Shown in pieces: positions 1-64,000 of a stretch of DNA of 64,000 nucleotides (within the stretch, counting starts at the first letter, position 1; each line of letters starts with the position of its first letter). Location of the stretch: the IMG/VR virus record IMGVR_UViG_3300025132_000029, one strand, 5' to 3'. The notes beneath the pieces were generated by a model that searched no databases, had not been told where the DNA came from, and saw only the letters and a list, made by a program, of their open reading frames with translations. Both the position numbers and the translations under genes were made by a program. This stretch comes from an uncultured virus (IMG/VR IMGVR_UViG_3300025132_000029). Taxonomy: Duplodnaviria > Heunggongvirae > Uroviricota > Caudoviricetes.

Positions 1-4
1 GGAA

Positions 5-913
5 ATGACAAATGAAATCCACTTTACCCCAGGTGCAGCAGCGACTGGTGATTGTGGTATTATAACGGGTGGAAATAGTAATTCAGATTTTAGACCTGCA
101 ATGATTTTCCTAAATAGTAATGTTGGTACAACAGGTGCACAACATGTTAGAGGGGCTATTTCTGCAAGAAGGTATCCTGGTGATAACCTACACTCAAATT
201 ATACAGGTTCAGTTAATGGTGTCAATGGTATATCTGCAATATTTGGTGAATACAGGCATGACCAAGGAAAGGTTGATTTACCAACAAATACTTCTCACTT
301 TGGAACGGCACCTGCAGCTATTTGGGGACACCAAGAATCTATTGGTAATGATGCTGAAGGATTTAAGCATGGTGTAAGGGCAACTATTGACCAATTAGCA
401 TCTGGTGAAAATGATTCATCTACTGCATGTTTCTATGCATACAATAATCAAATAAGTAGTGATGGAGGTGAAGGAACAGGAACATATCACTTTACGTTCT
501 ATGGTGAAGGTGCATCATCAGGTGGAAGAGGTTCTGTAATGTTTAATGAGGGTACTATATTTAGTGCAGCCGATGTCGTTGCATATAGTGGAGTGTCTGC
601 TGCATCTGATATAAGATTAAAGAAAAACAGAAGAAAACTTATTGACCCACTTGCAACTGTATTAAAATTAAAAGGTGCAAAGTTTGAATGGAAAAAAGAT
701 GACAAAACAGATATAGGATTCATTGCACAAGAAGTTGAAACAATAATTCCAGAAATTGTAAAAACAAATGACTTTGATATGAACACAGGCGTCAAGGATA
801 TGAAAACAGTTGAGTATGGAAAGTTAGCACCATATTTGGTTGAGGCAATAAAGGAACAACAAAAACAAATTGATGAACTAAAACAACAAATAAAAAAATT
901 GGAGAATAAATAA
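5..913 (+). CDS. Tail fibre/spike C-terminal part with peptidase S74 intramolecular chaperone domain (probably 5'-partial)
   Basis: SDIRLKKN...IGFIAQEVE...LVEAIKEQQKQIDELK is the S74 chaperone signature with terminal coiled coil; frame is open to the window edge. Confidence 0.85.
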   Translation: MTNEIHFTPGAAATGDCGIITGGNSNSDFRPAMIFLNSNVGTTGAQHVRGAISARRYPGDNLHSNYTGSVNGVNGISAIFGEYRHDQGKVDLPTNTSHFGTAPAAIWGHQESIGNDAEGFKHGVRATIDQLASGENDSSTACFYAYNNQISSDGGEGTGTYHFTFYGEGASSGGRGSVMFNEGTIFSAADVVAYSGVSAASDIRLKKNRRKLIDPLATVLKLKGAKFEWKKDDKTDIGFIAQEVETIIPEIVKTNDFDMNTGVKDMKTVEYGKLAPYLVEAIKEQQKQIDELKQQIKKLENK

Positions 914-1629
914 TGCCATCAGTTGGGGATACATTATCTTTAGGAGCTTTAGGAAATGCTGTTGATGCAAATGCAAACAATACTACACAAACTGCATTGG
1001 CAAAGGATGGTGCAGGAAGTCCAGGTACTCTAACAAGACTAAGTGACTTTCATGTTGCAAGTATTACTGGACCAATAATTTCTGACACAACTCCAAATGA
1101 AGGACAATCATATACAATAACTGTTAATTTTGGAACATACGGTTCAAAGTTTATTTCAAGAATTGCTAGTCTTACTAGTAATTTTGTTTGGCAAGAGGTA
1201 AGTAATACAAGTAAATATACACTTATAATATCATCAGATTATACCGCAGGTTGTACTATGAGTAGTGTATCATCCAACCAGAGTTGTACAATTAAATGTA
1301 AATTCAATGATGGGTTTAACGACCATGCAACAAATTGGGGTACATTTATAAATGAATCTTTTACAATTCAAAATCTAGGCGGTGGTTCTGGTGGTGGAAA
1401 GTCAGACATCAGATTAAAAGAAAATATAGATTTCATTGGTTATTCTAAATCAAATATTCCAATATATGAATTTAACTATATTGGAAAACCTGAAAGATAT
1501 CAGGGTACAATGGCTCAGGATTTATTAAATATGAATCTAGGTGATGCGGTTGTATTAGACAATGATGGTTACTTTAATGTATTGTATAATAAAATTGATG
1601 TTGAATTCAAACAATTAGAAATAGCATAA
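913..1629 (+). CDS. Tail-fibre-associated protein with C-terminal S74-like chaperone domain
   Basis: Gly linker then SDIRLKENI...YQGTMAQDL...YNKIDVEF. Confidence 0.7.
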   Translation: MPSVGDTLSLGALGNAVDANANNTTQTALAKDGAGSPGTLTRLSDFHVASITGPIISDTTPNEGQSYTITVNFGTYGSKFISRIASLTSNFVWQEVSNTSKYTLIISSDYTAGCTMSSVSSNQSCTIKCKFNDGFNDHATNWGTFINESFTIQNLGGGSGGGKSDIRLKENIDFIGYSKSNIPIYEFNYIGKPERYQGTMAQDLLNMNLGDAVVLDNDGYFNVLYNKIDVEFKQLEIA

Positions 1630-2189
1630 TGTCGTCATATACCAAAATAGATAATTATTATATTATAGAAAATGTAATAACAGATGTTCAGATAAATCAA
1701 CTACTTGAGTGGTTTGAATCTATAGAATCCACAACAACAGTTACTCATGGTGGTGATTGGGATACGTCATCTACATCCATAGTTCGACTAGAATGTCCTT
1801 ATAGAACTAAATCTGTAATTGGTGTACCGTATGATACATTTCCATTTATGAAAGAAATATTTACCAATATGTTTGCTACTGTCATTGATTCAGACTTTTC
1901 ACTGGAAGGTCCACCGTATCTTGCTAGGTATGATGTAGGTGACAGGCATAGTACTCATGTAGATAAAAATGACACATGGCCAAACAGGCATTGGCTAGCA
2001 AGTATTCAATTATCAGACCCTAATTTATACCAAGGAGGTGATCTTTATGTAGATAGGAGCTATGGTGACTTTACAGTTTACGGACCACGAGATAAGGGCT
2101 GTGGTATAATTTATAATGGGGATTTACAACACCTAGTTTCACCAATAACAGAAGGTTCAAGATATTCATTATCAGAGAGTGCTGGATAA
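1629..2189 (+). CDS. 2OG-Fe(II) oxygenase (prolyl-4-hydroxylase/PKHD-like)
   Basis: H-x-D (HVD), YQGGDL, distal H (HLVSPIT) and R-x-S (RYS) motifs. Confidence 0.85.
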   Translation: MSSYTKIDNYYIIENVITDVQINQLLEWFESIESTTTVTHGGDWDTSSTSIVRLECPYRTKSVIGVPYDTFPFMKEIFTNMFATVIDSDFSLEGPPYLARYDVGDRHSTHVDKNDTWPNRHWLASIQLSDPNLYQGGDLYVDRSYGDFTVYGPRDKGCGIIYNGDLQHLVSPITEGSRYSLSESAG

Positions 2190-2234
2190 ATGAATGATTG
2201 TGCTTAACTAATCATTTTAATAGTAATAAGTTTG

Positions 2235-2242
2235 ATATTTAT
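2235..2242 (+). promoter_or_regulatory. Putative late promoter motif ATATTTAT
   Basis: Recurrent intergenic motif upstream of structural genes. Confidence 0.6.
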
Positions 2243-2260
2243 ATAATAGGTATAACATAG

Positions 2261-2626
2261 ATGGCAAATAAGACAAAAATAAAGTGGGAGGATGCAAACA
2301 TCAAATGGGATGATGCAAAAAGTGAGCAAGACGCATACAACGACGAGTTTGGCCAATTTGAGTTTACCTGGAATGATGTAGTTTTAATTGAAGAAATTAT
2401 TGATGCTGTTGCTGAGGACGGTCCTGGTGGTAGTGTACAATCATACGTAGAAAAGGCTGAGGAAGAAAAGAAGAAAAGACTTGTTAGATTAGTCATGAGA
2501 AGACGAGGTATTAAAATGTATGATGAACAAAAAGAAGTAAAAAATATAACTGCACATGTAAAAGATATTGAAATGATTGTAGAAGAAGTAAAAAAATCAA
2601 TCCAATTGGAGAATATAAATGTATAA
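2261..2626 (+). CDS. Hypothetical protein
   Basis: 121-aa ORF behind the ATATTTAT motif, coupled to the next ORF. Confidence 0.7.
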   Translation: MANKTKIKWEDANIKWDDAKSEQDAYNDEFGQFEFTWNDVVLIEEIIDAVAEDGPGGSVQSYVEKAEEEKKKRLVRLVMRRRGIKMYDEQKEVKNITAHVKDIEMIVEEVKKSIQLENINV

Positions 2627-3341
2627 GCTGTATACCGATAAAACTGAAATTTTTGAATGTGATATTCAATTAACAGGTGCTAGTCTAAAAAATTCAAAGG
2701 CAAGATTAATTGTTGAGACGCCAGATGTTAATTTACTTTTTAAGGGTGAAATATTAAAAGGTGGAAAATGTAGAGTTCCTGTTAAAAAATTAAAAGGAAT
2801 TCTTGGCGAAACATCAGAAGGAAAAATAAAATTAGAAGTTATAGCAGATGATACATATTTCAATCCGTGGGAAAGCGAATTCAAAGTTGAAAGTAGTAAG
2901 CAAATTACTGTTGAGGTAAAATCACAATCATCAAATATAATTAAAGACGATTCTCCAAAAATGAAAGTAAATGTTCTAGGTGAAAACAATTCAACAACAA
3001 ATACACCAGGAACTCGTGGATATTCAGCATACCTTAAAAAGGGTGATGTAAAGAAGCAAAGAAAAAGTCTTAAAAAGTCAATTGAAAAAACAACAGGTTA
3101 TAAACCAGCTAACGATGAAATTTTTATTGAAGATGATATTACAATGTCAGAAAGAAAGCACATAGTAAACATAATGAAGTTATTAATTCGTGAAGATATT
3201 AATATCAAGAATCTTTCAATAAAGAGAAACAAGCTAAATAAAATAGTTGCAGTATATACAAAAAGATTTCCAATAAACGAATCTGTAAAACCTAAAGTAA
3301 TGGAAGGTGTTATAAAAGTACTGTCAAAACTAAAAAAATAG
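2619..3341 (+). CDS. Hypothetical protein
   Basis: 240-aa ORF with GGAG SD; beta-rich N-terminal part and Lys-rich C-terminal part. Confidence 0.7.
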   Translation: MYKLYTDKTEIFECDIQLTGASLKNSKARLIVETPDVNLLFKGEILKGGKCRVPVKKLKGILGETSEGKIKLEVIADDTYFNPWESEFKVESSKQITVEVKSQSSNIIKDDSPKMKVNVLGENNSTTNTPGTRGYSAYLKKGDVKKQRKSLKKSIEKTTGYKPANDEIFIEDDITMSERKHIVNIMKLLIREDINIKNLSIKRNKLNKIVAVYTKRFPINESVKPKVMEGVIKVLSKLKK

Positions 3342-3353
3342 GGAATGTAGGTA

Positions 3354-6300
3354 ATGCCCACAAATCTATCAGGCAGTAATATATCAGATACTTTTCAACA
3401 AGTTCTTCACACAACCGGTGATGGAAACATATATGATGGTACTGGTTCTGTAGTATTGTTGAATGCTAATACAGTGGCAACAGCATCTCATGCATTATTT
3501 GCAGTATCAGCATCTCATGAAATCACGTTTGAATTATCTTCATCCCATGCAGGGGTAGCAGACGCACTAACACCAGGTGTTGACATAGATGTGAGAAATA
3601 TAACAGCCTCAGGTGATATAAGTTCAAGTGGTACAATAACATCAGATATATATAAAACAGATGGCGGTAGTTTAGCTTTTCATGGTAATAACATTGGTTA
3701 TGATGCTTTACATATTGGTTTTCATACTGGTCAACGAATTTCTATAGGTAAAGATACAACCACAAATATCCGATTAAATGGTCATGTAACAGCATCAGGT
3801 AATATAAGTGCAAGTGGTGATTTATTAGTAAAAAATATATTAACTTCAGGTAATATAACAGCAAGTGGAGACTTAGTCGTTACCGAATATATCAAACACA
3901 AAGGCGATGATAATACAGCAATCCGCTTTACTAATAATAAGATTTCATTTGATGCCGGCGGCATGACATTCTTTGCAGTTCATGATGATGATAGTGCTCC
4001 TTTTACTGCTACAGTTAATGGCGGTGGAAATCCAATTAACTTTAGAGCGTTAGATGAAAATCAAAATGTACTTCTAAAAACTGATTCTGAAGCATTTAAT
4101 GTTGGACTATATTATGCCGGCAATAAAAAATTAGAAACAACAGCAGAAGGTGTTGATATAACAGGTGATGTAAGTGCAAGTGGTGACATAAGTGCAAGTG
4201 GTACAATAGTTGGTTCTAATTTAAGTGGTACAAATACTGGAGATATTACATTAACAGGAACCCCGGATTATATAACAATATCAAATCAAGTAATAACAAG
4301 AAATCTAATAGATTTAGCTAATGATGTAACAGGTGTATTAGAGTCAGCTAATTTAGATGCAGATACAGCTCATTTAACAACAGATCAAACTTTTTCAGGA
4401 AAGAAAACATTTAGCGCTTCAATAACAGCTTCAGCTGATATAAGTGCAAGTGGATTTATTCATAGTTCACAGTATCATTTATTTAATAAACCAATTATAA
4501 GCGCTGATGGTAGTGAAACACAATTACAAATAGGTAAATCAACAGATTGGACAAATGGAATTGTAGTAGGTAGAGTCGGCCAACCAACTTATCTAGCTGG
4601 TCATGTAACAGCCTCAGGAGATATAAGTGCAAGTGTAGCATCTAAACTACAAAACTTTACACATATACAACCAGGCTCTGGACAGAACGTACTTATCAAC
4701 CCGCATAATGCTGTAGACCCATTAGCAGATCATATGCTTACTGTAGGTGGAAGTATAAAATCACAACCGGGAGGAACTTCTAATATAGTAGCGCTCTCAA
4801 ATGGTCATATAACAGCCTCAGGTAATATAAGTGCAAGTGACGGAATATATGCAAAAAATTATTATCTAAAAAATGGAGAAGTTATTGCAGCCGCTGCAGG
4901 TACAACATTTTTTGGAAGAGTGGGTCAAAACACAACCATTACCGGTTCAAGAATTCTACTACAATCTGATGTAACAGCTTCAGGTGGTATACAAGCCAGC
5001 CAACTTCACGTTGGTCTAGGAGGAGTTCCAATTACTGATAGAATAGCACACTTATGTAATTCAGGCAGTAGTACATACCTAAGACTATCAACAGTTGGAA
5101 ATCACAACCAACTTATTGAATTCCAAAACCTACAAGAAGAACCAGATTTCACAATAGGAACTTATCATTCTGATGGCGGTTTTCAAGTCAGGTCCGATAA
5201 CAAAACATTTTTAATAATTGGTGCAGATGATGGTGACGAAATTTTTGCAAGTGGTAGTCTTAGATTATCAGGTGACATAAGTGGTAGTGCAACATCAACA
5301 GGTTCATTTCAAGAAATTCGCACCAACTTCTTACGGGATATAGATGACCCAACAACTGGTATTGACTTTACGTATGGTGACCAAGTACATCATCGTGTTA
5401 ACAATACTTCATACATAAGATTACGAGATACTTCTCAGGACATAGTAAGAATAAATGAAGGCTTTGCTGATATAGATTTTGAAGTGCATGGTGATAATCA
5501 TTTATTATTAAAAACTGATGCAGCTGAAGATTATGTAGAAGTATCAGGTAGTTTAAGAGTTACAGGACAGGGTTATATAACTGCATCAGATATAAGTGCA
5601 AGTAGTGAGATTATTGCGGAGAATTTGAGAGTGCCTGGAACACTTGCCTCAACTGGTATTTTTATAGATGCATTATCACCTGGTAAACCAACAATAAATG
5701 CAAATAGTGGTAGGTTAATAATAGGTGCAGCACATTCATCATATACTGGTCAAGGTGTAACAATATTTTCATCAGGTTCAGGTGAAGGGCTAAAAATGGA
5801 TGCGCTAGGAAACATGACAGCCTCAGGTGATATAAGTGCAAGTGGTGACATTTTTACAACTGACTTTTATGCACCTATTGGTATAAATGATGGGTATCAT
5901 ATTGGTGTAGGAGCAGCTGCAGGAAAACCTATACTTTCAATGGCAAACTCAGGCTCAGCCCTCAGAATAGGAGCAGATCACGCCACATATCTAGCAAGTG
6001 GTGTCAATATTTTTACTACTGGTTCCGATAGTTCAAAAGGATTATTTTTAGATAGTGGTGGTAACATAACATCATCAGGTAATATATCTGCATCTCAAGG
6101 ATTTTTTGATTATTTATACACTGGTGTTGAAATAGGTGAAAATGAGGTAACAGGTACTAATGAAGGTGCACTATTAAAAATTCATGCTTCAAGTTTTGCT
6201 TATAGTTCACAAATACAGTTCAAAGGTGCAGACACATTAAGGTGGTCACTTGGTTTTCCATCCATAACGGCTGGTGACAATGATTTTGTAATTCAACAGG

Positions 6301-8366
6301 GTACAAATCCTGCACTTAATGCATCAGGTAATTTTGTAATAAAGAGTGGTAGTAGCAATGTTGGTATTAATTATAAAGCTGGTGACGATATACCTGCAAA
6401 ATTATCAGTGGCTGGAAACATAAATACTACAAGCAATATAACAGCATCAGGTGATATAAGTGCAAGTGGATTTATAAGTTCAAGTGGAATAAGATCAAAT
6501 GACCAAGTTGATATAAATTCTTCTTTTGCACAATTAAGATTATCTGATGATAACTTTAGTGATTGGCTAGCTATAGGCCAGTCTGGTACTGTAGGTTACA
6601 TAAAAACATCTGATGATGATAATAATTTCAAATTTAGAAGAGGAAGTGATAATACAGATTTAGTTGAGATACTTTTCGAAGATGAAAGAATCCATATCTC
6701 TGGCTCAGGTGGATTGGATGTTACGGGTAACATAACAGCCTCAGGTAATATAAGTGCTTCAGGAACTGTATTTGCAGATAAATTTAGAGCAAGTCAATTT
6801 GGTGCTGATACTTCAACAAATAACTACGTATCATTTAATAGTACCCTACATCAAACTAATTTTGTTAATGGTGGAACAACGTCTGCTACATTTGATAATT
6901 CATATATTGAATTAAATAGAAACATAACTGGTTCAGGTCAAATTTCAATGAGTGGTACTGGTGATCACACTCTTGGTGGAAATCTAACAGTTCATGGTAG
7001 AATCAGGTCAATAGGTTCTGATGTTACAATTGAAAATGGTAGCATTACAATATCAGGTGACATAAGTGGTAGTGCAACATCAACAGGTTCATTTGCACAT
7101 ATTGTAACTGAAGGTGATACAATTGAATTTAGAAGTGCTGGTAGTAAAATTGGTCAATTAAAGGTTGACGATAGTACAGGATTTTCATTTGATACATCAG
7201 ATGGTACAGATAGAAAACCAGTAAGAATGGGTGAATTGGAAACTAAAACCGTTCAAGTCACTGGTAAGATAACAGCATCAGGTGATATAAGTGCAAGTGG
7301 AGATATAGAAGGAAGAGGATTTTATACACCAACTGCAAGATTTTATGATGCATCTGCAAATAATGCAGCTATCCAAAAAAGTGATGGTGGACAATTAGAT
7401 TCATTACAACTCAAAACGGCCGTAGTAGAAGGGATTGAACTTAGATTAACAGGTAATATAAGTGCAAGTGGAACTATAAGTGCAAGTGGAAAAATAGAAT
7501 CAGAAAGATTTGTTTCAAATGGATTTAATATTGGTTATGGTACAACATCTGAGGTTCGTATTGGCTTTCAAAACAACACACCTATCTCATTTGGAAAAAG
7601 TGCCAACCCAGCATTTTTCTATGGTGCAATAACTGCATCAAGTCGTATAAGTGCAAGTGGAACAGTAGAGGCAAATCAATTATATCTTGATTCAGGTGAC
7701 AATGGTATTGCATTTATTACATCTGCCTCAACCGCTAATCTAGGAGGGTCAATTGGACAACACAGTGAAGGTATAGGAATCTCAATTCAACCAGGGAGTA
7801 CATCAGCGGTTGCAACAGGTTTAATCATAACGTCATCAATATTTCCAGATGATAATACGGATCATAGGCATGGTATACATACTAAAGTTTCAATAGGACA
7901 AGCTGTCACCTCAGGCTCAAGATTAAACTTTAATGTTTCAGGTTCATCAATGATTGGTAAGCGTGATATGGATTACTTAAACCATACACAAGTAGGTATG
8001 GACGCACAAGGTGATATTATTAGACACGTATCAAATGTACAAACAATACCAGGTGCAATCTATACATTCTTAAGTAATGGAAATATTGGACTTGCAGACA
8101 AAGACAGTGTAACTTCAACAGGTTCACTATTTATGGGTATTGGTTTTGGCGGTTCACAAAATGATGGATTGTTAATGAGAGGAGTAATCAAAACACATAC
8201 AACATATGACCAACATTTTGGTGGGCCATTATGGTTAGGTGACAACGGCTCCGCATCAGTTGCACCACCATCCGACGCTTCTGATATTGCAAGAATAATT
8301 GGATATGTAATGAGTGGTTCAACAATATACTTTAATCCAGACAATTCATTTGTTAAGAGGTCATAA
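3354..8366 (+). CDS. Long Ser/Gly/Thr-rich fibre-like virion protein with G(N/H)ITASG(D/N)ISAS repeats
   Basis: 1670 aa; repeated ITASGDISASG spacers between unique modules; composition typical of phage fibres. Confidence 0.75.
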   Translation: MPTNLSGSNISDTFQQVLHTTGDGNIYDGTGSVVLLNANTVATASHALFAVSASHEITFELSSSHAGVADALTPGVDIDVRNITASGDISSSGTITSDIYKTDGGSLAFHGNNIGYDALHIGFHTGQRISIGKDTTTNIRLNGHVTASGNISASGDLLVKNILTSGNITASGDLVVTEYIKHKGDDNTAIRFTNNKISFDAGGMTFFAVHDDDSAPFTATVNGGGNPINFRALDENQNVLLKTDSEAFNVGLYYAGNKKLETTAEGVDITGDVSASGDISASGTIVGSNLSGTNTGDITLTGTPDYITISNQVITRNLIDLANDVTGVLESANLDADTAHLTTDQTFSGKKTFSASITASADISASGFIHSSQYHLFNKPIISADGSETQLQIGKSTDWTNGIVVGRVGQPTYLAGHVTASGDISASVASKLQNFTHIQPGSGQNVLINPHNAVDPLADHMLTVGGSIKSQPGGTSNIVALSNGHITASGNISASDGIYAKNYYLKNGEVIAAAAGTTFFGRVGQNTTITGSRILLQSDVTASGGIQASQLHVGLGGVPITDRIAHLCNSGSSTYLRLSTVGNHNQLIEFQNLQEEPDFTIGTYHSDGGFQVRSDNKTFLIIGADDGDEIFASGSLRLSGDISGSATSTGSFQEIRTNFLRDIDDPTTGIDFTYGDQVHHRVNNTSYIRLRDTSQDIVRINEGFADIDFEVHGDNHLLLKTDAAEDYVEVSGSLRVTGQGYITASDISASSEIIAENLRVPGTLASTGIFIDALSPGKPTINANSGRLIIGAAHSSYTGQGVTIFSSGSGEGLKMDALGNMTASGDISASGDIFTTDFYAPIGINDGYHIGVGAAAGKPILSMANSGSALRIGADHATYLASGVNIFTTGSDSSKGLFLDSGGNITSSGNISASQGFFDYLYTGVEIGENEVTGTNEGALLKIHASSFAYSSQIQFKGADTLRWSLGFPSITAGDNDFVIQQGTNPALNASGNFVIKSGSSNVGINYKAGDDIPAKLSVAGNINTTSNITASGDISASGFISSSGIRSNDQVDINSSFAQLRLSDDNFSDWLAIGQSGTVGYIKTSDDDNNFKFRRGSDNTDLVEILFEDERIHISGSGGLDVTGNITASGNISASGTVFADKFRASQFGADTSTNNYVSFNSTLHQTNFVNGGTTSATFDNSYIELNRNITGSGQISMSGTGDHTLGGNLTVHGRIRSIGSDVTIENGSITISGDISGSATSTGSFAHIVTEGDTIEFRSAGSKIGQLKVDDSTGFSFDTSDGTDRKPVRMGELETKTVQVTGKITASGDISASGDIEGRGFYTPTARFYDASANNAAIQKSDGGQLDSLQLKTAVVEGIELRLTGNISASGTISASGKIESERFVSNGFNIGYGTTSEVRIGFQNNTPISFGKSANPAFFYGAITASSRISASGTVEANQLYLDSGDNGIAFITSASTANLGGSIGQHSEGIGISIQPGSTSAVATGLIITSSIFPDDNTDHRHGIHTKVSIGQAVTSGSRLNFNVSGSSMIGKRDMDYLNHTQVGMDAQGDIIRHVSNVQTIPGAIYTFLSNGNIGLADKDSVTSTGSLFMGIGFGGSQNDGLLMRGVIKTHTTYDQHFGGPLWLGDNGSASVAPPSDASDIARIIGYVMSGSTIYFNPDNSFVKRS
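3804..7658 (+). repeat. Dispersed intragenic repeat ATAAGTGCAAGT (12 copies counted) plus a 44-bp exact direct repeat
   Basis: Copies at 3804, 4188, 4440, 4623, 4827, 5592, 5832, 6456, 7287, 7458, 7476, 7647; 5266-5309 is identical to 7051-7094. Confidence 0.85.
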
Positions 8367-8368
8367 TC

Positions 8369-8929
8369 ATGAATTATCTTGAAGCTCCTCTTACATTTGA
8401 GTCCGATAAGATTTATTATTCTGATGGTACATCAACATTTGAAGTAATGATGGATTGGGAAGACTCATTGATGTCAGCATCAGCTGCCTATGTTTGTGAA
8501 GGTGGAGGTGATATATTGGAAGTAGGTTTTGGTATGGGCATATCTGCTGGCTATATGCATTCTCATTCAATCTCTTCTCACACAATAATTGAAAACCATC
8601 CAGATATAATTCCTAAAGCAATTGCATGGGCAAATGAAAAATCAAATGTTACAGTTGTAACTTCAAGTTGGTATGACATTAAAGATTCACTATCAACATA
8701 TGATGGTATATTTTATGATACTTATGGTGACCAAAACATGAATAACTTTAGTTCATCGCTAGCTAGCTTGACAAAGTCAGGTACTCGTGTAACATGGTGG
8801 AACAACAACAACTCTGCAACAAATTATTACAACATACATAATGTAACATATCAAGAAATATCAGTTTCACCACAAACAAATGGATATTTTAATCACACAA
8901 CATATTACTTACCAAGGAGACAGTTCTAA
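8369..8929 (+). CDS. Class I SAM-dependent methyltransferase (GAMT/Rmt2-like)
   Basis: VMMDWE, ILEVGFGMGISA (motif I), IIENHP, YDGIFYDTYG. Confidence 0.8.
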   Translation: MNYLEAPLTFESDKIYYSDGTSTFEVMMDWEDSLMSASAAYVCEGGGDILEVGFGMGISAGYMHSHSISSHTIIENHPDIIPKAIAWANEKSNVTVVTSSWYDIKDSLSTYDGIFYDTYGDQNMNNFSSSLASLTKSGTRVTWWNNNNSATNYYNIHNVTYQEISVSPQTNGYFNHTTYYLPRRQF

Positions 8930-9660
8930 TGGCGGAGTTACAAGCAAGTTCGTTTAAGCGAGTGTCTGTAACATTGTCAGATGGTACAAGCTTTGCTGGT
9001 GTACGAGCTGCAACTACAGGAACTAGTAATGGCACTATTACAACCTCATTTAATGCAGCCGTTCAAATAATTAAAGATGCAGGTAGAGGTGCTGGAACAT
9101 TTAGAGTTAGACGTGGATTTTTAGCATTTGATACATCAGGTATAACAGGTACTGTGTCATCAGCAACGCTTTCACTCACAGTTTCTCACGCCAGTGCAGA
9201 CTTACCAAAAATGGCCATTGTTAGGGGAGAAGCCGATGGTTCTTCCACCGGTCATTTTGATTCTATTACTGGTTTCAATAATAGTGACACTATGTCTGGA
9301 AACGTTACAGATTTAATTGACGGAACAAATGCAACTAACTTTTCTGGCGTTTCAACAAATACTACAGTTACAATTACATTAAATTCAACAGCCCGTGGAC
9401 TTATTACATCACAAGACGATTTGTATATAGTATTAGTTTCATATGAATATGATTACTTACTTGTAGAACCATCATCAAACGGATTTTTTGATGTAGGACT
9501 TTATGGAACTAGTGTTGGTACCACATCATACCGACCTCATATTGATTATGTTGAAGTAGTTTCCGGGTATAGTCATGATGTAAATGGAATTGACGCTGAT
9601 GATATTGGTGAAATAAATACAATAGCTTCTGCAAATGTTGAATTATTTAATGGAGTATAA
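8929..9660 (+). CDS. Putative virion structural protein (DNRLRE/CBM-like beta-sandwich)
   Basis: RRGFLAFDTSGITGTVSSATLSL motif; Ser/Thr-rich. Confidence 0.55.
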   Translation: MAELQASSFKRVSVTLSDGTSFAGVRAATTGTSNGTITTSFNAAVQIIKDAGRGAGTFRVRRGFLAFDTSGITGTVSSATLSLTVSHASADLPKMAIVRGEADGSSTGHFDSITGFNNSDTMSGNVTDLIDGTNATNFSGVSTNTTVTITLNSTARGLITSQDDLYIVLVSYEYDYLLVEPSSNGFFDVGLYGTSVGTTSYRPHIDYVEVVSGYSHDVNGIDADDIGEINTIASANVELFNGV

Positions 9661-9667
9661 TATTTAT
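9660..9667 (+). promoter_or_regulatory. Putative late promoter motif ATATTTAT
   Basis: Recurrent motif, 37 nt before the 9697 start. Confidence 0.6.
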
Positions 9668-9696
9668 ATTAATAAAGTAGGATTAAGGAAAACAAT

Positions 9697-12126
9697 ATGC
9701 AATTAGGAAACTGGCTAGCTGAACAAATACTTTTAGAGCAATCTAATATAAAAACCGTTGTTGCAATTTACCCAGGTAGATTTCAACCAATGGGAAAACA
9801 TCATGCACAAACCTACCGTGCACTAACATCAAAGTTTGATGATGTTTGGGTTGCAACAAGTGGAAAGGTTAGTCTTCCAAAGTCACCGTTTTCTTTTGGT
9901 GAAAAAAAGAAGATAATAAACTCTCATGGAATATCAAAGGTAAAACAGGTCAAAAATCCATACCAAGCTACAGAGATATTAAATAAGTATGACCCAGAAA
10001 CAACAGCTGCCGTATTCATTGTTGGCAAGAAAGATGCAAGCAGATTAGGAGGCAAGTTTTTTAGGCCCTGGAAGGGTAAAGCACAAATCGGATATAAGGA
10101 TGGCGCATATACATATATAGCACCACATGTGTCCCTAAGTGTTCCAGGCTATGGAGAAATGAGTGGAACTGCAATACGTAAAGCTCTAGGCGATACATCA
10201 CTTGAAAAGAAAGATAAAGTAAAAGTATTTAAGGGAATATTTGGCCACACAAAAAATTATGATTTCATTGTAAAGAAACTTGAAAAGTTAAATGAGATTG
10301 TTGAAGGCTTTGTAAATAGTTTTGATTTTAGTAAATTTATTAATGAAACATCAGCAACACCAAATAATAATTCAGATGTAGATGATGGACCAAGATATTT
10401 TTATGGCTATCAAAAAGCGTATAGGGAATCCACAGCTGAGATTGCAAAGAGCTTAGGTATGAGTGTATTAAATTATATTGTTGGTGATGAAGAGTTTTTT
10501 CAACATGACACTGTATACCCTAATGGTCCAACTGGTGCCGTTTCATATTTTCCAACAGGTGTACCCGGCCAACAAACTGGTACAAATGTTTACAAAGACT
10601 CAGTTGGAAAAGTTGCATATAAAAAATACATAGAACACATTTCGTCTGTTGCACAACAAGTTGGTTATAAGTTTATTGATTTTATTAGTTTAGATAAATT
10701 TATAGATGATAGTCCAGACGAACCAAAAAACATTACCAAATATGATTTAACAGAAAACATAAATTTACCAATAGAGGTTGGTGATACTGTTATGATGGGA
10801 AAGTTCAAAAATAAAAAAGTTGTTGTTAAAGATATATCTTGGAATGATAAGGGTGACTTATTAATAAATGGAAGACCTGCATTAAAAATTAGAATACCTA
10901 AAAAACAAAATATATTTAATGAAGGTTTAATTTTAGAAGGTGGTGCATACGGTCATATGTCTCACCCATTTGATGATAAAGGCTTAACATTTGGTGATTT
11001 CAAAAAAATAATTGAACTAGGACTTCAAGGAAGTATAGATTTAGAACAATCAGCAACTGAAAAAACAGATGGTCAAAATTTATTTATTAGTTGGAATAAT
11101 AAATTAGTTGCTGCAAGAAATACTGGTGATATAAAGCGTGGTGGAAAAGATTCTAAAGCAATTGCAAAAAAGTTTGCTGGCAGAGGAAATATAGAAAAAG
11201 CATTTAATTATGCAATGAGAGATTTATCAAAGGCAATTGGTGGATTGAGTGATAAACAAAAAAAGAAAATATTTGATGATGGAAACAACTGGGTGAATAT
11301 GGAAATAATGTACCCGGCATCCTCAAATGTAATTAATTATGATGCACCATATTTACAATTTCACAATGTATTAAAATATAAAAATGGAAGTGCAGTTGGT
11401 GCCGTACATGATGGTGCAAGAATATTGGCTGGAATGGTTAAGCAAACAAATCAAAATGTACAAAAAAGTTTTAGTGTTATTGGACCTAAAATATTAAAGG
11501 TTAAACCTCATCAAGATTTTGGTGCAAAAAAATCATACTTTATTGGAAAGCTTAATAAATTGATGTCAAAATATAATATGGGAAATAGTAATACATTTGG
11601 CGAATATCATCAGGCATGGTGGGAAGATTATGTTGAAAAGAATTTAGGTGCAGTTGACAATACAATAAAGATGGGCTTGGTTAAACGCTGGGCATTTTTT
11701 GATAAATCATTTAGGTTAAATTCAAAAACAATTCCAGATAAAGACATCTTGACAAAAGTTATTGAAATTGACAAACAAAAACATGTAGACCAAGTAAAGA
11801 AAAATATGTTTCCATTTGAAACTTTGTTTTTTGAATTAGGTGCTGAGGTACTTAAAAATGTAGAAGGCTTTCTAGCCGGAAATCCAGAAAAAGCAGTTCA
11901 AAATGTTAGAAGACAAGTTGCAAAAGCAATTGGTGATGTTAGAAAAGGCGGTGACCTAAAAAAATTAAATAGATTAACACAACAACTTGAAAAGATAAAG
12001 GCTATTGGTGGATTCAAAACAATCATACCAAGTGAAGGTTTAGTTTTTATTTATAAAGGAAAAACATATAAGTTAACAGGAAGCTTTGGACCAGTAAATC
12101 AAATCACTGGATTGATGAGCTTTTAG
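9697..12126 (+). CDS. Multidomain protein: N-terminal cytidylyltransferase-like (HIGH superfamily) domain and C-terminal RNA-ligase-like nucleotidyltransferase domain
   Basis: YPGRFQPMGKHH and MSGTAIRKAL motifs; EKTDGQN (KxDG), NMEIMY, SEGLVF, YKLTG resemble ligase motifs I/III/IV/V. Confidence 0.7.
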   Translation: MQLGNWLAEQILLEQSNIKTVVAIYPGRFQPMGKHHAQTYRALTSKFDDVWVATSGKVSLPKSPFSFGEKKKIINSHGISKVKQVKNPYQATEILNKYDPETTAAVFIVGKKDASRLGGKFFRPWKGKAQIGYKDGAYTYIAPHVSLSVPGYGEMSGTAIRKALGDTSLEKKDKVKVFKGIFGHTKNYDFIVKKLEKLNEIVEGFVNSFDFSKFINETSATPNNNSDVDDGPRYFYGYQKAYRESTAEIAKSLGMSVLNYIVGDEEFFQHDTVYPNGPTGAVSYFPTGVPGQQTGTNVYKDSVGKVAYKKYIEHISSVAQQVGYKFIDFISLDKFIDDSPDEPKNITKYDLTENINLPIEVGDTVMMGKFKNKKVVVKDISWNDKGDLLINGRPALKIRIPKKQNIFNEGLILEGGAYGHMSHPFDDKGLTFGDFKKIIELGLQGSIDLEQSATEKTDGQNLFISWNNKLVAARNTGDIKRGGKDSKAIAKKFAGRGNIEKAFNYAMRDLSKAIGGLSDKQKKKIFDDGNNWVNMEIMYPASSNVINYDAPYLQFHNVLKYKNGSAVGAVHDGARILAGMVKQTNQNVQKSFSVIGPKILKVKPHQDFGAKKSYFIGKLNKLMSKYNMGNSNTFGEYHQAWWEDYVEKNLGAVDNTIKMGLVKRWAFFDKSFRLNSKTIPDKDILTKVIEIDKQKHVDQVKKNMFPFETLFFELGAEVLKNVEGFLAGNPEKAVQNVRRQVAKAIGDVRKGGDLKKLNRLTQQLEKIKAIGGFKTIIPSEGLVFIYKGKTYKLTGSFGPVNQITGLMSF

Positions 12127-12137
12127 TATTTGACATT

Positions 12138-12145
12138 ATATTTAT
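12138..12145 (+). promoter_or_regulatory. Putative late promoter motif ATATTTAT
   Basis: Recurrent motif. Confidence 0.55.
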
Positions 12146-12174
12146 AGATATATTATTTACAAAGATAGGGCAAT

Positions 12175-12753
12175 ATGAAAAAGGCTATTAGCGAAAGTAA
12201 AGTGCAGAGAATGAGAAACCTAGTAATGGGTAATCACAATGCAAAAACTAAAGTTCAGTCAGGTTATGTAACATCAACAGTTGAACATTCAGAAGGTGAT
12301 GTTTGGACTGAAGGTGGAAAAGAATGGACAATAAAAAACGGAATAAAACAAACTGTTAATAAATTAAATAGTATCCGTAAATTATTGTTTATGCCATTAA
12401 CTTGTCCAGAATGTAATAGTAGAATGCGAGGTGAAATTGACAAAGCATCTTGGAACATAAATAAGAAATGTCATACATGTGTTGAAAAGGAAGAATCAAA
12501 ACTTAAGACTAAAAATCTTACAGAAGTTAGAGCATATGAAAAAGAAGTTGTTAGTAGAATAAAAAAGGACGGTGAAATCTGGCTAAAAGATGTAACTAGT
12601 GAATTTGAAGATTTTATATCTGCTGATGTAAAAAATCAATATGTAACGGAGGCTGGGACAATTGAAGATTGGTCAGGCGGAAAGAGTAAAACACAACAAA
12701 GACAAGAATTTGACAAAAAGATAGCTAAAGCAAAGAAGAACATTGAGGAGTAA
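12175..12753 (+). CDS. Hypothetical zinc-finger protein
   Basis: CPEC...CHTC pair; 192 aa. Confidence 0.7.
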   Translation: MKKAISESKVQRMRNLVMGNHNAKTKVQSGYVTSTVEHSEGDVWTEGGKEWTIKNGIKQTVNKLNSIRKLLFMPLTCPECNSRMRGEIDKASWNINKKCHTCVEKEESKLKTKNLTEVRAYEKEVVSRIKKDGEIWLKDVTSEFEDFISADVKNQYVTEAGTIEDWSGGKSKTQQRQEFDKKIAKAKKNIEE

Positions 12754-12757
12754 AAAA

Positions 12758-13012
12758 ATGCCTAGATTGACAAACGAACATCTGCACACAAACATAAAGC
12801 TAGTCCAACAAGACTTAGAATATGTAAAAACAAATCAAGAAAAAATGCAATCCGATTTGTCAATGATAAAAAAGCAATTGTTGTCACCAGATGATGGTGC
12901 AATTGCAAGAGTAAATAAAAACACAGACTTTAGAAATAAAACACAAAAAGTATTATGGTCAATATGGATTGCACTTATTGGTATAATCGGTAAATTGATA
13001 TTTTGGAATTAA
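12758..13012 (+). CDS. Small coiled-coil protein with C-terminal transmembrane helix (possible lysis-related protein)
   Basis: GAGGAG SD before ATG 12758; C-terminal VLWSIWIALIGIIGKLIFW. Confidence 0.6.
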   Translation: MPRLTNEHLHTNIKLVQQDLEYVKTNQEKMQSDLSMIKKQLLSPDDGAIARVNKNTDFRNKTQKVLWSIWIALIGIIGKLIFWN

Positions 13013-13016
13013 AACT

Positions 13017-14516
13017 ATGAAAAAGAAAACACTACAAAAATTAGTTAAAGAACAAGTAGCTTCATTACTAACAGAAAAATTTGCTTCTAAAAAAATTACA
13101 GATATGTATCGTAAAATTACTGGTGGTAGATATACAACCGATAAAAAATTCTGGGGCGCTGCATCAAAGGCGTATGGCATTGAGTGGGACAAGGTAACAG
13201 ACGACATGGTATCTGGACCAACGGGAAGAATGACAAGAAAAGGTTTTGAATTTCTTCTTGCAGCCAAAGACATGGTAGTGCGTGGTAGTGGTAGATATGA
13301 TTATGGCAGAACCATAAAGAAAGGTCAAATACTTAGTGCTACATATAATGGTAAGGCAATATATTTTGGAAGAAGTGGTGTAACAACTGGTGCTGCATCA
13401 GCTGGAACATATCCTGAATACATAGGACTTAATGTAATGGGATTCAAAAATGCAGACCAAATTATCAAAAAACTTCCAGGCAAAGTTGAGGTATACCAAA
13501 TAGATGTGGATAAAGCTCGTGGTGCAAAGGGTAAACGACAAGGTAGGTCAGACGCAAGAGCAGGTGCAACTGCACTTATGGACTTTAGAGATATTAAAAG
13601 AAAAAACCAAGCAAGATATGAAAAGGCACTAACTGATAGATTGGCTAAATCAAGTCCAGTTGACCAAGCTTGGAAAATGGTAGAGGCAACTCAAAAAATG
13701 ATAAATGATGCATTAAAGAAAGACCTTGATATGTTAAAGAAAGGAAAGGCTAAAGATAGCTGGAGAAGTTCAAGTAGCATACTACAAAATGCATACAATA
13801 ATATGACAAGGTCAATAACAAATATATTGAGTAATGAAAATGCTGCTATTAAAGGTGCAGAAAAAGATAAAGCAAATAAGTTAAAGTCCGGTGATAAACA
13901 ATCATGGAGTGAAGAGAAATATTATTTGGATAGAATTGTTGAAGAAGCCAGAAGCATTCAAAAAGAATATAAAGAAATGAAAATGGCATTATCTAAAATC
14001 AATAAAGATAGGGAATATATTTCAGTTGTTAGAGAGCTTAAAAAAATTGGCCAAATGAATAAGAATGCACCAAAGGCTGATTATTCTGAAGATTCAAATA
14101 TGAATGAATCAGCAGAAAAAGGTCTTAAAGCAATTCCTGGAGTATTATCTTTTGATATAGAACAATTTCTGAAGAAACAAAAAGATGCTAAAAAACTAAC
14201 TAAAGGTAGTTTTACAGATTTAGTAAAGGCACTACATTCTAGAGGCTTTGGAGAAATTCCTAATGGGGCAAACCTTAGAAATTGGAAAGCAGTAGTTAAA
14301 AAGCATATCAAAGAATCTAACGTAAATGAATCAAAGAAACAACTTAAAGAAGAATACATTGAAATCATGAGAGACCTTGATAAAGGTTTGGCATTAGTAA
14401 AAGATTCATGGTTAGATTGGAAGAGAGGCCCTATGACAGAGCCAAGTGATATTAAACCAGCACAAAAAGAGTTGATTGGTTATATTGCAAAATGGATAAA
14501 GAAGAATATAAAGTAG
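13017..14516 (+). CDS. Lys-rich hypothetical protein, probable internal head protein
   Basis: N-terminal LVKE...LLTE and C-terminal MNE/IKE/VNE/LKE motifs resembling gp21 cleavage sites. Confidence 0.6.
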   Translation: MKKKTLQKLVKEQVASLLTEKFASKKITDMYRKITGGRYTTDKKFWGAASKAYGIEWDKVTDDMVSGPTGRMTRKGFEFLLAAKDMVVRGSGRYDYGRTIKKGQILSATYNGKAIYFGRSGVTTGAASAGTYPEYIGLNVMGFKNADQIIKKLPGKVEVYQIDVDKARGAKGKRQGRSDARAGATALMDFRDIKRKNQARYEKALTDRLAKSSPVDQAWKMVEATQKMINDALKKDLDMLKKGKAKDSWRSSSSILQNAYNNMTRSITNILSNENAAIKGAEKDKANKLKSGDKQSWSEEKYYLDRIVEEARSIQKEYKEMKMALSKINKDREYISVVRELKKIGQMNKNAPKADYSEDSNMNESAEKGLKAIPGVLSFDIEQFLKKQKDAKKLTKGSFTDLVKALHSRGFGEIPNGANLRNWKAVVKKHIKESNVNESKKQLKEEYIEIMRDLDKGLALVKDSWLDWKRGPMTEPSDIKPAQKELIGYIAKWIKKNIK

Positions 14517-14523
14517 GGTAAAT

Positions 14524-14817
14524 ATGAAAAGGTCTGCAATATCAAAAATAGTATCTGAAGAACTCGGCAATATAAAAGAAGCTTCTATTTCTAAAAGATT
14601 CCAAAAGGCAACTGAGGAATATCAAAAAATAGAACTCAAAATGCAGACTATTGTTAAAAAATTTATTGCTGAAAAAAATCCAAGAAAGAAAGAACAATAT
14701 AAAAATCAATTACGAGATTTAACGGCTAAAAAGTCAGTAGCGGAAAAAGAATTCAAAGCCGCACTTCTTGGCGAACCGGTAACATTAAGTTCTTCACGAT
14801 TGGATTCATTAATATAA
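14524..14817 (+). CDS. Hypothetical protein (possible internal head protein)
   Basis: 97 aa, IVSE/NIKE leader, coiled coil. Confidence 0.6.
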   Translation: MKRSAISKIVSEELGNIKEASISKRFQKATEEYQKIELKMQTIVKKFIAEKNPRKKEQYKNQLRDLTAKKSVAEKEFKAALLGEPVTLSSSRLDSLI

Positions 14818-14832
14818 TTAGGAGAGTAAGTT

Positions 14833-15231
14833 ATGGGTTTAGGATTAGGTAAATTATTTACAGGTGGTGCCGGAGAACTAGTAGAATCAGTTGGTGGTGT
14901 ACTTGATAATCTAACAACTTCCAAAGAAGAAAAATTAGAAGCTAAAAGAAAAATGAAAGAACTCATTGCCAACCATGAAGCGGCAATGGAAAAAAACATT
15001 ACAGATAGATGGAATGCAGATATGAATTCTGATTCTTGGTTATCAAAAAATGTAAGGCCAATGGTTCTTATATTTTTAATAGTATGTACTATGTTGTTAA
15101 TATTCATCGATGCTGGAACAATAGCATTTGAAGTTGAAGAAAAATGGACAGATCTTTTACAATTAGTACTTATCACTGTAATTGGTGCATATTTTGGTGG
15201 TCGTTCATTAGAAAAGACAAAGAAAAAATAA
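14833..15231 (+). CDS. Holin, GTA 3TM holin-like family
   Basis: DSWLSKNVRP, hydrophobic helices, GAYFGGRSLEK C-terminus; GGAG SD. Confidence 0.75.
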   Translation: MGLGLGKLFTGGAGELVESVGGVLDNLTTSKEEKLEAKRKMKELIANHEAAMEKNITDRWNADMNSDSWLSKNVRPMVLIFLIVCTMLLIFIDAGTIAFEVEEKWTDLLQLVLITVIGAYFGGRSLEKTKKK

Positions 15232-15298
15232 TACTAGTTGAAAGGGTTCAAACTAGAAAAATAATTTCATTTTTTTTAACTTATTAACCTTTTCATAT

Positions 15299-15306
15299 AT
15301 ATTTAT
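15299..15306 (+). promoter_or_regulatory. Putative late promoter motif ATATTTAT (near-leaderless terminase mRNA)
   Basis: Motif ends 6 nt before ATG 15313, with no SD. Confidence 0.55.
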
Positions 15307-15312
15307 ATATGT

Positions 15313-16887
15313 ATGAGCAATAAAAAATCAATAAAAGATATTATTCGTGAAGAGTATAAGCGGTGTTCATCTGACCCCGTACACTTCATGCGAAAGTATT
15401 GCCAAATTCAACACCCAACACGTGGTAAAATAAACTTTAATTTATATCCATTTCAGGAAAAGACACTACAACAACTTCAAGGAAATGATTACAATATTAT
15501 ATTGAAGTCTAGGCAGTTAGGTATATCTACACTATCTGCAGGATATTCATTATGGTCAATGTTATTTAATGAAGACTTTAATTGTTTAGTTATTGCAACA
15601 AAACAAGATGTAGCAAAAAATCTTGTTACAAAAGTTAGAATTATGCATGACTTTTTACCAAGTTGGTTAAAGGGTCAATGTACAGAAGATAATAAGTTAA
15701 GTTTACGATTTAAGAATGGCTCACAAATAAAAGCAGTATCTGCTGCTGGAGATGCAGGTCGTTCTGAAGCACTATCATTGCTAGTAATGGATGAGGCAGC
15801 ATTTATTGACAAGATTGATGAAATATGGGCATCTGCTCAACAAACTCTTGCAACAGGTGGTAAGGCAATTGTACTATCTACACCAAACGGTGTTGGAAAC
15901 TTTTTTCATAAAACATGGACAAAAGCTGAGGCCGGTGAAAACCTATTTAATACAATTAGACTTCATTGGTCACTACACCCAGAACGTGATAAAGATTGGC
16001 GAGAACAACAAGATGAATTACTTGGTCCAAAAATGGCAGCACAAGAATGTGATTGTGATTTTGTTAGTTCAGGTAATACTGTTGTTGATGGTAATCTTAT
16101 TGAGTGGTACAGGGAATCACATGCACAAGACCCAATAGAAACTAGAGGGTTTGATGGAAATTATTGGATTTGGGAACAACCAAACTATAGTAAATCATAT
16201 ATGGTTGTAGCCGATGTAGCTAGAGGTGATGGTACTGACTACTCTGCATTTCATGTAATAGATATTGATGACTGTTCACAAGTAGCAGAATATCGAGGAC
16301 AATTAACACCAAAGGAATTTGGAAATATGTTAGTTGCTGTTGCAACAGAATATAATGATGCATTACTTGTAATTGAAAATGCCAATGTTGGTTGGGGCTC
16401 AATACAAAGTGCAATTGATAGGGATTATAAGAATCTTTATTATACATATAAACAAGATGGTGTAGTAGATGCAACTACCCAACTTACAAAGGGCTATGAC
16501 TTAAAAGACAAAAGTCAAATGACCCCAGGTTTTACAACATCTGCAAAAACAAGACCACTTTTAATATCGAAGATTGATATTTATTTTAGAGAAAAGTCAT
16601 TCATTGTTAGGTCAAAAAGACTATTAGACGAACTATTAGTTTTTATATGGAATGGTCACAAGGCTGAGGCACAAAGTGGCTATAATGATGATTTGGTAAT
16701 ATCTTTAGGAATAGGCTTATGGGTAAGAGATACTGCACTTAAGCTTAGGAATGAAGGTATATCTCTAAATAGGCGGGCATTAAATTCAATATCCAAAACT
16801 GGAGTTTACTCATCTGTTAACCCAAACACAGATTGGTCAATGAAGATTAAGGGTAATGATGAAGATATTAGTTGGTTAATAAAATAG
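15313..16887 (+). CDS. terL: Terminase large subunit (T4 gp17-like)
   Basis: KSRQLGIST Walker A, LLVMDEAAF Walker B, STPNG, nuclease motifs ADVARG.G.DYS and YNDDLV. Confidence 0.95.
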   Translation: MSNKKSIKDIIREEYKRCSSDPVHFMRKYCQIQHPTRGKINFNLYPFQEKTLQQLQGNDYNIILKSRQLGISTLSAGYSLWSMLFNEDFNCLVIATKQDVAKNLVTKVRIMHDFLPSWLKGQCTEDNKLSLRFKNGSQIKAVSAAGDAGRSEALSLLVMDEAAFIDKIDEIWASAQQTLATGGKAIVLSTPNGVGNFFHKTWTKAEAGENLFNTIRLHWSLHPERDKDWREQQDELLGPKMAAQECDCDFVSSGNTVVDGNLIEWYRESHAQDPIETRGFDGNYWIWEQPNYSKSYMVVADVARGDGTDYSAFHVIDIDDCSQVAEYRGQLTPKEFGNMLVAVATEYNDALLVIENANVGWGSIQSAIDRDYKNLYYTYKQDGVVDATTQLTKGYDLKDKSQMTPGFTTSAKTRPLLISKIDIYFREKSFIVRSKRLLDELLVFIWNGHKAEAQSGYNDDLVISLGIGLWVRDTALKLRNEGISLNRRALNSISKTGVYSSVNPNTDWSMKIKGNDEDISWLIK

Positions 16888-16906
16888 GTTATATAGGAGA
16901 AAATAC

Positions 16907-18748
16907 ATGGCAGACAAAACTCTTTTTGGACGATTAAGAAAACTGTTTTCAACAGGCGTAATTATGCGTAGGGTTGGAACTGGTCTAAAAGTCGTTGACA
17001 CACAGAGAATACAGTCATCAGGAAATCTTGAAAGTAATAGATTAGTTGATAGATACAATAGATTACACTCACCATCAGCAGCATATTCGGTTTACCAACC
17101 AGGACAAGGACATGTTGCATTAAGAATAGAATTATTTAATGATTATGAAGCTATGGATATGGATCCAATTATAGCATCTGCTTTAGATATTTATGCTGAT
17201 GAATGTTGTGTAAAAAATGAATTTGGTGATATACTAACAATTAATACAACAAATGATGCAATAAAGAAAACACTTCATAATTTGTTTTATGACGTAATGA
17301 ATATAGAATTTAATCTACATCCGTGGATTAGAAACCTTGTAAAGTATGGTGACTTTTATTTACAATTAGATATAACAGAAAAGTATGGTGTTACAGGCGT
17401 ACACCCAATGTCTTCTTATTATGTAATACGTGAAGAAGGTGTAGACCCAAATCAACCAGAATATGTTAGGTTTGTTGTTGACGAATCTCAAGGTGGTCAA
17501 ATTTATGGTTCAAATATGTCTCATAAAGAATATTTAGAAAACTATGAAGTTGCACACTTTAGGTTACTCGGTGATACAAACTTTTTACCTTATGGAAGGT
17601 CAATGGTAGAACCTGCAAGAAAGGGATGGAAACAACTAACACTTATGGAAGATGCAATGTTGATTCATAGAATTATGCGTGCACCAGAAAGAAGAGTGTT
17701 TAAGATTGATATAGGAAATATACCACCAGCTGAAGTTGATAACTATATGCAACAAACAATTAACAAAATGAAAAAAGCTCCTTTTGTTGATGAAAAGACT
17801 GGTGATTATAACTTAAAGTTTAATATACAAAATATGCTTGAGGACTATTATCTTCCAGTTAGAGGTGGACAGAGTGGAACTGAAATAGAATCATTAAGTG
17901 GAATGGAATTTAATGGTACAGAAGATGTTGAATATTTAAGAAACAAAATGATGGCTGGTCTAAAAATACCAAAAGCATTTTTAGGCTATGATGAAAACGT
18001 TGAAGGTAAGGCTACTTTAGCCGCTGAGGATGTTAGGTTTGCAAGAACAATTGAAAGAATACAAAAAATTGTAGTAAGTGAACTAACAAAAATTGCAATT
18101 GTGCATTTATATACACAAGGGTATCATGAATCTGATTTAGTTAACTTTGACTTGTCATTAACAAATACATCAACGATTGCTGAAAATGAAAAGATTGAAC
18201 TTTGGAATAGTAAAGTAAATTTAGCATCATCTATGAAAGACATTAATATGATGTCAGAAGATTGGATATATAAAAATATTTTTAATCTATCAAGTAATGA
18301 ATCAGGTACTGAAAAGAATCGGGTAATAAACGACTTAAAACAACAATTTAGGCGTGAGCAAATAAAGATGGAAGGTAATGACCCAGCACAGTCTGGTGAA
18401 GCACTAGGTACTCCACATACACTTGCAACTCTAGACCCTGAAAAGAATTTAGAGCCACGTGATACTGCAATATTTGGCGGAGAAGAAGAAACTAGAGGAA
18501 GACCTGAAGAAGGTCCAAAGCCAGGAACTGATTCTTCAGCAAGAGGTAGAGACCCATTAGGAAATAAAACTTTAACTCAAGATTATAATAATCGTGATAG
18601 GCGAACAGTGTCAACAGAGATAAAAAAGTCATTGGACGCAAAGTTTAGTAAGAAAAAAGTTATTAGTGAATTGTATAATGAAAATAATGTTAGTGAACCA
18701 AGCTTATTGGATGAAAAAAACATCATTGATGATGAAAAACTACAATAG
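16907..18748 (+). CDS. Portal protein (T4 gp20-like)
   Basis: LMEDAMLIHRIMRAPERRVFKIDIGN, EDYYLPVRGG, GLKIPK motifs. Confidence 0.95.
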   Translation: MADKTLFGRLRKLFSTGVIMRRVGTGLKVVDTQRIQSSGNLESNRLVDRYNRLHSPSAAYSVYQPGQGHVALRIELFNDYEAMDMDPIIASALDIYADECCVKNEFGDILTINTTNDAIKKTLHNLFYDVMNIEFNLHPWIRNLVKYGDFYLQLDITEKYGVTGVHPMSSYYVIREEGVDPNQPEYVRFVVDESQGGQIYGSNMSHKEYLENYEVAHFRLLGDTNFLPYGRSMVEPARKGWKQLTLMEDAMLIHRIMRAPERRVFKIDIGNIPPAEVDNYMQQTINKMKKAPFVDEKTGDYNLKFNIQNMLEDYYLPVRGGQSGTEIESLSGMEFNGTEDVEYLRNKMMAGLKIPKAFLGYDENVEGKATLAAEDVRFARTIERIQKIVVSELTKIAIVHLYTQGYHESDLVNFDLSLTNTSTIAENEKIELWNSKVNLASSMKDINMMSEDWIYKNIFNLSSNESGTEKNRVINDLKQQFRREQIKMEGNDPAQSGEALGTPHTLATLDPEKNLEPRDTAIFGGEEETRGRPEEGPKPGTDSSARGRDPLGNKTLTQDYNNRDRRTVSTEIKKSLDAKFSKKKVISELYNENNVSEPSLLDEKNIIDDEKLQ

Positions 18749-18763
18749 TTTGAATGTAACATT

Positions 18764-18771
18764 ATATTTAT
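18764..18771 (+). promoter_or_regulatory. Putative late promoter motif ATATTTAT
   Basis: Recurrent motif. Confidence 0.6.
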
Positions 18772-18801
18772 ATATGAGTATAAATTTATAAGTGGAAAAA
18801 A

Positions 18802-19677
18802 ATGATAAAGCACAGTAAATATAAAAATACTGGAATTTTATTTGAGCTTTTAGTAAGACAAACTGCAAGTGATACTCTTAAGGGTGTAAAGAAATCAAAA
18901 TCATTGAATATGATAAATAAATTCTTCAATGGTTCTACATCTTTAGGAAAGGAACTAGTATTGTATCAAGGTTTGGTTAAAGAAACTTTTGATAAAGATA
19001 CAAAGGCCGAAAGGTTTATTAGTGCAGTACTTACTGAAAGAAGTAAATTAAGTAACAGAAACATAAAGGGTGAAAAGTATAATTTGATTAGAGAAATAAA
19101 AAATAATTATGACTTAAAGTCATTCTTTAACCAAAGAATACCAGATTATAAAGTACAAGCAACAATTTATAAAATGTTTGAACAAGAAACTGGTCGTAAA
19201 AAAATAAACCCAGTTAATTCTGTAAATAACCATTTCACAATTCTTGAACATATAACAAGAGGAAAGGTTAAACATGCACCAGTTCAACCAACAGAATTAA
19301 TAAATGAGTACTCAAAACAAAATGAAGAGTTAAGACTTTTATCATATAAAATATTAGTTGATAAATTTAATGAAAAATACGGAAAGTCATTAAATGAATC
19401 TCAAAAAATGATATTAAAGAAATATATTAATAATATTTCAAATACAAAAGTATTAGCTGAATTTGTAAAATCTAAATTACCTATTATTGAAAATGATTTA
19501 ACAAGAATTGGAAATAAGATTGGTGATAAAGTAGTTAAGATAAAATTAAATGAAGTGGTTAATCAATTAAAATCATTTTCAACATTAAAAGTAATTAAGG
19601 AAAATCACTTAGTTACTTTGTTAAGATATTATGAACTTATCCAGGAGTGTAAACATGTCATTGATAAAAAAGTTTGA
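18802..19677 (+). CDS. Hypothetical head-module protein
   Basis: 291-aa ORF between portal and protease. Confidence 0.7.
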   Translation: MIKHSKYKNTGILFELLVRQTASDTLKGVKKSKSLNMINKFFNGSTSLGKELVLYQGLVKETFDKDTKAERFISAVLTERSKLSNRNIKGEKYNLIREIKNNYDLKSFFNQRIPDYKVQATIYKMFEQETGRKKINPVNSVNNHFTILEHITRGKVKHAPVQPTELINEYSKQNEELRLLSYKILVDKFNEKYGKSLNESQKMILKKYINNISNTKVLAEFVKSKLPIIENDLTRIGNKIGDKVVKIKLNEVVNQLKSFSTLKVIKENHLVTLLRYYELIQECKHVIDKKV

Positions 19678-20161
19678 TACCCTAGTTGAAAAAATACTTG
19701 AAGGGGAATACGACATTCAAGAAACGGAAAAGGATGAAGACCTTGACGAGATGAGTGTAACTGGCGGTGTGGCTGGTTATCAAACTCCGTATGCATTTAG
19801 TGGTAAAACACCAAAGGATAAGAAGAAAAGAAAAAAAACAGCAACTGCAAGTACTGGGTATGAAGTTGTTGATGAAAAGAAAATTTCTCATGGGGATGTT
19901 CTTAGGGAAATTTATGGTCTTAACTATAACAAGTATAAAAAAGATGAATCTCTTAATGCAAAGCAAAAAGTTAATGGTGCTATAAGAGAAGTATCAAAAA
20001 GATTACTTCAAATAGAAAGAATAGTAAATAGAAATATAAAATTAAAAACAGAAGCAGGCGTGGATGGAAATCAGTATTGGAAATCTACAAGAAAAAATTT
20101 AGGAAAGATATCAGAAAGAATGAATAGGATTTCTGCAAGATTAAGGAATTTATCATCATGA
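19655..20161 (+). CDS. Hypothetical head-module protein (possible prohead core component)
   Basis: AGGAG SD favours ATG 19655; ILE/LDE/LRE motifs. Confidence 0.65.
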   Translation: MSLIKKFDTLVEKILEGEYDIQETEKDEDLDEMSVTGGVAGYQTPYAFSGKTPKDKKKRKKTATASTGYEVVDEKKISHGDVLREIYGLNYNKYKKDESLNAKQKVNGAIREVSKRLLQIERIVNRNIKLKTEAGVDGNQYWKSTRKNLGKISERMNRISARLRNLSS

Positions 20162-20277
20162 AAATATCAGAAGAAATTTCACCTGCCGATATGAAAAAAA
20201 TCAGAGAGCTTATTCGAAAAGAAATAGCTGAAGTGTATTTTTCTTTATATCGTAAAAGAGCAGTATGGGGAGCATAA
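20158..20277 (+). CDS. Small hypothetical protein, 39 aa (not in ORF track)
   Basis: MKISEEISPADMKKIRELIRKEIAEVYFSLYRKRAVWGA; ATGA overlap with the upstream stop; fills the gap exactly. Confidence 0.65.
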   Translation: MKISEEISPADMKKIRELIRKEIAEVYFSLYRKRAVWGA

Positions 20278-20278
20278 C

Positions 20279-20557
20279 ATGCCAGGACTAGCAGATATGG
20301 CAATACCGGCCAACGGGGAGACAGTTAATAATCAAACAATTAGTGGAAGATTAGAAACTATGACTATTGCACCTACAATGGGTGACCCGGCAACGGAAAC
20401 AGTAACAGCGAATCCTCCATTGGAGAACGCAACAATTAATCCTTTAATGGGTGATCCTGCAACAGAAACAGTTGAAGCAAATCCCCCATTAGAGCAAACA
20501 ACTATTAACACAGTTTTAGGTGAACCGGATACTACGCCGTATCCGACAACATTGTAA
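20279..20557 (+). CDS. Acidic Pro/Thr-rich protein with 23-aa tandem repeats
   Basis: MGDPATETVxANPPLE occurs twice plus a degenerate copy; GGGGAG SD. Confidence 0.65.
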   Translation: MPGLADMAIPANGETVNNQTISGRLETMTIAPTMGDPATETVTANPPLENATINPLMGDPATETVEANPPLEQTTINTVLGEPDTTPYPTTL

Positions 20558-20572
20558 TATAAATTTTAGGAG

Positions 20573-21349
20573 ATGATGAAAATGGCTTTACAAATTTTAA
20601 CATGGAATCAATGGCTAAGATTCCCAAACAACGCAAAACTTGCTGAAGATAATATTCACAAAGCAAAAGCTGAATATCTTCGTGAGCAGTATATGGCTGA
20701 ACAATATTTCAATTATGTAAATATTGCACAACCAACTGGAAACAAGAAAAAAATAACTGGACTAACTAATCAAGTAACAACCCTTACATGGGAAGGTGTA
20801 GGTGCTGACCCTGTTTATGCAAATGGTGTTGCAGGTGGCGGATTACACAATTACTATTTTGAATTAGAATCTGTTACTGATGGTGAACCATTTTTACACA
20901 ATAGACAAAGATACGCATATGTATTCGTTTCTTCGTCAGTATCTGGAAATTCTTCAGTATATGCAGATTTATTACAAAGAAAGGATGGCTCAGGTGCAGA
21001 TTACTTTGACGCTGTACATACTTCTTCATATACAACTGCTGACAATCCAAGTGTAACTGCATCAGCTGCAACAGCAATGATTGACACTATTAATGCAACA
21101 GCTGCTACATACTTTACTGCAACGACTAGTTCACGTGGTGAAACTCTTGTAGTTACAAATGTATATAAAGGATTAGTTTCTTCATCAGCAGAATCATCAA
21201 GATTAGCAAGTACGGCATCTATTGCAGTAACTACTATTGGATATGATACATTTACAGATAGTACTGGTAAAACTGGTGTTAATGACCCAGCACAAACAAT
21301 TGATGATAGAGGAATATCTGATAAATATAAACGATTTAGTAACCAATAA
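20573..21349 (+). CDS. Hypothetical virion protein (Ser/Thr/Ala-rich)
   Basis: 258 aa, AGGAG SD, head-module context. Confidence 0.65.
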   Translation: MMKMALQILTWNQWLRFPNNAKLAEDNIHKAKAEYLREQYMAEQYFNYVNIAQPTGNKKKITGLTNQVTTLTWEGVGADPVYANGVAGGGLHNYYFELESVTDGEPFLHNRQRYAYVFVSSSVSGNSSVYADLLQRKDGSGADYFDAVHTSSYTTADNPSVTASAATAMIDTINATAATYFTATTSSRGETLVVTNVYKGLVSSSAESSRLASTASIAVTTIGYDTFTDSTGKTGVNDPAQTIDDRGISDKYKRFSNQ

Positions 21350-21361
21350 GAAGGACGCTTT

Positions 21362-22024
21362 ATGAAAAGTTTACTAGTTGATTATACTAACTTTGATATA
21401 ACACCACAAATGATTACCGAGTCTGAACAACAGAATGGCGGAAAGGTAATATTGACAGGTGTTTTACAAAGAGCAGGCGCCAAAAACCAAAATGGTAGGG
21501 TATATCCTAAAGATATTTTGGCTAGGGAAGTTGCTGAGTATAAAAAAGGCCCAGTTGCCGAAAGGCGTGCACTCGGAGAATTGGACCACCCAGAATCATC
21601 TGTAGTAAACTTGTCAAATGCAAGCCACAATGTTTTAGATTGTTGGTTTCAAAACGATGACGTTATTGGTAAAGTTGAAATATTAGATACACCAAGTGGA
21701 AAAATACTTAAAGAACTATTAAAGGCAGGAATTAAGTTAGGAATAAGTAGTAGAGGCTTAGGTTCTGTTAGGGAACTTGGTGAAGGCACTGTTGAAGTAC
21801 AAGACGATTTTGAATTAATATGTTGGGACTTTGTATCAAATCCATCAACCCACGGAGCATTTATGAAACCCATGAATGAATCCGTAAATCTATCATCTCC
21901 TGTTGATAGATTTGATTCAATAAACAATATAATTAGAGAAATCATTTGTGAAACAACTGGAAAGTGTTCTATAAAACATGCAAAACACTCGTGTAAATGT
22001 GGCGGAACATGTGGCCACTGTTAA
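21362..22024 (+). CDS. Prohead core protease (T4 gp21-like)
   Basis: KNQNGRVYP, ALGELDHP, GISSRGLGS, WDFVSNPST. Confidence 0.95.
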   Translation: MKSLLVDYTNFDITPQMITESEQQNGGKVILTGVLQRAGAKNQNGRVYPKDILAREVAEYKKGPVAERRALGELDHPESSVVNLSNASHNVLDCWFQNDDVIGKVEILDTPSGKILKELLKAGIKLGISSRGLGSVRELGEGTVEVQDDFELICWDFVSNPSTHGAFMKPMNESVNLSSPVDRFDSINNIIREIICETTGKCSIKHAKHSCKCGGTCGHC

Positions 22025-22036
22025 TTGGAGAATGTA

Positions 22037-22576
22037 ATGAAACTTAAAAAACTATATGAAAATATAAAAGATGAATCTTTCACAGTAAAAGAAAAGAAAG
22101 AATTCATGCAGGCAATTTCAGAATTTAATAATTTTGGAAAACAAATATATAGAACTTCTGAAGTTAATGAAGCTATAACAACTATTACTGAACTTGTTGA
22201 AAAAGCACAAAAAATTACAATTGGTGAAACGGCCGATTGGTTTGATGGTGTTTCAGTAAAACGTGATATGAAAAGCTTAGGTGAATCATTATCGTTATTT
22301 AACAAAACTGCAAAAGAAATGAGTGGTATGCAACAAAGAATGGAATCACTATATGAAGATATGGGATACAAACTTGGCAAATACTTTAACATTGCAGAAA
22401 AGCTTGACAATATTGATGATAAGGAAGCTGCAATGGATTTTGATGATTTACCTGACAAAGACATTGATAATGATGGTGATACTGATAAGTCAGATAAATA
22501 CCTACATCACAAATTAGGAAACGTTGCTAAGAGAACAGAAAATAGATTAAAGAAATTAGCCGCTATAAAAAAATAA
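22037..22576 (+). CDS. Probable prohead core protein with EF-hand-like loop
   Basis: GGAG SD favours ATG 22037; DIDNDGDTDKSD loop. Confidence 0.6.
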   Translation: MKLKKLYENIKDESFTVKEKKEFMQAISEFNNFGKQIYRTSEVNEAITTITELVEKAQKITIGETADWFDGVSVKRDMKSLGESLSLFNKTAKEMSGMQQRMESLYEDMGYKLGKYFNIAEKLDNIDDKEAAMDFDDLPDKDIDNDGDTDKSDKYLHHKLGNVAKRTENRLKKLAAIKK

Positions 22577-22589
22577 ATCATCGCTACTT

Positions 22590-22629
22590 AAAAAAGTCCT
22601 ATAATAATTTTTTATTGTAGGATTTTTTT
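22590..22629 (+). terminator. Intrinsic terminator overlapping the class-2 promoter upstream of bS21
   Basis: AAAAAAGTCCTATAATAA / TTATTGTAGGATTTTTTT inverted repeat with T tract. Confidence 0.6.
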
Positions 22630-22637
22630 GTTATATT
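22603..22637 (+). promoter_or_regulatory. Putative early/middle (class-2) promoter
   Basis: AATAATTTTTTATTGT-N-TTGTTATATT, shared with five sites in the replication region. Confidence 0.6.
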
Positions 22638-22674
22638 ACTACTAATAAAATTTTAACAATAAAAATAGACGTGT

Positions 22675-23013
22675 ATGAGTAAATTCAAACCAAGGACTAG
22701 AAATGGTCAAGTAATTAAGAATTACATAAAGAGAACAGACTTTGTTCTTCCGGGTTGCGCTAATGGCGTAAAAGTACCAAATGCTTCACCCGGAGCATTA
22801 GAGAAATCATTAAAGATTCTAAAAAGACAATTAAAGGATACTGAAATGTTTACTGAGTTGAGGGAGAGACAATATTTTGAAAAGCCTTCTGCAAAGAAAC
22901 GTAAACAAAAACAGCAAGCTATCAGAGCTCAAAAGAAATGGGAGAGAGATAGAAAGCGGTATGAAAAACAACATCCTTGTTGGACAGTTATTAGGAACGG
23001 ACAAGCACAATAA
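22675..23013 (+). CDS. rpsU: Phage-encoded 30S ribosomal protein bS21 with N- and C-terminal extensions
   Basis: VKV...LEKSLKILKRQ...ELRERQYFEKPSAKKRKQKQQAIR matches the bS21 pattern. Confidence 0.85.
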   Translation: MSKFKPRTRNGQVIKNYIKRTDFVLPGCANGVKVPNASPGALEKSLKILKRQLKDTEMFTELRERQYFEKPSAKKRKQKQQAIRAQKKWERDRKRYEKQHPCWTVIRNGQAQ

Positions 23014-23020
23014 GTTAATT

Positions 23021-23043
23021 GGGAGATTTATTCTCCCTTTTTT
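23021..23043 (+). terminator. Intrinsic terminator after bS21
   Basis: GGGAGA-loop-TCTCCC followed by TTTTTT. Confidence 0.75.
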
Positions 23044-23085
23044 CATTTTTATAGTTAAAAATACACACTTTTAGTATATACAAAT

Positions 23086-23093
23086 ATATTTAT
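23086..23093 (+). promoter_or_regulatory. Putative late promoter for scaffold/capsid operon
   Basis: ATATTTAT motif. Confidence 0.55.
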
Positions 23094-23208
23094 CAAATAT
23101 AATACACTATCAACCTCAAATATAGTGGTCACAAATTATTTATATTAATTCTATTATAGTTCAATAATAACTATATTTCCTGTAAACAAATATTAAAGGA
23201 GAACAATT

Positions 23209-24270
23209 ATGGCAAAAAGTGATTTGCTCAAAGAAGCTATTGCGGACGCTAAGGCGGTTCGTGAAACTGCAATCGCTAACGCTAAACTTGCTCTTGAAGA
23301 AGCTTTCACTCCGAAACTTCAAAGTATGTTGTCTAAGAAAATCTCAGAAGAGATGGAAGAAGATGATGATACTGAAGAAATGGAAGAGAATGTAGGATCT
23401 TCTGAAATTGGAAAAGGTGACAACAGTTCACCGTCAGCTGATGCATCAGATTCATCAGACTTAGCAGATAACGTGGAAACCAAAAAAGAAACGGCCGAAG
23501 AGGGCGAAGAAATGGATGAAATGGAAGTTGAGGATGATTTAACTGAAGGCGAAGAAACTGACGAAGAAATGATGGAAACTGAAACCGATGAAATGGAAGA
23601 AGATGAAACTGAAGAAGTTTACGAAGCAGAAGAAACTGATGATGACGACGAATTAGCCGAAATCATTAAAGAATTAGAAACTGATGAAGACGACATGGAG
23701 GTTGAAGAACCGAGTGCTGAAGACGTTCCTAGTGAAGAACCTGCTGAAGAACCAACTGAAGTTCCTGCTGATGAAATGGCAATGGAAGACGAGGAAACCG
23801 ACGAAATGGAAGAAGACATTGACATCCAAGAAGTTATTAAGGCGTTAAAAGAAGACGACGAAAATGACGAAATGATGGAAGATGAAACTGATGAAATGGA
23901 AGAAATGGTACCTGAATCTAAATTAAGAGAGGCTTATAACACTATTAGTGAAATGAGAAAAACTCTTAATGAAGTAAATCTTCTAAATGCTAAACTATTA
24001 TTTTCAAACAAATTGTTTAGAAGTAACGGTTTATCTGAAGGTCAGAAAATGAAAGTTATCGAAACATTCGATAGAGCAACTAACGTTAGAGAGGTAAAAT
24101 TAATTTACACAACTTTAGCTGAGTCTTTTAAGAGTCCAGTTAAAACTAAAAACAGAGTAACTGAAGGATTTGCGTCCAAACCAACAAAAGGTACTAAGTC
24201 TGCTAAGACTGTTATCAGTGAGGGAACAACGCTATCTAACAGATTTAAGAAATTAGCTAACATTCTATAA
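23209..24270 (+). CDS. Prohead scaffolding/core protein (gp22-like)
   Basis: Extremely acidic central region, coiled-coil ends, immediately upstream of the MCP. Confidence 0.85.
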   Translation: MAKSDLLKEAIADAKAVRETAIANAKLALEEAFTPKLQSMLSKKISEEMEEDDDTEEMEENVGSSEIGKGDNSSPSADASDSSDLADNVETKKETAEEGEEMDEMEVEDDLTEGEETDEEMMETETDEMEEDETEEVYEAEETDDDDELAEIIKELETDEDDMEVEEPSAEDVPSEEPAEEPTEVPADEMAMEDEETDEMEEDIDIQEVIKALKEDDENDEMMEDETDEMEEMVPESKLREAYNTISEMRKTLNEVNLLNAKLLFSNKLFRSNGLSEGQKMKVIETFDRATNVREVKLIYTTLAESFKSPVKTKNRVTEGFASKPTKGTKSAKTVISEGTTLSNRFKKLANIL

Positions 24271-24281
24271 GGAGAAAAAAA

Positions 24282-25985
24282 ATGTCAAATATAGGCAACT
24301 TATTAAATGAAGCTGGCACTCAAATGAGAAAGCAACAAGATGCTACTAAACATCTTACTAATAAATGGAACAAAACTGGACTATTAGAGGGTATCGGACA
24401 CGAGTACGATAAAACTGGTATGGCTGTTTTACTTGAAAACCAAGCAAGACAACTTATCGATGAAAACTCATCTACTGGTACAACTACTTCATCTGAACAA
24501 TGGTCAGGTGTTGCTCTTCCACTAGTTAGAAGAATCTTTAGTGAAATTGCTGCAAAAGATTTTGTTAGTGTACAGCCAATGAATCTTCCTTCTGGACTAG
24601 TATTTTATTTAGATTTCAAATACGGTTCAGCAGAAGGAATCAACGATGGTAATAGATTTACCAAAGGATCCGATGTATTCGGAAACACATCTGCATCAGG
24701 CGACCCAGCCGGTGGTCTTTACGGTGCAGGAAGATATGGATATTCAATCAAAGATAAATCAGCAACAAGAGATAGTTTAACATTTGCAACTGCATCTTGG
24801 AAAGAAGCTGACTTTGATGGTAATCACTATTCTGCATCTAGCGCAATTGCTGCATTAGTTGCAAAAACTGGTGATGCTCCAATTAAATTAACTAAAGTAT
24901 CGTTTGGTATCGGTGACTTAAGTAATGTTGACAAATTGTCAGTAAGATCATGGGCTATAACTGGTTCATCTGTTGATGCTGCTGATACAATTGGTCAATT
25001 TAACTTTTTAACTGATGCTTCTGGAAACGAAGTAACACTTACAGATAATGTATCTGATAGCGTTGCAGTATCTGCATCATTATTCGTTAACTTATCTCCA
25101 GGTGCTGGTGGAGCTTCTTCATCATTAGGCTTAAACTATAAAGCACAGCCTGCTGATACTTCAAGAGGTGACTTTGAAGATACTACTGGTGGTAACCCTG
25201 ATAAGGACGCTGCTGGTGATATTCAGATTCCAGAAATCGATGTACAATTAAGAAGTGAAGCTATTGTTGCTAAGACTAGAAAATTAAAGGCAGTTTGGTC
25301 TCCTGAGTTCGCTCAAGACTTAAATGCTTACCACAGTATTGATGCTGAAGCTGAATTAACTTCTATGTTATCTGAGTATGTTTCTATGGAAATTGACTTA
25401 GAAATTTTAGATATGTTAATTCAAAACGCATTAACTGTTGATTACTGGTCAGCTACAATTGGTGAAACTATAAACGCTGAAGGAACGGCATTCGTTGCTG
25501 CATCTAACGCTGAAGCTTACCAACAAGGTACTTGGTTCCAAACACTTGGAACTAAAATCCAAAAAGTATCAAACAAAATACATCAGAAAACATTACGTGG
25601 TGGCGCAAACTTCGTAGTATGTTCTCCTGAAGTAGCAACTATTCTAGAATCAATTCCAGGATACGCTGCTGATACTGATGGTACTGCAATCGGTAAACAA
25701 GGATTCGCAATGGGCGTTCAAAAAGTTGGTGCATTAAACAACAGATATACAGTTTACAAAAACCCTTACATGACTGAGAATACAATCTTGTTAGGATTTA
25801 GAGGAACTCAATTCCTTGAAACTGGTGCTGTTTATGCTCCGTACATTCCGCTTATCATGACTCCATTAGTGTATGACCCTCAAAACTTTACTCCAAGAAA
25901 AGGTGTAATGACGAGATACGCTAAGAAAATCGTGAGACCAGAATTCTATGGAAAAATCCATGTTAAAGATTTGAACAAACTTTAA
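24282..25985 (+). CDS. Major capsid protein (T4 gp23-like)
   Basis: VSVQPMNLPSGLVF, AKTRKLKAVWSPEFAQDL, YAPYIPL, GVMTRY. Confidence 0.97.
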   Translation: MSNIGNLLNEAGTQMRKQQDATKHLTNKWNKTGLLEGIGHEYDKTGMAVLLENQARQLIDENSSTGTTTSSEQWSGVALPLVRRIFSEIAAKDFVSVQPMNLPSGLVFYLDFKYGSAEGINDGNRFTKGSDVFGNTSASGDPAGGLYGAGRYGYSIKDKSATRDSLTFATASWKEADFDGNHYSASSAIAALVAKTGDAPIKLTKVSFGIGDLSNVDKLSVRSWAITGSSVDAADTIGQFNFLTDASGNEVTLTDNVSDSVAVSASLFVNLSPGAGGASSSLGLNYKAQPADTSRGDFEDTTGGNPDKDAAGDIQIPEIDVQLRSEAIVAKTRKLKAVWSPEFAQDLNAYHSIDAEAELTSMLSEYVSMEIDLEILDMLIQNALTVDYWSATIGETINAEGTAFVAASNAEAYQQGTWFQTLGTKIQKVSNKIHQKTLRGGANFVVCSPEVATILESIPGYAADTDGTAIGKQGFAMGVQKVGALNNRYTVYKNPYMTENTILLGFRGTQFLETGAVYAPYIPLIMTPLVYDPQNFTPRKGVMTRYAKKIVRPEFYGKIHVKDLNKL

Positions 25986-26009
25986 TAGATTGATTTTTTA
26001 ATATTGCTT

Positions 26010-26037
26010 AAGGGCCCTCTTTTTTGAGGGCCTTTTT
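26010..26037 (+). terminator. Intrinsic terminator after the major capsid gene
   Basis: GGCCCTC-TTTTTT-GAGGGCC followed by TTTTT. Confidence 0.85.
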
Positions 26038-26047
26038 GTTTTTGTTG

Positions 26048-26055
26048 ATATTTAT
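26048..26055 (+). promoter_or_regulatory. Putative late promoter motif ATATTTAT
   Basis: Recurrent motif upstream of phoH. Confidence 0.6.
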
Positions 26056-26071
26056 TGTAAAGGAGATTGTT

Positions 26072-26743
26072 ATGGCACAACCATTTTCACGAGATGCAGG
26101 TACAAAAAATAATAAGAAGGGATATAGATTTCTTTTATCATTAAATGAAGAGCAAAAACTAGCAAAGGCTGAGATAATCAAAAACACAATTTCCGTTATA
26201 CTTGGAAAGGCTGGGTCGGGTAAAACTCTTTTGGCATGTCAAATTGCATTACACGAAGTGTTAAGTAAATCAAGAAAAAAAATAATTATTACTAGACCCA
26301 CCATTTCTAAAGAAGACTTAGGTCACCTACCTGGAAACATGGAAGAAAAAATGTCACCCTGGGTAGCACCAATTTATGGAAATATGTATCAGTTGTTGAG
26401 AAAGGAAAGAGTTGAACAAATGATAAGTAAAGGCCAGATAGAAATTGTACCTGTTAGTTATATGAGAGGTAGAACATTTTTAGATTCATGTGTTATTGTT
26501 GATGAATGTCAAAACCTTGACCATGAACAGACATTAATGATATTACAAAGGATTGGAATAAATAGCCGTATGATGTTCTGTGGAGACACAGACCAAGTTG
26601 ACCTTAAGAAGAATGGTGATAGCGGTTTAAGCTTTCTAAAAAAGATAACAACAGTTGATGGCTTACATACAATAGAACTATTAGAAAATCATAGGCACCC
26701 AATTCTTACAGAGATATTATCAGTATATAAATCATATAAATAA
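26072..26743 (+). CDS. phoH: PhoH-family ATPase
   Basis: GKAGSGKT, LGHLPG, YMRGRTF, DECQN, GDTDQVD; AAGGAG SD favours ATG 26072 over 26024. Confidence 0.92.
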   Translation: MAQPFSRDAGTKNNKKGYRFLLSLNEEQKLAKAEIIKNTISVILGKAGSGKTLLACQIALHEVLSKSRKKIIITRPTISKEDLGHLPGNMEEKMSPWVAPIYGNMYQLLRKERVEQMISKGQIEIVPVSYMRGRTFLDSCVIVDECQNLDHEQTLMILQRIGINSRMMFCGDTDQVDLKKNGDSGLSFLKKITTVDGLHTIELLENHRHPILTEILSVYKSYK

Positions 26744-26752
26744 GCATGATTG

Positions 26753-26773
26753 ATATTTATATTTGATATTTAT
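26753..26773 (+). promoter_or_regulatory. Tandem putative late promoter motifs
   Basis: Two ATATTTAT copies (26753 and 26766). Confidence 0.6.
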
Positions 26774-26797
26774 TTATAATAGATAAAGGAGATTAGT

Positions 26798-27940
26798 ATG
26801 GCTACAGCCCAAATATGGCCTGGTTCATCATCATTCGCAACCGGAGGTACACCTTTTGGATTATATGATTCAGATATGGCTTTTACTTCATCGGCAGATA
26901 ACACAGCTGCTTGGTGTGCTAAAAGATTAGGTTACCCAATTGTTGATGTAGAACTACAAGCAGAAAATTTTTATGCATGCTTTGAAGAAGCGGTGACGGA
27001 ATATGGTGCACAAATAAATTATATGAACATCAAAAATAATTTATTTGTTATGCAAGGACAAGACACTGGGTCTAATCTATCTCAAAGAAATATTAAACCA
27101 ACAGCTGAAAATATTATTAGAATTTCTGAACAGTATGGTTCAGAGGTTGGTGTTGGTGGAACTATTGATTGGAGGTCAGGCTCAATAGATGTTAGTCAAG
27201 ATGTACAAGTATATGATTTAGATACTTATGCAGAAGTTTCACATAGTGGTAAGGCAATGGAAATTAAGAGAGTATTTTATCAAGGAGCTCCAGCCATTGC
27301 AAAATATTTTGATCCGTATATTGGAACAGGAATGGGAAGCCAACAGTTATTGGATTCATTTAGTTGGGGCGATATGTCACCAGCTGTCAATTATTTAATG
27401 TTACCAATGTATGATGACCTTCTTAGAGTACAAGCAATTGAATTTAATGATCACATTAGAAAATCTGCATATACTTTTGAACTTATAAATAATAAGTTAA
27501 GAATATTTCCAATACCTGGTAATAATTTCAAATTGCATTTTCATTATATATTAAGAGAAGATAGAAATCCAGTTTCAGGTTCACAAGGTCAATCTGAAAT
27601 TAGTGACTTTTCAAATATTCCATATAACAATTTAATATATTCTCAAATAAATGATTCTGGAAAACAATGGATAAGAAAATATACATTATCATTGGTAAAA
27701 GAATTGCTAGGAAGTATACGTGGTAAATATAGTTCACTTCCAGGCGTAAAAGGTGAAGTAAGTTTAGATGGTGATACCTTAAGAAGTGAAGCAAGTGCAG
27801 AAAAAGAAATACTAATTACACAACTAAGAGATGACTTAGAAGCGGTTAGTCGTAGAAATATGATGGAGCGTGAAAATGAAATATCACAGTTCCAAAATGA
27901 AGCATTAAATAAATTTCCTTATGGAATTTACATTGGATAA
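26798..27940 (+). CDS. Neck/head-completion protein (gp13-like)
   Basis: RLGYPIVDVEL, WIRKYTLSLVKELLG.IRGKY...VSLDG. Confidence 0.85.
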   Translation: MATAQIWPGSSSFATGGTPFGLYDSDMAFTSSADNTAAWCAKRLGYPIVDVELQAENFYACFEEAVTEYGAQINYMNIKNNLFVMQGQDTGSNLSQRNIKPTAENIIRISEQYGSEVGVGGTIDWRSGSIDVSQDVQVYDLDTYAEVSHSGKAMEIKRVFYQGAPAIAKYFDPYIGTGMGSQQLLDSFSWGDMSPAVNYLMLPMYDDLLRVQAIEFNDHIRKSAYTFELINNKLRIFPIPGNNFKLHFHYILREDRNPVSGSQGQSEISDFSNIPYNNLIYSQINDSGKQWIRKYTLSLVKELLGSIRGKYSSLPGVKGEVSLDGDTLRSEASAEKEILITQLRDDLEAVSRRNMMERENEISQFQNEALNKFPYGIYIG

Positions 27941-27945
27941 ATAGT

Positions 27946-28491
27946 ATGGCATTATTTGGAAGACAACGGGATATAAAGCTATTTAATAGTTTGAATAGGG
28001 AAATGATAAATGACATTTCTGATTTGAAGATAGACATTTATAAGCCATCGTTATCTGATTCAAAAATAAACCTGTATGGTGAAGCAACAAAAAGAGTATA
28101 CCTATCAGCAGTTAGAGTAGCATGTTTAATAGATTTGGAAAATCCAGAATTTTCAGAAGATGAATTGGCCGGCTTTGATGTATCACAAACTGTAACGTAT
28201 TACTTTCTAAAAGATATACTTCAAAACGATGCTGATATTGTATTAGAAGTAGGTGATGTATTTAATTGGGATGAATCATATTGGGAGGTTGATACTGTTA
28301 ATGAAAGTGATTACTTTTTAGGAAAAAATCCTGATACAAATAAAGATGTTGTTGGAAAGGCAATAGAGAATAGATTTGGTTCAAGCATTTCAATAATTTG
28401 TGAAACGCATTTAACTAGAAGAACGGCATTATCAATAGAACAAACAAATACTGGATATTCAGAAAAATATAACTTACCAAGTAACCTATAA
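27946..28491 (+). CDS. Neck protein (gp14-like)
   Basis: Position after gp13; NLYGEA and EVGDVF motifs. Confidence 0.7.
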   Translation: MALFGRQRDIKLFNSLNREMINDISDLKIDIYKPSLSDSKINLYGEATKRVYLSAVRVACLIDLENPEFSEDELAGFDVSQTVTYYFLKDILQNDADIVLEVGDVFNWDESYWEVDTVNESDYFLGKNPDTNKDVVGKAIENRFGSSISIICETHLTRRTALSIEQTNTGYSEKYNLPSNL

Positions 28492-28493
28492 AA

Positions 28494-29414
28494 ATGGAAC
28501 AAAGAAAAAAACCTATACCAAAGCAAGCAGTTTCTAAAACTGTAAATAGGGCAGAACAAGTCAAAAGAGATGACAATGTCCAAAACTTTGATATGGGATT
28601 GTATCAGATAGATGAAACAATAAAATATTATTTTGATAATGTAATAATGCCACAAGTTACAGATAGTAATGACAATGTTGTACCTGTACCTGTAATTTAT
28701 GGTTCTCCTCAAAGATGGAAGGCTGCTCAAAAATCAGGTTTCTATCGTGATAAAAAAGGTAGAATACAACTTCCATTAATAATGTATAAGAGAACGGGTA
28801 TTGAAAAGAATAGAAATTATTCTAGACATTTTGACCATGCAAATAACAATTTGTATTATACATTTGAAAATAGAAATACACAAATAAATAAATATGATAA
28901 TTTTTCTGCACTGATTGGTCAAAAACCAAAAAAAGAATTACATAAAGTAGTTGTACCATCTTATGTTAATTTAACATATGAATGTATTATATGGTGTGAA
29001 TTTATAGAACAGATAAATAAAGTGGTTGAGGCTGTTGAATATGCAAGTGATTCATATTGGGGTGACCCTGAAAGATTTAAGTTCTCTTCAAAAATTGATT
29101 CGTTTGACGGCGTAACTGATTTGGTACAAGGTGGTGATAGAACAGTAAGAAGTTCATTTTCAATAAATATGTTTGGATATATTATACCAGATGCGCTACA
29201 GAAAAAACTTAAAGAATCAAGTCAAAAAGTATTTACATCTGCAAAAGTTACATTTGGAAATGAAACTGTATCTGGAGACATAGCAAATTTAATGGGTGGT
29301 GATCCGTTAGAAAACCCTGATAGCGTTGGTCGACCAATAATTCCAGAATCCGATGCATCACCATCAGATGAGCTTAGAGGAATTTCATCTAGAAGGCTTC
29401 GTGGCAAAAAATAA
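28494..29414 (+). CDS. Tail terminator/sheath stabiliser (gp15-like)
   Basis: VPVIYGSPQRW, IQLPLI motifs; synteny. Confidence 0.75.
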   Translation: MEQRKKPIPKQAVSKTVNRAEQVKRDDNVQNFDMGLYQIDETIKYYFDNVIMPQVTDSNDNVVPVPVIYGSPQRWKAAQKSGFYRDKKGRIQLPLIMYKRTGIEKNRNYSRHFDHANNNLYYTFENRNTQINKYDNFSALIGQKPKKELHKVVVPSYVNLTYECIIWCEFIEQINKVVEAVEYASDSYWGDPERFKFSSKIDSFDGVTDLVQGGDRTVRSSFSINMFGYIIPDALQKKLKESSQKVFTSAKVTFGNETVSGDIANLMGGDPLENPDSVGRPIIPESDASPSDELRGISSRRLRGKK

Positions 29415-29437
29415 TCACATTTTAGAAAAAGTTTTAG

Positions 29438-29445
29438 ATATTTAT
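29438..29445 (+). promoter_or_regulatory. Putative late promoter motif ATATTTAT
   Basis: Recurrent motif. Confidence 0.55.
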
Positions 29446-29481
29446 TATTGTTAACTTATTTATATTAAAAGGAGAAATGTT

Positions 29482-29760
29482 ATGGCAGAAACGACAGAAA
29501 AAGTCGACAATATCAAGTTTACAACAGATGAGATTGACAAATTAAAAGATATAAGAAATAGATACCAAGAATTAGTTTTTCAACTGGGACAAGTAAGAGC
29601 CCAACAAATAGATTTTGAAATTAAAGAATCAAATATTACAAACTCGGTTAAAGAACTAAAAAAGGAAGAGCAAACTTTTGCAGCTGAATTAAACACGAAA
29701 TATGGAGCAGGTTCATTAGATATACAAACTGGTGAATTTAACCCATTAAAAAAGCAGTAA
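29482..29760 (+). CDS. Small coiled-coil hypothetical protein
   Basis: 92 aa, strong SD, KYGAGSLDIQTGEF C-terminus. Confidence 0.7.
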   Translation: MAETTEKVDNIKFTTDEIDKLKDIRNRYQELVFQLGQVRAQQIDFEIKESNITNSVKELKKEEQTFAAELNTKYGAGSLDIQTGEFNPLKKQ

Positions 29761-29786
29761 AACTTGGTCTTTCGGTTTCTGAGTTT

Positions 29787-29794
29787 ATATTTAT
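29787..29794 (+). promoter_or_regulatory. Putative late promoter motif ATATTTAT
   Basis: Recurrent motif upstream of the sheath gene. Confidence 0.6.
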
Positions 29795-29854
29795 ATATGT
29801 AATTATTAGCACAAAAACAATGTGTTGAGTTAAATTAATTTATGGAGAAAATAG

Positions 29855-32599
29855 ATGGCCGAAAAAATAGTTAGTCCTGGTGTATTTACCTTAGAAAAGG
29901 ACCTCTCATTTGTCCCACAGGGTGTGTCTGAAATTGGAGCGGCGATAGTAGGACCTACAGAGAAGGGCCCTGCATTCGTACCAACTTTAGTTTCAAACTA
30001 CGGAGAGTTTGAGAGAATATTTGGAACAGACACAGATGTGTCATATGTACCCTACACAGTTAAAGAATATTTGCAAAGTGCAGGAACTGTAACAATCGTT
30101 AGAGTTTTAGATGTTGGTGGTTATACACTAACACCACTTGGAATACAATTATCAGATTCAGGAAATGCGGCAGCTGCTGCTTCTGGGTCATTGACACTTA
30201 GAAGTATTTCAGGTTCAGACTTCTTTATTACTGGTTCAGGTGGTACAATTTATAAATTTGTTGGTACAACCGACATAGGTGCAACTGATGAAGATTCAGA
30301 TACTACAAAACTATTCTTTATCTCTGGTGGAGACGTAAGTCATGCAGCTCTATCTGCATCTTTTGAAAACTTCATCAACGAGTTAAATGCTAACTCAACA
30401 ACAATGGGTATTAATTTCCAAACATCATCAGCAGCTGGACAATTTTCAGTTCATATGACTGCATCTACTGCAGGTACTGGTGGTAACACGTTAGGAATTA
30501 AAATGTCAGCAACCGCTTCTCAAGTTGATACATTAGAAGGTGGTACTGCTGCAGGAGCTGGTGCAAGATTAGTATCAGTTATCCATCCAGGAAACAATGC
30601 AAATGACGCAACAGGTAATTATGATGCTTCAACATTCGGCACGTCTACATCAACAAGTACTCTGTTTAGATTATCTGGTTCAGCTGATACAACTGGAACA
30701 GATGTAACTGCATCGTTTAACACATCAGACAACACATACATTGAGAATATATTTGATGATACACCTAAATCTGCTAAGTCAGGATACTTACTAGTTAACT
30801 TTAGAGAATATCAAGCAAGTTCATATACAACGGCAACATCAGTATCATACGTAACAAGTTCTATTGATTACGGAAATGGTGGAACAGATGCTAGCCCAGC
30901 GTATAAACAAGCAGCTACTCCAATGATTACTTCACAATTTATCGATGGTACAAATACTACTGATTTATTCCAAGTAAAAACAAGAGCTCATGGTGATTCA
31001 ACAAACCGTTCTTATAAAATAGCTATTACAGATGTTAAATTTGCAAGTGAAGTACCAAATAGTGATTATGGTACGTTTACACTTTCAGTTAGAGACTTTA
31101 ATGATACTGATAAAAACCCAGTAGTATTGGAATCTTTTGCTGGTTTAACATTAAATAGAATGTCTCCAAACTTTGTTAGTAGAGTAATTGGTGACCAAAA
31201 CATAACTGTAGATGGTGATGGTAAAATTACCGTTTCTGGTGACTATCCAAATAGAAGCCAATACATCTACTTAGCACCAGCAACTGGATTAAATGAAGGT
31301 GGTCTTGCTAAACCATTAGTACCATTTGGATTTGCTAAGGTTAAAGAACCAACCCCAGCAGCATTTGGAACATGTCCAACTGCATCGTTGAAAACAACAC
31401 AAATAGATAGTGCAGGTGCATATCAATCATATGTTCACTACGGATTTGATTTTGATAATATATTAACAGCAAATGACAATATCAATTACTTAAACCCAAT
31501 TGATACAAATGCAGGAAATGGTAACAATGTAATATTTAACCTTGCTGCTAATTTCTCTCATATTAGTCATTCAACTGCTGCAAGCTTATCATTATCAGGT
31601 TCTACTTCACCACTTAACGCAAGAAAGTTCGCTGTTCCATTCCAAGAAGGATTTAATGGAATGAATCCAGGTGTTAAGAAAAATGCAGGTGGAGATATAA
31701 CTGCAGGTAATACATTCGGATTCAATCTTACATCAGCTACTGATACAGGTGCTAAATCATATAAGAAAGCATTAAAGGCAATCAGTAACCAAGATGAGTT
31801 TGATATTAATATGATCGTAACTCCTGGTGTTATTTCAAGATTACACGCTTCAACTGCTCAACAAGCAATTGATGTTGCAGAACAAAGAAGTGACTGTTTC
31901 TATATAATGGATGCAGGAGCTAAAACTGATTCTATATCATCAATAACTGGTGAAGTTGAAAATTATGATACTAGTTACGCTGCAACATACTACCCATGGG
32001 TTAAGATACGAGATGCTGCTACGAACCAATTTAAGTTTGTACCGCCATCAGTAGTACTACCTGGAGTATATTCATTCAATGACAAAGTTGCTCATGAATG
32101 GTTTGCACCGGCTGGTCTTAACAGAGGTGGACTTACAACTGTAACTGACGTATACAATAGATTAACACATGCAGATAGAGATGAACTATATGATGGAAGA
32201 GTTAATCCTATTGCATCGTTCCCAGGACAAGGTGTAACTGTATTTGGACAGAAAACATTACAGGTTAAAGCGTCTGCTCTTGACAGAGTAAATGTTAGAA
32301 GATTATTAATTAACCTTAAGAAATTCATTGCATCAACTGCTAGATTCTTAGTATTTGAAAATAACACTACAGCAACAAGAAATAGATTCCTAAGTACAGT
32401 GAATCCATATCTAGAAAGTGTACAACAAAACCAAGGACTATATGCGTTTAGAGTTGTAATGGACGAAACAAACAATACCCCAGATATGATTGATAGAAAT
32501 ATCATGAAAGGTGAAATATTTATTCAACCTGCGAAAGCAGCAGAATTTATAGTTGTTGACTTCAACATTTTACCAACTGGAGCATCGTTTAATGACTAA
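29855..32599 (+). CDS. Contractile tail sheath protein (gp18-like)
   Basis: SPGVFTLEKDLS, YAATYYPW, WFAPAGLNRG, GQKTLQ, RVNVRRL. Confidence 0.97.
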   Translation: MAEKIVSPGVFTLEKDLSFVPQGVSEIGAAIVGPTEKGPAFVPTLVSNYGEFERIFGTDTDVSYVPYTVKEYLQSAGTVTIVRVLDVGGYTLTPLGIQLSDSGNAAAAASGSLTLRSISGSDFFITGSGGTIYKFVGTTDIGATDEDSDTTKLFFISGGDVSHAALSASFENFINELNANSTTMGINFQTSSAAGQFSVHMTASTAGTGGNTLGIKMSATASQVDTLEGGTAAGAGARLVSVIHPGNNANDATGNYDASTFGTSTSTSTLFRLSGSADTTGTDVTASFNTSDNTYIENIFDDTPKSAKSGYLLVNFREYQASSYTTATSVSYVTSSIDYGNGGTDASPAYKQAATPMITSQFIDGTNTTDLFQVKTRAHGDSTNRSYKIAITDVKFASEVPNSDYGTFTLSVRDFNDTDKNPVVLESFAGLTLNRMSPNFVSRVIGDQNITVDGDGKITVSGDYPNRSQYIYLAPATGLNEGGLAKPLVPFGFAKVKEPTPAAFGTCPTASLKTTQIDSAGAYQSYVHYGFDFDNILTANDNINYLNPIDTNAGNGNNVIFNLAANFSHISHSTAASLSLSGSTSPLNARKFAVPFQEGFNGMNPGVKKNAGGDITAGNTFGFNLTSATDTGAKSYKKALKAISNQDEFDINMIVTPGVISRLHASTAQQAIDVAEQRSDCFYIMDAGAKTDSISSITGEVENYDTSYAATYYPWVKIRDAATNQFKFVPPSVVLPGVYSFNDKVAHEWFAPAGLNRGGLTTVTDVYNRLTHADRDELYDGRVNPIASFPGQGVTVFGQKTLQVKASALDRVNVRRLLINLKKFIASTARFLVFENNTTATRNRFLSTVNPYLESVQQNQGLYAFRVVMDETNNTPDMIDRNIMKGEIFIQPAKAAEFIVVDFNILPTGASFND

Positions 32600-32615
32600 A
32601 AACCTGTGAAGGTAG

Positions 32616-32623
32616 ATATTTAT
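32616..32623 (+). promoter_or_regulatory. Putative late promoter motif ATATTTAT
   Basis: Recurrent motif upstream of the tube gene. Confidence 0.6.
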
Positions 32624-32642
32624 AATAAATGGAGAAAATAAA

Positions 32643-33131
32643 ATGGCAGAGTTAATCGACCCAAATGAAATAATGTTTAGAGCTTTTCAGCCGAAAGTTC
32701 AAAACCGATTTGTAATGATAATTGATGGTATACCTAGTTTTATCTGTAAAAGAGCTAGTAGACCAAGTATCAATACAGAAGCAAAAAAGTTAGACCACAT
32801 AAACACTTACAGAAAGATTGCAGGTAAATCTGAGTGGCAAGACGTTACTGTAGGACTATATGATCCTATTGTACCATCTGGTGCACAAGCTGTAATGGAG
32901 TGGGTAAGACTACACTATGAATCAGTAACAGGTAGAGCAGGATATAGCGATTTCTATAAGAAAGACGTTACATTCCATGTATTAGGACCTGTTGGTGACA
33001 AAGTAGAAGAATGGACACTTAAAGGTGCATTTATTACTGCTGCTACATTTGGTGATTTAGATTGGACGGCTGACGAACCACTAGAAATCGAAATGACTCT
33101 ATCTTACGACTACGCAATATTACAATTCTAA
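32643..33131 (+). CDS. Tail tube protein (gp19-like)
   Basis: QNRF, YKKD, EEWTLKGAF, LSYDY; follows the sheath gene. Confidence 0.92.
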   Translation: MAELIDPNEIMFRAFQPKVQNRFVMIIDGIPSFICKRASRPSINTEAKKLDHINTYRKIAGKSEWQDVTVGLYDPIVPSGAQAVMEWVRLHYESVTGRAGYSDFYKKDVTFHVLGPVGDKVEEWTLKGAFITAATFGDLDWTADEPLEIEMTLSYDYAILQF

Positions 33132-33153
33132 TCATTGTGTAATAAATATTCAG

Positions 33154-33181
33154 AAAAGGTCCCAGTTTTGGGACTTTTTTT
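33154..33181 (+). terminator. Intrinsic terminator after the tube gene
   Basis: AAAAGGTCCCA-GTTT-TGGGACTTTTTT. Confidence 0.8.
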
Positions 33182-33192
33182 GTTTTATAAAT

Positions 33193-33200
33193 ATATTTAT
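33193..33200 (+). promoter_or_regulatory. Putative late promoter motif ATATTTAT
   Basis: Recurrent motif. Confidence 0.55.
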
Positions 33201-33246
33201 ATATACCAATGAACAACAATAGTTTTATTAAATAGGAGAAAAAGTT

Positions 33247-34170
33247 ATGAGCAGTATGGACCCAGATTATCCTGGAGCACAGGGGAAACCAAAAACTGAA
33301 GTTTCAAATACAGAATTGAAACAACAACTCAAAGAACAATACCAAGAAAAGAAGCAAGTAGAAAAGACGTCAACAAAAGTTGACCCAGTTAATTTTCCAA
33401 CGGAAATAATTGAGCTTCCTAGTAAAGGTTTAGTTTACACAAAAGATAACCCATTATCATCAGGTTTAATTGAAATGAAATATATGACAGCGAGAGAGGA
33501 AGATATTCTAACTACTCAGTCATATATTAAACAAGGAATTGTACTTGATAAATTATTTCAAGAATTGATTATAAGTAATGGTGAAGGTTTAGCTATTAAC
33601 TACAATGATTTAGTTGTAGGTGATAAAAATGCAATTATGGTTGCAGCAAGAGTATTAGGATATGGTAAAGATTATACTATCGAAATCATAGACCCAACAG
33701 ATGATGCTGGTAAAAAGCAAGAACAAACATTTGATATATCTAATTTACCAGATAAAGAAATTGCAGATATAATTCATGAAAATCCACATGTAGGAGAATA
33801 CCCATTTACACTTCCAAAGGCAGGAAAGAAAATTAAGGTACAGTTAATTACTCATGGTGAAGAAAAGAAGTTAGAGCGTAAAGTTGCAGGTATTAAGAAA
33901 AGGTCTAAAGGCCAAGATGCAACAAATAGAATGTTGAGTACTCGATTAAAGACATTAATTGTAGAAGTAGACGGTGAAAGAAACGTACCTTATATTAATA
34001 AGTTTGTCGATGAAATGTTACTTGCTCAAGACGCCCGAGCAGTTAGAACGTTTATAGGTGACATTATGCCAGATGTGGATATGTCATTTAAGTTTATCAG
34101 CGATGAAACTGGCGAGGAGAGGGAGATGGAGATACCGATTGGTATCACGTTTTTTTGGCCTGACGCCTAA
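33247..34170 (+). CDS. Tail assembly chaperone / baseplate hub assembly protein (gp26-like)
   Basis: ELPSKG, MKYMTAREEDIL, ends FFWPD; lies between tube and tape measure genes. Confidence 0.8.
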   Translation: MSSMDPDYPGAQGKPKTEVSNTELKQQLKEQYQEKKQVEKTSTKVDPVNFPTEIIELPSKGLVYTKDNPLSSGLIEMKYMTAREEDILTTQSYIKQGIVLDKLFQELIISNGEGLAINYNDLVVGDKNAIMVAARVLGYGKDYTIEIIDPTDDAGKKQEQTFDISNLPDKEIADIIHENPHVGEYPFTLPKAGKKIKVQLITHGEEKKLERKVAGIKKRSKGQDATNRMLSTRLKTLIVEVDGERNVPYINKFVDEMLLAQDARAVRTFIGDIMPDVDMSFKFISDETGEEREMEIPIGITFFWPDA

Positions 34171-34426
34171 GGATAAACCATTACTTCATAAGGCTATATT
34201 TCAACTTGTATTTTTTGGGGGTGAAACTGGTGCAGGTTTTTCATGGGATGTAGTTTATAATTTACCAATATGGTTAAGAAATTTTTATTCTGATGAAGTA
34301 GAGGCATGGTTCCGAAGAAAGAACGAAGCTTCAACTGACCGGAACTTTAATAAGAACAACAAAGACAAAAATAATAAAACATCTGGAGTTGTTAATCCCC
34401 CATCATTTGGTACCGGAGGCCGCTAA
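34150..34426 (+). CDS. Frameshifted C-terminal extension of the tail chaperone (GT-like)
   Basis: Plausible protein sequence starts at FFGLTPK over a 7-T run (34150-34156); no in-frame ATG downstream of the run. Confidence 0.7.
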
Positions 34427-34442
34427 TTTTTAGCGGCTTCTT
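34416..34442 (+). terminator. Hairpin / probable terminator
   Basis: GAGGCCGCTA / TAGCGGCTTC stem at the end of the frameshifted ORF. Confidence 0.55.
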
Positions 34443-34443
34443 G

Positions 34444-34451
34444 ATATTTAT
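34444..34451 (+). promoter_or_regulatory. Putative late promoter motif ATATTTAT
   Basis: Recurrent motif upstream of the tape-measure operon. Confidence 0.6.
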
Positions 34452-34488
34452 AATTGAGTATAAATACCACTAATAGAGGAGAATTTAC

Positions 34489-34698
34489 ATGATTGGTAAA
34501 GCACTAGGACGATTCATAGCATTCATTGCAGGAGCAGGTCCATATAAAGAACTTAAAAATATTGTAAAAGACAATCCAGAATTCGCAAACGAATATCGTT
34601 CAATAAGATCCGATTTAGATAGAGACATTGCAGAGGCAGAAGCTTTATTAAAAAAGATACAAAAGAAAACTGGTAAAAAAATAAAATCAATTAAGTAA
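34489..34698 (+). CDS. Small hypothetical protein
   Basis: 69 aa, GAGGAG SD. Confidence 0.7.
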   Translation: MIGKALGRFIAFIAGAGPYKELKNIVKDNPEFANEYRSIRSDLDRDIAEAEALLKKIQKKTGKKIKSIK

Positions 34699-34724
34699 CA
34701 ATTATTTCAACAATAGGTTAACCA

Positions 34725-37700
34725 ATGGCTACACAAAAAAACATAGATAGTCTTCGTGAGCAAAGCGAGATAATGGATGGGTTAGTTTCTAAACAAGAGA
34801 AGCTATCACAACTATATTCTAAACAGCAAACAGCTTATGAGGCAATGGACAAGCGAACAACTGAAGCAAAAAACTTGTCTAAAGTTCTTGTGATGAATAA
34901 AGCCAAAGAGGTTAAACACCAGGAAAAATTAAATAATTTTGCAGACAAATACGAAAAGACCTTAAAGAAAGTTGAGCGTGCACAACAAAGAATGAATATG
35001 AATATTGATAAAGTATCTGGAAAATTTGCAGATATGGCAAGAAATGTTCCGTTCATTGGTGATAACCTTGCACAGAGTATTGAAGATGGTGCAGAAGATG
35101 CTAAAAAGGCAATGGGATCATTCTTTGATAAATCAATGACTCAACAAGAAAGAATGAAAAAAGGTTTTAAGGGAATGGGTAGCGTTGTTAAGATGGTATT
35201 TGGTGGTTTAATAATGGCCGCTATAGGTGGAATCTTTTCATTTATCTTTCAACAAATCCAACGTGCACGTGACTTAATGTATGAAATAGACTCAGCAGCA
35301 ACTGGTGTTCAACGAAGTCTAAAGTTAAGTGGAAAAGGTGTTGCTAATTTAACAAGAGGTTTAAGTGGTGTAAAATATTACGGTGATGCATTTGCTTCAT
35401 CAATGACGGCTGTACAAGAGTCAATGGGATTCCTTCCACAACTTACAGCTAAAGAAGCCAACCTAATGGCTAGGTTAAATAAAAACATGGGTCTTGGTGC
35501 TGACACAATAGCATCCATGTATAAAAATGCCAGCAGAATGAATATGTCATTTGACAAGTATGCTGACCATGTTGATAGAACAACCAAAATGCTCAATGAG
35601 CAAATGGGCACTAACTTTACAATTGCAGAAATACAAGAAGAGATTGCAAAGGCTGGTGATGATGTACTTGCAATGTACCAAAAAGAAAATGGCGAACTTG
35701 AAAAACAAGTAATGCTTGGTAAAAAGATTGGTCTTAACCTATCACAACAAGCTAAAATGGCTAGAGGTTTACTTGATATTGAATCTTCACTTGAGGCTCA
35801 AATGGAAGCCCAAATGTTGACGGGTAAACAACTTAATTTTGATAAAGCAAGACAGTTGGCATTAGAAGGTGATACTGCCGGTGCAAGTAAAGCAATACTT
35901 GACCAAGTAGGTGGTGTAGCAGAATTCAACAAAATGAATATTCTACAGAAAGAAGCAATTGCAAAGGCTGCAGGATTAGAAGTTGGTGAACTTGAAAAAT
36001 CACTAGAGACACGAGAAAAAATAGCAGCTGGTGACCAAATGGCTGGAGATACTGGTACATTAGCACAAGGTGCAGGAAATGTAAGTGCAAGTGAAGCTAA
36101 AGAAATGAGAGAAGATGCAATTGCAAGTCAATTCTCAGGTATAGCAGAAAAGATTGAAAATATTAAAAAGAACATTCAAAATTTTGTTCTTAAACATTTA
36201 CCAACAGTTATTGATTTTTTAGAGAAAAATGGTGGAACACTTCTTAAAGTTGCAGGTGTTTTAACTGGTGCATACATATTAAAGAAAGCATTTAATTCAT
36301 TAAAGGTATTGTTTGGAGGAAGAAGTAACTTTTTTGAAAAAGGTACAATGATGAATCCAATGGTTACTGCACCAATTGGTGGAAGTGGCGGTGGTGGAGG
36401 TGACTTCACTGATATGATAAGAGGTGCAAAGAAAGGTGATATATTCAAATATCTTAAAAAAGGATTTAGTCCAAAAAATATTACAAGAACTCTTAATCGT
36501 GGTATTATAAAGGGATTTGGTAAAAGTGGATTCAAAACACTAGCTAGGTTAGGTGGTGGTAGTGCAATAAAGGCATTAAGTGGAGCAGCAGGTCTTATAA
36601 CAACTGGTGTAATGGTTGCAAAAGATTTAAGTGACGCATCAACATCAAGAAGTGGTCGTCAAAGAGGAGCTGCAAATACTGGTGCTGCAGGAGCTGCAAC
36701 AGGTGCTGCACTAGGAGCTGCTATTGGTAGTGTAATTCCAGGTGTTGGTACATTACTTGGTGCTGGTGTTGGTGCAGGTATAGGATACTTAACTGGTAAA
36801 ATTATAGGTAGTAGTGATGCATTTGCAAATAGTTTTGATAAAGCATCAGAAAAATTAGATGCAGCGTTTAAGGCAAGAACAGATATAGAAGATAGACTAA
36901 TTGGTCAATATGGAGAAATACCTCCACACGTACAAGAACTAATGAATAGTTTAGATGAGGCATCCAATGCAAATATGGAAGCAGTTTATGCACAAGACAA
37001 TGCACTGTCACAACAACAAGCTGCTATGGAAGAGGCCTCTGGATTTTTTAATGATAATGAATCCCAAATTATTGGCGCAATGTTTCCACCAGAAATAGCT
37101 GAACGTGTAGAAAGACAAGCACAAAACTTTATTGATGATGGTGGTGGAACAATGGCAGAATTCTTTGATGAGTTCCCTCACTACAAAAAACAAATGTACG
37201 ACTTGTATACTTCAGGTGTTGAAGATGCTGAAATGAAACAAAGTATAATCAACAAGTTAGACGAACAAATGCAAGATGATTTTTCTAGTATGAGACAGTT
37301 TGGTAATCGTCTACAAGATGTAAGTTCAGAAGTTGGTAGTTTTTCACAAGCATGGATGATGGAAGTAATGGCATCTGATGAACGTGTAAAGAATAAAGCA
37401 ATTGACTTACAACAGGAACTATATGATGAAATAGGTGGATTTGAAAATGCAACTGCACAACAAAAGAAAGACATTAATAAAAAAGTAGAAGCAGAAATGA
37501 AAGTCTTTAGACAGGAAGAAGAGAAAAAGTTAAATGCAACCAAGCTTGAGATGGAGGAAGACTATGGTAAAACATGGTGGGGTAGAATGGGAGACTTTGC
37601 ATCTGAAAAGTGGGCGGCAGCAGCTGAATGGGCAAAAGGTGCATGGGATTCAATATCAGGTTGGGCTAGTGGAGTTTGGGATAGTGTATCAACTTGGGCC

Positions 37701-38588
37701 AGCGGTGCATGGGAATCTACTAAAAACTTTGCAAGTAATGCATGGGAAAAAACAAAAGGATTTGCAAGTAGTGCTTGGGAAAATACTAAAACATTTGCAA
37801 GCAATACTTGGAATTCAATTGGAGACATGGCAAGTAGTGTATGGTCAAGTATAAGTAGTTTTGCCGGTGGAGTATGGGATTCTATAACAGGTTTTGCAAG
37901 TGACTGTTGGGATGGCATATCTGGTGTTGCAACTGATGTATGGGACAGTGTATCAGGAACAGCAACAGAAGTATGGGATACTGTATCAGGAACAGCTTCT
38001 GCTGCATGGGATGGAATTCAAAATGCAGGAACGGCAGTATATAATGCAATGCCGGAATCTTGGCAAAATTCATTAGATAGTATAGTTAGTAAAGCCGGTG
38101 ATATGTGGGATAGTGTAAAAGGAATGGCAAGTGGAGTTTGGGACAGTGTATCAGGTTGGGCTGAAGGAGCATTTGACAAAGCTAAGAGTTTAGTAAGTAA
38201 TGCCTGGGAAGGTGCAAAGGATGTTGGTAGTTCTATTATTGATACATTAGTTTTCTGGGATGATGGTATTATCACAAGTGATGGTACAATGATACAAACA
38301 GACCCAGCAGATTATATTATGGCAACCAAAAATCCATTTAAGAGTTTTGCACAAGGTATTGCTGGTGGAGCTGGAAAAGTATTTGACGCTGTTGGTAGTA
38401 TATTTGGTGATGAATCAGAAAAAGAAGACGAACGTGAAAAGGATAGAAATAGACAACATGCAGAATTAATGGGTGCACTACACGCACTTATTAGAGTAAC
38501 CAAAGAAGGAACTGTAACATTAAATATGGACGGTAAAAAAGTTGGTGAAACTGTTCATGCATCATTAGCACCTAGAGGAGTAGTATAA
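34725..38588 (+). CDS. Tape measure protein
   Basis: 1287 aa, helical, Gly/Ala-rich hydrophobic stretch, 11-aa Trp-periodic repeats, position after tube and chaperone. Confidence 0.88.
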   Translation: MATQKNIDSLREQSEIMDGLVSKQEKLSQLYSKQQTAYEAMDKRTTEAKNLSKVLVMNKAKEVKHQEKLNNFADKYEKTLKKVERAQQRMNMNIDKVSGKFADMARNVPFIGDNLAQSIEDGAEDAKKAMGSFFDKSMTQQERMKKGFKGMGSVVKMVFGGLIMAAIGGIFSFIFQQIQRARDLMYEIDSAATGVQRSLKLSGKGVANLTRGLSGVKYYGDAFASSMTAVQESMGFLPQLTAKEANLMARLNKNMGLGADTIASMYKNASRMNMSFDKYADHVDRTTKMLNEQMGTNFTIAEIQEEIAKAGDDVLAMYQKENGELEKQVMLGKKIGLNLSQQAKMARGLLDIESSLEAQMEAQMLTGKQLNFDKARQLALEGDTAGASKAILDQVGGVAEFNKMNILQKEAIAKAAGLEVGELEKSLETREKIAAGDQMAGDTGTLAQGAGNVSASEAKEMREDAIASQFSGIAEKIENIKKNIQNFVLKHLPTVIDFLEKNGGTLLKVAGVLTGAYILKKAFNSLKVLFGGRSNFFEKGTMMNPMVTAPIGGSGGGGGDFTDMIRGAKKGDIFKYLKKGFSPKNITRTLNRGIIKGFGKSGFKTLARLGGGSAIKALSGAAGLITTGVMVAKDLSDASTSRSGRQRGAANTGAAGAATGAALGAAIGSVIPGVGTLLGAGVGAGIGYLTGKIIGSSDAFANSFDKASEKLDAAFKARTDIEDRLIGQYGEIPPHVQELMNSLDEASNANMEAVYAQDNALSQQQAAMEEASGFFNDNESQIIGAMFPPEIAERVERQAQNFIDDGGGTMAEFFDEFPHYKKQMYDLYTSGVEDAEMKQSIINKLDEQMQDDFSSMRQFGNRLQDVSSEVGSFSQAWMMEVMASDERVKNKAIDLQQELYDEIGGFENATAQQKKDINKKVEAEMKVFRQEEEKKLNATKLEMEEDYGKTWWGRMGDFASEKWAAAAEWAKGAWDSISGWASGVWDSVSTWASGAWESTKNFASNAWEKTKGFASSAWENTKTFASNTWNSIGDMASSVWSSISSFAGGVWDSITGFASDCWDGISGVATDVWDSVSGTATEVWDTVSGTASAAWDGIQNAGTAVYNAMPESWQNSLDSIVSKAGDMWDSVKGMASGVWDSVSGWAEGAFDKAKSLVSNAWEGAKDVGSSIIDTLVFWDDGIITSDGTMIQTDPADYIMATKNPFKSFAQGIAGGAGKVFDAVGSIFGDESEKEDEREKDRNRQHAELMGALHALIRVTKEGTVTLNMDGKKVGETVHASLAPRGVV
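37576..38260 (+). repeat. 33-nt (11-aa) Trp-anchored tandem repeats in the tape measure gene
   Basis: AWDSISGWASG VWDSVSTWASG AWESTKNFASN AWEKTKGFASS ... Confidence 0.85.
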
Positions 38589-41443
38589 TGCCAGTACCAA
38601 CTAATACAAATCTTAAAGCATGGTATGAATCAAATGGAACATCACTACATAATGTTTCAGGAACACCAACCGCACCAACTACTTATCAGTTAGATGGTCA
38701 AACCTATGGTGACATTCATGGAGAAAAAGGAGACACATCTCCAGGTACAGGTATTGAGGAAACAAATGTTGATAACACAAATACATCTGTAACTTCAAAT
38801 GAGTTTACACCACAGTTTGATAGTATTACAAAATATAAAGATGTACACGGTGAAAAATCTGATATAAATCCAGGAACAGGTATTGAAGAAACAAATTATA
38901 TTAATACTCAAACAAATGTTATATCATCAGAGTTTCTTCCACAATACAATCAGTTATTAAAATATTCTACTATTAATGGTGAATACATGGATCTTGACCC
39001 AGGTGTTGGTATTGATGCACATGACCAAAGCATAACAACAACAAACACATCAGACCCAGCATTTACACCACAGTTTGATGCATCAAGTAAATACAAAGAT
39101 GTTAATGGTGAATTTGGTGATACAAATGTTGGTGCAGGTATTGAGGCACATGACCAAAGTATAACAACAACAAACCAAGATGGAACTGATTATGGGTTTA
39201 CACAAATATATCAAATAGGTGGTGATAAATATCGTGACATACATGGACAATATATTGATATATCCCCAGATGAAGGTATTCAAGAAAGTGGAATAATAGG
39301 TGCAAACGACGGGATTGGTAGTACAGGTACAAATATATCAGGACTAGGAGCGGCTCAAACACCAAATACAATATGGGATAACGTTACAACATATAGCTCA
39401 GTAAATGGAACTTATGGCGACACACCAGCACCTGGTGATAGTATACTTTCAAGTGGACCAAACAACCCGTTTACTGGAAACTTAACACTTACAAATATAG
39501 TTTCTGAAAATACGTCACAGTTTTTTAATTTTTCGCCAGCATATGAACAAACTTCACAATATAATGCAACTGTACCTATTCGTGCAGGAAGCGATGTATC
39601 ACCACTAGCAGTAAAATCACAACAATCATCTACTGAAGGTGGAACGCTATATTTAACAAATCCAGGTACTGATAATGCATTATCATCAATGGACCATGTA
39701 AATTACTATAAAGGTACAAATCCAATATCAACATTTAGTAAAGAATTATTTGGCGCATCTGGTGGAAATAGATATGATGAAAAAGTTTTACTTGGTAGCA
39801 ATGACCCAGATAATAGCCCTCTTGCAAAATACGCAATGTTAGAGGAATCGGATAGTGCACTAAAAACACAATACTTAAAGTTTAATTTAAGAAAGGATTC
39901 TCCAAATAAATTTTCTTGGGGTGCAATAACAGACCAACCATATATTCTTAGAGGTATACAAAGAAGTGGTGGAGCTTTTCCTGATGGTGAGCCTGAACCA
40001 CAAACTTGGGGATTTGGATTAGCCGATGCAGACAAAGTTCCTGCAGGACTTGGTGATATAGCTGCACTTGTTGAAAGATTTGTATTTGATATTATAAGAG
40101 TTGGTAAATTTGCAATAAGTCCAAATGGTATATTTTGGTTAGATAAATTATTTGGAATACAGAGTTTATTACTATCAAGGTCTCTAGGTTCTAGGATAAC
40201 TAGAAAAGAAAATAATATGTTGGCTATGAGTGAAATTGAGGCTGAAGTAGATGACCCTTCTGGTGATATAATGGCAAAGGCAACAAAAAATGCAACATCA
40301 GATAGAACGCCAAATTGGCAAACCCTTACATACATGCAAATTCTTAAGGCAAGAATTAAAAGAAAGGGTGGTAAGTCAATACATGCAATTGACTTTAGGG
40401 CTATAAAAGGAATATTTGGTAGAACACGTGGACGTGACCCAGGATTAGGTAAAAACTTTTATATGAAAAATAGTTTAGAGGCAAAACTTGGATACCCAAA
40501 TTCTGGCCAGTTCAATGTTGATAGGACAAAACCATTTGCATTACATGATAATGATTATGTTGGAAATATACATGATAAAATAAACATGTTAATGACAGGT
40601 GATCAACCTGCTGAAGGTGCAGGACAATTGATTAAGTTTAACTTTCATGGAATCCAAGCAGCCACAAATGATGAAGGTACAGCGGCACCAGTATCAAAGC
40701 AAGTAGATGCAATGTATTTTCGTGAATCAATAACAGGATTGACTGATGCGTTTGTACCAACATATGTTCCTATAAATTATATTGGTCGTTCTAGTGGTGG
40801 AATGATATATCAAAATACTGTTAGAAATATTGGATTTAATTTTGAAGTATATGCAAATAGTAAAAATGAAATGGCACCTATGTGGAATAAATTAAACACA
40901 TTAGCTTCATATACATATCCACACTTTTTTAATTCAATTCCAAATGGACAAGGAATGCCTGGTGCACCAATTATGACATTAACAGTTGGTGATTTATATG
41001 TAGACTTGCCTGGCGTATTAACAACATTCAATATTACATTTCCAGATAATGCAATGTGGGATATATATGGTGGTGGAGTTGAACCTGAATATGAAAATAG
41101 AAAAGGTGTAAAGTTAACACCACTAAACAATGGCGATTACTGGCAACTTCCTAGACATGCATCTATCAATGTAGGCTTTGCAGTAATTAATCATGAATTT
41201 GAACAAGCTGGCAAAATGAATCTATTTGGTCCGCCTAGAACTGTCCAAGCAGACGGTTCAGTAGACCTTAAAACTGGATTGCCATATCTTAATAATAATT
41301 ATCCGGCATTTAAAGACCCTACTTACAATAGAGAAGTTGCAACTCCAGGAATGAACTTAATGAAAGACTTAGTTCCTGACTTAGATACTCAACAAGATCC
41401 AGGACAAGATGATGATAGTGTAATTGGTGGACTTGCAGGATAG
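38588..41443 (+). CDS. Baseplate/tail-tube initiator-like protein with N-terminal 43-aa repeats
   Basis: C-terminal YIGRS...YQNTVRNIGFNF...LTVGDLY tube-initiator-like domain; follows the tape measure gene. Confidence 0.65.
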   Translation: MPVPTNTNLKAWYESNGTSLHNVSGTPTAPTTYQLDGQTYGDIHGEKGDTSPGTGIEETNVDNTNTSVTSNEFTPQFDSITKYKDVHGEKSDINPGTGIEETNYINTQTNVISSEFLPQYNQLLKYSTINGEYMDLDPGVGIDAHDQSITTTNTSDPAFTPQFDASSKYKDVNGEFGDTNVGAGIEAHDQSITTTNQDGTDYGFTQIYQIGGDKYRDIHGQYIDISPDEGIQESGIIGANDGIGSTGTNISGLGAAQTPNTIWDNVTTYSSVNGTYGDTPAPGDSILSSGPNNPFTGNLTLTNIVSENTSQFFNFSPAYEQTSQYNATVPIRAGSDVSPLAVKSQQSSTEGGTLYLTNPGTDNALSSMDHVNYYKGTNPISTFSKELFGASGGNRYDEKVLLGSNDPDNSPLAKYAMLEESDSALKTQYLKFNLRKDSPNKFSWGAITDQPYILRGIQRSGGAFPDGEPEPQTWGFGLADADKVPAGLGDIAALVERFVFDIIRVGKFAISPNGIFWLDKLFGIQSLLLSRSLGSRITRKENNMLAMSEIEAEVDDPSGDIMAKATKNATSDRTPNWQTLTYMQILKARIKRKGGKSIHAIDFRAIKGIFGRTRGRDPGLGKNFYMKNSLEAKLGYPNSGQFNVDRTKPFALHDNDYVGNIHDKINMLMTGDQPAEGAGQLIKFNFHGIQAATNDEGTAAPVSKQVDAMYFRESITGLTDAFVPTYVPINYIGRSSGGMIYQNTVRNIGFNFEVYANSKNEMAPMWNKLNTLASYTYPHFFNSIPNGQGMPGAPIMTLTVGDLYVDLPGVLTTFNITFPDNAMWDIYGGGVEPEYENRKGVKLTPLNNGDYWQLPRHASINVGFAVINHEFEQAGKMNLFGPPRTVQADGSVDLKTGLPYLNNNYPAFKDPTYNREVATPGMNLMKDLVPDLDTQQDPGQDDDSVIGGLAG

Positions 41444-41454
41444 GAGGATAGATA

Positions 41455-41754
41455 ATGAATAGAGGACAATTTACAAATAAACATATTAAAGATGGAAAGA
41501 TGAGGTATAATCAAACACTATTGTCAACTATACCTAAAAATCCAAATGATATTTATGTCATTACAGTTGTTGGAGATAGACTAGATTTAATATCTAATAC
41601 ATATTATGGTTCACCTAATTTTTGGTGGATTATTGCAGCAGCAAATAATGTTGGACTTGGAACAACTGCTGTTGCTGGAGGAATACAATTAAGAATACCT
41701 GCGGAGACAGGTGCATTAGCTACATTAATGGAAAGATTACAACAAAGAGGATAA
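41455..41754 (+). CDS. LysM-like baseplate wedge protein (gp53/tail X-like)
   Basis: GDRLDLISNTYYGSPNFWWIIAAAN...LRIP. Confidence 0.85.
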   Translation: MNRGQFTNKHIKDGKMRYNQTLLSTIPKNPNDIYVITVVGDRLDLISNTYYGSPNFWWIIAAANNVGLGTTAVAGGIQLRIPAETGALATLMERLQQRG

Positions 41755-41761
41755 ATAAGTT

Positions 41762-44701
41762 ATGTCATGGAGAGGAATATTTTTAGACCCAATAGATCCT
41801 AATATACAGGAAAGATTAAACGCTAGGCAATATCAACTATCAAAGGGTTCACATGCATCATTTGGAAAATCAAGGGATAAAGATTCATTACAAGTTAGTG
41901 GTGATACTTTTTTCAATAAACCAGGAGGAGCTTTACATGCAGGTTTAACAGAACCAATTGGTAAAACTGCATGGGTAAAAATGTTATCAAATGCAGTCAT
42001 ATCAGATGATGTGTTATACAATGGCCAAAAGCATGCAGCTGATAGTGATTTTGTCAAAAATATGAGACTTAACTTTCAACTATATGGTGGACAGATTGAT
42101 GCAACTGCAAAGGGTAATACTCCACAGCAATTCAAAATGACTTCACCAAGTAAATTATGGTATAGGCCTGGACCACAATTTAGAAACACGCCAGCACCTG
42201 GTATAACTAGAGTATCAATTGACCAGTCAGGTATGATGGGTTCTATACGAAAGGCAAAAATAGATTTTACAGTATTTACTGAAAATGATTTGCATCTCTA
42301 TCAAATGTTATATATGACACCTGGAATTAGTGTTGTATTAGAATGGGGATGGTCACACTATAAGGGAACATTTTTACCTGAATGTGAAAGTCAAGATGAA
42401 TATGTTACTGCAATTCGTGATAGAAGTTTAGGTAGTGGTGAAAGTACAGACCCAGAGCAAGCAGGTTTATATGATGGAATGCTTGGTGTAATTAGTAATT
42501 TTCAATACACAGTTAGACAAGATTCTGGTTATGATTGCCAAGTGGATTTAATGAGTCCTAATTCATTTGTTGTAGATGCACCACTAAAAAAGAATAATTT
42601 AGGTTTTACAATTACGCCAAAAAATGGAGATGAAGGAAGTGCTGAACCATTATCTGATATTAAAGCTATACGTGCATACTTAGAAGGTGAAAGTCTAACC
42701 GATGATGGTGAAATTGGAAATCCTGCTATACAGGGTAATGCATTAAAGAAAGGATTAAGTGATAGTTCAACTAGAGCATGGATGAAAAAAAATCTAAATT
42801 TAGGTGAAAGGGAAACTTGGTTAAAGTATAACATTAAAGGAAAATCAAAAGATGTCATTAATTGTAAAGTTTGTTTTGCAGCAGAGGACGAACCAGGTGT
42901 ATATTCAATACCCCAAATTAAGTTAAGAAAAGACCAACCTAATAAGTTTGGTGGTAAAATTGGAGAATACTTTGCATGTTATAATACAAAGTCAACAAAA
43001 GACCCACATATTTATTCATTTCAAACAATGATTGGTAAAGAACTTGACATGAAAGCTACATATGTAAGCTGGAGATTTATTGAAGATGTTTTATGTAGAG
43101 TGTTAGCATGGGAAATGAATGATTTACAAGATGGTGGTAATGCTGACAACTTTTTTGTACTTAGTGCAACACAAAGATATAAACGTGCAGCCTCTGGAAA
43201 GAGTAAAGATACTGGTGAAACTATGACTGTTGATGCAAAGTATGGTCAATGGATACCAAATATGTTTACTTGGAGAGTAGGTAAAGACATTAAAGAAACT
43301 ACAACATATGATGATGAAACTGGTGAACCTATTACACCAGAAGATAAAGCTGACCCATTAGAACCAATGAGTGCTGACCCAACATTATGTATCTGGCCAG
43401 GGCAGTATGAAAATTGGGCTGCATACAAACCATTTCTTGAAAAATACCACGCTGCTAAAATGGAAGCTTCTGAAGAGGCTAAAGATAAGCAGCCAACATT
43501 TGATGATGCATACCGAAAGAGATTATTATTTGTACCTGGACAGTTAAAGAATACAAGTAATGCACTTTGGCAATCAAGTAAAAAAATAAATGTATCTATT
43601 CACAAAGCAGGAAATGCTAAAATTAAAGGGTTAGGTAAGATTTATGGTAAAAAGGCAACAATGGTTCCATTAAGAAATATTTATGTAAATTTTGATTTAG
43701 TAGAAGATGTATTAAGAACACTTACAAGTGAACCAAATAGAAACAACATTAAAGATTTTCTATTGACACTCTGTGAAAATGTAAATAGTTGTTTTGGCAA
43801 TCAGTGGGACCCAGTTATTGTTGACAATCCAAACACTCCAGGTATTGAAATTCGAGATATGAATGTTCAAAACTCTCTTGCACTATCAAGTTGGATGTCA
43901 AACTCAGATAATAATTGGGAAACAGTTTCTGCCGATGCAAATAAACCAGCAGCCTTTGATGAAAATGCTGAGGAACAGATGTTGGCTAATGAATATGGTA
44001 GAAAAAATATTGATACTTCTGGTACGCATTTACAATTTGCATATGATTTTGGTGCACTAACAAAATATTCACTTGTTAGAAATGTTACTATGACATCAAA
44101 AATACCAAGTGGTTTACAAGCAATGATGTTTATTGGTGCAACATCAGCACTTAAAGATGATGACGATGCTGGTGGTCAAAGTTCAGGTGCAGAGTTTGCT
44201 GTTCAGTCTGCAAGAATACAAGATAGGCTATATGCATCTGAAACTGCAAGGAGAGATGATAAAGATGAACCAACAATGACTGCTGATGAAACATGGATGA
44301 TTTCAATGTGGAATGCTTATGGTGAATATACAACTAATGCATTTGAAATGGCAAAAGATGGTTTAGATAATGTTGTTGAAAAAACAGAAAAAAAATTAAT
44401 TACTGGTGGTTATGTACAAGCAGCACGGATGATAGAGATAAGTGCAACAGGTGATGATTCAGCAGGTGCAACTGAAGAAGATGACTATTCTCCACTACTT
44501 CCATTTAATGTTGGATTTACTACAGACGGTATTGCTGGAATATACATGGGTAATGCATTTGCACTTCCAGATGTTTTACCTAGAAGACATGCAAGGGCTG
44601 CATTGTTTATGGTTACAAAGGTTGGCCATACAATACAAGGTGGTGATTGGGAAACAACAATTGATGGCATGATGAGATTGTCAAAACAGGCTGGAAAATA
44701 A
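41762..44701 (+). CDS. Probable baseplate hub protein
   Basis: 979 aa; PAPGITRV, PGISVVLEWGW, FMVTKVGHTI.GGDWETTI; synteny. Confidence 0.6.
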   Translation: MSWRGIFLDPIDPNIQERLNARQYQLSKGSHASFGKSRDKDSLQVSGDTFFNKPGGALHAGLTEPIGKTAWVKMLSNAVISDDVLYNGQKHAADSDFVKNMRLNFQLYGGQIDATAKGNTPQQFKMTSPSKLWYRPGPQFRNTPAPGITRVSIDQSGMMGSIRKAKIDFTVFTENDLHLYQMLYMTPGISVVLEWGWSHYKGTFLPECESQDEYVTAIRDRSLGSGESTDPEQAGLYDGMLGVISNFQYTVRQDSGYDCQVDLMSPNSFVVDAPLKKNNLGFTITPKNGDEGSAEPLSDIKAIRAYLEGESLTDDGEIGNPAIQGNALKKGLSDSSTRAWMKKNLNLGERETWLKYNIKGKSKDVINCKVCFAAEDEPGVYSIPQIKLRKDQPNKFGGKIGEYFACYNTKSTKDPHIYSFQTMIGKELDMKATYVSWRFIEDVLCRVLAWEMNDLQDGGNADNFFVLSATQRYKRAASGKSKDTGETMTVDAKYGQWIPNMFTWRVGKDIKETTTYDDETGEPITPEDKADPLEPMSADPTLCIWPGQYENWAAYKPFLEKYHAAKMEASEEAKDKQPTFDDAYRKRLLFVPGQLKNTSNALWQSSKKINVSIHKAGNAKIKGLGKIYGKKATMVPLRNIYVNFDLVEDVLRTLTSEPNRNNIKDFLLTLCENVNSCFGNQWDPVIVDNPNTPGIEIRDMNVQNSLALSSWMSNSDNNWETVSADANKPAAFDENAEEQMLANEYGRKNIDTSGTHLQFAYDFGALTKYSLVRNVTMTSKIPSGLQAMMFIGATSALKDDDDAGGQSSGAEFAVQSARIQDRLYASETARRDDKDEPTMTADETWMISMWNAYGEYTTNAFEMAKDGLDNVVEKTEKKLITGGYVQAARMIEISATGDDSAGATEEDDYSPLLPFNVGFTTDGIAGIYMGNAFALPDVLPRRHARAALFMVTKVGHTIQGGDWETTIDGMMRLSKQAGK

Positions 44702-44703
44702 TT

Positions 44704-45267
44704 ATGAGTGATGGTATACAAAAAGCATTATATACTGCAGGTGGTGAATATATACTAAATGGTAAGGACTATATTGGTTATTATCATGTACACCCTGATT
44801 TAGGTGCAATGGTTGGAAAGGTTCATACTCCAAAAATACCACATGAAAGATTAATTGGAATTGATGAAAACCCAATTTTATCAGGATATAGGTCTGCATA
44901 TGTTGATGGTGAAGCTCTTGAAACGGCACAAACAACAAAGCTACCATTTACATATATTCCTAGACCTTCTACAGAAGATTATAAAAATGGTTATATAACT
45001 CGATATTTTATTGCAAAGAGAAATGATTGGAATCAAATATTTGAAACATCAGAAAAAGAATTTCCAAAAAAATTGGCAGGTCTTTCAGATGGCCTTTGGG
45101 AAGATCTTGAATTAGATTGGCATATAACAGATAATTTAGAACAAGAGAGTTCAATACAATATAATATAAGTACTGAATTTAAGAATGACCAAATTGTTAA
45201 AGAAGCTAGTAAAATAATACCAACAGTTGAAAATTACTTGAAAGATTTAACACAGTTCAGTACTTAA
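44704..45267 (+). CDS. Hypothetical baseplate-region protein
   Basis: 187 aa, last gene of the tail operon. Confidence 0.65.
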   Translation: MSDGIQKALYTAGGEYILNGKDYIGYYHVHPDLGAMVGKVHTPKIPHERLIGIDENPILSGYRSAYVDGEALETAQTTKLPFTYIPRPSTEDYKNGYITRYFIAKRNDWNQIFETSEKEFPKKLAGLSDGLWEDLELDWHITDNLEQESSIQYNISTEFKNDQIVKEASKIIPTVENYLKDLTQFST

Positions 45268-45300
45268 TAATTTTTTATTGTCAATTATTTTAGTTATATT
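45266..45300 (+). promoter_or_regulatory. Putative early/middle (class-2) promoter
   Basis: AATAATTTTTTATTGTCAATTATTTTAGTTATATT. Confidence 0.65.
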
Positions 45301-45315
45301 AAAACAAAATTAGTT

Positions 45316-46656
45316 ATGATTATAGAAACTCAACAGAATTTCTCACACATTTGTGAAAAGATACAGAATAATGATAGTATTGTTATTCCTGTACTATCTG
45401 ACATAACAAAGCATTCATTAAACAATAGAGTTCACTTAGTTTATATACATACGCTAATTGATAGTAAAGATTATATGATACCTTTTACTGGTGAAGATTC
45501 CCTTTTGAATTTTGATATAGATTTATTTGATTTATCTGGTGATGCAAAAACCTATGTTTTTGATAGTAAAATCATCTATAATCTATTTCAGTGCAAAAAC
45601 ATAAAGGATGTTAACTTGATTAATTATTTTGTTAATAACTCTTCATTAGATGTGTCCAAATGCGTTACTAGTGCGCATATTTACTATCAAAGTAAGTACT
45701 GGAAGTATAGAAATATTAATGAGTATATTCCTATATTAAAGCATTATGAAATGTGTAAAAACATAAAGGACTTAATGTTACCATTTATTAAAAATGATGA
45801 TAGTTTACAATATACTGAGTATACAAATCTAATACAAAATTTTTCAACAATAGAAAAAAATGGATTACATATAGATTCAACTAGTTTTGAAAAAACATTT
45901 AAGGGTGGTGATTCATATAATGTTTGTAATGATAAAATATTTACCGAGTACAATATTTATACAACAACTGGTAGACCAAGTAATAGGCATGGTGGAATAA
46001 ACTTTGCTGCACTAAATAAAGATGATAATACGAGAAGTATTTTTACAAGTAGATATGAAAATGGAAAATTAATAGAGTTTGATTTTGATGCATATCATCT
46101 AAGACTTATAGCAGATATAATTGGATATGAATTTCCAGATAGTTCTGTACACAAATATTTAGCTAGGCAATACTTTAAGAAAGACAATGTATCAGATGAT
46201 GAATATAAAAAGTCAAAGGAAATGTCATTTAGGGTATTATATGGTGGTGTACCTGATAACTTAAGTGGAATTGAATATTTTAATATGATAAGAAAATTCA
46301 TAAACATTCTATGGGATGATTATAAAAGAAATGGTTATATTGAAACTCCAATATTCAATAGAAGATTATATTCAAATAACTATGAAGACATAAACAAGAA
46401 TAAGTTGTTTAATTATTATGTACAAGCAACTGAAACTGAAAATAATTCTAAGGTAATTACTAAACTGTTAGATTTGCAAAAATCAAATAATGTTAATTTA
46501 ATTTTGTCAACATATGATTCTTTTTTATTTGATTGTGAAAATATAGATGAAAAATTAATTAATGATATGAAACAGTGTTTTAACCACCCGGTTAGTATAA
46601 ATTATGGTAAAACATACCAAGATATGAAAAACTTCACATCTGAGGTTATAAGTTGA
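45316..46656 (+). CDS. Short, divergent family A DNA polymerase-like protein
   Basis: TTTGRPS, motif A-like DFDAYHLRL, motif B-like K.MSF..LYG, NYYVQATE, motif C-like YDSFLFD. Confidence 0.8.
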   Translation: MIIETQQNFSHICEKIQNNDSIVIPVLSDITKHSLNNRVHLVYIHTLIDSKDYMIPFTGEDSLLNFDIDLFDLSGDAKTYVFDSKIIYNLFQCKNIKDVNLINYFVNNSSLDVSKCVTSAHIYYQSKYWKYRNINEYIPILKHYEMCKNIKDLMLPFIKNDDSLQYTEYTNLIQNFSTIEKNGLHIDSTSFEKTFKGGDSYNVCNDKIFTEYNIYTTTGRPSNRHGGINFAALNKDDNTRSIFTSRYENGKLIEFDFDAYHLRLIADIIGYEFPDSSVHKYLARQYFKKDNVSDDEYKKSKEMSFRVLYGGVPDNLSGIEYFNMIRKFINILWDDYKRNGYIETPIFNRRLYSNNYEDINKNKLFNYYVQATETENNSKVITKLLDLQKSNNVNLILSTYDSFLFDCENIDEKLINDMKQCFNHPVSINYGKTYQDMKNFTSEVIS

Positions 46657-46663
46657 TATTTAT
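46656..46663 (+). promoter_or_regulatory. Putative late promoter motif inside the replication region
   Basis: GATATTTATA upstream of the 684-aa ORF. Confidence 0.55.
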
Positions 46664-46681
46664 ATTGTAAAGGAATAGCTT

Positions 46682-48736
46682 ATGAACATAGATAGTATAG
46701 TTAGAGATTGGGCTTATAAGGTAAATGACGGTTGCCCAGACCCAAAGAACAGAAATCATTTTCAAATATTGGAAGATGTATTAAAGTCCCAAGGATATTC
46801 GCCTGACTTTATTTCTAGCTATCTGTCAAATGTTGTAGACCCAAACAAACCAATTAAAGAATTTCAAAAACGCTGTGTAGATATTGGAAAAATTCTTGCA
46901 GAAGAAAAGTTATTAACTGAAGCTTCTGTTTGGGACAAACCAGTTGGAACTGAATTAATATCTGTGACAAATACAGATTCACTATTTACAGCTGCAGGTG
47001 AAACTCCACCAAAAGGTCCATTTTTTGTTCAGTCAAAAACTAGTGATGCAAAAGAATTAAATATTGGTGGTGCAGCTGATTACACTGTTTATATTAAAGC
47101 GAGTGATAATGGAATAACATATGCAATTACTGGATCAAAATCTAAGCTTAAGAAAATGTTTGGAAATGTTGGAAAAGGTAAAAGCGGAGGTGATGTAACT
47201 TGGAATGAAACCACTTTAGAATCTGCTGCATGTGCTGGTCTATATTTTGATGCAATAAAACACCACAATAAATTAACATCAGGTAATGCAACAGATGCAG
47301 ACCAACAAGCTGCAATTTCTGCATTTGAAAGTTCATTAAGATCTGAATCTGCTGGTGCATCTGGGCTTAAGGGAAAACTTAACGCATTACCAGATTTACT
47401 TGTTGCTTTAGAATTGGCCATTGGTGTACAAAAATTTGCAACTGCTCATGGTTGTACAGGTTGGAATTTTATTCACAAAAGTATAGGAAAGTATTACTCA
47501 GCTGGTGAACAAAATGATAATTTAGACAAAAAAGGTTTTAAGGACAATACTGCTGACACAATAATAACAAAATCGCCAGCAGCTACTCTTATTGCCAATA
47601 TTGCAAAAGATAAAGTTTCATTTGATAGTTCAGGTAAATGTACAACAGAATCAGGTGATGAGTTTTATCAGATAAGTAATAAAAAGTCAGATGGAGGTGC
47701 ACAGTTAGGTAGAATAGTAAAGAGCTTTAGGGATATGTATGGTACAAAATCACCAAATGATACTTGGAGACTTCAACTGACAAAGGAATTTATAGAATAT
47801 GGAAATAGTGAATTTTTACTAAATGAAGGTTTAAGTGACTATTTCAAACAAGGGCTAAAATATATTAAGGATAAATTCATTTCAGCATTTTCTAAAATAA
47901 AGAGTAAAGTATCTTCATTTAGTAAAACAATGGTAAAGAGTTTATCAGTAAAGAAAACAAAACCATCATCAAGCCTAGATAAGTTTATGAGGTCAAGATT
48001 TAAGACCGCATCAAAACAACTTAAAGAAGCAAAATCACAGCCTAAAAAATATAGTTATTCTGGGTATGCACAATTATGTGGTCAGTTGGCCATGCAAGGA
48101 AACATGACAGAATTAAAGAGCTTACATAGTAAAGCAACTGGTGAATGGTTAATATTAAAAAAATTATTGGATATTCCAAATGACGGAATAGATGGCACAA
48201 AACAATCTGAAGGTCCAGTACTTACAAAACCAAAAAATGAAAATGATGGTGCAAAATATGCACTTAAACTAATGATAAATTTTATGGCATATGAACATTT
48301 AACTGCCATGTTAAGAAGTAAAGGTGGAAACGTAAAAGAGGTTTCAACTGTTCTTAAAGAATTTGTTGAATTGGAAAAAGAAATGTATTTCGGTAGAACA
48401 GAATTACCTTTATTCAAGGTATATGGCGTTCCACCTAGCGGCAAAGCATACCAATACCTAAAAAGTGGAAAAGAATTTAGGGAAGATAGGTTAAAAGCAA
48501 TGGATATGCAAGATGCTGTAAAGGATGGAAAGTACATACCAGGTGTAGTTGTTGATTCAAAAGTTCAGAAAGGAAAAGGCCACACTTCTGTTAAAATGTG
48601 GATATTACATTCCATATCTGAAAGTGGCACACAATACACTCAAGTTGATTTACGTTCAGGAAGTGAAGACACATTATCATTCTCAGTATCAGGTGGAAGT
48701 ATAAAACCAGGAAGATTGGTATTAGGGAAGATATGA
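46682..48736 (+). CDS. Hypothetical protein, possible internal head protein
   Basis: 684 aa; late-type motif upstream; LLTE, LLNE, QLKE motifs. Confidence 0.6.
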   Translation: MNIDSIVRDWAYKVNDGCPDPKNRNHFQILEDVLKSQGYSPDFISSYLSNVVDPNKPIKEFQKRCVDIGKILAEEKLLTEASVWDKPVGTELISVTNTDSLFTAAGETPPKGPFFVQSKTSDAKELNIGGAADYTVYIKASDNGITYAITGSKSKLKKMFGNVGKGKSGGDVTWNETTLESAACAGLYFDAIKHHNKLTSGNATDADQQAAISAFESSLRSESAGASGLKGKLNALPDLLVALELAIGVQKFATAHGCTGWNFIHKSIGKYYSAGEQNDNLDKKGFKDNTADTIITKSPAATLIANIAKDKVSFDSSGKCTTESGDEFYQISNKKSDGGAQLGRIVKSFRDMYGTKSPNDTWRLQLTKEFIEYGNSEFLLNEGLSDYFKQGLKYIKDKFISAFSKIKSKVSSFSKTMVKSLSVKKTKPSSSLDKFMRSRFKTASKQLKEAKSQPKKYSYSGYAQLCGQLAMQGNMTELKSLHSKATGEWLILKKLLDIPNDGIDGTKQSEGPVLTKPKNENDGAKYALKLMINFMAYEHLTAMLRSKGGNVKEVSTVLKEFVELEKEMYFGRTELPLFKVYGVPPSGKAYQYLKSGKEFREDRLKAMDMQDAVKDGKYIPGVVVDSKVQKGKGHTSVKMWILHSISESGTQYTQVDLRSGSEDTLSFSVSGGSIKPGRLVLGKI

Positions 48737-49137
48737 TGAAAACACAATTATTATGCACATTTTCAGTAAGAAAGGGTTATCATAAAACAATTGATATAAT
48801 TGTTGATACATATGATGTACTATATAATAAGATATTTATTTTGGAAAATGTTGGTGATGATAGGGAAGTAATGTGTACATATAATGTTGAACAAGGTGAA
48901 GATTCACAAATATTAGAAAATACAATATCATTACATAGAAAAAAGCAAACAAATACACTATATACTATTAATGCACTAAATAAATTAATTCAGTCTGTCA
49001 ATAATGGTGTATTAGATACGTCATATCAAGTAGAATGGGACAACTATAGAAACTCATTATTAACTACAGCTGATAATGAACTTAAAAGAATAGATACAAA
49101 AGTTCTTGATATTGTGCATATAAAAATTAAAAATTGA
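48733..49137 (+). CDS. Hypothetical protein
   Basis: 134 aa, coupled to the upstream ORF. Confidence 0.7.
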   Translation: MMKTQLLCTFSVRKGYHKTIDIIVDTYDVLYNKIFILENVGDDREVMCTYNVEQGEDSQILENTISLHRKKQTNTLYTINALNKLIQSVNNGVLDTSYQVEWDNYRNSLLTTADNELKRIDTKVLDIVHIKIKN

Positions 49138-49148
49138 TATTTATAGTA

Positions 49149-49183
49149 AATAATTTTTTATTGTCAAATAAATTTAGTATATT
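49149..49183 (+). promoter_or_regulatory. Putative class-2 promoter, preceded by a late motif at 49137
   Basis: AATAATTTTTTATTGTCAAATAAATTTAGTATATT. Confidence 0.65.
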
Positions 49184-49221
49184 ACAAATTAATAATTAAA
49201 AACTACAAAACTAAAAAGTTT

Positions 49222-49566
49222 ATGGGTAAATTAACCTTAGCGGTCCTGCTATTCTTAATAGGACAATCAATAATCTGGTTTCAGACCAACGGCCAATTCC
49301 TTTGGAAATGGTTCGACAAAAATCCAATAATTTTATCAATAGGACTAGGAAGTATAATTTCTTATGTCTTTATTTTAGCAACAAAATATTCTTTTGAGTA
49401 TTTTGATGGATTGTTATGGCCTGGTAGATTTTTAGGTTTTGCTTTGGGAATTAGTTCATATGCTTTATTGACTTGGTGGTTTATGGGTGAAGGTATTACA
49501 GCTAAAACATTTGTATCACTAATATTGGCAGGATTAATTATAGGAGTGCAAATTTTTTGGAAATAA
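49222..49566 (+). CDS. Small four-helix membrane protein (SMR/DMT-like)
   Basis: Four hydrophobic segments; WWFMGEGIT.K loop before the last helix. Confidence 0.65.
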   Translation: MGKLTLAVLLFLIGQSIIWFQTNGQFLWKWFDKNPIILSIGLGSIISYVFILATKYSFEYFDGLLWPGRFLGFALGISSYALLTWWFMGEGITAKTFVSLILAGLIIGVQIFWK

Positions 49567-49596
49567 TTTTTTATTGTCAAATAAATTTGTTATATT
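49562..49596 (+). promoter_or_regulatory. Putative class-2 promoter
   Basis: AATAATTTTTTATTGTCAAATAAATTTGTTATATT. Confidence 0.65.
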
Positions 49597-49626
49597 AGTA
49601 TTAACTAAAAAATAAAGGAGAAAAAC

Positions 49627-49800
49627 ATGGAACTTTTTGAAAAACTTCAAGACCTAGTAAATTCTACTCAAGCAGATATTGATAAATTCAATAGTGGAAA
49701 CAAATCTGCAGGAACACGAGTTAGAAAAGCTATGCAAGAAGTTAAAAACATTGCACAAGACGTAAGAATTGAAGTGCAAAACATTAAAAATGATAAATAA
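49627..49800 (+). CDS. Histone H1-like (Hc1-family) small protein, 57 aa (not in ORF track)
   Basis: MELFEKLQDLVNSTQADIDKFNSGNKSAGTRVRKAMQEVKNIAQDVRIEVQNIKNDK; GNKSAGTRVRK signature; AAGGAG SD. Confidence 0.8.
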   Translation: MELFEKLQDLVNSTQADIDKFNSGNKSAGTRVRKAMQEVKNIAQDVRIEVQNIKNDK

Positions 49801-49819
49801 TAATTAAAAGGAGAAAAAG

Positions 49820-50596
49820 ATGGCACTAGATTTAGAAGCAATCAGACAGAAGTTGAACAAACTTCAAACACAGACGGGAAAACAAGACAATTTATGGAAA
49901 CCCGAACCAGGAAAAAATCAAATTAGAATTGTACCTTATCAGCATAATAAAGACAATCCGTTTTTAGAAATGTATTTTCATTATGATTTAGGTAAAAAGA
50001 ACTACTTATCACCTGTAACATTTGGTGAAGCTGACCCAGCAGTTGAATTTGCTGAAAAGTTAAAAGCTACAGGAAATAAAGACGATTGGCAAATGTCAAG
50101 AAAGTTAGAACCAAAAATGAGAACTTATGTTCCTATTCTTGTAAGAGGAAAGGAATCAGAAGGTGTTAAATATTGGGGATTTGGAAAAACAGTTTACCAA
50201 GAATTATTAAGTTTTATAGCTGACCCAGACTATGGAGATATTACGGACTTAAGTGGAGGTAGAGATGTTGTTGTTGAATACCATACACCTGAAGAAGCAG
50301 GTAATAGCTTTGGTAAAACTACTATTAGAGTTAAGCCAAACCAAACTGCTGCAACAGAAGATAAAAATGTTGCTGAAAAAATTCTAAATGGACAAAAAGA
50401 TATTTTTGAAATCTTTAGAAAAGTTTCTTACGGTGACTTAAAGCAAGCTTTAGAAGAATGGCTAAACCCAGATGGTGATACAGGTGGAGCTCCACAAGTT
50501 GATACACCAGCACAATCTACTTCACAAAAGGTAGAGTCACAAGGTGTAAAATCATCTGATGATATTAACAAAGCGTTTGACGATTTATTTAGTTAG
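49820..50596 (+). CDS. Single-stranded DNA-binding protein (gp32-like)
   Basis: LWKP..G...IRIVP, YWGFGKTVY, YGDITD...GRD, acidic DDLFS tail. Confidence 0.9.
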   Translation: MALDLEAIRQKLNKLQTQTGKQDNLWKPEPGKNQIRIVPYQHNKDNPFLEMYFHYDLGKKNYLSPVTFGEADPAVEFAEKLKATGNKDDWQMSRKLEPKMRTYVPILVRGKESEGVKYWGFGKTVYQELLSFIADPDYGDITDLSGGRDVVVEYHTPEEAGNSFGKTTIRVKPNQTAATEDKNVAEKILNGQKDIFEIFRKVSYGDLKQALEEWLNPDGDTGGAPQVDTPAQSTSQKVESQGVKSSDDINKAFDDLFS

Positions 50597-50606
50597 GAGA
50601 TAGTAT

Positions 50607-51734
50607 ATGGCAAAGAAAGTAAATACAAAGAGAGATGATTTAGCAAATTTGTTGGCAGATAGTCTTAACAAAAAGTTTAAGGACTATAAAGTTGCTTACT
50701 TTCTTGACGGTACAGAAGAAACACCAACTGACTTAACAGAGTGGATTAGTACTGGGTCATCTATGCTTGACTTGGCAATTTCTAACAGAAAAAATGGTGG
50801 TATACCAGTTGGTAGAATTACTGAAATAACTGGTCTTGAAGGTAGTGGGAAGAGTCTTATGGCTGCTCACCTACTTGCAAATACACAAAAACAAGGTGGA
50901 CTTGCAGTTTACATTGATACAGAAAATGCAATGAATGAAGAATTTGCTACGGCAATTGGAATTGATGTTGCAAATATGTTATATATTCAATTGGAAACTG
51001 TTGAGGAAATTTTTGAGGTTATGGAAAACATCATCACTAAAGTTAGAGAAAGTGATAAAGATAGGCTTGTTACAATAGTTGTAGATTCATTGGCTGGCTC
51101 AACAACCAAAGTTGAGAGTGAGGCTGATTATAGCAAAGATGGCTGGGCAACCAGTAAGGCAATTATTTTATCAAAGGCTATGCGTAAGATTACTCAAATG
51201 ATAGGAAGGCAGAGAATTTGTCTCGTATTTACAAACCAACTTAGACAAAAGATGGGGGTTATGTTTGGTGATCCTTGGACTACATCTGGAGGTAAGGCAG
51301 TAGCTTTCCATTCCAGTTGTAGACTAAGGCTAAAACCTATGGGACAAATAAAAGCCAGAGTTGATGGTCAAGAACAAGTTATGGGTATTAAAACCGTTGC
51401 ACAAGTTGTAAAAAATAGAATGGGCCCACCATTAAGAAAGTCACAATTTGAAATTTATTTTGAAAGTGGTATTGATGATTTTGGTGGATGGTTACATGTT
51501 CTAAAAGATTACAAACTTGTTAAGCAAGGTGGTAGTTGGTACACATATACTGACCAAAATGGTAAGGACCATAAATTTATGTCAAAGGATTGGAATTCAT
51601 TATTGGAAAACAATGAAGAACTAAGAACAGAAATTTATGATAAAATTGCAGATACAATTATTATGAATTACAAAGTTGATAATTTTGGAATTGATGATGT
51701 TGAAATCAGCAGTGAACCAGTACCAGAAGGATAA
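50607..51734 (+). CDS. uvsX: RecA/UvsX recombinase
   Basis: GLEGSGKS Walker A, YIDTE, IVVDSLA, NQLR, TSGGKA, KNRMGPP. Confidence 0.95.
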   Translation: MAKKVNTKRDDLANLLADSLNKKFKDYKVAYFLDGTEETPTDLTEWISTGSSMLDLAISNRKNGGIPVGRITEITGLEGSGKSLMAAHLLANTQKQGGLAVYIDTENAMNEEFATAIGIDVANMLYIQLETVEEIFEVMENIITKVRESDKDRLVTIVVDSLAGSTTKVESEADYSKDGWATSKAIILSKAMRKITQMIGRQRICLVFTNQLRQKMGVMFGDPWTTSGGKAVAFHSSCRLRLKPMGQIKARVDGQEQVMGIKTVAQVVKNRMGPPLRKSQFEIYFESGIDDFGGWLHVLKDYKLVKQGGSWYTYTDQNGKDHKFMSKDWNSLLENNEELRTEIYDKIADTIIMNYKVDNFGIDDVEISSEPVPEG

Positions 51735-51746
51735 TAGGTTATGAAT

Positions 51747-51778
51747 AAGTAATTGGTGGCTAACCCCACCTTTTACTT
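51747..51778 (+). other. Stem-loop immediately 5' of the ribozyme cleavage site
   Basis: AAGTAA-tt-GGTGG-ctaacc-CCACC-tt-TTACTT. Confidence 0.65.
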
Positions 51779-51779
51779 C

Positions 51780-51870
51780 GTCTTACACAACAACAGCCTT
51801 CTCGTGGCGTAGGATGTTAAGGTCAAAAATCCGCACTTATCGAATGATTATTTGACCGACCAATGTTGTT
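51780..51870 (+). ncRNA. HDV-like (CPEB3-type) self-cleaving ribozyme
   Basis: P1 GUCUUAC/GUAGGAU with G1.U wobble; J1/2 AC; P2 AACAACA/UGUUGUU; P3 GCC/GGC; L3 UUCUCGU; GU after P1; P4 GGUCAAA...UUUGACC; J4/2 CCAA with candidate catalytic C51860. Confidence 0.85.
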
Positions 51871-51878
51871 AACGAGTG

Positions 51879-51998
51879 ATTTGTCTTTGGCCAAGTGACC
51901 CCAAAGCAAATTTATGATTAAGGTATATGTGGCTGATACCAATTGTTCTCTAATCGTCACTGTTGGAGATACTATAAACATATACTATGTCAGCTTGG
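51879..51998 (+). ncRNA. Unidentified multi-pseudoknot RNA domain downstream of the ribozyme
   Basis: Hairpins 51879-51911 and 51947-51969 with complementary loops (AGTGAC/GTCACT); crossing helices 51923-30/51978-85 and 51931-38/51988-95. Confidence 0.5.
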
Positions 51999-52037
51999 AA
52001 GCCCTGGATTTGTTTTATCAATGAAGGGGCTTTTTTT
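51999..52037 (+). terminator. Intrinsic terminator closing the uvsX-ribozyme transcript
   Basis: AAGCCCT...GGGGCTT followed by T tract. Confidence 0.6.
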
Positions 52038-52043
52038 ACCAAA

Positions 52044-52077
52044 AATATTTTTTTATCCCAAATAAAATAGTTATATT
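52044..52077 (+). promoter_or_regulatory. Putative class-2 promoter
   Basis: AATATTTTTTTATCCCAAATAAAATAGTTATATT. Confidence 0.55.
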
Positions 52078-52102
52078 ATACTAAACAAAAAGATAATAGC
52101 AT

Positions 52103-53152
52103 ATGTCAAAAAGCAGATACTTTTCAATACTTGAAACACTACAGGAGAATACTGATACTCCTTCTAACCCCAATGATAGAATATTAATCGTTGACGGGCT
52201 AAATACATTTATCAGAGCATTTGCAGCAAACCCAGTAACAAATGAAGATGGAATACATGTTGGTGGAATAACTGGTACACTAATGTCAATTGGATACGCA
52301 ATAAAACAAATTAAACCAACACGTGTTATTATTTGTTTTGATGGAAAAGGTGGTAGCCAAAGAAGAAGAAAAATATTTCCAGATTATAAAGCAAATCGTA
52401 GAGTAAAATCTAGGCTTACACGGCATGGAAATCATAATACAATGGAAGATGAATCATTGTCTATGAAACAACAATTAATGAGGTGTGCTCAATATTTACA
52501 ACAATTACCAGTTACTGTTTTAAGTGTTGAAAATATTGAAGCAGATGATAGTATGGCATATATTTCTCAACAGGTATATCCTGATAGTCAAAAGTTTATT
52601 ATGTCAACAGATAGGGATTTTTTACAATTAGTATCTGACAAAGTACATGTATGGTCACCAACAAAAAAGAAGTTTTATTTTAAGGAAACAATAATGGAAG
52701 AGTATGGTATACCATCTCATAACTTTTTATTATATAGAACAATTGAAGGTGATTCATCTGATAATATTCCAGGAATTAGAGGTGCAGGTAGAAAAACTAT
52801 TGCAAATAGAATTCCTATAATAACAGAGAACAGGACAGTAACTATTGATGAAATAATTGATTTTACAGCACAAAATTCAAAATATAAAATATTAAAAACA
52901 ATTTCTGAATCAAAAGAATTGTTAGATATGAATTATAAATTAATGCAATTGGATGAGGTAGATATATCAGGTTCAGCAAAGACAAAGATAATGAATACGG
53001 TAAGGTCACCTATCCAACGATTAGTAAAATATGAATTTCAAAAAATGATTTTAGAAGACAAAATCAATGGTTCAATTAAAAACCCAGACTTATGGTTAAA
53101 GCAAGTATTTTTACCATTAGACTCTTATGCAGGAATGACAAATGACAAGTAG
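52103..53152 (+). CDS. 5'-3' exonuclease / T4 RNase H-like flap endonuclease
   Basis: LIVDGLN, CFDG, YKANR, EADD, STDRDFLQL, GDSSDNIPGIRGAG.KT. Confidence 0.93.
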   Translation: MSKSRYFSILETLQENTDTPSNPNDRILIVDGLNTFIRAFAANPVTNEDGIHVGGITGTLMSIGYAIKQIKPTRVIICFDGKGGSQRRRKIFPDYKANRRVKSRLTRHGNHNTMEDESLSMKQQLMRCAQYLQQLPVTVLSVENIEADDSMAYISQQVYPDSQKFIMSTDRDFLQLVSDKVHVWSPTKKKFYFKETIMEEYGIPSHNFLLYRTIEGDSSDNIPGIRGAGRKTIANRIPIITENRTVTIDEIIDFTAQNSKYKILKTISESKELLDMNYKLMQLDEVDISGSAKTKIMNTVRSPIQRLVKYEFQKMILEDKINGSIKNPDLWLKQVFLPLDSYAGMTNDK

Positions 53153-54503
53153 AATATCTGATTACGGTACAATATTTCAAGTAAAGTTAATAGCCTCACT
53201 ATTTACAGATAAGGCATTTCTTCAACAAATTACAGATATTCTAGAACCTAAAATGTTTGAAAATGAAGCAAATTTTTACATTGTAAAAGAAATCCAAAAT
53301 TACTTTAACGAATATAAATCTCCTCCAACCTTAGAGGTAATGAAAGTAAAAGTTGCCGAAATAGAAAGTGAACTTCTTAAACAAACTGTGGTTGATACAT
53401 TAAAGGAAGCATATAGAAATTTGGAAGCTTCTGATTTGGATTTTGTAAAACAACAAACTCTTGACTTTTGTAAAAACCAATGCATCAAATCTGCAATAAT
53501 GGATTCAGTTGAATTACTTAAGTTTAATGATTTTGATGGAATTAAATCTAAAGTTGATGCAGCAATGAAAGCTGGTGTAGAAAAGAATGTTGGCCATGAG
53601 TATAAAAATGACGTTGATGAAAGGTATTTGGAAAGTGTAAGAAACACTATAACAACTGGCTGGGATGTAATTGATGATATTGCCGATGGTGGTTTAGGGA
53701 AAGGTGAACTTGGAGTATTTGTTGCTCCTGCAGGTATTGGTAAGTCATGGGCATTAGTAAATGTTGGTGCAAATGCTGCAAAGGCTGGGCTAAATGTTAT
53801 ACACTATACTTTAGAGCTAAATGAGGCTTATGTTGGATTGAGATATGATAGTGTATTTACGGGTATATCTGCACAAGATTTGAAATTTAATATTGAAGAG
53901 GTAAAAAAGACAGTTGAAAATATGAAGGGAGATTTAATTGTTAAGCAATATCCAACAAAGTCTGCTTCAGTTTCAACAATTGGTGCGCATATTGAAAAAT
54001 GTAGGGTGCAAGGTTTCAAACCGGACTTGGTGATTGTTGATTATGCTGACCTATTAAGAGACATAAGTGGAGGCCGAGAAGTACGACATATGCTAGGTAA
54101 CATTTATGAAGACTTAAGAGGACTAGCTGGTGAACATGAAATTCCGGTTTGGACTGCATCACAAGCAAACCGTTCAGCACTAGAAGAAGATGTAATTGGA
54201 GCAGAGAAAATTGCAGAATCATATAGTAAAATAATGACAGCAGATTTTGTTGTTTCATTAAGTAGAAAAATAGAAGATAAATTAGCCGGAACAGGTAGAT
54301 GGCACGTAATTAAAAATAGGTTTGGACCTGACGGAATGACATTTCCAAGTAAAGCAAATATGTCAAATGGTCAAATGCAAATATTTGAATCAAATTCTGT
54401 GCAGGGACAAGAGACACAAAAGGACATGAATAATCATAACGAATACTTAAGAAAAATATTAAAAAATAAGTACAAAGAACTTGATAAAGACAACAATAGT
54501 TGA
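53142..54503 (+). CDS. Replicative DNA helicase (gp41/DnaB-like)
   Basis: APAGIGKS, YTLEL, IVDYADLL, WTASQANR, KNRFG. Confidence 0.93.
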   Translation: MTSRISDYGTIFQVKLIASLFTDKAFLQQITDILEPKMFENEANFYIVKEIQNYFNEYKSPPTLEVMKVKVAEIESELLKQTVVDTLKEAYRNLEASDLDFVKQQTLDFCKNQCIKSAIMDSVELLKFNDFDGIKSKVDAAMKAGVEKNVGHEYKNDVDERYLESVRNTITTGWDVIDDIADGGLGKGELGVFVAPAGIGKSWALVNVGANAAKAGLNVIHYTLELNEAYVGLRYDSVFTGISAQDLKFNIEEVKKTVENMKGDLIVKQYPTKSASVSTIGAHIEKCRVQGFKPDLVIVDYADLLRDISGGREVRHMLGNIYEDLRGLAGEHEIPVWTASQANRSALEEDVIGAEKIAESYSKIMTADFVVSLSRKIEDKLAGTGRWHVIKNRFGPDGMTFPSKANMSNGQMQIFESNSVQGQETQKDMNNHNEYLRKILKNKYKELDKDNNS

Positions 54504-54523
54504 CTTTATATAAATATATTTTG

Positions 54524-54562
54524 ATATTTATTACAGACTGGCAATTAGCCGGTTATTTTTTT
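54524..54562 (+). promoter_or_regulatory. Late-type motif followed by a terminator-like hairpin upstream of nrdJ
   Basis: ATATTTAT at 54524; ACTGGC-aatta-GCCGGT then TATTTTTTT. Confidence 0.5.
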
Positions 54563-54597
54563 CAGTAATTGTTCTATAAAGTAAAGAGGAAAGTATA

Positions 54598-56457
54598 ATG
54601 GAAGTATCTAATCAGATTTTATCAAACATAACAGTACATATGAAGTACGCTAAGTTTATTCCAGAACTTGGGAGAAGAGAAACGTGGGAAGAGCTTGTTA
54701 CAAGAAACAAAGCCATGCATATTAAAAAATATCCACAATTGAAAGAAGAAATTGAAGAAAAGTACAAGTTTGTGTATGACAAAAAAATACTTCCATCAAT
54801 GCGTAGTTTACAGTTTGGTGGAAAACCAATTGAAATTTCACCAAATAGAATTTACAACTGTGCATATCTGCCTATAGATTCTATTGATGCTTTTAGTGAA
54901 ACAATGTTTTTGTTGTTAGGTGGAACAGGTGTTGGTTATTCAGTACAAAAACACCATGTTGAAAAACTACCAATGATACAAAAACCATACCCAAAGAGAA
55001 AGAAAAGATTCTTAATTGGTGATAGTATAGAAGGTTGGGCAGATGCCATTAAAGTTCTTATGAAATCTTATATGAATGGTGGTGGAAGTAGAATAGAATT
55101 TGACTTTTCAGATATTAGACCTAAAGGTGCAATGCTTGTAACATCAGGTGGTAAAGCTCCAGGACCTCAACCACTTAAAGAGTGTGTATTAAAGGTTAAG
55201 GGTATTTTAGAACAAAAAGAATCTGGTGAAAAATTAACTACAATTGAAGCTCATGATATTGTATGCCATATCGCTGATGCAGTTCTTGCTGGTGGTATTC
55301 GTAGAGCCGCTCTTATTAGTTTGTTTAGTGCAGACGATGACCAAATGATTGCTTGTAAATCAGGTAATTGGTGGGAATTAAATCCACAACGAGGTAGAGC
55401 AAATAATTCAGCTTGTTTAATGAGACATAAAATCACAAAGGAGTTTTTTATGGATCTTTGGAAAAGGGTAGAATTATCTGGTGCAGGTGAACCTGGTATA
55501 TACTTTAACAATGACAAAGATTGGGGAACTAACCCATGTTGTGAAATAGCATTAAGGCCATTTCAGTTTTGTAATTTATGTGAAGTAAATGCTAGTGACA
55601 TAGAAGACCAAGAAGACTTAAATGAAAGAGTTAAAGCAGCTGCATTTATAGGTACACTTCAAGCAGGTTATACATCTTTTCATTATCTTAGAGATATTTG
55701 GAGAGAAACAACAGAAAAAGAAGCACTTATTGGTGTAAGTATGACAGGTATTGGTAGTGGTACTGTTTTAGGATATGATATGAAACAAGCTGCTGACAAA
55801 GTAAAGAGGGAAAATACTCGAGTTGCAAAAATTATTGGTGTAAACAAATCGGCAAGAACAACAACAGTTAAACCTGCAGGAACAACAAGTTTAGTTTTAG
55901 GTACCTCATCTGGAATCCATGCATGGCATAATGATTATTATATCAGAAGAATTAGAGTTGGTAAAAATGAATCAATATATAATTATTTGAAAACAAACCA
56001 CCCAGTTCTAGTTGAAGATGAATATTTTAGACCACATGATACTGCTGTTATTCAAGTACCACAAAAAGCTCCAGAAGGTTCAATACTTAGAACAGAATCA
56101 CCTTTCCAACTATTTGATAGAGTAAAGAGAGTTGCAACTGAATGGGTCAAATCAGGACATCGTAAAGGTTCAAATAGTCACAATGTATCAGCAACAGTTT
56201 CTCTTAAAGAAGAAGATTGGCAGTTGGCTGGCGAGTGGATGTGGGAAAACAGGACTCACTATAATGGTTTATCTGTTTTACCTTATGATGGCGGAACTTA
56301 TACTCAAGCACCATTTGAAGATATAGATAAAACAACATATGATGAAATGATGAAGTCTTTAACAGAAGTTGATTTATCAAATGTTGTAGAGCTTGAAGAT
56401 AATACAAATTTATCTGGCGAATTGGCTTGCGCAGGAGGTAGCTGTGAGATTACATAA
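54598..56457 (+). CDS. nrdJ: Class II (adenosylcobalamin-dependent) ribonucleotide reductase
   Basis: GGTGVG, GGIRRAA, TNPCCEI, TTVKPAGT, C-terminal CAGGSC; no ATP cone, no adjacent beta subunit. Confidence 0.9.
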   Translation: MEVSNQILSNITVHMKYAKFIPELGRRETWEELVTRNKAMHIKKYPQLKEEIEEKYKFVYDKKILPSMRSLQFGGKPIEISPNRIYNCAYLPIDSIDAFSETMFLLLGGTGVGYSVQKHHVEKLPMIQKPYPKRKKRFLIGDSIEGWADAIKVLMKSYMNGGGSRIEFDFSDIRPKGAMLVTSGGKAPGPQPLKECVLKVKGILEQKESGEKLTTIEAHDIVCHIADAVLAGGIRRAALISLFSADDDQMIACKSGNWWELNPQRGRANNSACLMRHKITKEFFMDLWKRVELSGAGEPGIYFNNDKDWGTNPCCEIALRPFQFCNLCEVNASDIEDQEDLNERVKAAAFIGTLQAGYTSFHYLRDIWRETTEKEALIGVSMTGIGSGTVLGYDMKQAADKVKRENTRVAKIIGVNKSARTTTVKPAGTTSLVLGTSSGIHAWHNDYYIRRIRVGKNESIYNYLKTNHPVLVEDEYFRPHDTAVIQVPQKAPEGSILRTESPFQLFDRVKRVATEWVKSGHRKGSNSHNVSATVSLKEEDWQLAGEWMWENRTHYNGLSVLPYDGGTYTQAPFEDIDKTTYDEMMKSLTEVDLSNVVELEDNTNLSGELACAGGSCEIT

Positions 56458-56635
56458 ACCTGATTGGATAGAAGAGTTATACCTTAAAGAGTATATTAAC
56501 AAACAATCAACCAAAGATTATTATTGGGAAAATGGCAAAATGGTAATGACAGAAAATTACCATGTAAACCGAGGTTACTGTTGTAAAAACGGATGTAAGC
56601 ATTGCCCTTATGAAAACAGTAAATCAACAGGCTAA
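56444..56635 (+). CDS. Small Cys-rich protein (DUF5522-like)
   Basis: DYYWENGKMVMTE.YH..RGYCCKNGCKHCPY; GTG start at 56444 with GGAGGT SD. Confidence 0.7.
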   Translation: MRLHKPDWIEELYLKEYINKQSTKDYYWENGKMVMTENYHVNRGYCCKNGCKHCPYENSKSTG

Positions 56636-56819
56636 AATTTTACAAGATGAGATTAAAGCCAAAAAGTTAGAATTGTCTAAATTACAAGATGATTGTAAAC
56701 ATGAAAAAAAACAAATAAAAATGGATGAAACAAACTCCGCAATGTGGGAATGTGAAAATTGTTCAAGACGACTAAGATACCCTACACCTGCAGAGATGGA
56801 TATATGGATTAGCAAGTAA
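56610..56819 (+). CDS. Small hypothetical zinc-binding protein
   Basis: CKH...CENC; 69 aa, overlaps neighbours. Confidence 0.6.
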   Translation: MKTVNQQAKILQDEIKAKKLELSKLQDDCKHEKKQIKMDETNSAMWECENCSRRLRYPTPAEMDIWISK

Positions 56820-57721
56820 TGAACATATTAAGTAGTTATGTAGGAAATACGCCTTTAGTTCCAATTACTATGGGAGGTTACACAGTCTGGTGTAAATGTG
56901 AATTTATGAATCCCGGTGGTTCTGTTAAAGATAGAATGGCCACCCACATATTAAATAGTGCTGAACACAATAAATTAATCAAAAAAGGTGATACACTAAT
57001 AGAGGCAACTTCAGGAAATACTGGAATTGCTTTTGCTATGTTAGCAGCTGAACGAGGTTATAAAATGAAAATTGTTATGCCGTGCAATATGAGCGAAGAA
57101 CGTAAACAAATGTTAAAGTTTTATGGCGCCGAATTAATAGAGGTTGATGCAGGTGATTTTGATGCTGCAATTGATTTAAGAGATACACTTGCAAATGCTA
57201 AGGGATGGTTTAATTGTAATCAGTTTCATAACCCACTAAATATAGAAGCACACTATAAAAATACAGGACCAGAGATAGAAAGACAAGTTAGGTCTCAACT
57301 TGATAGCTATGATTATGATGGATGGCCTCAAGCATTTGTGGCTGGAACAGGTACTGGTGGAACAATTATGGGTTGTGGAAAATACCTACAAAAACATTAT
57401 CCAGGTATAAGTTTAGTTGCAGTTGAACCAGAAGAAAGTGCCGTCATGTCAGGGATGGAACCAGGCTTACATGGTATACAAGGAATTGGTGATGGTAGTA
57501 AGTTTTTAGTAGACTTAAACAAAATTAGTGATATTATAACTGTACATACAGAATGTGCAAAAAAAGTAGCAAAACATTTGGCATTACGATATGGCTTATT
57601 TGTTGGAATAAGTGCTGGTGCAAATGTTAAGGCCGCATTTGAATGGTTACGTGATAATGATAAAAAACATGCAATAACTATTCTTTGTGATAGAGGTGAA
57701 AGGTATTTTAGTTGCTTATGA
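56819..57721 (+). CDS. cysK: Cysteine synthase-family PLP enzyme (CysK/CysM)
   Basis: GNTPLV, NPGGSVKDR, EATSGNTG, GTGTGGT, HGIQGIG, DRGERY. Confidence 0.9.
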   Translation: MNILSSYVGNTPLVPITMGGYTVWCKCEFMNPGGSVKDRMATHILNSAEHNKLIKKGDTLIEATSGNTGIAFAMLAAERGYKMKIVMPCNMSEERKQMLKFYGAELIEVDAGDFDAAIDLRDTLANAKGWFNCNQFHNPLNIEAHYKNTGPEIERQVRSQLDSYDYDGWPQAFVAGTGTGGTIMGCGKYLQKHYPGISLVAVEPEESAVMSGMEPGLHGIQGIGDGSKFLVDLNKISDIITVHTECAKKVAKHLALRYGLFVGISAGANVKAAFEWLRDNDKKHAITILCDRGERYFSCL

Positions 57722-58428
57722 ATTATTTATTTGATGTAGATGGTACATTAACCCCAAGTAGGTTAAAAATTGATCCAGAATTTGAGAAATTTTTCTTAAA
57801 TTGGATGAAAAACAAAGATGTTTATTTAGTTACAGGTTCAGATAAGGATAAAACAATAGAACAAGTAGGTATAAAAATTTGGACAAATGTTACAAGAGCA
57901 TATCAATCATGTGGCAATGCTGTTTATGAAAATGGTATGTTAATTGACCAACGTGATTTTATACTAGAGCCTGAACTCAAAAAATTATTATTAGAATTTG
58001 TAAAGTGGTCAGATTGTCCAAAACAATTTAGTAATCATATTGAGGAAAGAATTGGATTGGTTAACTTTAGTACTATTGGTAGAACTTGTACTCAAGACGC
58101 AAGAAATGATTATTATAAATGGGACAATAAGATTAAAGAAAGAGAATCTTTTTGTAAAATAATTGAAGAAAAATTTCCAGAATTAGAAGCAACTGTAGGT
58201 GGAGAAATATCAATAGACATTTATCCTAAAGGGCAAAATAAAGCACAAGTGTTAGATGATATAATTGGACCTGTTACATTTTTTGGTGATAAATGCAAAC
58301 CTGGTGGTAATGACTATCCAATAGTAAATCGCTTAGGTATGCTAAATGAAGAAAATGAACTATCAGTAACTGTTCATGAAGTATCTAATTGGAAAGATAC
58401 ATTAAAAATATTAAATAGTTATAAATGA
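57718..58428 (+). CDS. HAD-IIB phosphomannomutase of the eukaryotic PMM/Sec53 type
   Basis: FDVDGTLT, VTGSD, IEERIGLVNFS.IGR, GGEISIDIYP, FFGDK..GGNDY. Confidence 0.8.
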   Translation: MNYLFDVDGTLTPSRLKIDPEFEKFFLNWMKNKDVYLVTGSDKDKTIEQVGIKIWTNVTRAYQSCGNAVYENGMLIDQRDFILEPELKKLLLEFVKWSDCPKQFSNHIEERIGLVNFSTIGRTCTQDARNDYYKWDNKIKERESFCKIIEEKFPELEATVGGEISIDIYPKGQNKAQVLDDIIGPVTFFGDKCKPGGNDYPIVNRLGMLNEENELSVTVHEVSNWKDTLKILNSYK

Positions 58429-58622
58429 AAAAAGTAAAAATATCATTCTCAAAACCAGTTAAGTTAAATAGGCATGAACCTGTAACTGAAGTGATAATAG
58501 ATAAAACAGTATCCGAAGGTCACAATTCAATTGAAAGAGACATTCAATATATCCTCTGCAATGCAATGAGTGATATGAGATACAGGGGACTAAAATCATT
58601 TAATGTAGAAATTATAGAATAA
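58425..58622 (+). CDS. Small hypothetical protein
   Basis: 65 aa, coupled to neighbours. Confidence 0.55.
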   Translation: MKKVKISFSKPVKLNRHEPVTEVIIDKTVSEGHNSIERDIQYILCNAMSDMRYRGLKSFNVEIIE

Positions 58623-59479
58623 TGAAATGTATAGTTGGAAATAATTTAACAGCATTGTTAGCATCTCACATATTTAGTGATTTAGATTTTTATAACCATG
58701 AAAAACAAATGGTTGAAGAATATACATACATTCCTACAACCGCATCTATTATTGATATATTGGATTGTTTAGGTTTAGACTTTTCAATAAAATCATTTAA
58801 GTGTTGTTTTGATAATCGTGGAAAACTATCTGCAAAATTTGATGAAACATTTGTAAATATTTGGTGTATACATACAAGAGGCAAATCTGTTGTTGAGAAA
58901 AGTTACATTGATAATTTATCACATAAGGTAAGTTACATATCAATAAATGATTTACCACCACTTGAAAGTCTAAATATATTAAAATCAGTTTTACTAGAAA
59001 AATCAAATGTAAAATCAACAATATCAAGCATTGAAGAATTAGAAGATTACAAAAAAGTTTTGTGGTGCCATGATTTGCGATTACTCAATAGTGGCATTAT
59101 AACGGAATATGTTGATAGTTATCAGTATATATGTAAGCATTCAGAAGTAGATGGCATAAGCCAAATATTTGATGTTGTATATAGCATAGGAAAACCATAT
59201 TACAGGAAAATTTACTCAGGAGAAAATGTAATATATAGTGCAATGCGAAAAATATATGACAAAACAGTTGACAATAATACAGTTTTAGAATCTTCACCAA
59301 CAATACAGATTGTTGACAACCTTAGATTAAATTCATTCAAAAAGTTTGACTTATTAGGCGTATATTCACAATGGGATTTAGGTATGAGTTTAGGAAAGGT
59401 ACTTATGCGTTGCAATGAACTTAGAGAATATTACATTGATGATAAAAAAATATCTAAAAATATTTTTATTTCTCAATAA
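58622..59479 (+). CDS. Hypothetical protein, possibly a degenerate FAD-dependent oxidoreductase fold
   Basis: N-terminal IVGNNLTALLA (degenerate GxGxxG) and C-terminal LLGVYSQW. Confidence 0.45.
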   Translation: MKCIVGNNLTALLASHIFSDLDFYNHEKQMVEEYTYIPTTASIIDILDCLGLDFSIKSFKCCFDNRGKLSAKFDETFVNIWCIHTRGKSVVEKSYIDNLSHKVSYISINDLPPLESLNILKSVLLEKSNVKSTISSIEELEDYKKVLWCHDLRLLNSGIITEYVDSYQYICKHSEVDGISQIFDVVYSIGKPYYRKIYSGENVIYSAMRKIYDKTVDNNTVLESSPTIQIVDNLRLNSFKKFDLLGVYSQWDLGMSLGKVLMRCNELREYYIDDKKISKNIFISQ

Positions 59480-59492
59480 TTTTTGTTATATT
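59459..59492 (+). promoter_or_regulatory. Putative class-2 promoter
   Basis: AATATTTTTATTTCTCAATAATTTTTGTTATATT. Confidence 0.55.
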
Positions 59493-59522
59493 AGATAAAA
59501 TAAAGAAAACAGGTTATATACT

Positions 59523-60392
59523 ATGAGAAAATATTGGTCAGTACCAAAAACCGAGTCAGGTAGATACAACGGTTTACATGAAGCTTTTTATTGGGAATTA
59601 CAAAATATTGTGAATCAACGAAACACAGTAAAAAGTCGTGGAACAAATCAAAAAGAAGTATTGTTTAGAAGTTTTATTATTGATGACCCAACAAATTTAG
59701 GAATTTGGTGGCCAAGTAGAAAATTTAATGAAACATATACATTAGCAGAATTTCTTTGGTATTTGTCAAGAAACCCAAATGCAACTAATATTGGTAAATT
59801 TGCAAGAATTTGGTTAAACATTAAAGACAACGAGGATAATGTAGAATCAAATTATGGTTGTTATGTTTTTGGAAATCAATGGAACTGGTCTGTAAATGAA
59901 TTGACAAAAGACAAGGATAGTCGGCGTGCAACATTTGTTATAGGACAACCATATCATAAAACAAAAAATCCAAATGATATACCATGTACACAATACTTAC
60001 AGTTTTTTATAAGAAATAATAAACTTCATATGGGAGTAAGTATGAGAAGTAATGATATTATTTTTGGAATGTCAAATGATATTTTTATATTTTGTTTATT
60101 TCAACAATTAATGTATAATGAATTAAAACAAGTATACTCAGATTTAGAACTTGGTTCATATTATCACCATGCAGGAAGTTTACACTTGTATGAAATGCAC
60201 AATGAAATGGCAAATAATATTTTAGTTATTGACGGTGAGGATACTGAATATTATGGAAAGCATTATAAATTAAAGGAACATATAACATTAGATTATATAC
60301 AACAAACTGAAATGTATTTACCAACTAAAGATATGACAAAAGAAGAAATTGGTGAATATGCAAATGATATTAGTAAAAGTTTATTTATATGA
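59523..60392 (+). CDS. Thymidylate-synthase-superfamily enzyme, dCMP hydroxymethylase-like
   Basis: DSRRA, DIPCT, MRSNDIIFGMSND (Asp at the specificity position), GSLHLYE. Confidence 0.8.
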   Translation: MRKYWSVPKTESGRYNGLHEAFYWELQNIVNQRNTVKSRGTNQKEVLFRSFIIDDPTNLGIWWPSRKFNETYTLAEFLWYLSRNPNATNIGKFARIWLNIKDNEDNVESNYGCYVFGNQWNWSVNELTKDKDSRRATFVIGQPYHKTKNPNDIPCTQYLQFFIRNNKLHMGVSMRSNDIIFGMSNDIFIFCLFQQLMYNELKQVYSDLELGSYYHHAGSLHLYEMHNEMANNILVIDGEDTEYYGKHYKLKEHITLDYIQQTEMYLPTKDMTKEEIGEYANDISKSLFI

Positions 60393-60673
60393 AAAAGAAA
60401 GAATCAATATTAAAAAGAGCAGACGGTATAATCAATAACCGTTCAGAAGAAAAAGAAAGAAAATACGGACCATTTAGTGAAGGCATGGAAAGAGCAGCTA
60501 AAATTGCAAGTGGTATGACAGGAAAAGACTTTGTAGCAGAAGATATGTACGCTGCACTAGTTGCACTAAAATTATCAAGACACTCATATAACTATAGGGA
60601 AGATAACCTACTTGATGCTGTTGCGTATTTAGGAGGTTTGGATAACTATATAAAGGAAAATAAAAATGGCTAG
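60389..60673 (+). CDS. DUF6378-like (putative all-alpha nucleotide pyrophosphatase)
   Basis: R...YG.F, LKLSR, DNLLDAVAY. Confidence 0.65.
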   Translation: MKKKESILKRADGIINNRSEEKERKYGPFSEGMERAAKIASGMTGKDFVAEDMYAALVALKLSRHSYNYREDNLLDAVAYLGGLDNYIKENKNG

Positions 60674-60851
60674 AAAAATAGTAAGAAAATGGAACCCAGA
60701 TTATAAAAAAGCATGGGTAAGGGTAGCTTTACAAAATGCATTAAGTACAATAGATTATGGTGAGCTATCAACTGCAAGTAAAAGACTTATATCTCAAGTA
60801 CTAGCAGAATGTGATATAAAGGCAAAGGAAAAAGAGGAGATGGTAAAATGA
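60666..60851 (+). CDS. Small hypothetical protein
   Basis: 61 aa, AAGGA SD, overlaps neighbours. Confidence 0.55.
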   Translation: MARKIVRKWNPDYKKAWVRVALQNALSTIDYGELSTASKRLISQVLAECDIKAKEKEEMVK

Positions 60852-61285
60852 AAATATCAAAAGTAAGAGAAGTAAAAACACCAACAAGAGCAAATAGTAC
60901 AGATGCAGGAATAGATTTTTTTGTACCTGAAGACACAAAGAAATTTACATTATCACCAGGAGATTCTTGTCTTATTCCATCAGGTGTAAAAGTAAATGTA
61001 CCTGAAGGGTTTGCTTTAGTAGCATTTAATAAATCAGGAGTTGCAGTTAAAAAATCTTTACATGTTGGTGCATGTGTAGTTGACTGTGGCTATCAAGGAG
61101 AAGTTCATATTAATCTAACAAATGTTGGTGATTGTGAAACTGATATAAATCCTGGTGATAAAATAGTTCAGTTTGTATTATTACCTTTAGGCAATCCTAA
61201 AGTAGAATTAGTAGAAGAAAGCAACTTATATGAATCAGAATCTTCAAGAGGTGAAGGAGGATTTGGAAGTACTGGGACTAAATAA
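60848..61285 (+). CDS. dut: Trimeric dUTPase-family pyrophosphatase
   Basis: AGIDF, NKSG, VVDCGYQGEV, GDKIVQ, RGEGGFGSTG. Confidence 0.92.
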   Translation: MKISKVREVKTPTRANSTDAGIDFFVPEDTKKFTLSPGDSCLIPSGVKVNVPEGFALVAFNKSGVAVKKSLHVGACVVDCGYQGEVHINLTNVGDCETDINPGDKIVQFVLLPLGNPKVELVEESNLYESESSRGEGGFGSTGTK

Positions 61286-61671
61286 TGAGTGGATTAGATA
61301 ACAGACCAAAGACAATATTTTGTGATATAGATGGTACATTAGTAAAACACATGGCACCATCAGAAGCAACATCTCCATATAACAAAATGGAAGTAATACC
61401 TGGAACAATTGAAAAATTATTAGAGTGGGAAAGAAGAGGTTACAATATAATTTTAACAACTGGTAGAAAAGCATGTATGAGAAAACAAACTGAAAATCAA
61501 CTTGCTGAGGCTGGGATAGTTTATGACCAATTAATAATGGGATTTGGTGGTGGTGCAAGATACTTAATAAATGATATGAAAATAGATGGAAGAAATGCCA
61601 CTGCATTTGCAATAAACCTTAAAAGAAATACCGAAGGAATAAAGGATATAAATTTAGACCTTCCGTACTAA
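61285..61671 (+). CDS. Small capless HAD phosphatase
   Basis: CDIDGTL, LTTGR, YDQLIMG, INDM. Confidence 0.8.
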   Translation: MSGLDNRPKTIFCDIDGTLVKHMAPSEATSPYNKMEVIPGTIEKLLEWERRGYNIILTTGRKACMRKQTENQLAEAGIVYDQLIMGFGGGARYLINDMKIDGRNATAFAINLKRNTEGIKDINLDLPY

Positions 61672-61682
61672 TTGAGATAGTT

Positions 61683-61904
61683 ATGATAATAAGAACAACT
61701 AATAAAAATAATAAATACGAGTATTCAAAGTATGAACCAGGTGATGTGTTTGAAGTAATAAATGATTTTGGTGAATACTATACTGCAAGATTTTTGTCAG
61801 GTAGTAAAGCAGATGATATATGTGCAGTTAAAAAAACAGATTGTGTACAGGTGCATTTAGGTAGTTATAAAACACCAGGCCCAGAATCAATGACAACAGA
61901 TTAA
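61683..61904 (+). CDS. Small hypothetical protein (SH3-like beta pattern)
   Basis: PGDVFEVIND.GEYY; 73 aa. Confidence 0.5.
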   Translation: MIIRTTNKNNKYEYSKYEPGDVFEVINDFGEYYTARFLSGSKADDICAVKKTDCVQVHLGSYKTPGPESMTTD

Positions 61905-61905
61905 T

Positions 61906-63492
61906 ATGAATAACACAACAGTAATAATACCAGCAGCTGGGTTGGCAACAAGAATGAGGCCACTTTCAAGTAACATGTCAAAGGCAATGATACCTGTTTG
62001 TGGTAAACCTATTATTTCATACATTATAGATGAATTATTAAAATATGATAGTGTAAATGAAATAATCATTGTTGAAAATAAATTGCATGATATTAGTGAG
62101 TTTGTTAAATCTACATATTCATTTGTTGAAAACACATTTAAGTTTGTTGAACAAAAAAACCCTAAAGGGCCACTCCATGCAATTGAAGTAGGTTGGAAAA
62201 AATCAACAAAGAAAGACAACTCTATATTGGTCTGGTTAGGTGATACCATTTGTCGTGATAAATTAAATTTTGATAGTCCAGGATTTTTAGGTGTATCAAA
62301 AATTGAGCAAAAATCAAGATGGTGTTTAGTTGATAGTGACGGTAAAACATTTTATGATAAACCTGATACAGATGTACCAACAGATTCTGCTCTTATTGGT
62401 TTATATTATTTCAATGATAGAAAATGGTTTAATGATTCCATTAAGAAAGGAATGAATAAACCTCAGCATAAAGGTGAACATCAAATAGCTGCACTACTTT
62501 CAGAATATCTTACATATATACCTAAATTTGAGCTATTAGATACTAAAGAATGGTATGATTGTGGTGAATTAAAAACATATTATGAATCAACAGCCCGTTT
62601 AATGCAAGGTTCATCTAGAGAGTTCAATACACTTGAGATAGATACATTTTTAGGTACAATTACTAAAAAGGCAACTGGTGATAAAGCACTTAAGATTGAG
62701 AAAGAAAAGACTTGGTTTAGTACATTAAGTGATACACAAAGACTATTTGTACCACAAATTTTGGATTCACAACATGGTGAAATGAAAATGTCATGGGAGG
62801 CAGGCACACCACTAAATGAAGTTTGGTTATATGAAAGAATGAATGCTGATACATGGATAGGTGTTACAAATTCAATACTTGACATATATCATAGTGTATT
62901 TTACAAGCCAGGAAAGGAAAGACTTGCAGATTGTTATGAAATGTATATTCAAAAAAACATGGACAGACTTGACGAATACAATGTATATACTACTCCAGGG
63001 CCGATAAGAATTGCAAGAGAATTTATTAAAACTTCTGGACTAAAACTATTAAAGACAACTTGTTGGAGTGATAGAATTCATGGTGATTTACATTTAGGTA
63101 ATATGCTATTTAATAGTCATAATGGTAGAATTAAGTTGTTAGACCCAAGAGGATATTTTGGAATGTCTAAGTTTTCAGGTGATTCACAATATGATATGGG
63201 TAAATTATTACATGATTGGTACTGTGGATATATGATGATAGTTTCTGGAAGATATCACATTGAGAATAATAAAGTAATACTTCACTGGGATGAAGAAAAA
63301 CAAAAAAAGATATTAGTTAATATGTTAATTAAAATGAAAGGTTATGGTTATGATGTTGAAAATATTAAGAGACTTGCAATAATGTTCTTTTTAACATGTC
63401 TTCCTTTTCACAAAGATAACCCTGACCGTCAAAATGCATTTTGGCTAAGAGCTATGAACTTAATAACTGAGGAATTTAGAAATGAAAAATGA
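61906..63492 (+). CDS. Sugar-phosphate nucleotidyltransferase fused to an APH/choline-kinase-like phosphotransferase
   Basis: IIPAAGLATRMRP...KAMIPV.GKP, WLGD, WYDCG; C-terminal IHGDLHLGN, LLDPRG, YDMGKL. Confidence 0.85.
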   Translation: MNNTTVIIPAAGLATRMRPLSSNMSKAMIPVCGKPIISYIIDELLKYDSVNEIIIVENKLHDISEFVKSTYSFVENTFKFVEQKNPKGPLHAIEVGWKKSTKKDNSILVWLGDTICRDKLNFDSPGFLGVSKIEQKSRWCLVDSDGKTFYDKPDTDVPTDSALIGLYYFNDRKWFNDSIKKGMNKPQHKGEHQIAALLSEYLTYIPKFELLDTKEWYDCGELKTYYESTARLMQGSSREFNTLEIDTFLGTITKKATGDKALKIEKEKTWFSTLSDTQRLFVPQILDSQHGEMKMSWEAGTPLNEVWLYERMNADTWIGVTNSILDIYHSVFYKPGKERLADCYEMYIQKNMDRLDEYNVYTTPGPIRIAREFIKTSGLKLLKTTCWSDRIHGDLHLGNMLFNSHNGRIKLLDPRGYFGMSKFSGDSQYDMGKLLHDWYCGYMMIVSGRYHIENNKVILHWDEEKQKKILVNMLIKMKGYGYDVENIKRLAIMFFLTCLPFHKDNPDRQNAFWLRAMNLITEEFRNEK

Positions 63493-64000
63493 AAACATTA
63501 AAGTCGCTATCTTTGTTTTAGGTGGTGCAATTAAATTTGTAAAAAAGAATCTTAAACGTGCTGATGGAACTAATGAGTATTATAAACTTATAAAGTCACT
63601 CTGTGCTAATCCAAAAATTGGTGAAGTACTAATTATTCAGAAAAGTGATTGGGGAAAACTTGACGATGAGTTAAAACAAGAATATGACCCACGTGGAGTT
63701 TTAAGATATATCTATGATGAATTAGACCCAAAGGATATTAGACCTGATAAGGGTGAAGATATGCAATTGACATTAAACTATCAAAAGCTTGATGAATATC
63801 TAAATCACGATGAAACAAAACCAGATTTTGGTTTAGGATTTATTGGACCTGGTTATATGACAAATAATGTTATACCAAATTTTTTAGATGGTGTTCGTGA
63901 TCCTAGTTCAAAAGTAAAACTTTTAGGTATGACATATAATTATTCTTCACCAATTGTACACTACTTAAATAAATCAGACCTTCCTTGGTTTATGATATGT
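63482..64000 (+). CDS. 3'-partial ORF, probable GT-B (T4 beta-glucosyltransferase-like) glycosyltransferase (not in ORF track)
   Basis: Open frame MKNENIKVAIFVLGGAIKF...GTNEYY...YSSPIVHYLNKSDLPWFMIC to the window end; N-terminal pattern and context resemble phage DNA glycosyltransferases. Confidence 0.5.
   Translation, partial: MKNENIKVAIFVLGGAIKFVKKNLKRADGTNEYYKLIKSLCANPKIGEVLIIQKSDWGKLDDELKQEYDPRGVLRYIYDELDPKDIRPDKGEDMQLTLNYQKLDEYLNHDETKPDFGLGFIGPGYMTNNVIPNFLDGVRDPSSKVKLLGMTYNYSSPIVHYLNKSDLPWFMIC

Follow-up and report, generated by a model that had tools for sequence, protein, structure and literature searches.

A candidate HDV-like self-cleaving ribozyme downstream of a RecA gene in an uncultured marine phage, and its relatives

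The region downstream of a RecA/UvsX-type recombinase gene in an uncultured virus (IMGVR_UViG_3300025132_000029) holds, at positions 51780-51870 of the + strand, what is likely to be a true self-cleaving HDV-like ribozyme, with a predicted cut at 51779/51780. Positions refer to the whole 64,000-nt stretch of DNA that was analyzed, here called the window. A preliminary description of this DNA had proposed a nested double-pseudoknot ribozyme of HDV type at the site, and the proposal is supported by covariation in four helices, by an invariant cytosine at C51860, and by marine RNA contigs whose alignments begin at 51780. Comparison with its relatives indicates that the element very probably represents an uncatalogued family of HDV-like ribozymes in uncultured marine phages, absent from Rfam.

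Architecture of the element and its locus

The recombinase gene (50607..51734, + strand, 375 aa), a bacterial-type RecA by Pfam (RecA, 8.6e-59), forms the upstream cistron and is preceded by a gp32-like gene (49820-50596, + strand; Pfam gp32, 2e-13). The downstream cistron is a 5'-3' exonuclease gene (52103..53152, + strand; Pfam 5_3_exonuc_N, 2.5e-33). The gap between the recombinase and exonuclease genes measures 368 nt (51735-52102), and the predicted cut site falls 45 nt past the recombinase stop codon; both distances, and the position of gp32 upstream of the recombinase, are as first described. An interrupted hairpin (AAGTAA..GGTGG / CCACC..TTACTT, 51747..51778, + strand) with a folding energy of -13.5 kcal/mol stops 1 nt before the cut site, and a scan for terminator-like sites gave a match within it, at 51755-51770. 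Toward the far end of the gap, a terminator-like hairpin (AGCCC...GGGGCT) followed by a T run (52000..52037, + strand) was read from the sequence and is paired in the minimum free energy (MFE) fold of the gap; it was missed by the simple scan because its loop exceeds the 8-nt limit of that scan.

All helices, joiners and the loop of the element lie on the + strand, and a sequence check of P1, J1/2, P2, P3, L3, the GT, P4 and CCAA found each at the coordinates first assigned to it. The 5' strand of P1, GTCTTAC (51780-51786), pairs with GTAGGAT (51809-51815) in 7 of 7 positions, including a G51780.U51815 wobble at the cut-site end and one internal U.G. J1/2, read from the sequence, is A51787 C51788 (51787-51788) and leads into the 5' strand of P2, AACAACA (51789-51795), whose partner TGTTGTT (51864-51870) forms the end of the ribozyme as judged by the sequence, the model match and covariation. 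P3 (GCC/GGC, 51796-98 and 51806-08) encloses a 7-nt L3, TTCTCGT (51799-805). The segment 51809..51820 comprises the 3' strand of P1, then G51816 and a TTAA joiner, so that GT follows P1 directly (51816-17); the putative P1.1 would consist of one C-G pair (C51801-G51816) plus U.U. P4 is a stem-loop with one bulge (51821..51857) and is recovered by the MFE fold. It is followed, in 51858..51863, by GA (51858-51859) and by J4/2, CCAA (51860-63), in which C51860 is the proposed general-acid cytosine; G51858-A51859 had been given no role in the preliminary description. The predicted scissile bond, C51779|G51780, lies directly before the first base of P1, and the alignments of our covariance model and of Rfam RF02682 both start at 51780.

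A generic HDV-type descriptor run over both strands of the window matched once, at this site, and on dinucleotide shuffles it gave a mean of 0.025 matches, with 1 of 40 shuffles having any. The covariance model, based on relatives, gives this site a score of 80.2 bits (E 1e-18). Its second match in the window (11993-12057, - strand, 15.5 bits, E 0.17) is antisense in an 809-aa ORF and has neither P1 nor the CG of L3, and we regard it as chance. Pseudoknot-free MFE folding gives P1, P3 and P4, both for the stretch alone and for the whole gap. The folding energy of the stretch is ordinary (z-score -0.27; 73 of 200 shuffles are as stable), and for this reason the argument is made from comparative and RNA evidence rather than from folding energy. 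Taken alone, the single sequence is suggestive, not decisive.

Relatives, covariation and HDV-type residues

A RecA protein search gave 80 related loci on viral contigs (72-100% aa identity), 19 of which carry the element: 18 copies were found by descriptor, all on the RecA strand, and one copy cut by a contig end was found by the covariance model, which gave no further copy in the remaining 61 RecA loci. A degenerate pattern for the core DNA matched 58 places in viral contigs. Thirty-eight matches are genuine (on about 38 contigs), 37 of them having a perfect 7-pair P1 together with the remaining architecture and 1 being cut by the contig start; a further 19 all represent one GC-rich coding stretch, in which P1 reaches 4/7 and which we attribute to chance, as we do the match L109. 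A similar pattern applied to metagenome contigs, with largely marine record names, gave 85 places, of which 80 were examined. The model matches 79 of these 80 loci at E<=0.001, and 78-79 are genuine; one copy (L198) runs off the end of its contig, and one match (L228, 29.7 bits), without P1 and P4, is probably chance and was left in the covariation count. When one genome from each of 185,579 prokaryote species was scanned with the pattern, 2 matches were returned, both chance at 11-13.5 bits, and blastn with one family member found no match in 50,697 GenBank phage records. Of the named phages, those closest in RecA are Microcystis phage Mel-JY01 (54% aa) and an uncultured 484-kb phage, and neither has a copy; one copy is present in G001, the 170.8-kb record that comes nearest to the window.

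The covariance model was built from P2, P3 and P4 only and the alignments were fitted to these helices; P1 was left out and therefore stays an independent test. The viral alignment comprised 28 distinct sequences (26 delimited by script, with L004 and L087 added by hand; duplicates and two truncated copies, L110 and L134, were left out). In this set 99.7% of cells are paired and 13 of 29 pairs have changed on both sides (47 cells); 0 of 500 shuffles scored as high, and with the partners slid by 1-3 columns 33-45% of cells were paired. Among 69 distinct metagenome sequences (from 79 matches), 99.4% of cells are paired, with compensatory changes at 20 of 29 pairs (118 cells), namely 3/7 in P1, 7/7 in P2, 1/3 in P3 and 9/11 in P4; none of 500 shuffles reached these values on any of five measures. 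The sets overlap: the viral set shares 22 of the 69 metagenome rows, the other 47 being new. The collecting pattern fixes P3 and L3 for the most part, and P1' in part, so that invariance there is uninformative. In both sets these levels of pairing are found with the HDV-like strand order P1, P2, P3, L3, P3', P1', P4, J4/2, P2'. The covariation in related phages that had been named as a check was thus seen as compensatory changes in P1, P2, P3 and P4, and on these comparative grounds we regard the nested double-pseudoknot fold as proven.

RNAalifold, unaided, recovers P1 and P4; its P3 is a shifted 5-pair helix that is broken in 2 of the 28 sequences (the clade of the window), whereas the HDV-type P3 is kept in that clade through an exchange of G-C for A-U. 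The outer P3 pair (n=69) is A-U in 63, G-C in 2, U-A in 1 and G.U in 3. One divergent member, L173, has wholly different P2 and P4 sequences that are nevertheless paired around the same core, and in it, too, a hairpin ends just before G1.

The first position of J4/2 (alignment column 96), which lies outside the search pattern and corresponds to C51860, is occupied by C in all 67 of the sequences that have a letter in that column. The catalytic role earlier assigned to C51860 remains a prediction, to which this invariance lends weight. The A that precedes this C is conserved as well, as is the final A of J4/2, giving a J4/2 of C-Y-R-A. G1 is found in 69/69 (G.U in 63, G-C in 5, unpaired in 1), and at position -1 the 69 distinct flanks have 35 T, 31 A, 3 C and no G. 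All members have a 3-bp P3, an L3 of 7-8 nt and an L3 C facing the G after P1, but these features are fixed by the pattern and are uninformative. The 5' side of the P4 apical loop reads C-N-C-A-C (mostly TCCTCAC) in 63-67 of 67 sequences (alignment A5, columns 56-60), while the pairs of P4 vary freely; L173 is without this motif. The conserved loop could make a tertiary contact or serve for binding.

In the search with Rfam models that had been suggested earlier, there were 0 matches in the window at gathering thresholds. The sole models that align are of HDV type and start at G1, in particular RF02682 (Faecalibacterium prausnitzii HDV-like), which scores the window at 15.5 bits (E 2) and the relative L048 at 26.3 bits (E 0.0019), below its cut-off of 44; for neither sequence did the Rfam CPEB3 or HDV model yield a hit at E<=10. 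The Rfam HDV-type models have narrow seed sets and a short P4, and the RF02682 alignment skips the long P4. RF02682 is the nearest catalogued family, and the window shares with it the strand order P1-P2-P3-L3-P3'-P1'-P1.1-P4-J4/2-P2', a 7-bp P1 with a G.U, a 3-bp P3, a 7-nt L3 and the C that opens J4/2; P1, P3 and L3 align from G1. Unlike RF02682, the family has a much longer P4 with a conserved loop, a P1.1 of one C-G plus U.U, and marine phages as carriers; in the window there are 2 extra nt between P4 and the catalytic C, and the scores of 15.5-26.3 bits compare with the cut-off of 44. The L3 and J4/2 patterns and the one-pair P1.1 presumably resemble those of the CPEB3 ribozyme, and the overall fold is that of HDV. 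That ribozyme is a mammalian intron element, whereas the element described here resides in phage DNA, and neither the CPEB3 nor the HDV model matches it at E<=10, so that the CPEB3-like label of the preliminary description needs qualification.

RNA at the predicted cut site and the downstream element

Four marine metatranscriptome runs, from one study and at most three samples, contain contigs over 51400-52300. In X2 (depth 33) and X3, a 157-nt contig aligns to 51780-51933. In X4, a 232-nt contig from a variant resembling L002 (9 differences, 1 insertion) aligns to 51780-52008, and in X1 a 153-nt contig aligns to 51856-52006. The contig alignments of two strain variants thus start exactly at 51780, the predicted first base of the 3' product, with 2-3 letters per contig beyond 51780 that do not align to the window. 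This result has force because 51780 had been predicted exactly beforehand, and the X2, X3 and X4 alignments agree with the cut at C51779|G51780 to the extent that contigs can: assembled contigs are no formal proof of an RNA end, and the same picture would result if transcription started, or an RNase cut, at 51780. No contig in the four runs lies on 51400-51779, the side of the recombinase gene, or past 52008, an absence of cover that proves nothing alone.

The marine RNA contigs cover a second conserved feature, a structured non-coding element at 51876..52000 (+ strand) that would lie on the 3' cleavage product of the ribozyme. It consists of a hairpin with a GTGACC-type loop, a GCTGATACCAA core, an invariant GCTGAWACCAA, a ACTAGAAAA stretch, an enclosing covarying helix and a strong terminator at its end. 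The element is common to L002, L003 and L004 and is also found in RecA loci that have no ribozyme (L006, L009, L012, L019, L027, L031, L034 and L039), directly after RecA in many; copies lie at 4129-4281 in L003, 4114-4281 in L009 and 4120-4289 in L034. A strict pattern for it matched the window's own clade only, although the element itself is wider, and RNAalifold on 12 downstream elements gave just one 5-pair helix. Rfam has no family for 51876-52000. A match to the yeast C/D-box snoRNA snR41 (51908-51956, 21.5 bits, E 0.36) is almost certainly spurious; the box-like motifs beneath it, ATGATTA...CTGA, are conserved. An ORF of 36 codons (51915-52023, 36 aa) overlapping the element was rejected as a gene, its start and frame being lost in L003 and L004.

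Genomic context, alternative readings and possible role

Copies of the ribozyme are always intergenic and sense to both neighbors. Among the upstream neighbors are RecA, a DUF4494 protein of 65 aa, a methyltransferase and others; downstream lie the 5'-3' exonuclease, homologues of ribosomal protein S21 (L090, 1317-1688; L135, 781-1122, - strand) or an Hsp20 (L091, 629-1063, - strand), all by Pfam, and in L096 a tRNA and then an S21 homologue (855-1052, - strand; Pfam). A tRNA gene (Ala, Gln or Pro) abuts the 3' end of the ribozyme in 6 of 88 contexts, starting 0-3 nt after the model match, and a same-strand tRNA is found within 500 nt downstream in 13 of 88. The statement in the preliminary description that no tRNA is adjacent therefore stands for the window, where no tRNA gene was found in the 64 kb, and does not extend to these six relatives. 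A stable hairpin ends 0-9 nt before G1 in 31 of the 69 distinct upstream flanks, against 58 of 690 after shuffling of the flanks and 9 of 68 for windows taken 150 nt further upstream; these hairpins are of several unrelated sequences, and the 69 flanks are unrelated to each other. In L003 (92% RecA identity) the hairpin and ribozyme are both missing, while the flanks align and the downstream element stays.

The probability that short complementary words in an AT-rich spacer fell into this arrangement by accident is close to nil. The unremarkable energy of the single-sequence fold and the loose descriptor, which matches in 1 of 40 shuffled windows, would allow it, but accident does not explain compensatory changes and conservation over about 70 distinct sequences, a model E-value of 1e-18 at the site, or RNA contigs whose alignments begin at the predicted base. 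The conserved double pseudoknot might instead serve the downstream RNA as a 5' stabilizer or a protein-binding domain without cutting itself, and a promoter or a host RNase would then account for the RNA 5' end at 51780. Contigs cannot separate a cleaved from a primary end, the conserved CNCAC of the P4 loop suggests a binding site not needed for catalysis, and the element falls below all Rfam thresholds. However, the family preserves the residues important for HDV chemistry (G1.U, the C of L3 together with the G that follows P1, and the invariant C at the head of a C-N-R-A J4/2), and in two strain variants the RNA starts exactly where P1 does. The sequences also make a promoter at 51780 unlikely as the source of the contig start, because a scan found no promoter-like site 5' of 51780, the 69 flanks are unrelated, and some ORFs end 4-10 nt before G1, which leaves no room for a shared promoter. 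We judge a non-cutting RNA decidedly improbable.

Most relatives carry GCCTTTT(A)TTTTT right after P2, and the clade of the window, which is without this T tract, has a separate terminator about 165 nt further on; both observations would fit a ribozyme that doubles as an intrinsic terminator, P2 closing before the T tract to release the polymerase and the RNA then cutting itself off the message. We give such a dual role a small chance. The tRNA genes that begin just past this tract, 0-3 nt after the match, in 6 of 88 contexts have no room for a promoter, so that read-through must be common; in L096 a tRNA follows the complete T run, P2 of the window is not followed by such a run, and the A/T richness may belong to the promoter region of the next gene. 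The presence of an HDV-like ribozyme in a phage, with tRNA genes near some copies, also recalls the theta ribozymes, which would make the 3' ends of phage tRNAs. In the accessible part of Kienbeck et al. 2024 (PMC10879173), these are described as minimal and P4-less, from gut Caudoviricetes (>80% gut phages), with a cut site <=5 nt from a tRNA 3' end; 526 copies are listed there as having no tRNA association and an unknown function. By that account the marine family is like theta in being phage-borne, of HDV type, in non-coding DNA and sense to its neighbors, and unlike it in keeping a covarying P4 of 37-46 nt (9/11 pairs) and in having a tRNA 3' end at the cut site in 0 of 88 contexts, the adjacent tRNAs sitting instead at the 3' end of the ribozyme. 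With no tRNA of any kind in the window, a theta-type role is barely credible, and the earlier view that this is not a theta ribozyme holds, given the long P4 and the lack of a tRNA at the cut site.

On the preferred reading, that of a self-cleaving HDV-like ribozyme, the element would be transcribed within the gp32-RecA message, fold into the nested double pseudoknot and cut itself at its own 5' edge (C51779|G51780), with C51860 acting as general acid. HDV-type ribozymes leave products with 5'-OH and 2',3'-cyclic phosphate ends. The upstream RecA message would then end 1 nt past the hairpin in a 2',3'-cyclic phosphate, and the downstream product would carry a 5'-OH, with the compact ribozyme first and the non-coding RNA after it up to the terminator near 52037. 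This product may accumulate as a separate stable RNA and be the molecule seen in the metatranscriptomes. We put the chances at about even that the ribozyme serves in this way as a message separator, cutting the RecA/UvsX message off a stable downstream RNA.

The arrangement suggests that a cassette of hairpin plus ribozyme was inserted between RecA and the non-coding RNA, and the same cassette would stand in relatives ahead of tRNA, S21, Hsp20 or 5'-3' exonuclease genes. Because it occurs in varied intergenic sites, it could be viewed as a portable punctuation mark, separating what becomes of the upstream message from what becomes of the downstream RNA. Our more tentative proposal, for which the odds are somewhat against, is that this RNA punctuation cassette of marine phages hops between intergenic sites and that its P4 loop docks a host or phage factor. 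If that were true, the cassette would act without a terminator or host RNase; upstream messages, with their hairpin and cyclic phosphate, would resist 3' exonucleases and tailing; and downstream RNAs (the non-coding RNA, tRNAs, S21 and Hsp20), with a 5'-OH and a knotted cap, would resist decay that depends on the 5' end. The window would then be the first such ribozyme caught working in the sea.

The HDV-like ribozymes of R2 and other non-LTR retrotransposons sit at the 5' end of the transcript, free the downstream RNA and stay attached to it. By analogy, the phage ribozyme would likewise stand at the 5' end of a useful downstream RNA freed from an upstream co-transcript, although the R2-type elements are eukaryotic mobile elements with their own ORFs, whereas what lies downstream here is a non-coding RNA of the phage, a tRNA or an ordinary phage gene. 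Very few of the HDV-like ribozymes of bacteria and phages have a known biological role. As far as the accessible part of PMC10879173 describes it, the one worked-out phage role is the trimming of tRNA 3' ends by theta ribozymes, which are P4-less gut-phage forms. An HDV-like ribozyme with P4 from an Ackermannviridae phage is reported, in the portion of the article available, to be active in vitro and to be inactivated by a C-to-U change in J4/2 (Lilley and co-workers 2026, PMC13635239), and the same portion gives Weinberg et al. 2015 as its origin. As described there, it resembles the marine family in its HDV type, its P4 stem and its dsDNA phage carrier and differs in phage group and habitat, and blastn against the 50,697 phage records gave no sequence match. 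Our literature search found no paper on a P4-bearing HDV-like family in marine dsDNA phages; the alignments of Weinberg et al. 2015 might include members. The present family is full-length, occurs in abundant uncultured marine phages and has a recurrent context of hairpin, cut, ribozyme and cargo RNA, and such ribozymes may be self-contained makers of message ends and separators in phage operons. The family would also bring a well-populated alignment to the RNA family catalogues, from which it is now missing.

Two further features of the surrounding DNA were observed. An AT-rich motif, TTTTTATCCCAAAT...GTTATATTAT, lies just 5' of the exonuclease gene (52043-52096) and recurs elsewhere in the phage and its relatives; by its sequence it looks like a phage promoter consensus. 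The loci L010 (1819-1995) and L013 (2611-2780) are near-identical, and a tRNA-Ala(TGC) that lies 2 nt past the P2 strand in L010 is absent in L013.

What the first reader, a model, noticed from the sequence alone, without database searches (positions are those of the whole stretch)
51879..52037. Second, unidentified multi-pseudoknot RNA released by the ribozyme: a candidate ribozyme-processed phage ncRNA
Seen: hairpin A (ATTTG.CTTTGG/CCAAAG.CAAAT, 51879-51911) and hairpin B (TCTCTAAT/GTTGGAGA, 51947-69) have complementary loops (AGTGAC 51894-99, GTCACT 51956-61). Two 8-bp helices cross (GTATATGT 51923-30 with ACATATAC 51978-85; GGCTGATA 51931-38 with TGTCAGCT 51988-95), and a terminator follows. 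G.U pairs favour the + strand. Inference: self-cleavage would free an RNA of about 255 nt (51780 to about 52035) with a 5'-OH end, made of the ribozyme plus this compact domain. It could be a decoy, a nuclease-resistant RNA or a second catalytic RNA; I cannot match it to a known class. A 36-codon ORF (51914-52024, MIKVYVADTNCSLIVTVGDTINIYYVSLEALDLFYQ) with no SD spans the same domain and is an alternative or additional reading.
Basis: partly seen in the sequence, partly recalled or inferred. Interest (0 to 1): 0.8.

Follow-up and report, generated by a model that had tools for sequence, protein, structure and literature searches.

The report
New structured RNA after phage recombinase
A roughly 125-base stretch just after the recombinase gene of an uncultured marine phage belongs to a previously uncatalogued family of intricately folded RNAs, which in this phage seems to be cut free by a neighbouring self-cleaving ribozyme; what it does is still unknown.

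Summary
Window 51873-51997 is one of 41 distinct members of a conserved structured-RNA family of uncultured marine phages, one copy per phage contig, always after the RecA/UvsX-like recombinase gene. No Rfam 15 family matches. On 32 sequences, both hairpins, the 6-7 bp loop-loop kissing pair and the GTATATGT/ACATATAC helix all keep pairing through compensatory changes. Its 3' strand instead belongs to a closing stem P1 and a new helix Pz, both covarying, and GCUGANACCAA stays an invariant unpaired internal loop. The 36-codon ORF is not conserved. The domain does not depend on the HDV-like ribozyme: it lies upstream in 3 members, downstream in 6 and is absent in 32. In this phage, two metatranscriptome contigs of one study cover 51780-52006 with no mismatch. 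One ends exactly at the predicted cleavage site, and neither flanking gene is covered. Best reading: a discrete, stable non-coding RNA whose scaffold presents the invariant loop to an unknown partner. Rivals are a cis-acting 3'-UTR element and a read-through regulator of the downstream replication genes.

The parts
50607..51734 (+). RecA/UvsX-like recombinase gene. In most relatives the RNA domain begins at or just after its stop codon.
   Evidence: PHROG phrog_97 UvsX-like recombinase, E 1.1e-74. Closest isolate is Microcystis phage Mel-JY01 at 54% identity.
51755..51779 (+). G+C-rich hairpin plus U-run closing the recombinase message, just 5' of the ribozyme cleavage site
   Evidence: Terminator-like site GGTGGCTAACCCCACC + TTTTACTTCG. 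Relatives L010 and L013-L018 also have a hairpin directly before the ribozyme.
51780..51870 (+). HDV-like self-cleaving ribozyme: P1 51780-86/51809-15, P3 51796-98/51806-08, P2 51789-95/51864-70. Predicted cut is 5' of G51780.
   Evidence: 25 distinct copies. On a MAFFT alignment of 20, 93.5% of cells pair and 10 of 27 pairs carry double changes against 3.8 in shuffles, 0 of 500. Rfam RF02682 scores only 15.5 bits, E 2.4. An RNA-library contig ends at 51780.
51873..51997 (+). The structured RNA domain, from the 5' strand to the 3' strand of closing stem P1
   Evidence: Covariance model R3: 80.8 bits, E 7e-15. 32-sequence alignment A8: 87.1% of cells paired against 67.9% shuffled, 275 double-change cells against 87, 0 of 500.
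51873..51877 (+). P1 5' strand CGAGU, pairing with GCUUG 51993-51997
   Evidence: 5 of 7 P1 pairs carry double changes. The innermost pair is U.G in 25, C-G in 5 and U-A in 2 sequences, never unpaired. Stems reach 14-15 bp in L004 and the group with the ribozyme downstream.
51885..51906 (+). The extension 51879-83/51907-11 is specific to this phage and weaker in L002.
   Evidence: 6 of 6 pairs with double changes. L002 has A.A at the extension.
51894..51899 (+). Loop-A half of the kissing interaction (AGUGAC), pairing with GUCACU 51956-51961 in loop B
   Evidence: Not in any model. 4 of 7 pairs carry double changes, for example GC18/AU9/UA5. RNAalifold found it unaided on a MAFFT alignment. 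Variants are UAUAGC/GCUAUA, UGAUGGC/GUCAUCA and UAUAGU/ACUAUA.
51915..51918 (+). Pz 5' strand (UGAU), pairing with GUCA 51989-51992. It is only 4 bp here and 7 bp in most relatives.
   Evidence: Not in any model. 86.2% of cells paired and 4 of 7 pairs with double changes.
51923..51985 (+).
   Evidence: Px has 4 of 6 and P3b 5 of 6 pairs with double changes. GCUGAnACCAAugU and AcUagaa are among the 20 positions conserved in at least 97% of sequences.
51999..52037 (+). Terminator-like stem 51999-52005/52026-52032 with a U7 tract
   Evidence: Read from the sequence and the fold. The consensus scan did not list it because its loop exceeds 8 nt. 23 of 41 members have a run of at least 5 T within 75 nt after the domain.
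52043..52096 (+). Promoter-like box before the exonuclease gene (52103-53152)
   Evidence: Conserved in L002-L005 and repeated near window 49548-49630 and upstream of other genes in relatives.
51914..52024 (+). 36-codon ORF, rejected as a gene
   Evidence: Its frame is open with a start in 4 of 32 members, and no frame is conserved. No PHROG family.

Best explanation
Window 51873-51997 encodes one member of a new family of compactly folded non-coding RNAs. They sit at the 3' end of the SSB-recombinase transcription unit of a lineage of uncultured marine phages. Shown: the fold has a closing stem P1, a hairpin P2, and a helix Pz leading to an arm P3 (helix Px, a large invariant internal loop, hairpin P3b). 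The loops of P2 and P3b pair over 6-7 bp, which holds the two arms side by side. Shown weakly: in this phage the RNA exists as a discrete species that starts at the HDV-like ribozyme cut (G51780) and runs to the terminator, and it outlasts the flanking messages. Inferred: the scaffold presents the invariant unpaired nucleotides (GCUGANACCAAU opposite UAGAA, plus the YAGC junction) as a specific binding surface for a protein or small ligand. The RNA then works as a free-standing, trans-acting RNA whose ends are made by whatever lies beside it: a ribozyme upstream here, a ribozyme downstream in other lineages, an intrinsic terminator in most.
For: Family and fold: R1 found 27 matches at E<=0.005 in 85 sources, and pattern scans plus models raised this to 41 distinct members. 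On 32 sequences, 87.1% of cells pair against 67.9% in shuffles, with 275 double-change cells against 87 (0 of 500). The kissing pair and Pz were never in a model and still covary. Twenty positions are conserved in at least 97% of sequences and cluster in the internal loop. The + strand is favoured, 126 G.U against 21 A.C cells. There is one copy per phage record in 5 of 5 records. Independence from neighbours: the ribozyme lies upstream in 3, downstream in 6 and is absent in 32 of 41, yet helices keep compensatory changes between the window and L004, which both have the ribozyme between recombinase and domain. A function that needs covalent linkage to the recombinase message is therefore unlikely. 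Discrete RNA: RNA-library contigs cover 51780-51933 (depth 33) and 51856-52006 (depth 9.2) with no mismatch, and nothing at 99% identity or more covers the recombinase or exonuclease coding parts, which DNA runs do cover. The ribozyme fold itself covaries.
Against: No partner, ligand or target is known, so the function is inference only. The RNA evidence is two assembled contigs from one study. Contigs cannot show true ends or strand, and DNA can contaminate RNA libraries. In 38 of 41 members P1 starts within -6 to +14 nt of the recombinase stop codon with no visible 5' processing signal, which fits a plain 3'-UTR element equally well. In the L031 and L034 groups the terminator is followed within about 10-20 nt by the exonuclease ribosome-binding site, an arrangement typical of cis-regulatory leaders. 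Related phages have lost the domain, with deletion remnants in L007 and L022-L025 and 15-45 nt spacers in L045-L047, L063 and L072, so it is dispensable. The complement of the invariant loop occurs nowhere else in the window.
Confidence: 0.45

Rival explanations
1. It is a cis-acting 3'-UTR element of the recombinase (or SSB-recombinase) message. A compact fold begins at the stop codon and, with the terminator or the ribozyme-made 2',3'-cyclic phosphate end, protects the message from 3' exonucleases or couples its fate to translation termination.
For: P1 begins -6 to +14 nt from the stop codon in 38 of 41 members, and a terminator or ribozyme follows directly in most. Phages without the domain carry a plain hairpin before the ribozyme at the same place (L010, L013-L018).
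Against: In the window, L002 and L004 a hairpin and a ribozyme separate the domain from the message, yet the domain stays under structural selection. An exonuclease block needs neither 20 invariant unpaired positions nor a kissing complex. RNA-library contigs cover the domain but not the recombinase coding part.
Confidence: 0.2
2. It is a cis-regulatory leader for the downstream exonuclease-helicase-ribonucleotide reductase genes. It would be a riboswitch, a protein-dependent attenuator or a put-like antiterminator RNA that sets how much transcription passes the terminator right behind it.
For: The core looks like an aptamer: invariant loop and junction nucleotides held by covarying helices and a kissing pair. 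In most members a terminator starts 1-4 nt after P1. In the L031 and L034 groups the exonuclease start follows the terminator within about 10-20 nt with no room for a promoter, so these genes must be read through it.
Against: I found no conserved alternative (antiterminator) pairing by eye, and one candidate in L034 is absent in L039. In the window, L003 and L006 types a promoter-like box lies between terminator and exonuclease gene. Six members have a ribozyme instead of a terminator, which would cut the RNA from the polymerase, and two (L166, L320) have neither.
Confidence: 0.17
3. It is a second catalytic RNA, a new self-cleaving or otherwise reactive ribozyme class, paired with the HDV-like ribozyme.
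For: A multi-helix junction locked by loop-loop pairing around invariant unpaired purine-rich strands resembles small ribozymes in outline. It lies 3-6 nt from a ribozyme in 9 members.
Against: No Rfam ribozyme family matches, even at E up to 10. The strands flanking CUGA and GAAA pair with each other (Px), which is not the hammerhead topology. An RNA-library contig spans 51856-52006 unbroken, though contigs cannot exclude cleavage.
Confidence: 0.04
4. The region encodes the 36-residue peptide MIKVYV... and the conservation is of coding type.
For: There is an ATG-started open frame at 51914-52024.
Against: The frame is open with a start codon in only 4 of 32 members, no frame is open across the core in all, and relatives differ by indels that are not multiples of three. 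No PHROG family matches and no Shine-Dalgarno motif is present. The substitutions are paired helix changes, not third-codon changes.
Confidence: 0.01
5. The signal is a DNA-level element, such as an origin or a recombination or packaging site, or a chance set of inverted repeats.
For: Single-sequence folding energy is not significant.
Against: G.U-tolerant changes are strand-specific, with 87.1% of cells paired on + against 78.8% on -. There are 275 double-change cells against 87 expected, and RNA-library contigs cover the region.
Confidence: 0.02

Closest known systems
Purine-riboswitch-type 'tuning fork' RNAs: a junction with two parallel hairpins joined by kissing loops (architecture recalled, not from a call)
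   Same: A closing stem P1 with two arms whose terminal loops pair. Conserved unpaired nucleotides sit near the junction, and an intrinsic terminator often follows.
   Different: No sequence or model similarity to any Rfam riboswitch. The kissing helix is 6-7 Watson-Crick pairs. There is an extra helix Pz and an optional hairpin P2a. The invariant nucleotides lie in an internal loop of one arm. No switching expression platform was found, and the element lies after a gene rather than only before one.
HDV-like (theta) ribozymes next to tRNA genes in phages (PMC10879173: search listing, abstract and two passages seen)
   Same: A phage uses an HDV-like ribozyme beside a stable structured RNA gene. 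In relatives L010, L030, L094 and L098 the same ribozyme family is followed by tRNA-Ala.
   Different: The RNA processed here is not a tRNA, and the ribozyme may lie on either side of it or be absent. The abstract places theta ribozymes next to viral tRNAs in gut phages, whereas these contigs are marine.
3'-UTR-derived bacterial small RNAs and the stable non-tRNA species of the phage T4 tRNA cluster (recalled)
   Same: A discrete stable RNA is made from the tail of a protein-coding transcription unit and ends at its terminator, in a locus that also houses tRNA genes in relatives.
   Different: The fold is far more elaborate, with six covarying helices. Release is by a ribozyme in some lineages. 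No Hfq-type seed-and-terminator layout is shown and no target is known.
put RNA of phage HK022, a cis-acting antiterminator RNA (recalled)
   Same: A phage-encoded structured RNA placed just before terminators inside an operon of early genes.
   Different: No sequence relation was tested because no model was at hand. A ribozyme downstream of the domain in six members would cut it from the polymerase.
Catalogue of 8,495 candidate structured RNAs from IMG/VR 3 intergenic regions (PMC10690425: passages and readable supplements searched)
   Same: It draws on the same kind of data (IMG/VR phage contigs), so this motif or a part of it may be among the unnamed 'DNAVirus_N' candidates.
   Different: The main text mentions neither recA, recombinase, HDV nor kissing. 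The core motif strings and six of the sample numbers are absent from the readable tables. The alignment and model archives could not be read, so prior listing cannot be excluded. No function or structure description for it was seen.

Membership tests
Any Rfam 15 family | Match at or above the family's gathering score | tested here: not met
   0 matches in the whole window. At E up to 10 on 51650-52150, the only hit over the domain is a chance-level snoRNA hit, E 0.44. Six homologous loci gave nothing over the domain at E up to 1.
HDV-like ribozyme (the upstream neighbour, not the domain) | Nested double pseudoknot P1/P2/P3/P4 with cleavage 5' of P1 | tested here: met
   On 20 sequences 93.5% of cells pair and 10 of 27 pairs have double changes, including in the crossing helices P1 and P2. 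An RNA-library contig ends at G51780. The Rfam model RF02682 is not reached, 15.5 against 44 bits.
Riboswitch | Conserved aptamer core held by covarying helices | tested here: met
Riboswitch | Expression platform with mutually exclusive pairing, upstream of the regulated gene | tested here: inconclusive
   A terminator follows in most members, and the exonuclease start is close in the L031 and L034 groups. No conserved alternative pairing was seen by eye, and 8 of 41 members lack a terminator. No systematic search for alternative folds was run.
Riboswitch | Specific ligand binding | not testable with these tools
   Needs in-line probing or a similar assay.
Hammerhead ribozyme | Core CUGANGA ... 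GAAA between three stems in the order I-II-III | tested here: not met
   The core reads CUGANAC. The strands before CUGA and after GAAA pair with each other (Px), which the hammerhead topology forbids. No Rfam hit.
Small protein gene | Open frame conserved among relatives, with codon-type substitution | tested here: not met
   The frame is open with a start in 4 of 32 members. No PHROG family.
Mimic of a ribosomal RNA segment | Significant profile similarity to rRNA | tested here: not met
   An nhmmer profile of A8 against the E. coli rrnH operon fetched by tool gave a best E of 3.1, outside the region in question.
Intrinsic terminator (element after the domain) | G+C-rich stem followed by a U-tract | tested here: inconclusive
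   A 7-bp stem with U7 is seen in the sequence and the fold, but the consensus scan did not list it because the loop is 20 nt.

The most novel reading that the evidence does not exclude
The domain is a new ligand- or protein-binding aptamer class used by phages as a free RNA. It could be a riboswitch-like sensor of a nucleotide-related metabolite that sets read-through into the replication genes. More boldly, it could be a ribozyme-released decoy or sponge RNA that sequesters a host factor or a defence signal during infection.
Probability: 0.12. Interest if true: 0.85.

Novelty: new variant of a known kind. Interest (0 to 1): 0.62.

Why it matters
Orphan RNAs with this much covarying tertiary structure are rare, and several earlier ones proved to be riboswitches, ribozymes or protein regulators. 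This one has six covarying helices, a 6-7 bp kissing complex and about 20 invariant unpaired or junction nucleotides. It is also small enough (about 125 nt) for direct biochemistry. It shows a modular use of HDV-like ribozymes in marine phages, where the same ribozyme family trims either end of a structured RNA or precedes a tRNA. That widens the known role of these ribozymes beyond tRNA processing in gut phages. It also marks the recombinase-exonuclease spacer as a hot spot where these phages keep their stable RNA genes.

Tried and rejected
1. Nucleotide search of the 368-nt spacer against 50,697 phage records found no match. The nearest isolate, Mel-JY01, has a 68-nt spacer without the domain.
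2. The first exact pattern gave 13 hits, 8 of them chance matches in coding-like DNA. The later patterns also gave chance hits: 5 of 21, 31 of 62 and 58 of 80 fetched.
4. P1 tested at fixed columns of an alignment not fitted to it looked poor. It was resolved by per-sequence duplex search and by a model that includes P1.
5. A second model hit in the window (61069-61192, E 0.03-0.24) lies inside a 145-codon ORF and lacks hairpin B, so it is chance.
6. Weak model hits upstream of the recombinase in L248, L251, L253 and L256 are other small hairpins, not the domain.
7. The complement of the invariant loop occurs nowhere else in the window.
8. The idea that the P3 arm mimics a 23S rRNA segment, a recalled resemblance, was rejected by profile search of an rRNA operon fetched by tool.
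9. I considered k-turn, hammerhead, hairpin-ribozyme, tRNA-like and Y-RNA-like readings by eye. The topology or conserved positions do not fit, and Rfam gives no hit.
10. A candidate antiterminator pairing in L034 is not conserved in L039.
11. RNA-library parts without cover, namely the recombinase and exonuclease coding parts and 52007-52037, rest on contigs only and prove nothing by themselves.
12. Earlier notes of this scan held nothing.
13. Literature searches found no description of this motif. The archives of PMC10690425 that hold alignments could not be read.

Full report
**Setting.** The finding lies in the 368-nt spacer between a RecA/UvsX-like recombinase gene (50607-51734) and a 5'-3' exonuclease gene (52103-53152). 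An SSB gene lies upstream, and a DnaB-like helicase and a ribonucleotide reductase lie downstream. The window is part of a 170-kb IMG/VR phage contig. By recombinase protein the nearest isolate is Microcystis phage Mel-JY01 at only 54% identity. That phage has the same gene order but a 68-nt spacer. The spacer matches no nucleotide sequence among 50,697 phage records.

**Layout of the spacer.**
- A G+C hairpin with a U-run sits at 51755-79.
- An HDV-like ribozyme spans 51780-51870.
- The domain in question spans 51873-51997.
- A stem with a U7 tract follows at 51999-52037.
- A promoter-like box at 52043-96 recurs near 49548-49630 and in relatives.

**Checking the observation.**
- All quoted strings are at the stated coordinates.
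- Thermodynamics of this single sequence are unremarkable. The domain folds at z -0.97 and the whole spacer at z -1.86 on the + strand, against -0.88 on the - strand.
- Rfam 15 gives nothing at gathering thresholds for the window.
- At E up to 10 there is only a chance-level snoRNA hit over the domain, plus a sub-threshold HDV hit at 51780-51827.

**Relatives.**
- The recombinase protein retrieved 80 loci out of 431 relatives in IMG/VR. BLASTN saw the domain in only five of them.
- An alignment of those five showed conserved blocks (TTGG..GTGACCCCAA, GCTGATACCAA, GTCAC) and compensatory changes in both hairpins. L003 had the domain but no ribozyme.
- Pattern scans anchored on these blocks found more members, along with chance hits in coding DNA.
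- A covariance model was built from six sequences with only the nested helices P2, P2a, Px and P3b (R1). It found 27 matches at E<=0.005 in 85 sources, 22 of them among the 80 recombinase loci.
- The model also picked 31 true members out of 62 pattern hits.
- It found 12 members among the 80 closest relatives of a second recombinase.
- In all there are 41 distinct sequences.
- Five phage records of 51-171 kb each hold exactly one copy.

**Structure.** On alignment A8 (32 distinct sequences aligned to R3) the proposed structure pairs 87.1% of cells against 67.9% in column shuffles. It has 275 double-change cells against 87, with 0 of 500 shuffles reaching either value. Sliding the partners by 1-3 columns drops pairing to 30-46%.

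| Helix | Pairs with changes on both sides | Fitted by a model? |
|---|---|---|
| P1 | 5 of 7 | R3 only |
| P2 (hairpin A) | 6 of 6 | yes |
| Loop-loop kissing pair | 4 of 7 | never |
| Pz | 4 of 7 | never |
| Px | 4 of 6 | yes |
| P3b (hairpin B) | 5 of 6 | yes |

Source.

- P2, Px and P3b were fitted by the models, so their counts lean towards the structure. The MAFFT alignments made before any model already showed their compensatory changes.
- The kissing pair and Pz owe nothing to model fitting. RNAalifold picked the kissing helix unaided on a MAFFT alignment, with pair types GC6/AU3 and GC8/AU1.
- Whole lineages carry different kissing sequences: GUGAC/GUCAC, UGAUGGC/GUCAUCA, UAUAGC/GCUAUA and UAUAGU/ACUAUA. 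One clade has lost one nucleotide from each loop at paired positions.

**The rejected helix.**
- The GC of its 3' strand belongs to P1. The innermost P1 pair is U.G in 25, C-G in 5 and U-A in 2 sequences, and it is never unpaired.
- The bases just upstream of that GC pair with the P2-to-P3 linker to form Pz.
- The fold therefore has one tertiary, pseudoknot-type contact, the kissing loops, and not two crossing helices.
- GCUGANACCAAU is left as the 5' side of a large internal loop opposite UAGAA.
- Twenty positions are conserved in at least 97% of sequences, mostly in that loop.
- G.U cells outnumber A.C cells 126 to 21, which places the RNA on the + strand, the strand of the genes.

**The ORF.** The 36-codon frame is open with a start codon in 4 of 32 members. 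No frame is open across the core in all of them, and the peptide matches no PHROG family. The peptide reading is rejected.

**Relation to the ribozyme.**
- The upstream element is a sound HDV-like ribozyme. There are 25 distinct copies.
- On a MAFFT alignment of 20, 93.5% of cells pair and 10 of 27 pairs carry double changes against 3.8 in shuffles. These include the crossing helices P1 and P2.
- The domain is not tied to it. The ribozyme lies upstream in 3 members (window, L002, L004), directly downstream in 6 and is absent in 32. In L094 and L098 the downstream ribozyme is followed by tRNA-Ala.
- In 38 of 41 members P1 starts between -6 and +14 nt from the recombinase stop codon. A terminator follows in most.
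- Related phages lack the domain altogether or keep deletion remnants.

**RNA evidence.**
- Two metatranscriptome runs of one study hold part of the stretch.
- One contig (157 nt, depth 33) matches 51780-51933 without mismatch. Its matched part ends exactly at the predicted cleavage site.
- The other (153 nt, depth 9.2) matches 51856-52006 without mismatch.
- Neither run has identical cover of the recombinase or exonuclease coding parts, which DNA runs do cover.
- These are assembled contigs, so true ends, strand and level are not shown.

**Function.**
- The domain is under structural selection whether or not a ribozyme cuts it from the recombinase message, and whether a terminator or a ribozyme makes its 3' end. 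I therefore favour a free-standing stable RNA whose scaffold presents the invariant loop to a partner (0.45).
- A cis-acting 3'-UTR role (0.2) fits the position at the stop codon. It fits poorly with the ribozyme-interrupted lineages and with the invariant loop.
- A read-through regulator of the exonuclease-helicase-reductase genes (0.17) is suggested by the L031 and L034 groups, where the exonuclease start follows the terminator within about 10-20 nt. I found no conserved alternative pairing, other lineages have a promoter-like box, and some lack a terminator.
- A new ribozyme (0.04), the peptide (0.01) and a DNA-level or chance signal (0.02) are unlikely.

**Prior knowledge.**
- No Rfam family matches.
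- My searches of the held literature found no description of the motif.
- A 2023 catalogue of 8,495 unnamed candidate RNAs from IMG/VR may contain it. The readable tables do not show it, and the alignment archives could not be read.
- The comparisons with purine-type riboswitch architecture, put RNA, 3'-UTR-derived small RNAs and T4 stable RNAs are recalled, not tested.

Noticed in passing
L055:4128-4370, and the same place in L059, L065, L066, L070 and L078: Directly after the recombinase stop these phages carry an RNA-like element of about 240 nt. Its ends pair like an acceptor stem next to a GGTTCGAATCC T-arm. ARAGORN calls neither a tRNA nor a tmRNA, and Rfam has no hit at E up to 0.1 for the two loci scanned (L055, L065). 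It may be another uncatalogued tRNA-like RNA.
   Followed up: partly
L010:1814-1992, L030, L094:717-896, L098: The same HDV-like ribozyme family is followed within a few bases by tRNA-Ala(UGC). The ribozyme precedes the tRNA instead of following it. ARAGORN was run on L010 and L094; L030 and L098 were read by eye.
   Followed up: partly
L241-L258, locus positions about 580-690 (SSB-recombinase spacer): More distant relatives hold variable inserts between short flanking repeats (TAGTG...CACTAT) just before the recombinase ribosome-binding site. The inserts are hairpins, and in L249 a tRNA-Ala. They gave weak false hits with the domain model.
   Followed up: partly
L007, L022, L023, L025 (recombinase-exonuclease spacer): These are short spacers that keep only the 3' end of the domain (..ACTATTAGC) before the terminator. 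They look like internal deletions of the domain.
   Followed up: no
L048, L052, L057, L058, L070, L074 (about 1 kb downstream of the recombinase): About 2 kb of extra genes lies between the recombinase and the exonuclease, with a copy of the HDV-like ribozyme inside the insert.
   Followed up: no
window 52043-52096 and 49548-49630: A promoter-like box (AATTTTTT..CAAATA..TT.GTTATATT) recurs about 35 nt before gene starts and is conserved in relatives. It is probably a phage-specific promoter class.
   Followed up: partly
L060, L062, L064 (recombinase-exonuclease spacer): These hold a different G+C-rich structured spacer (GGGAGG...CCCTCCCC) plus a long perfect hairpin (GGGTGACAAATAGTC...GACAAATTGTCACC). 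Rfam has no hit for L060.
   Followed up: no
window 60848-61285: A 145-codon ORF ending in a GFGSTG-like motif looks like a dUTPase by recall. No family search was run. It holds the chance hit of the RNA model.
   Followed up: no
L042:3421-3649: A small ORF of about 70 codons sits between the recombinase and the exonuclease in place of any RNA element.
   Followed up: no
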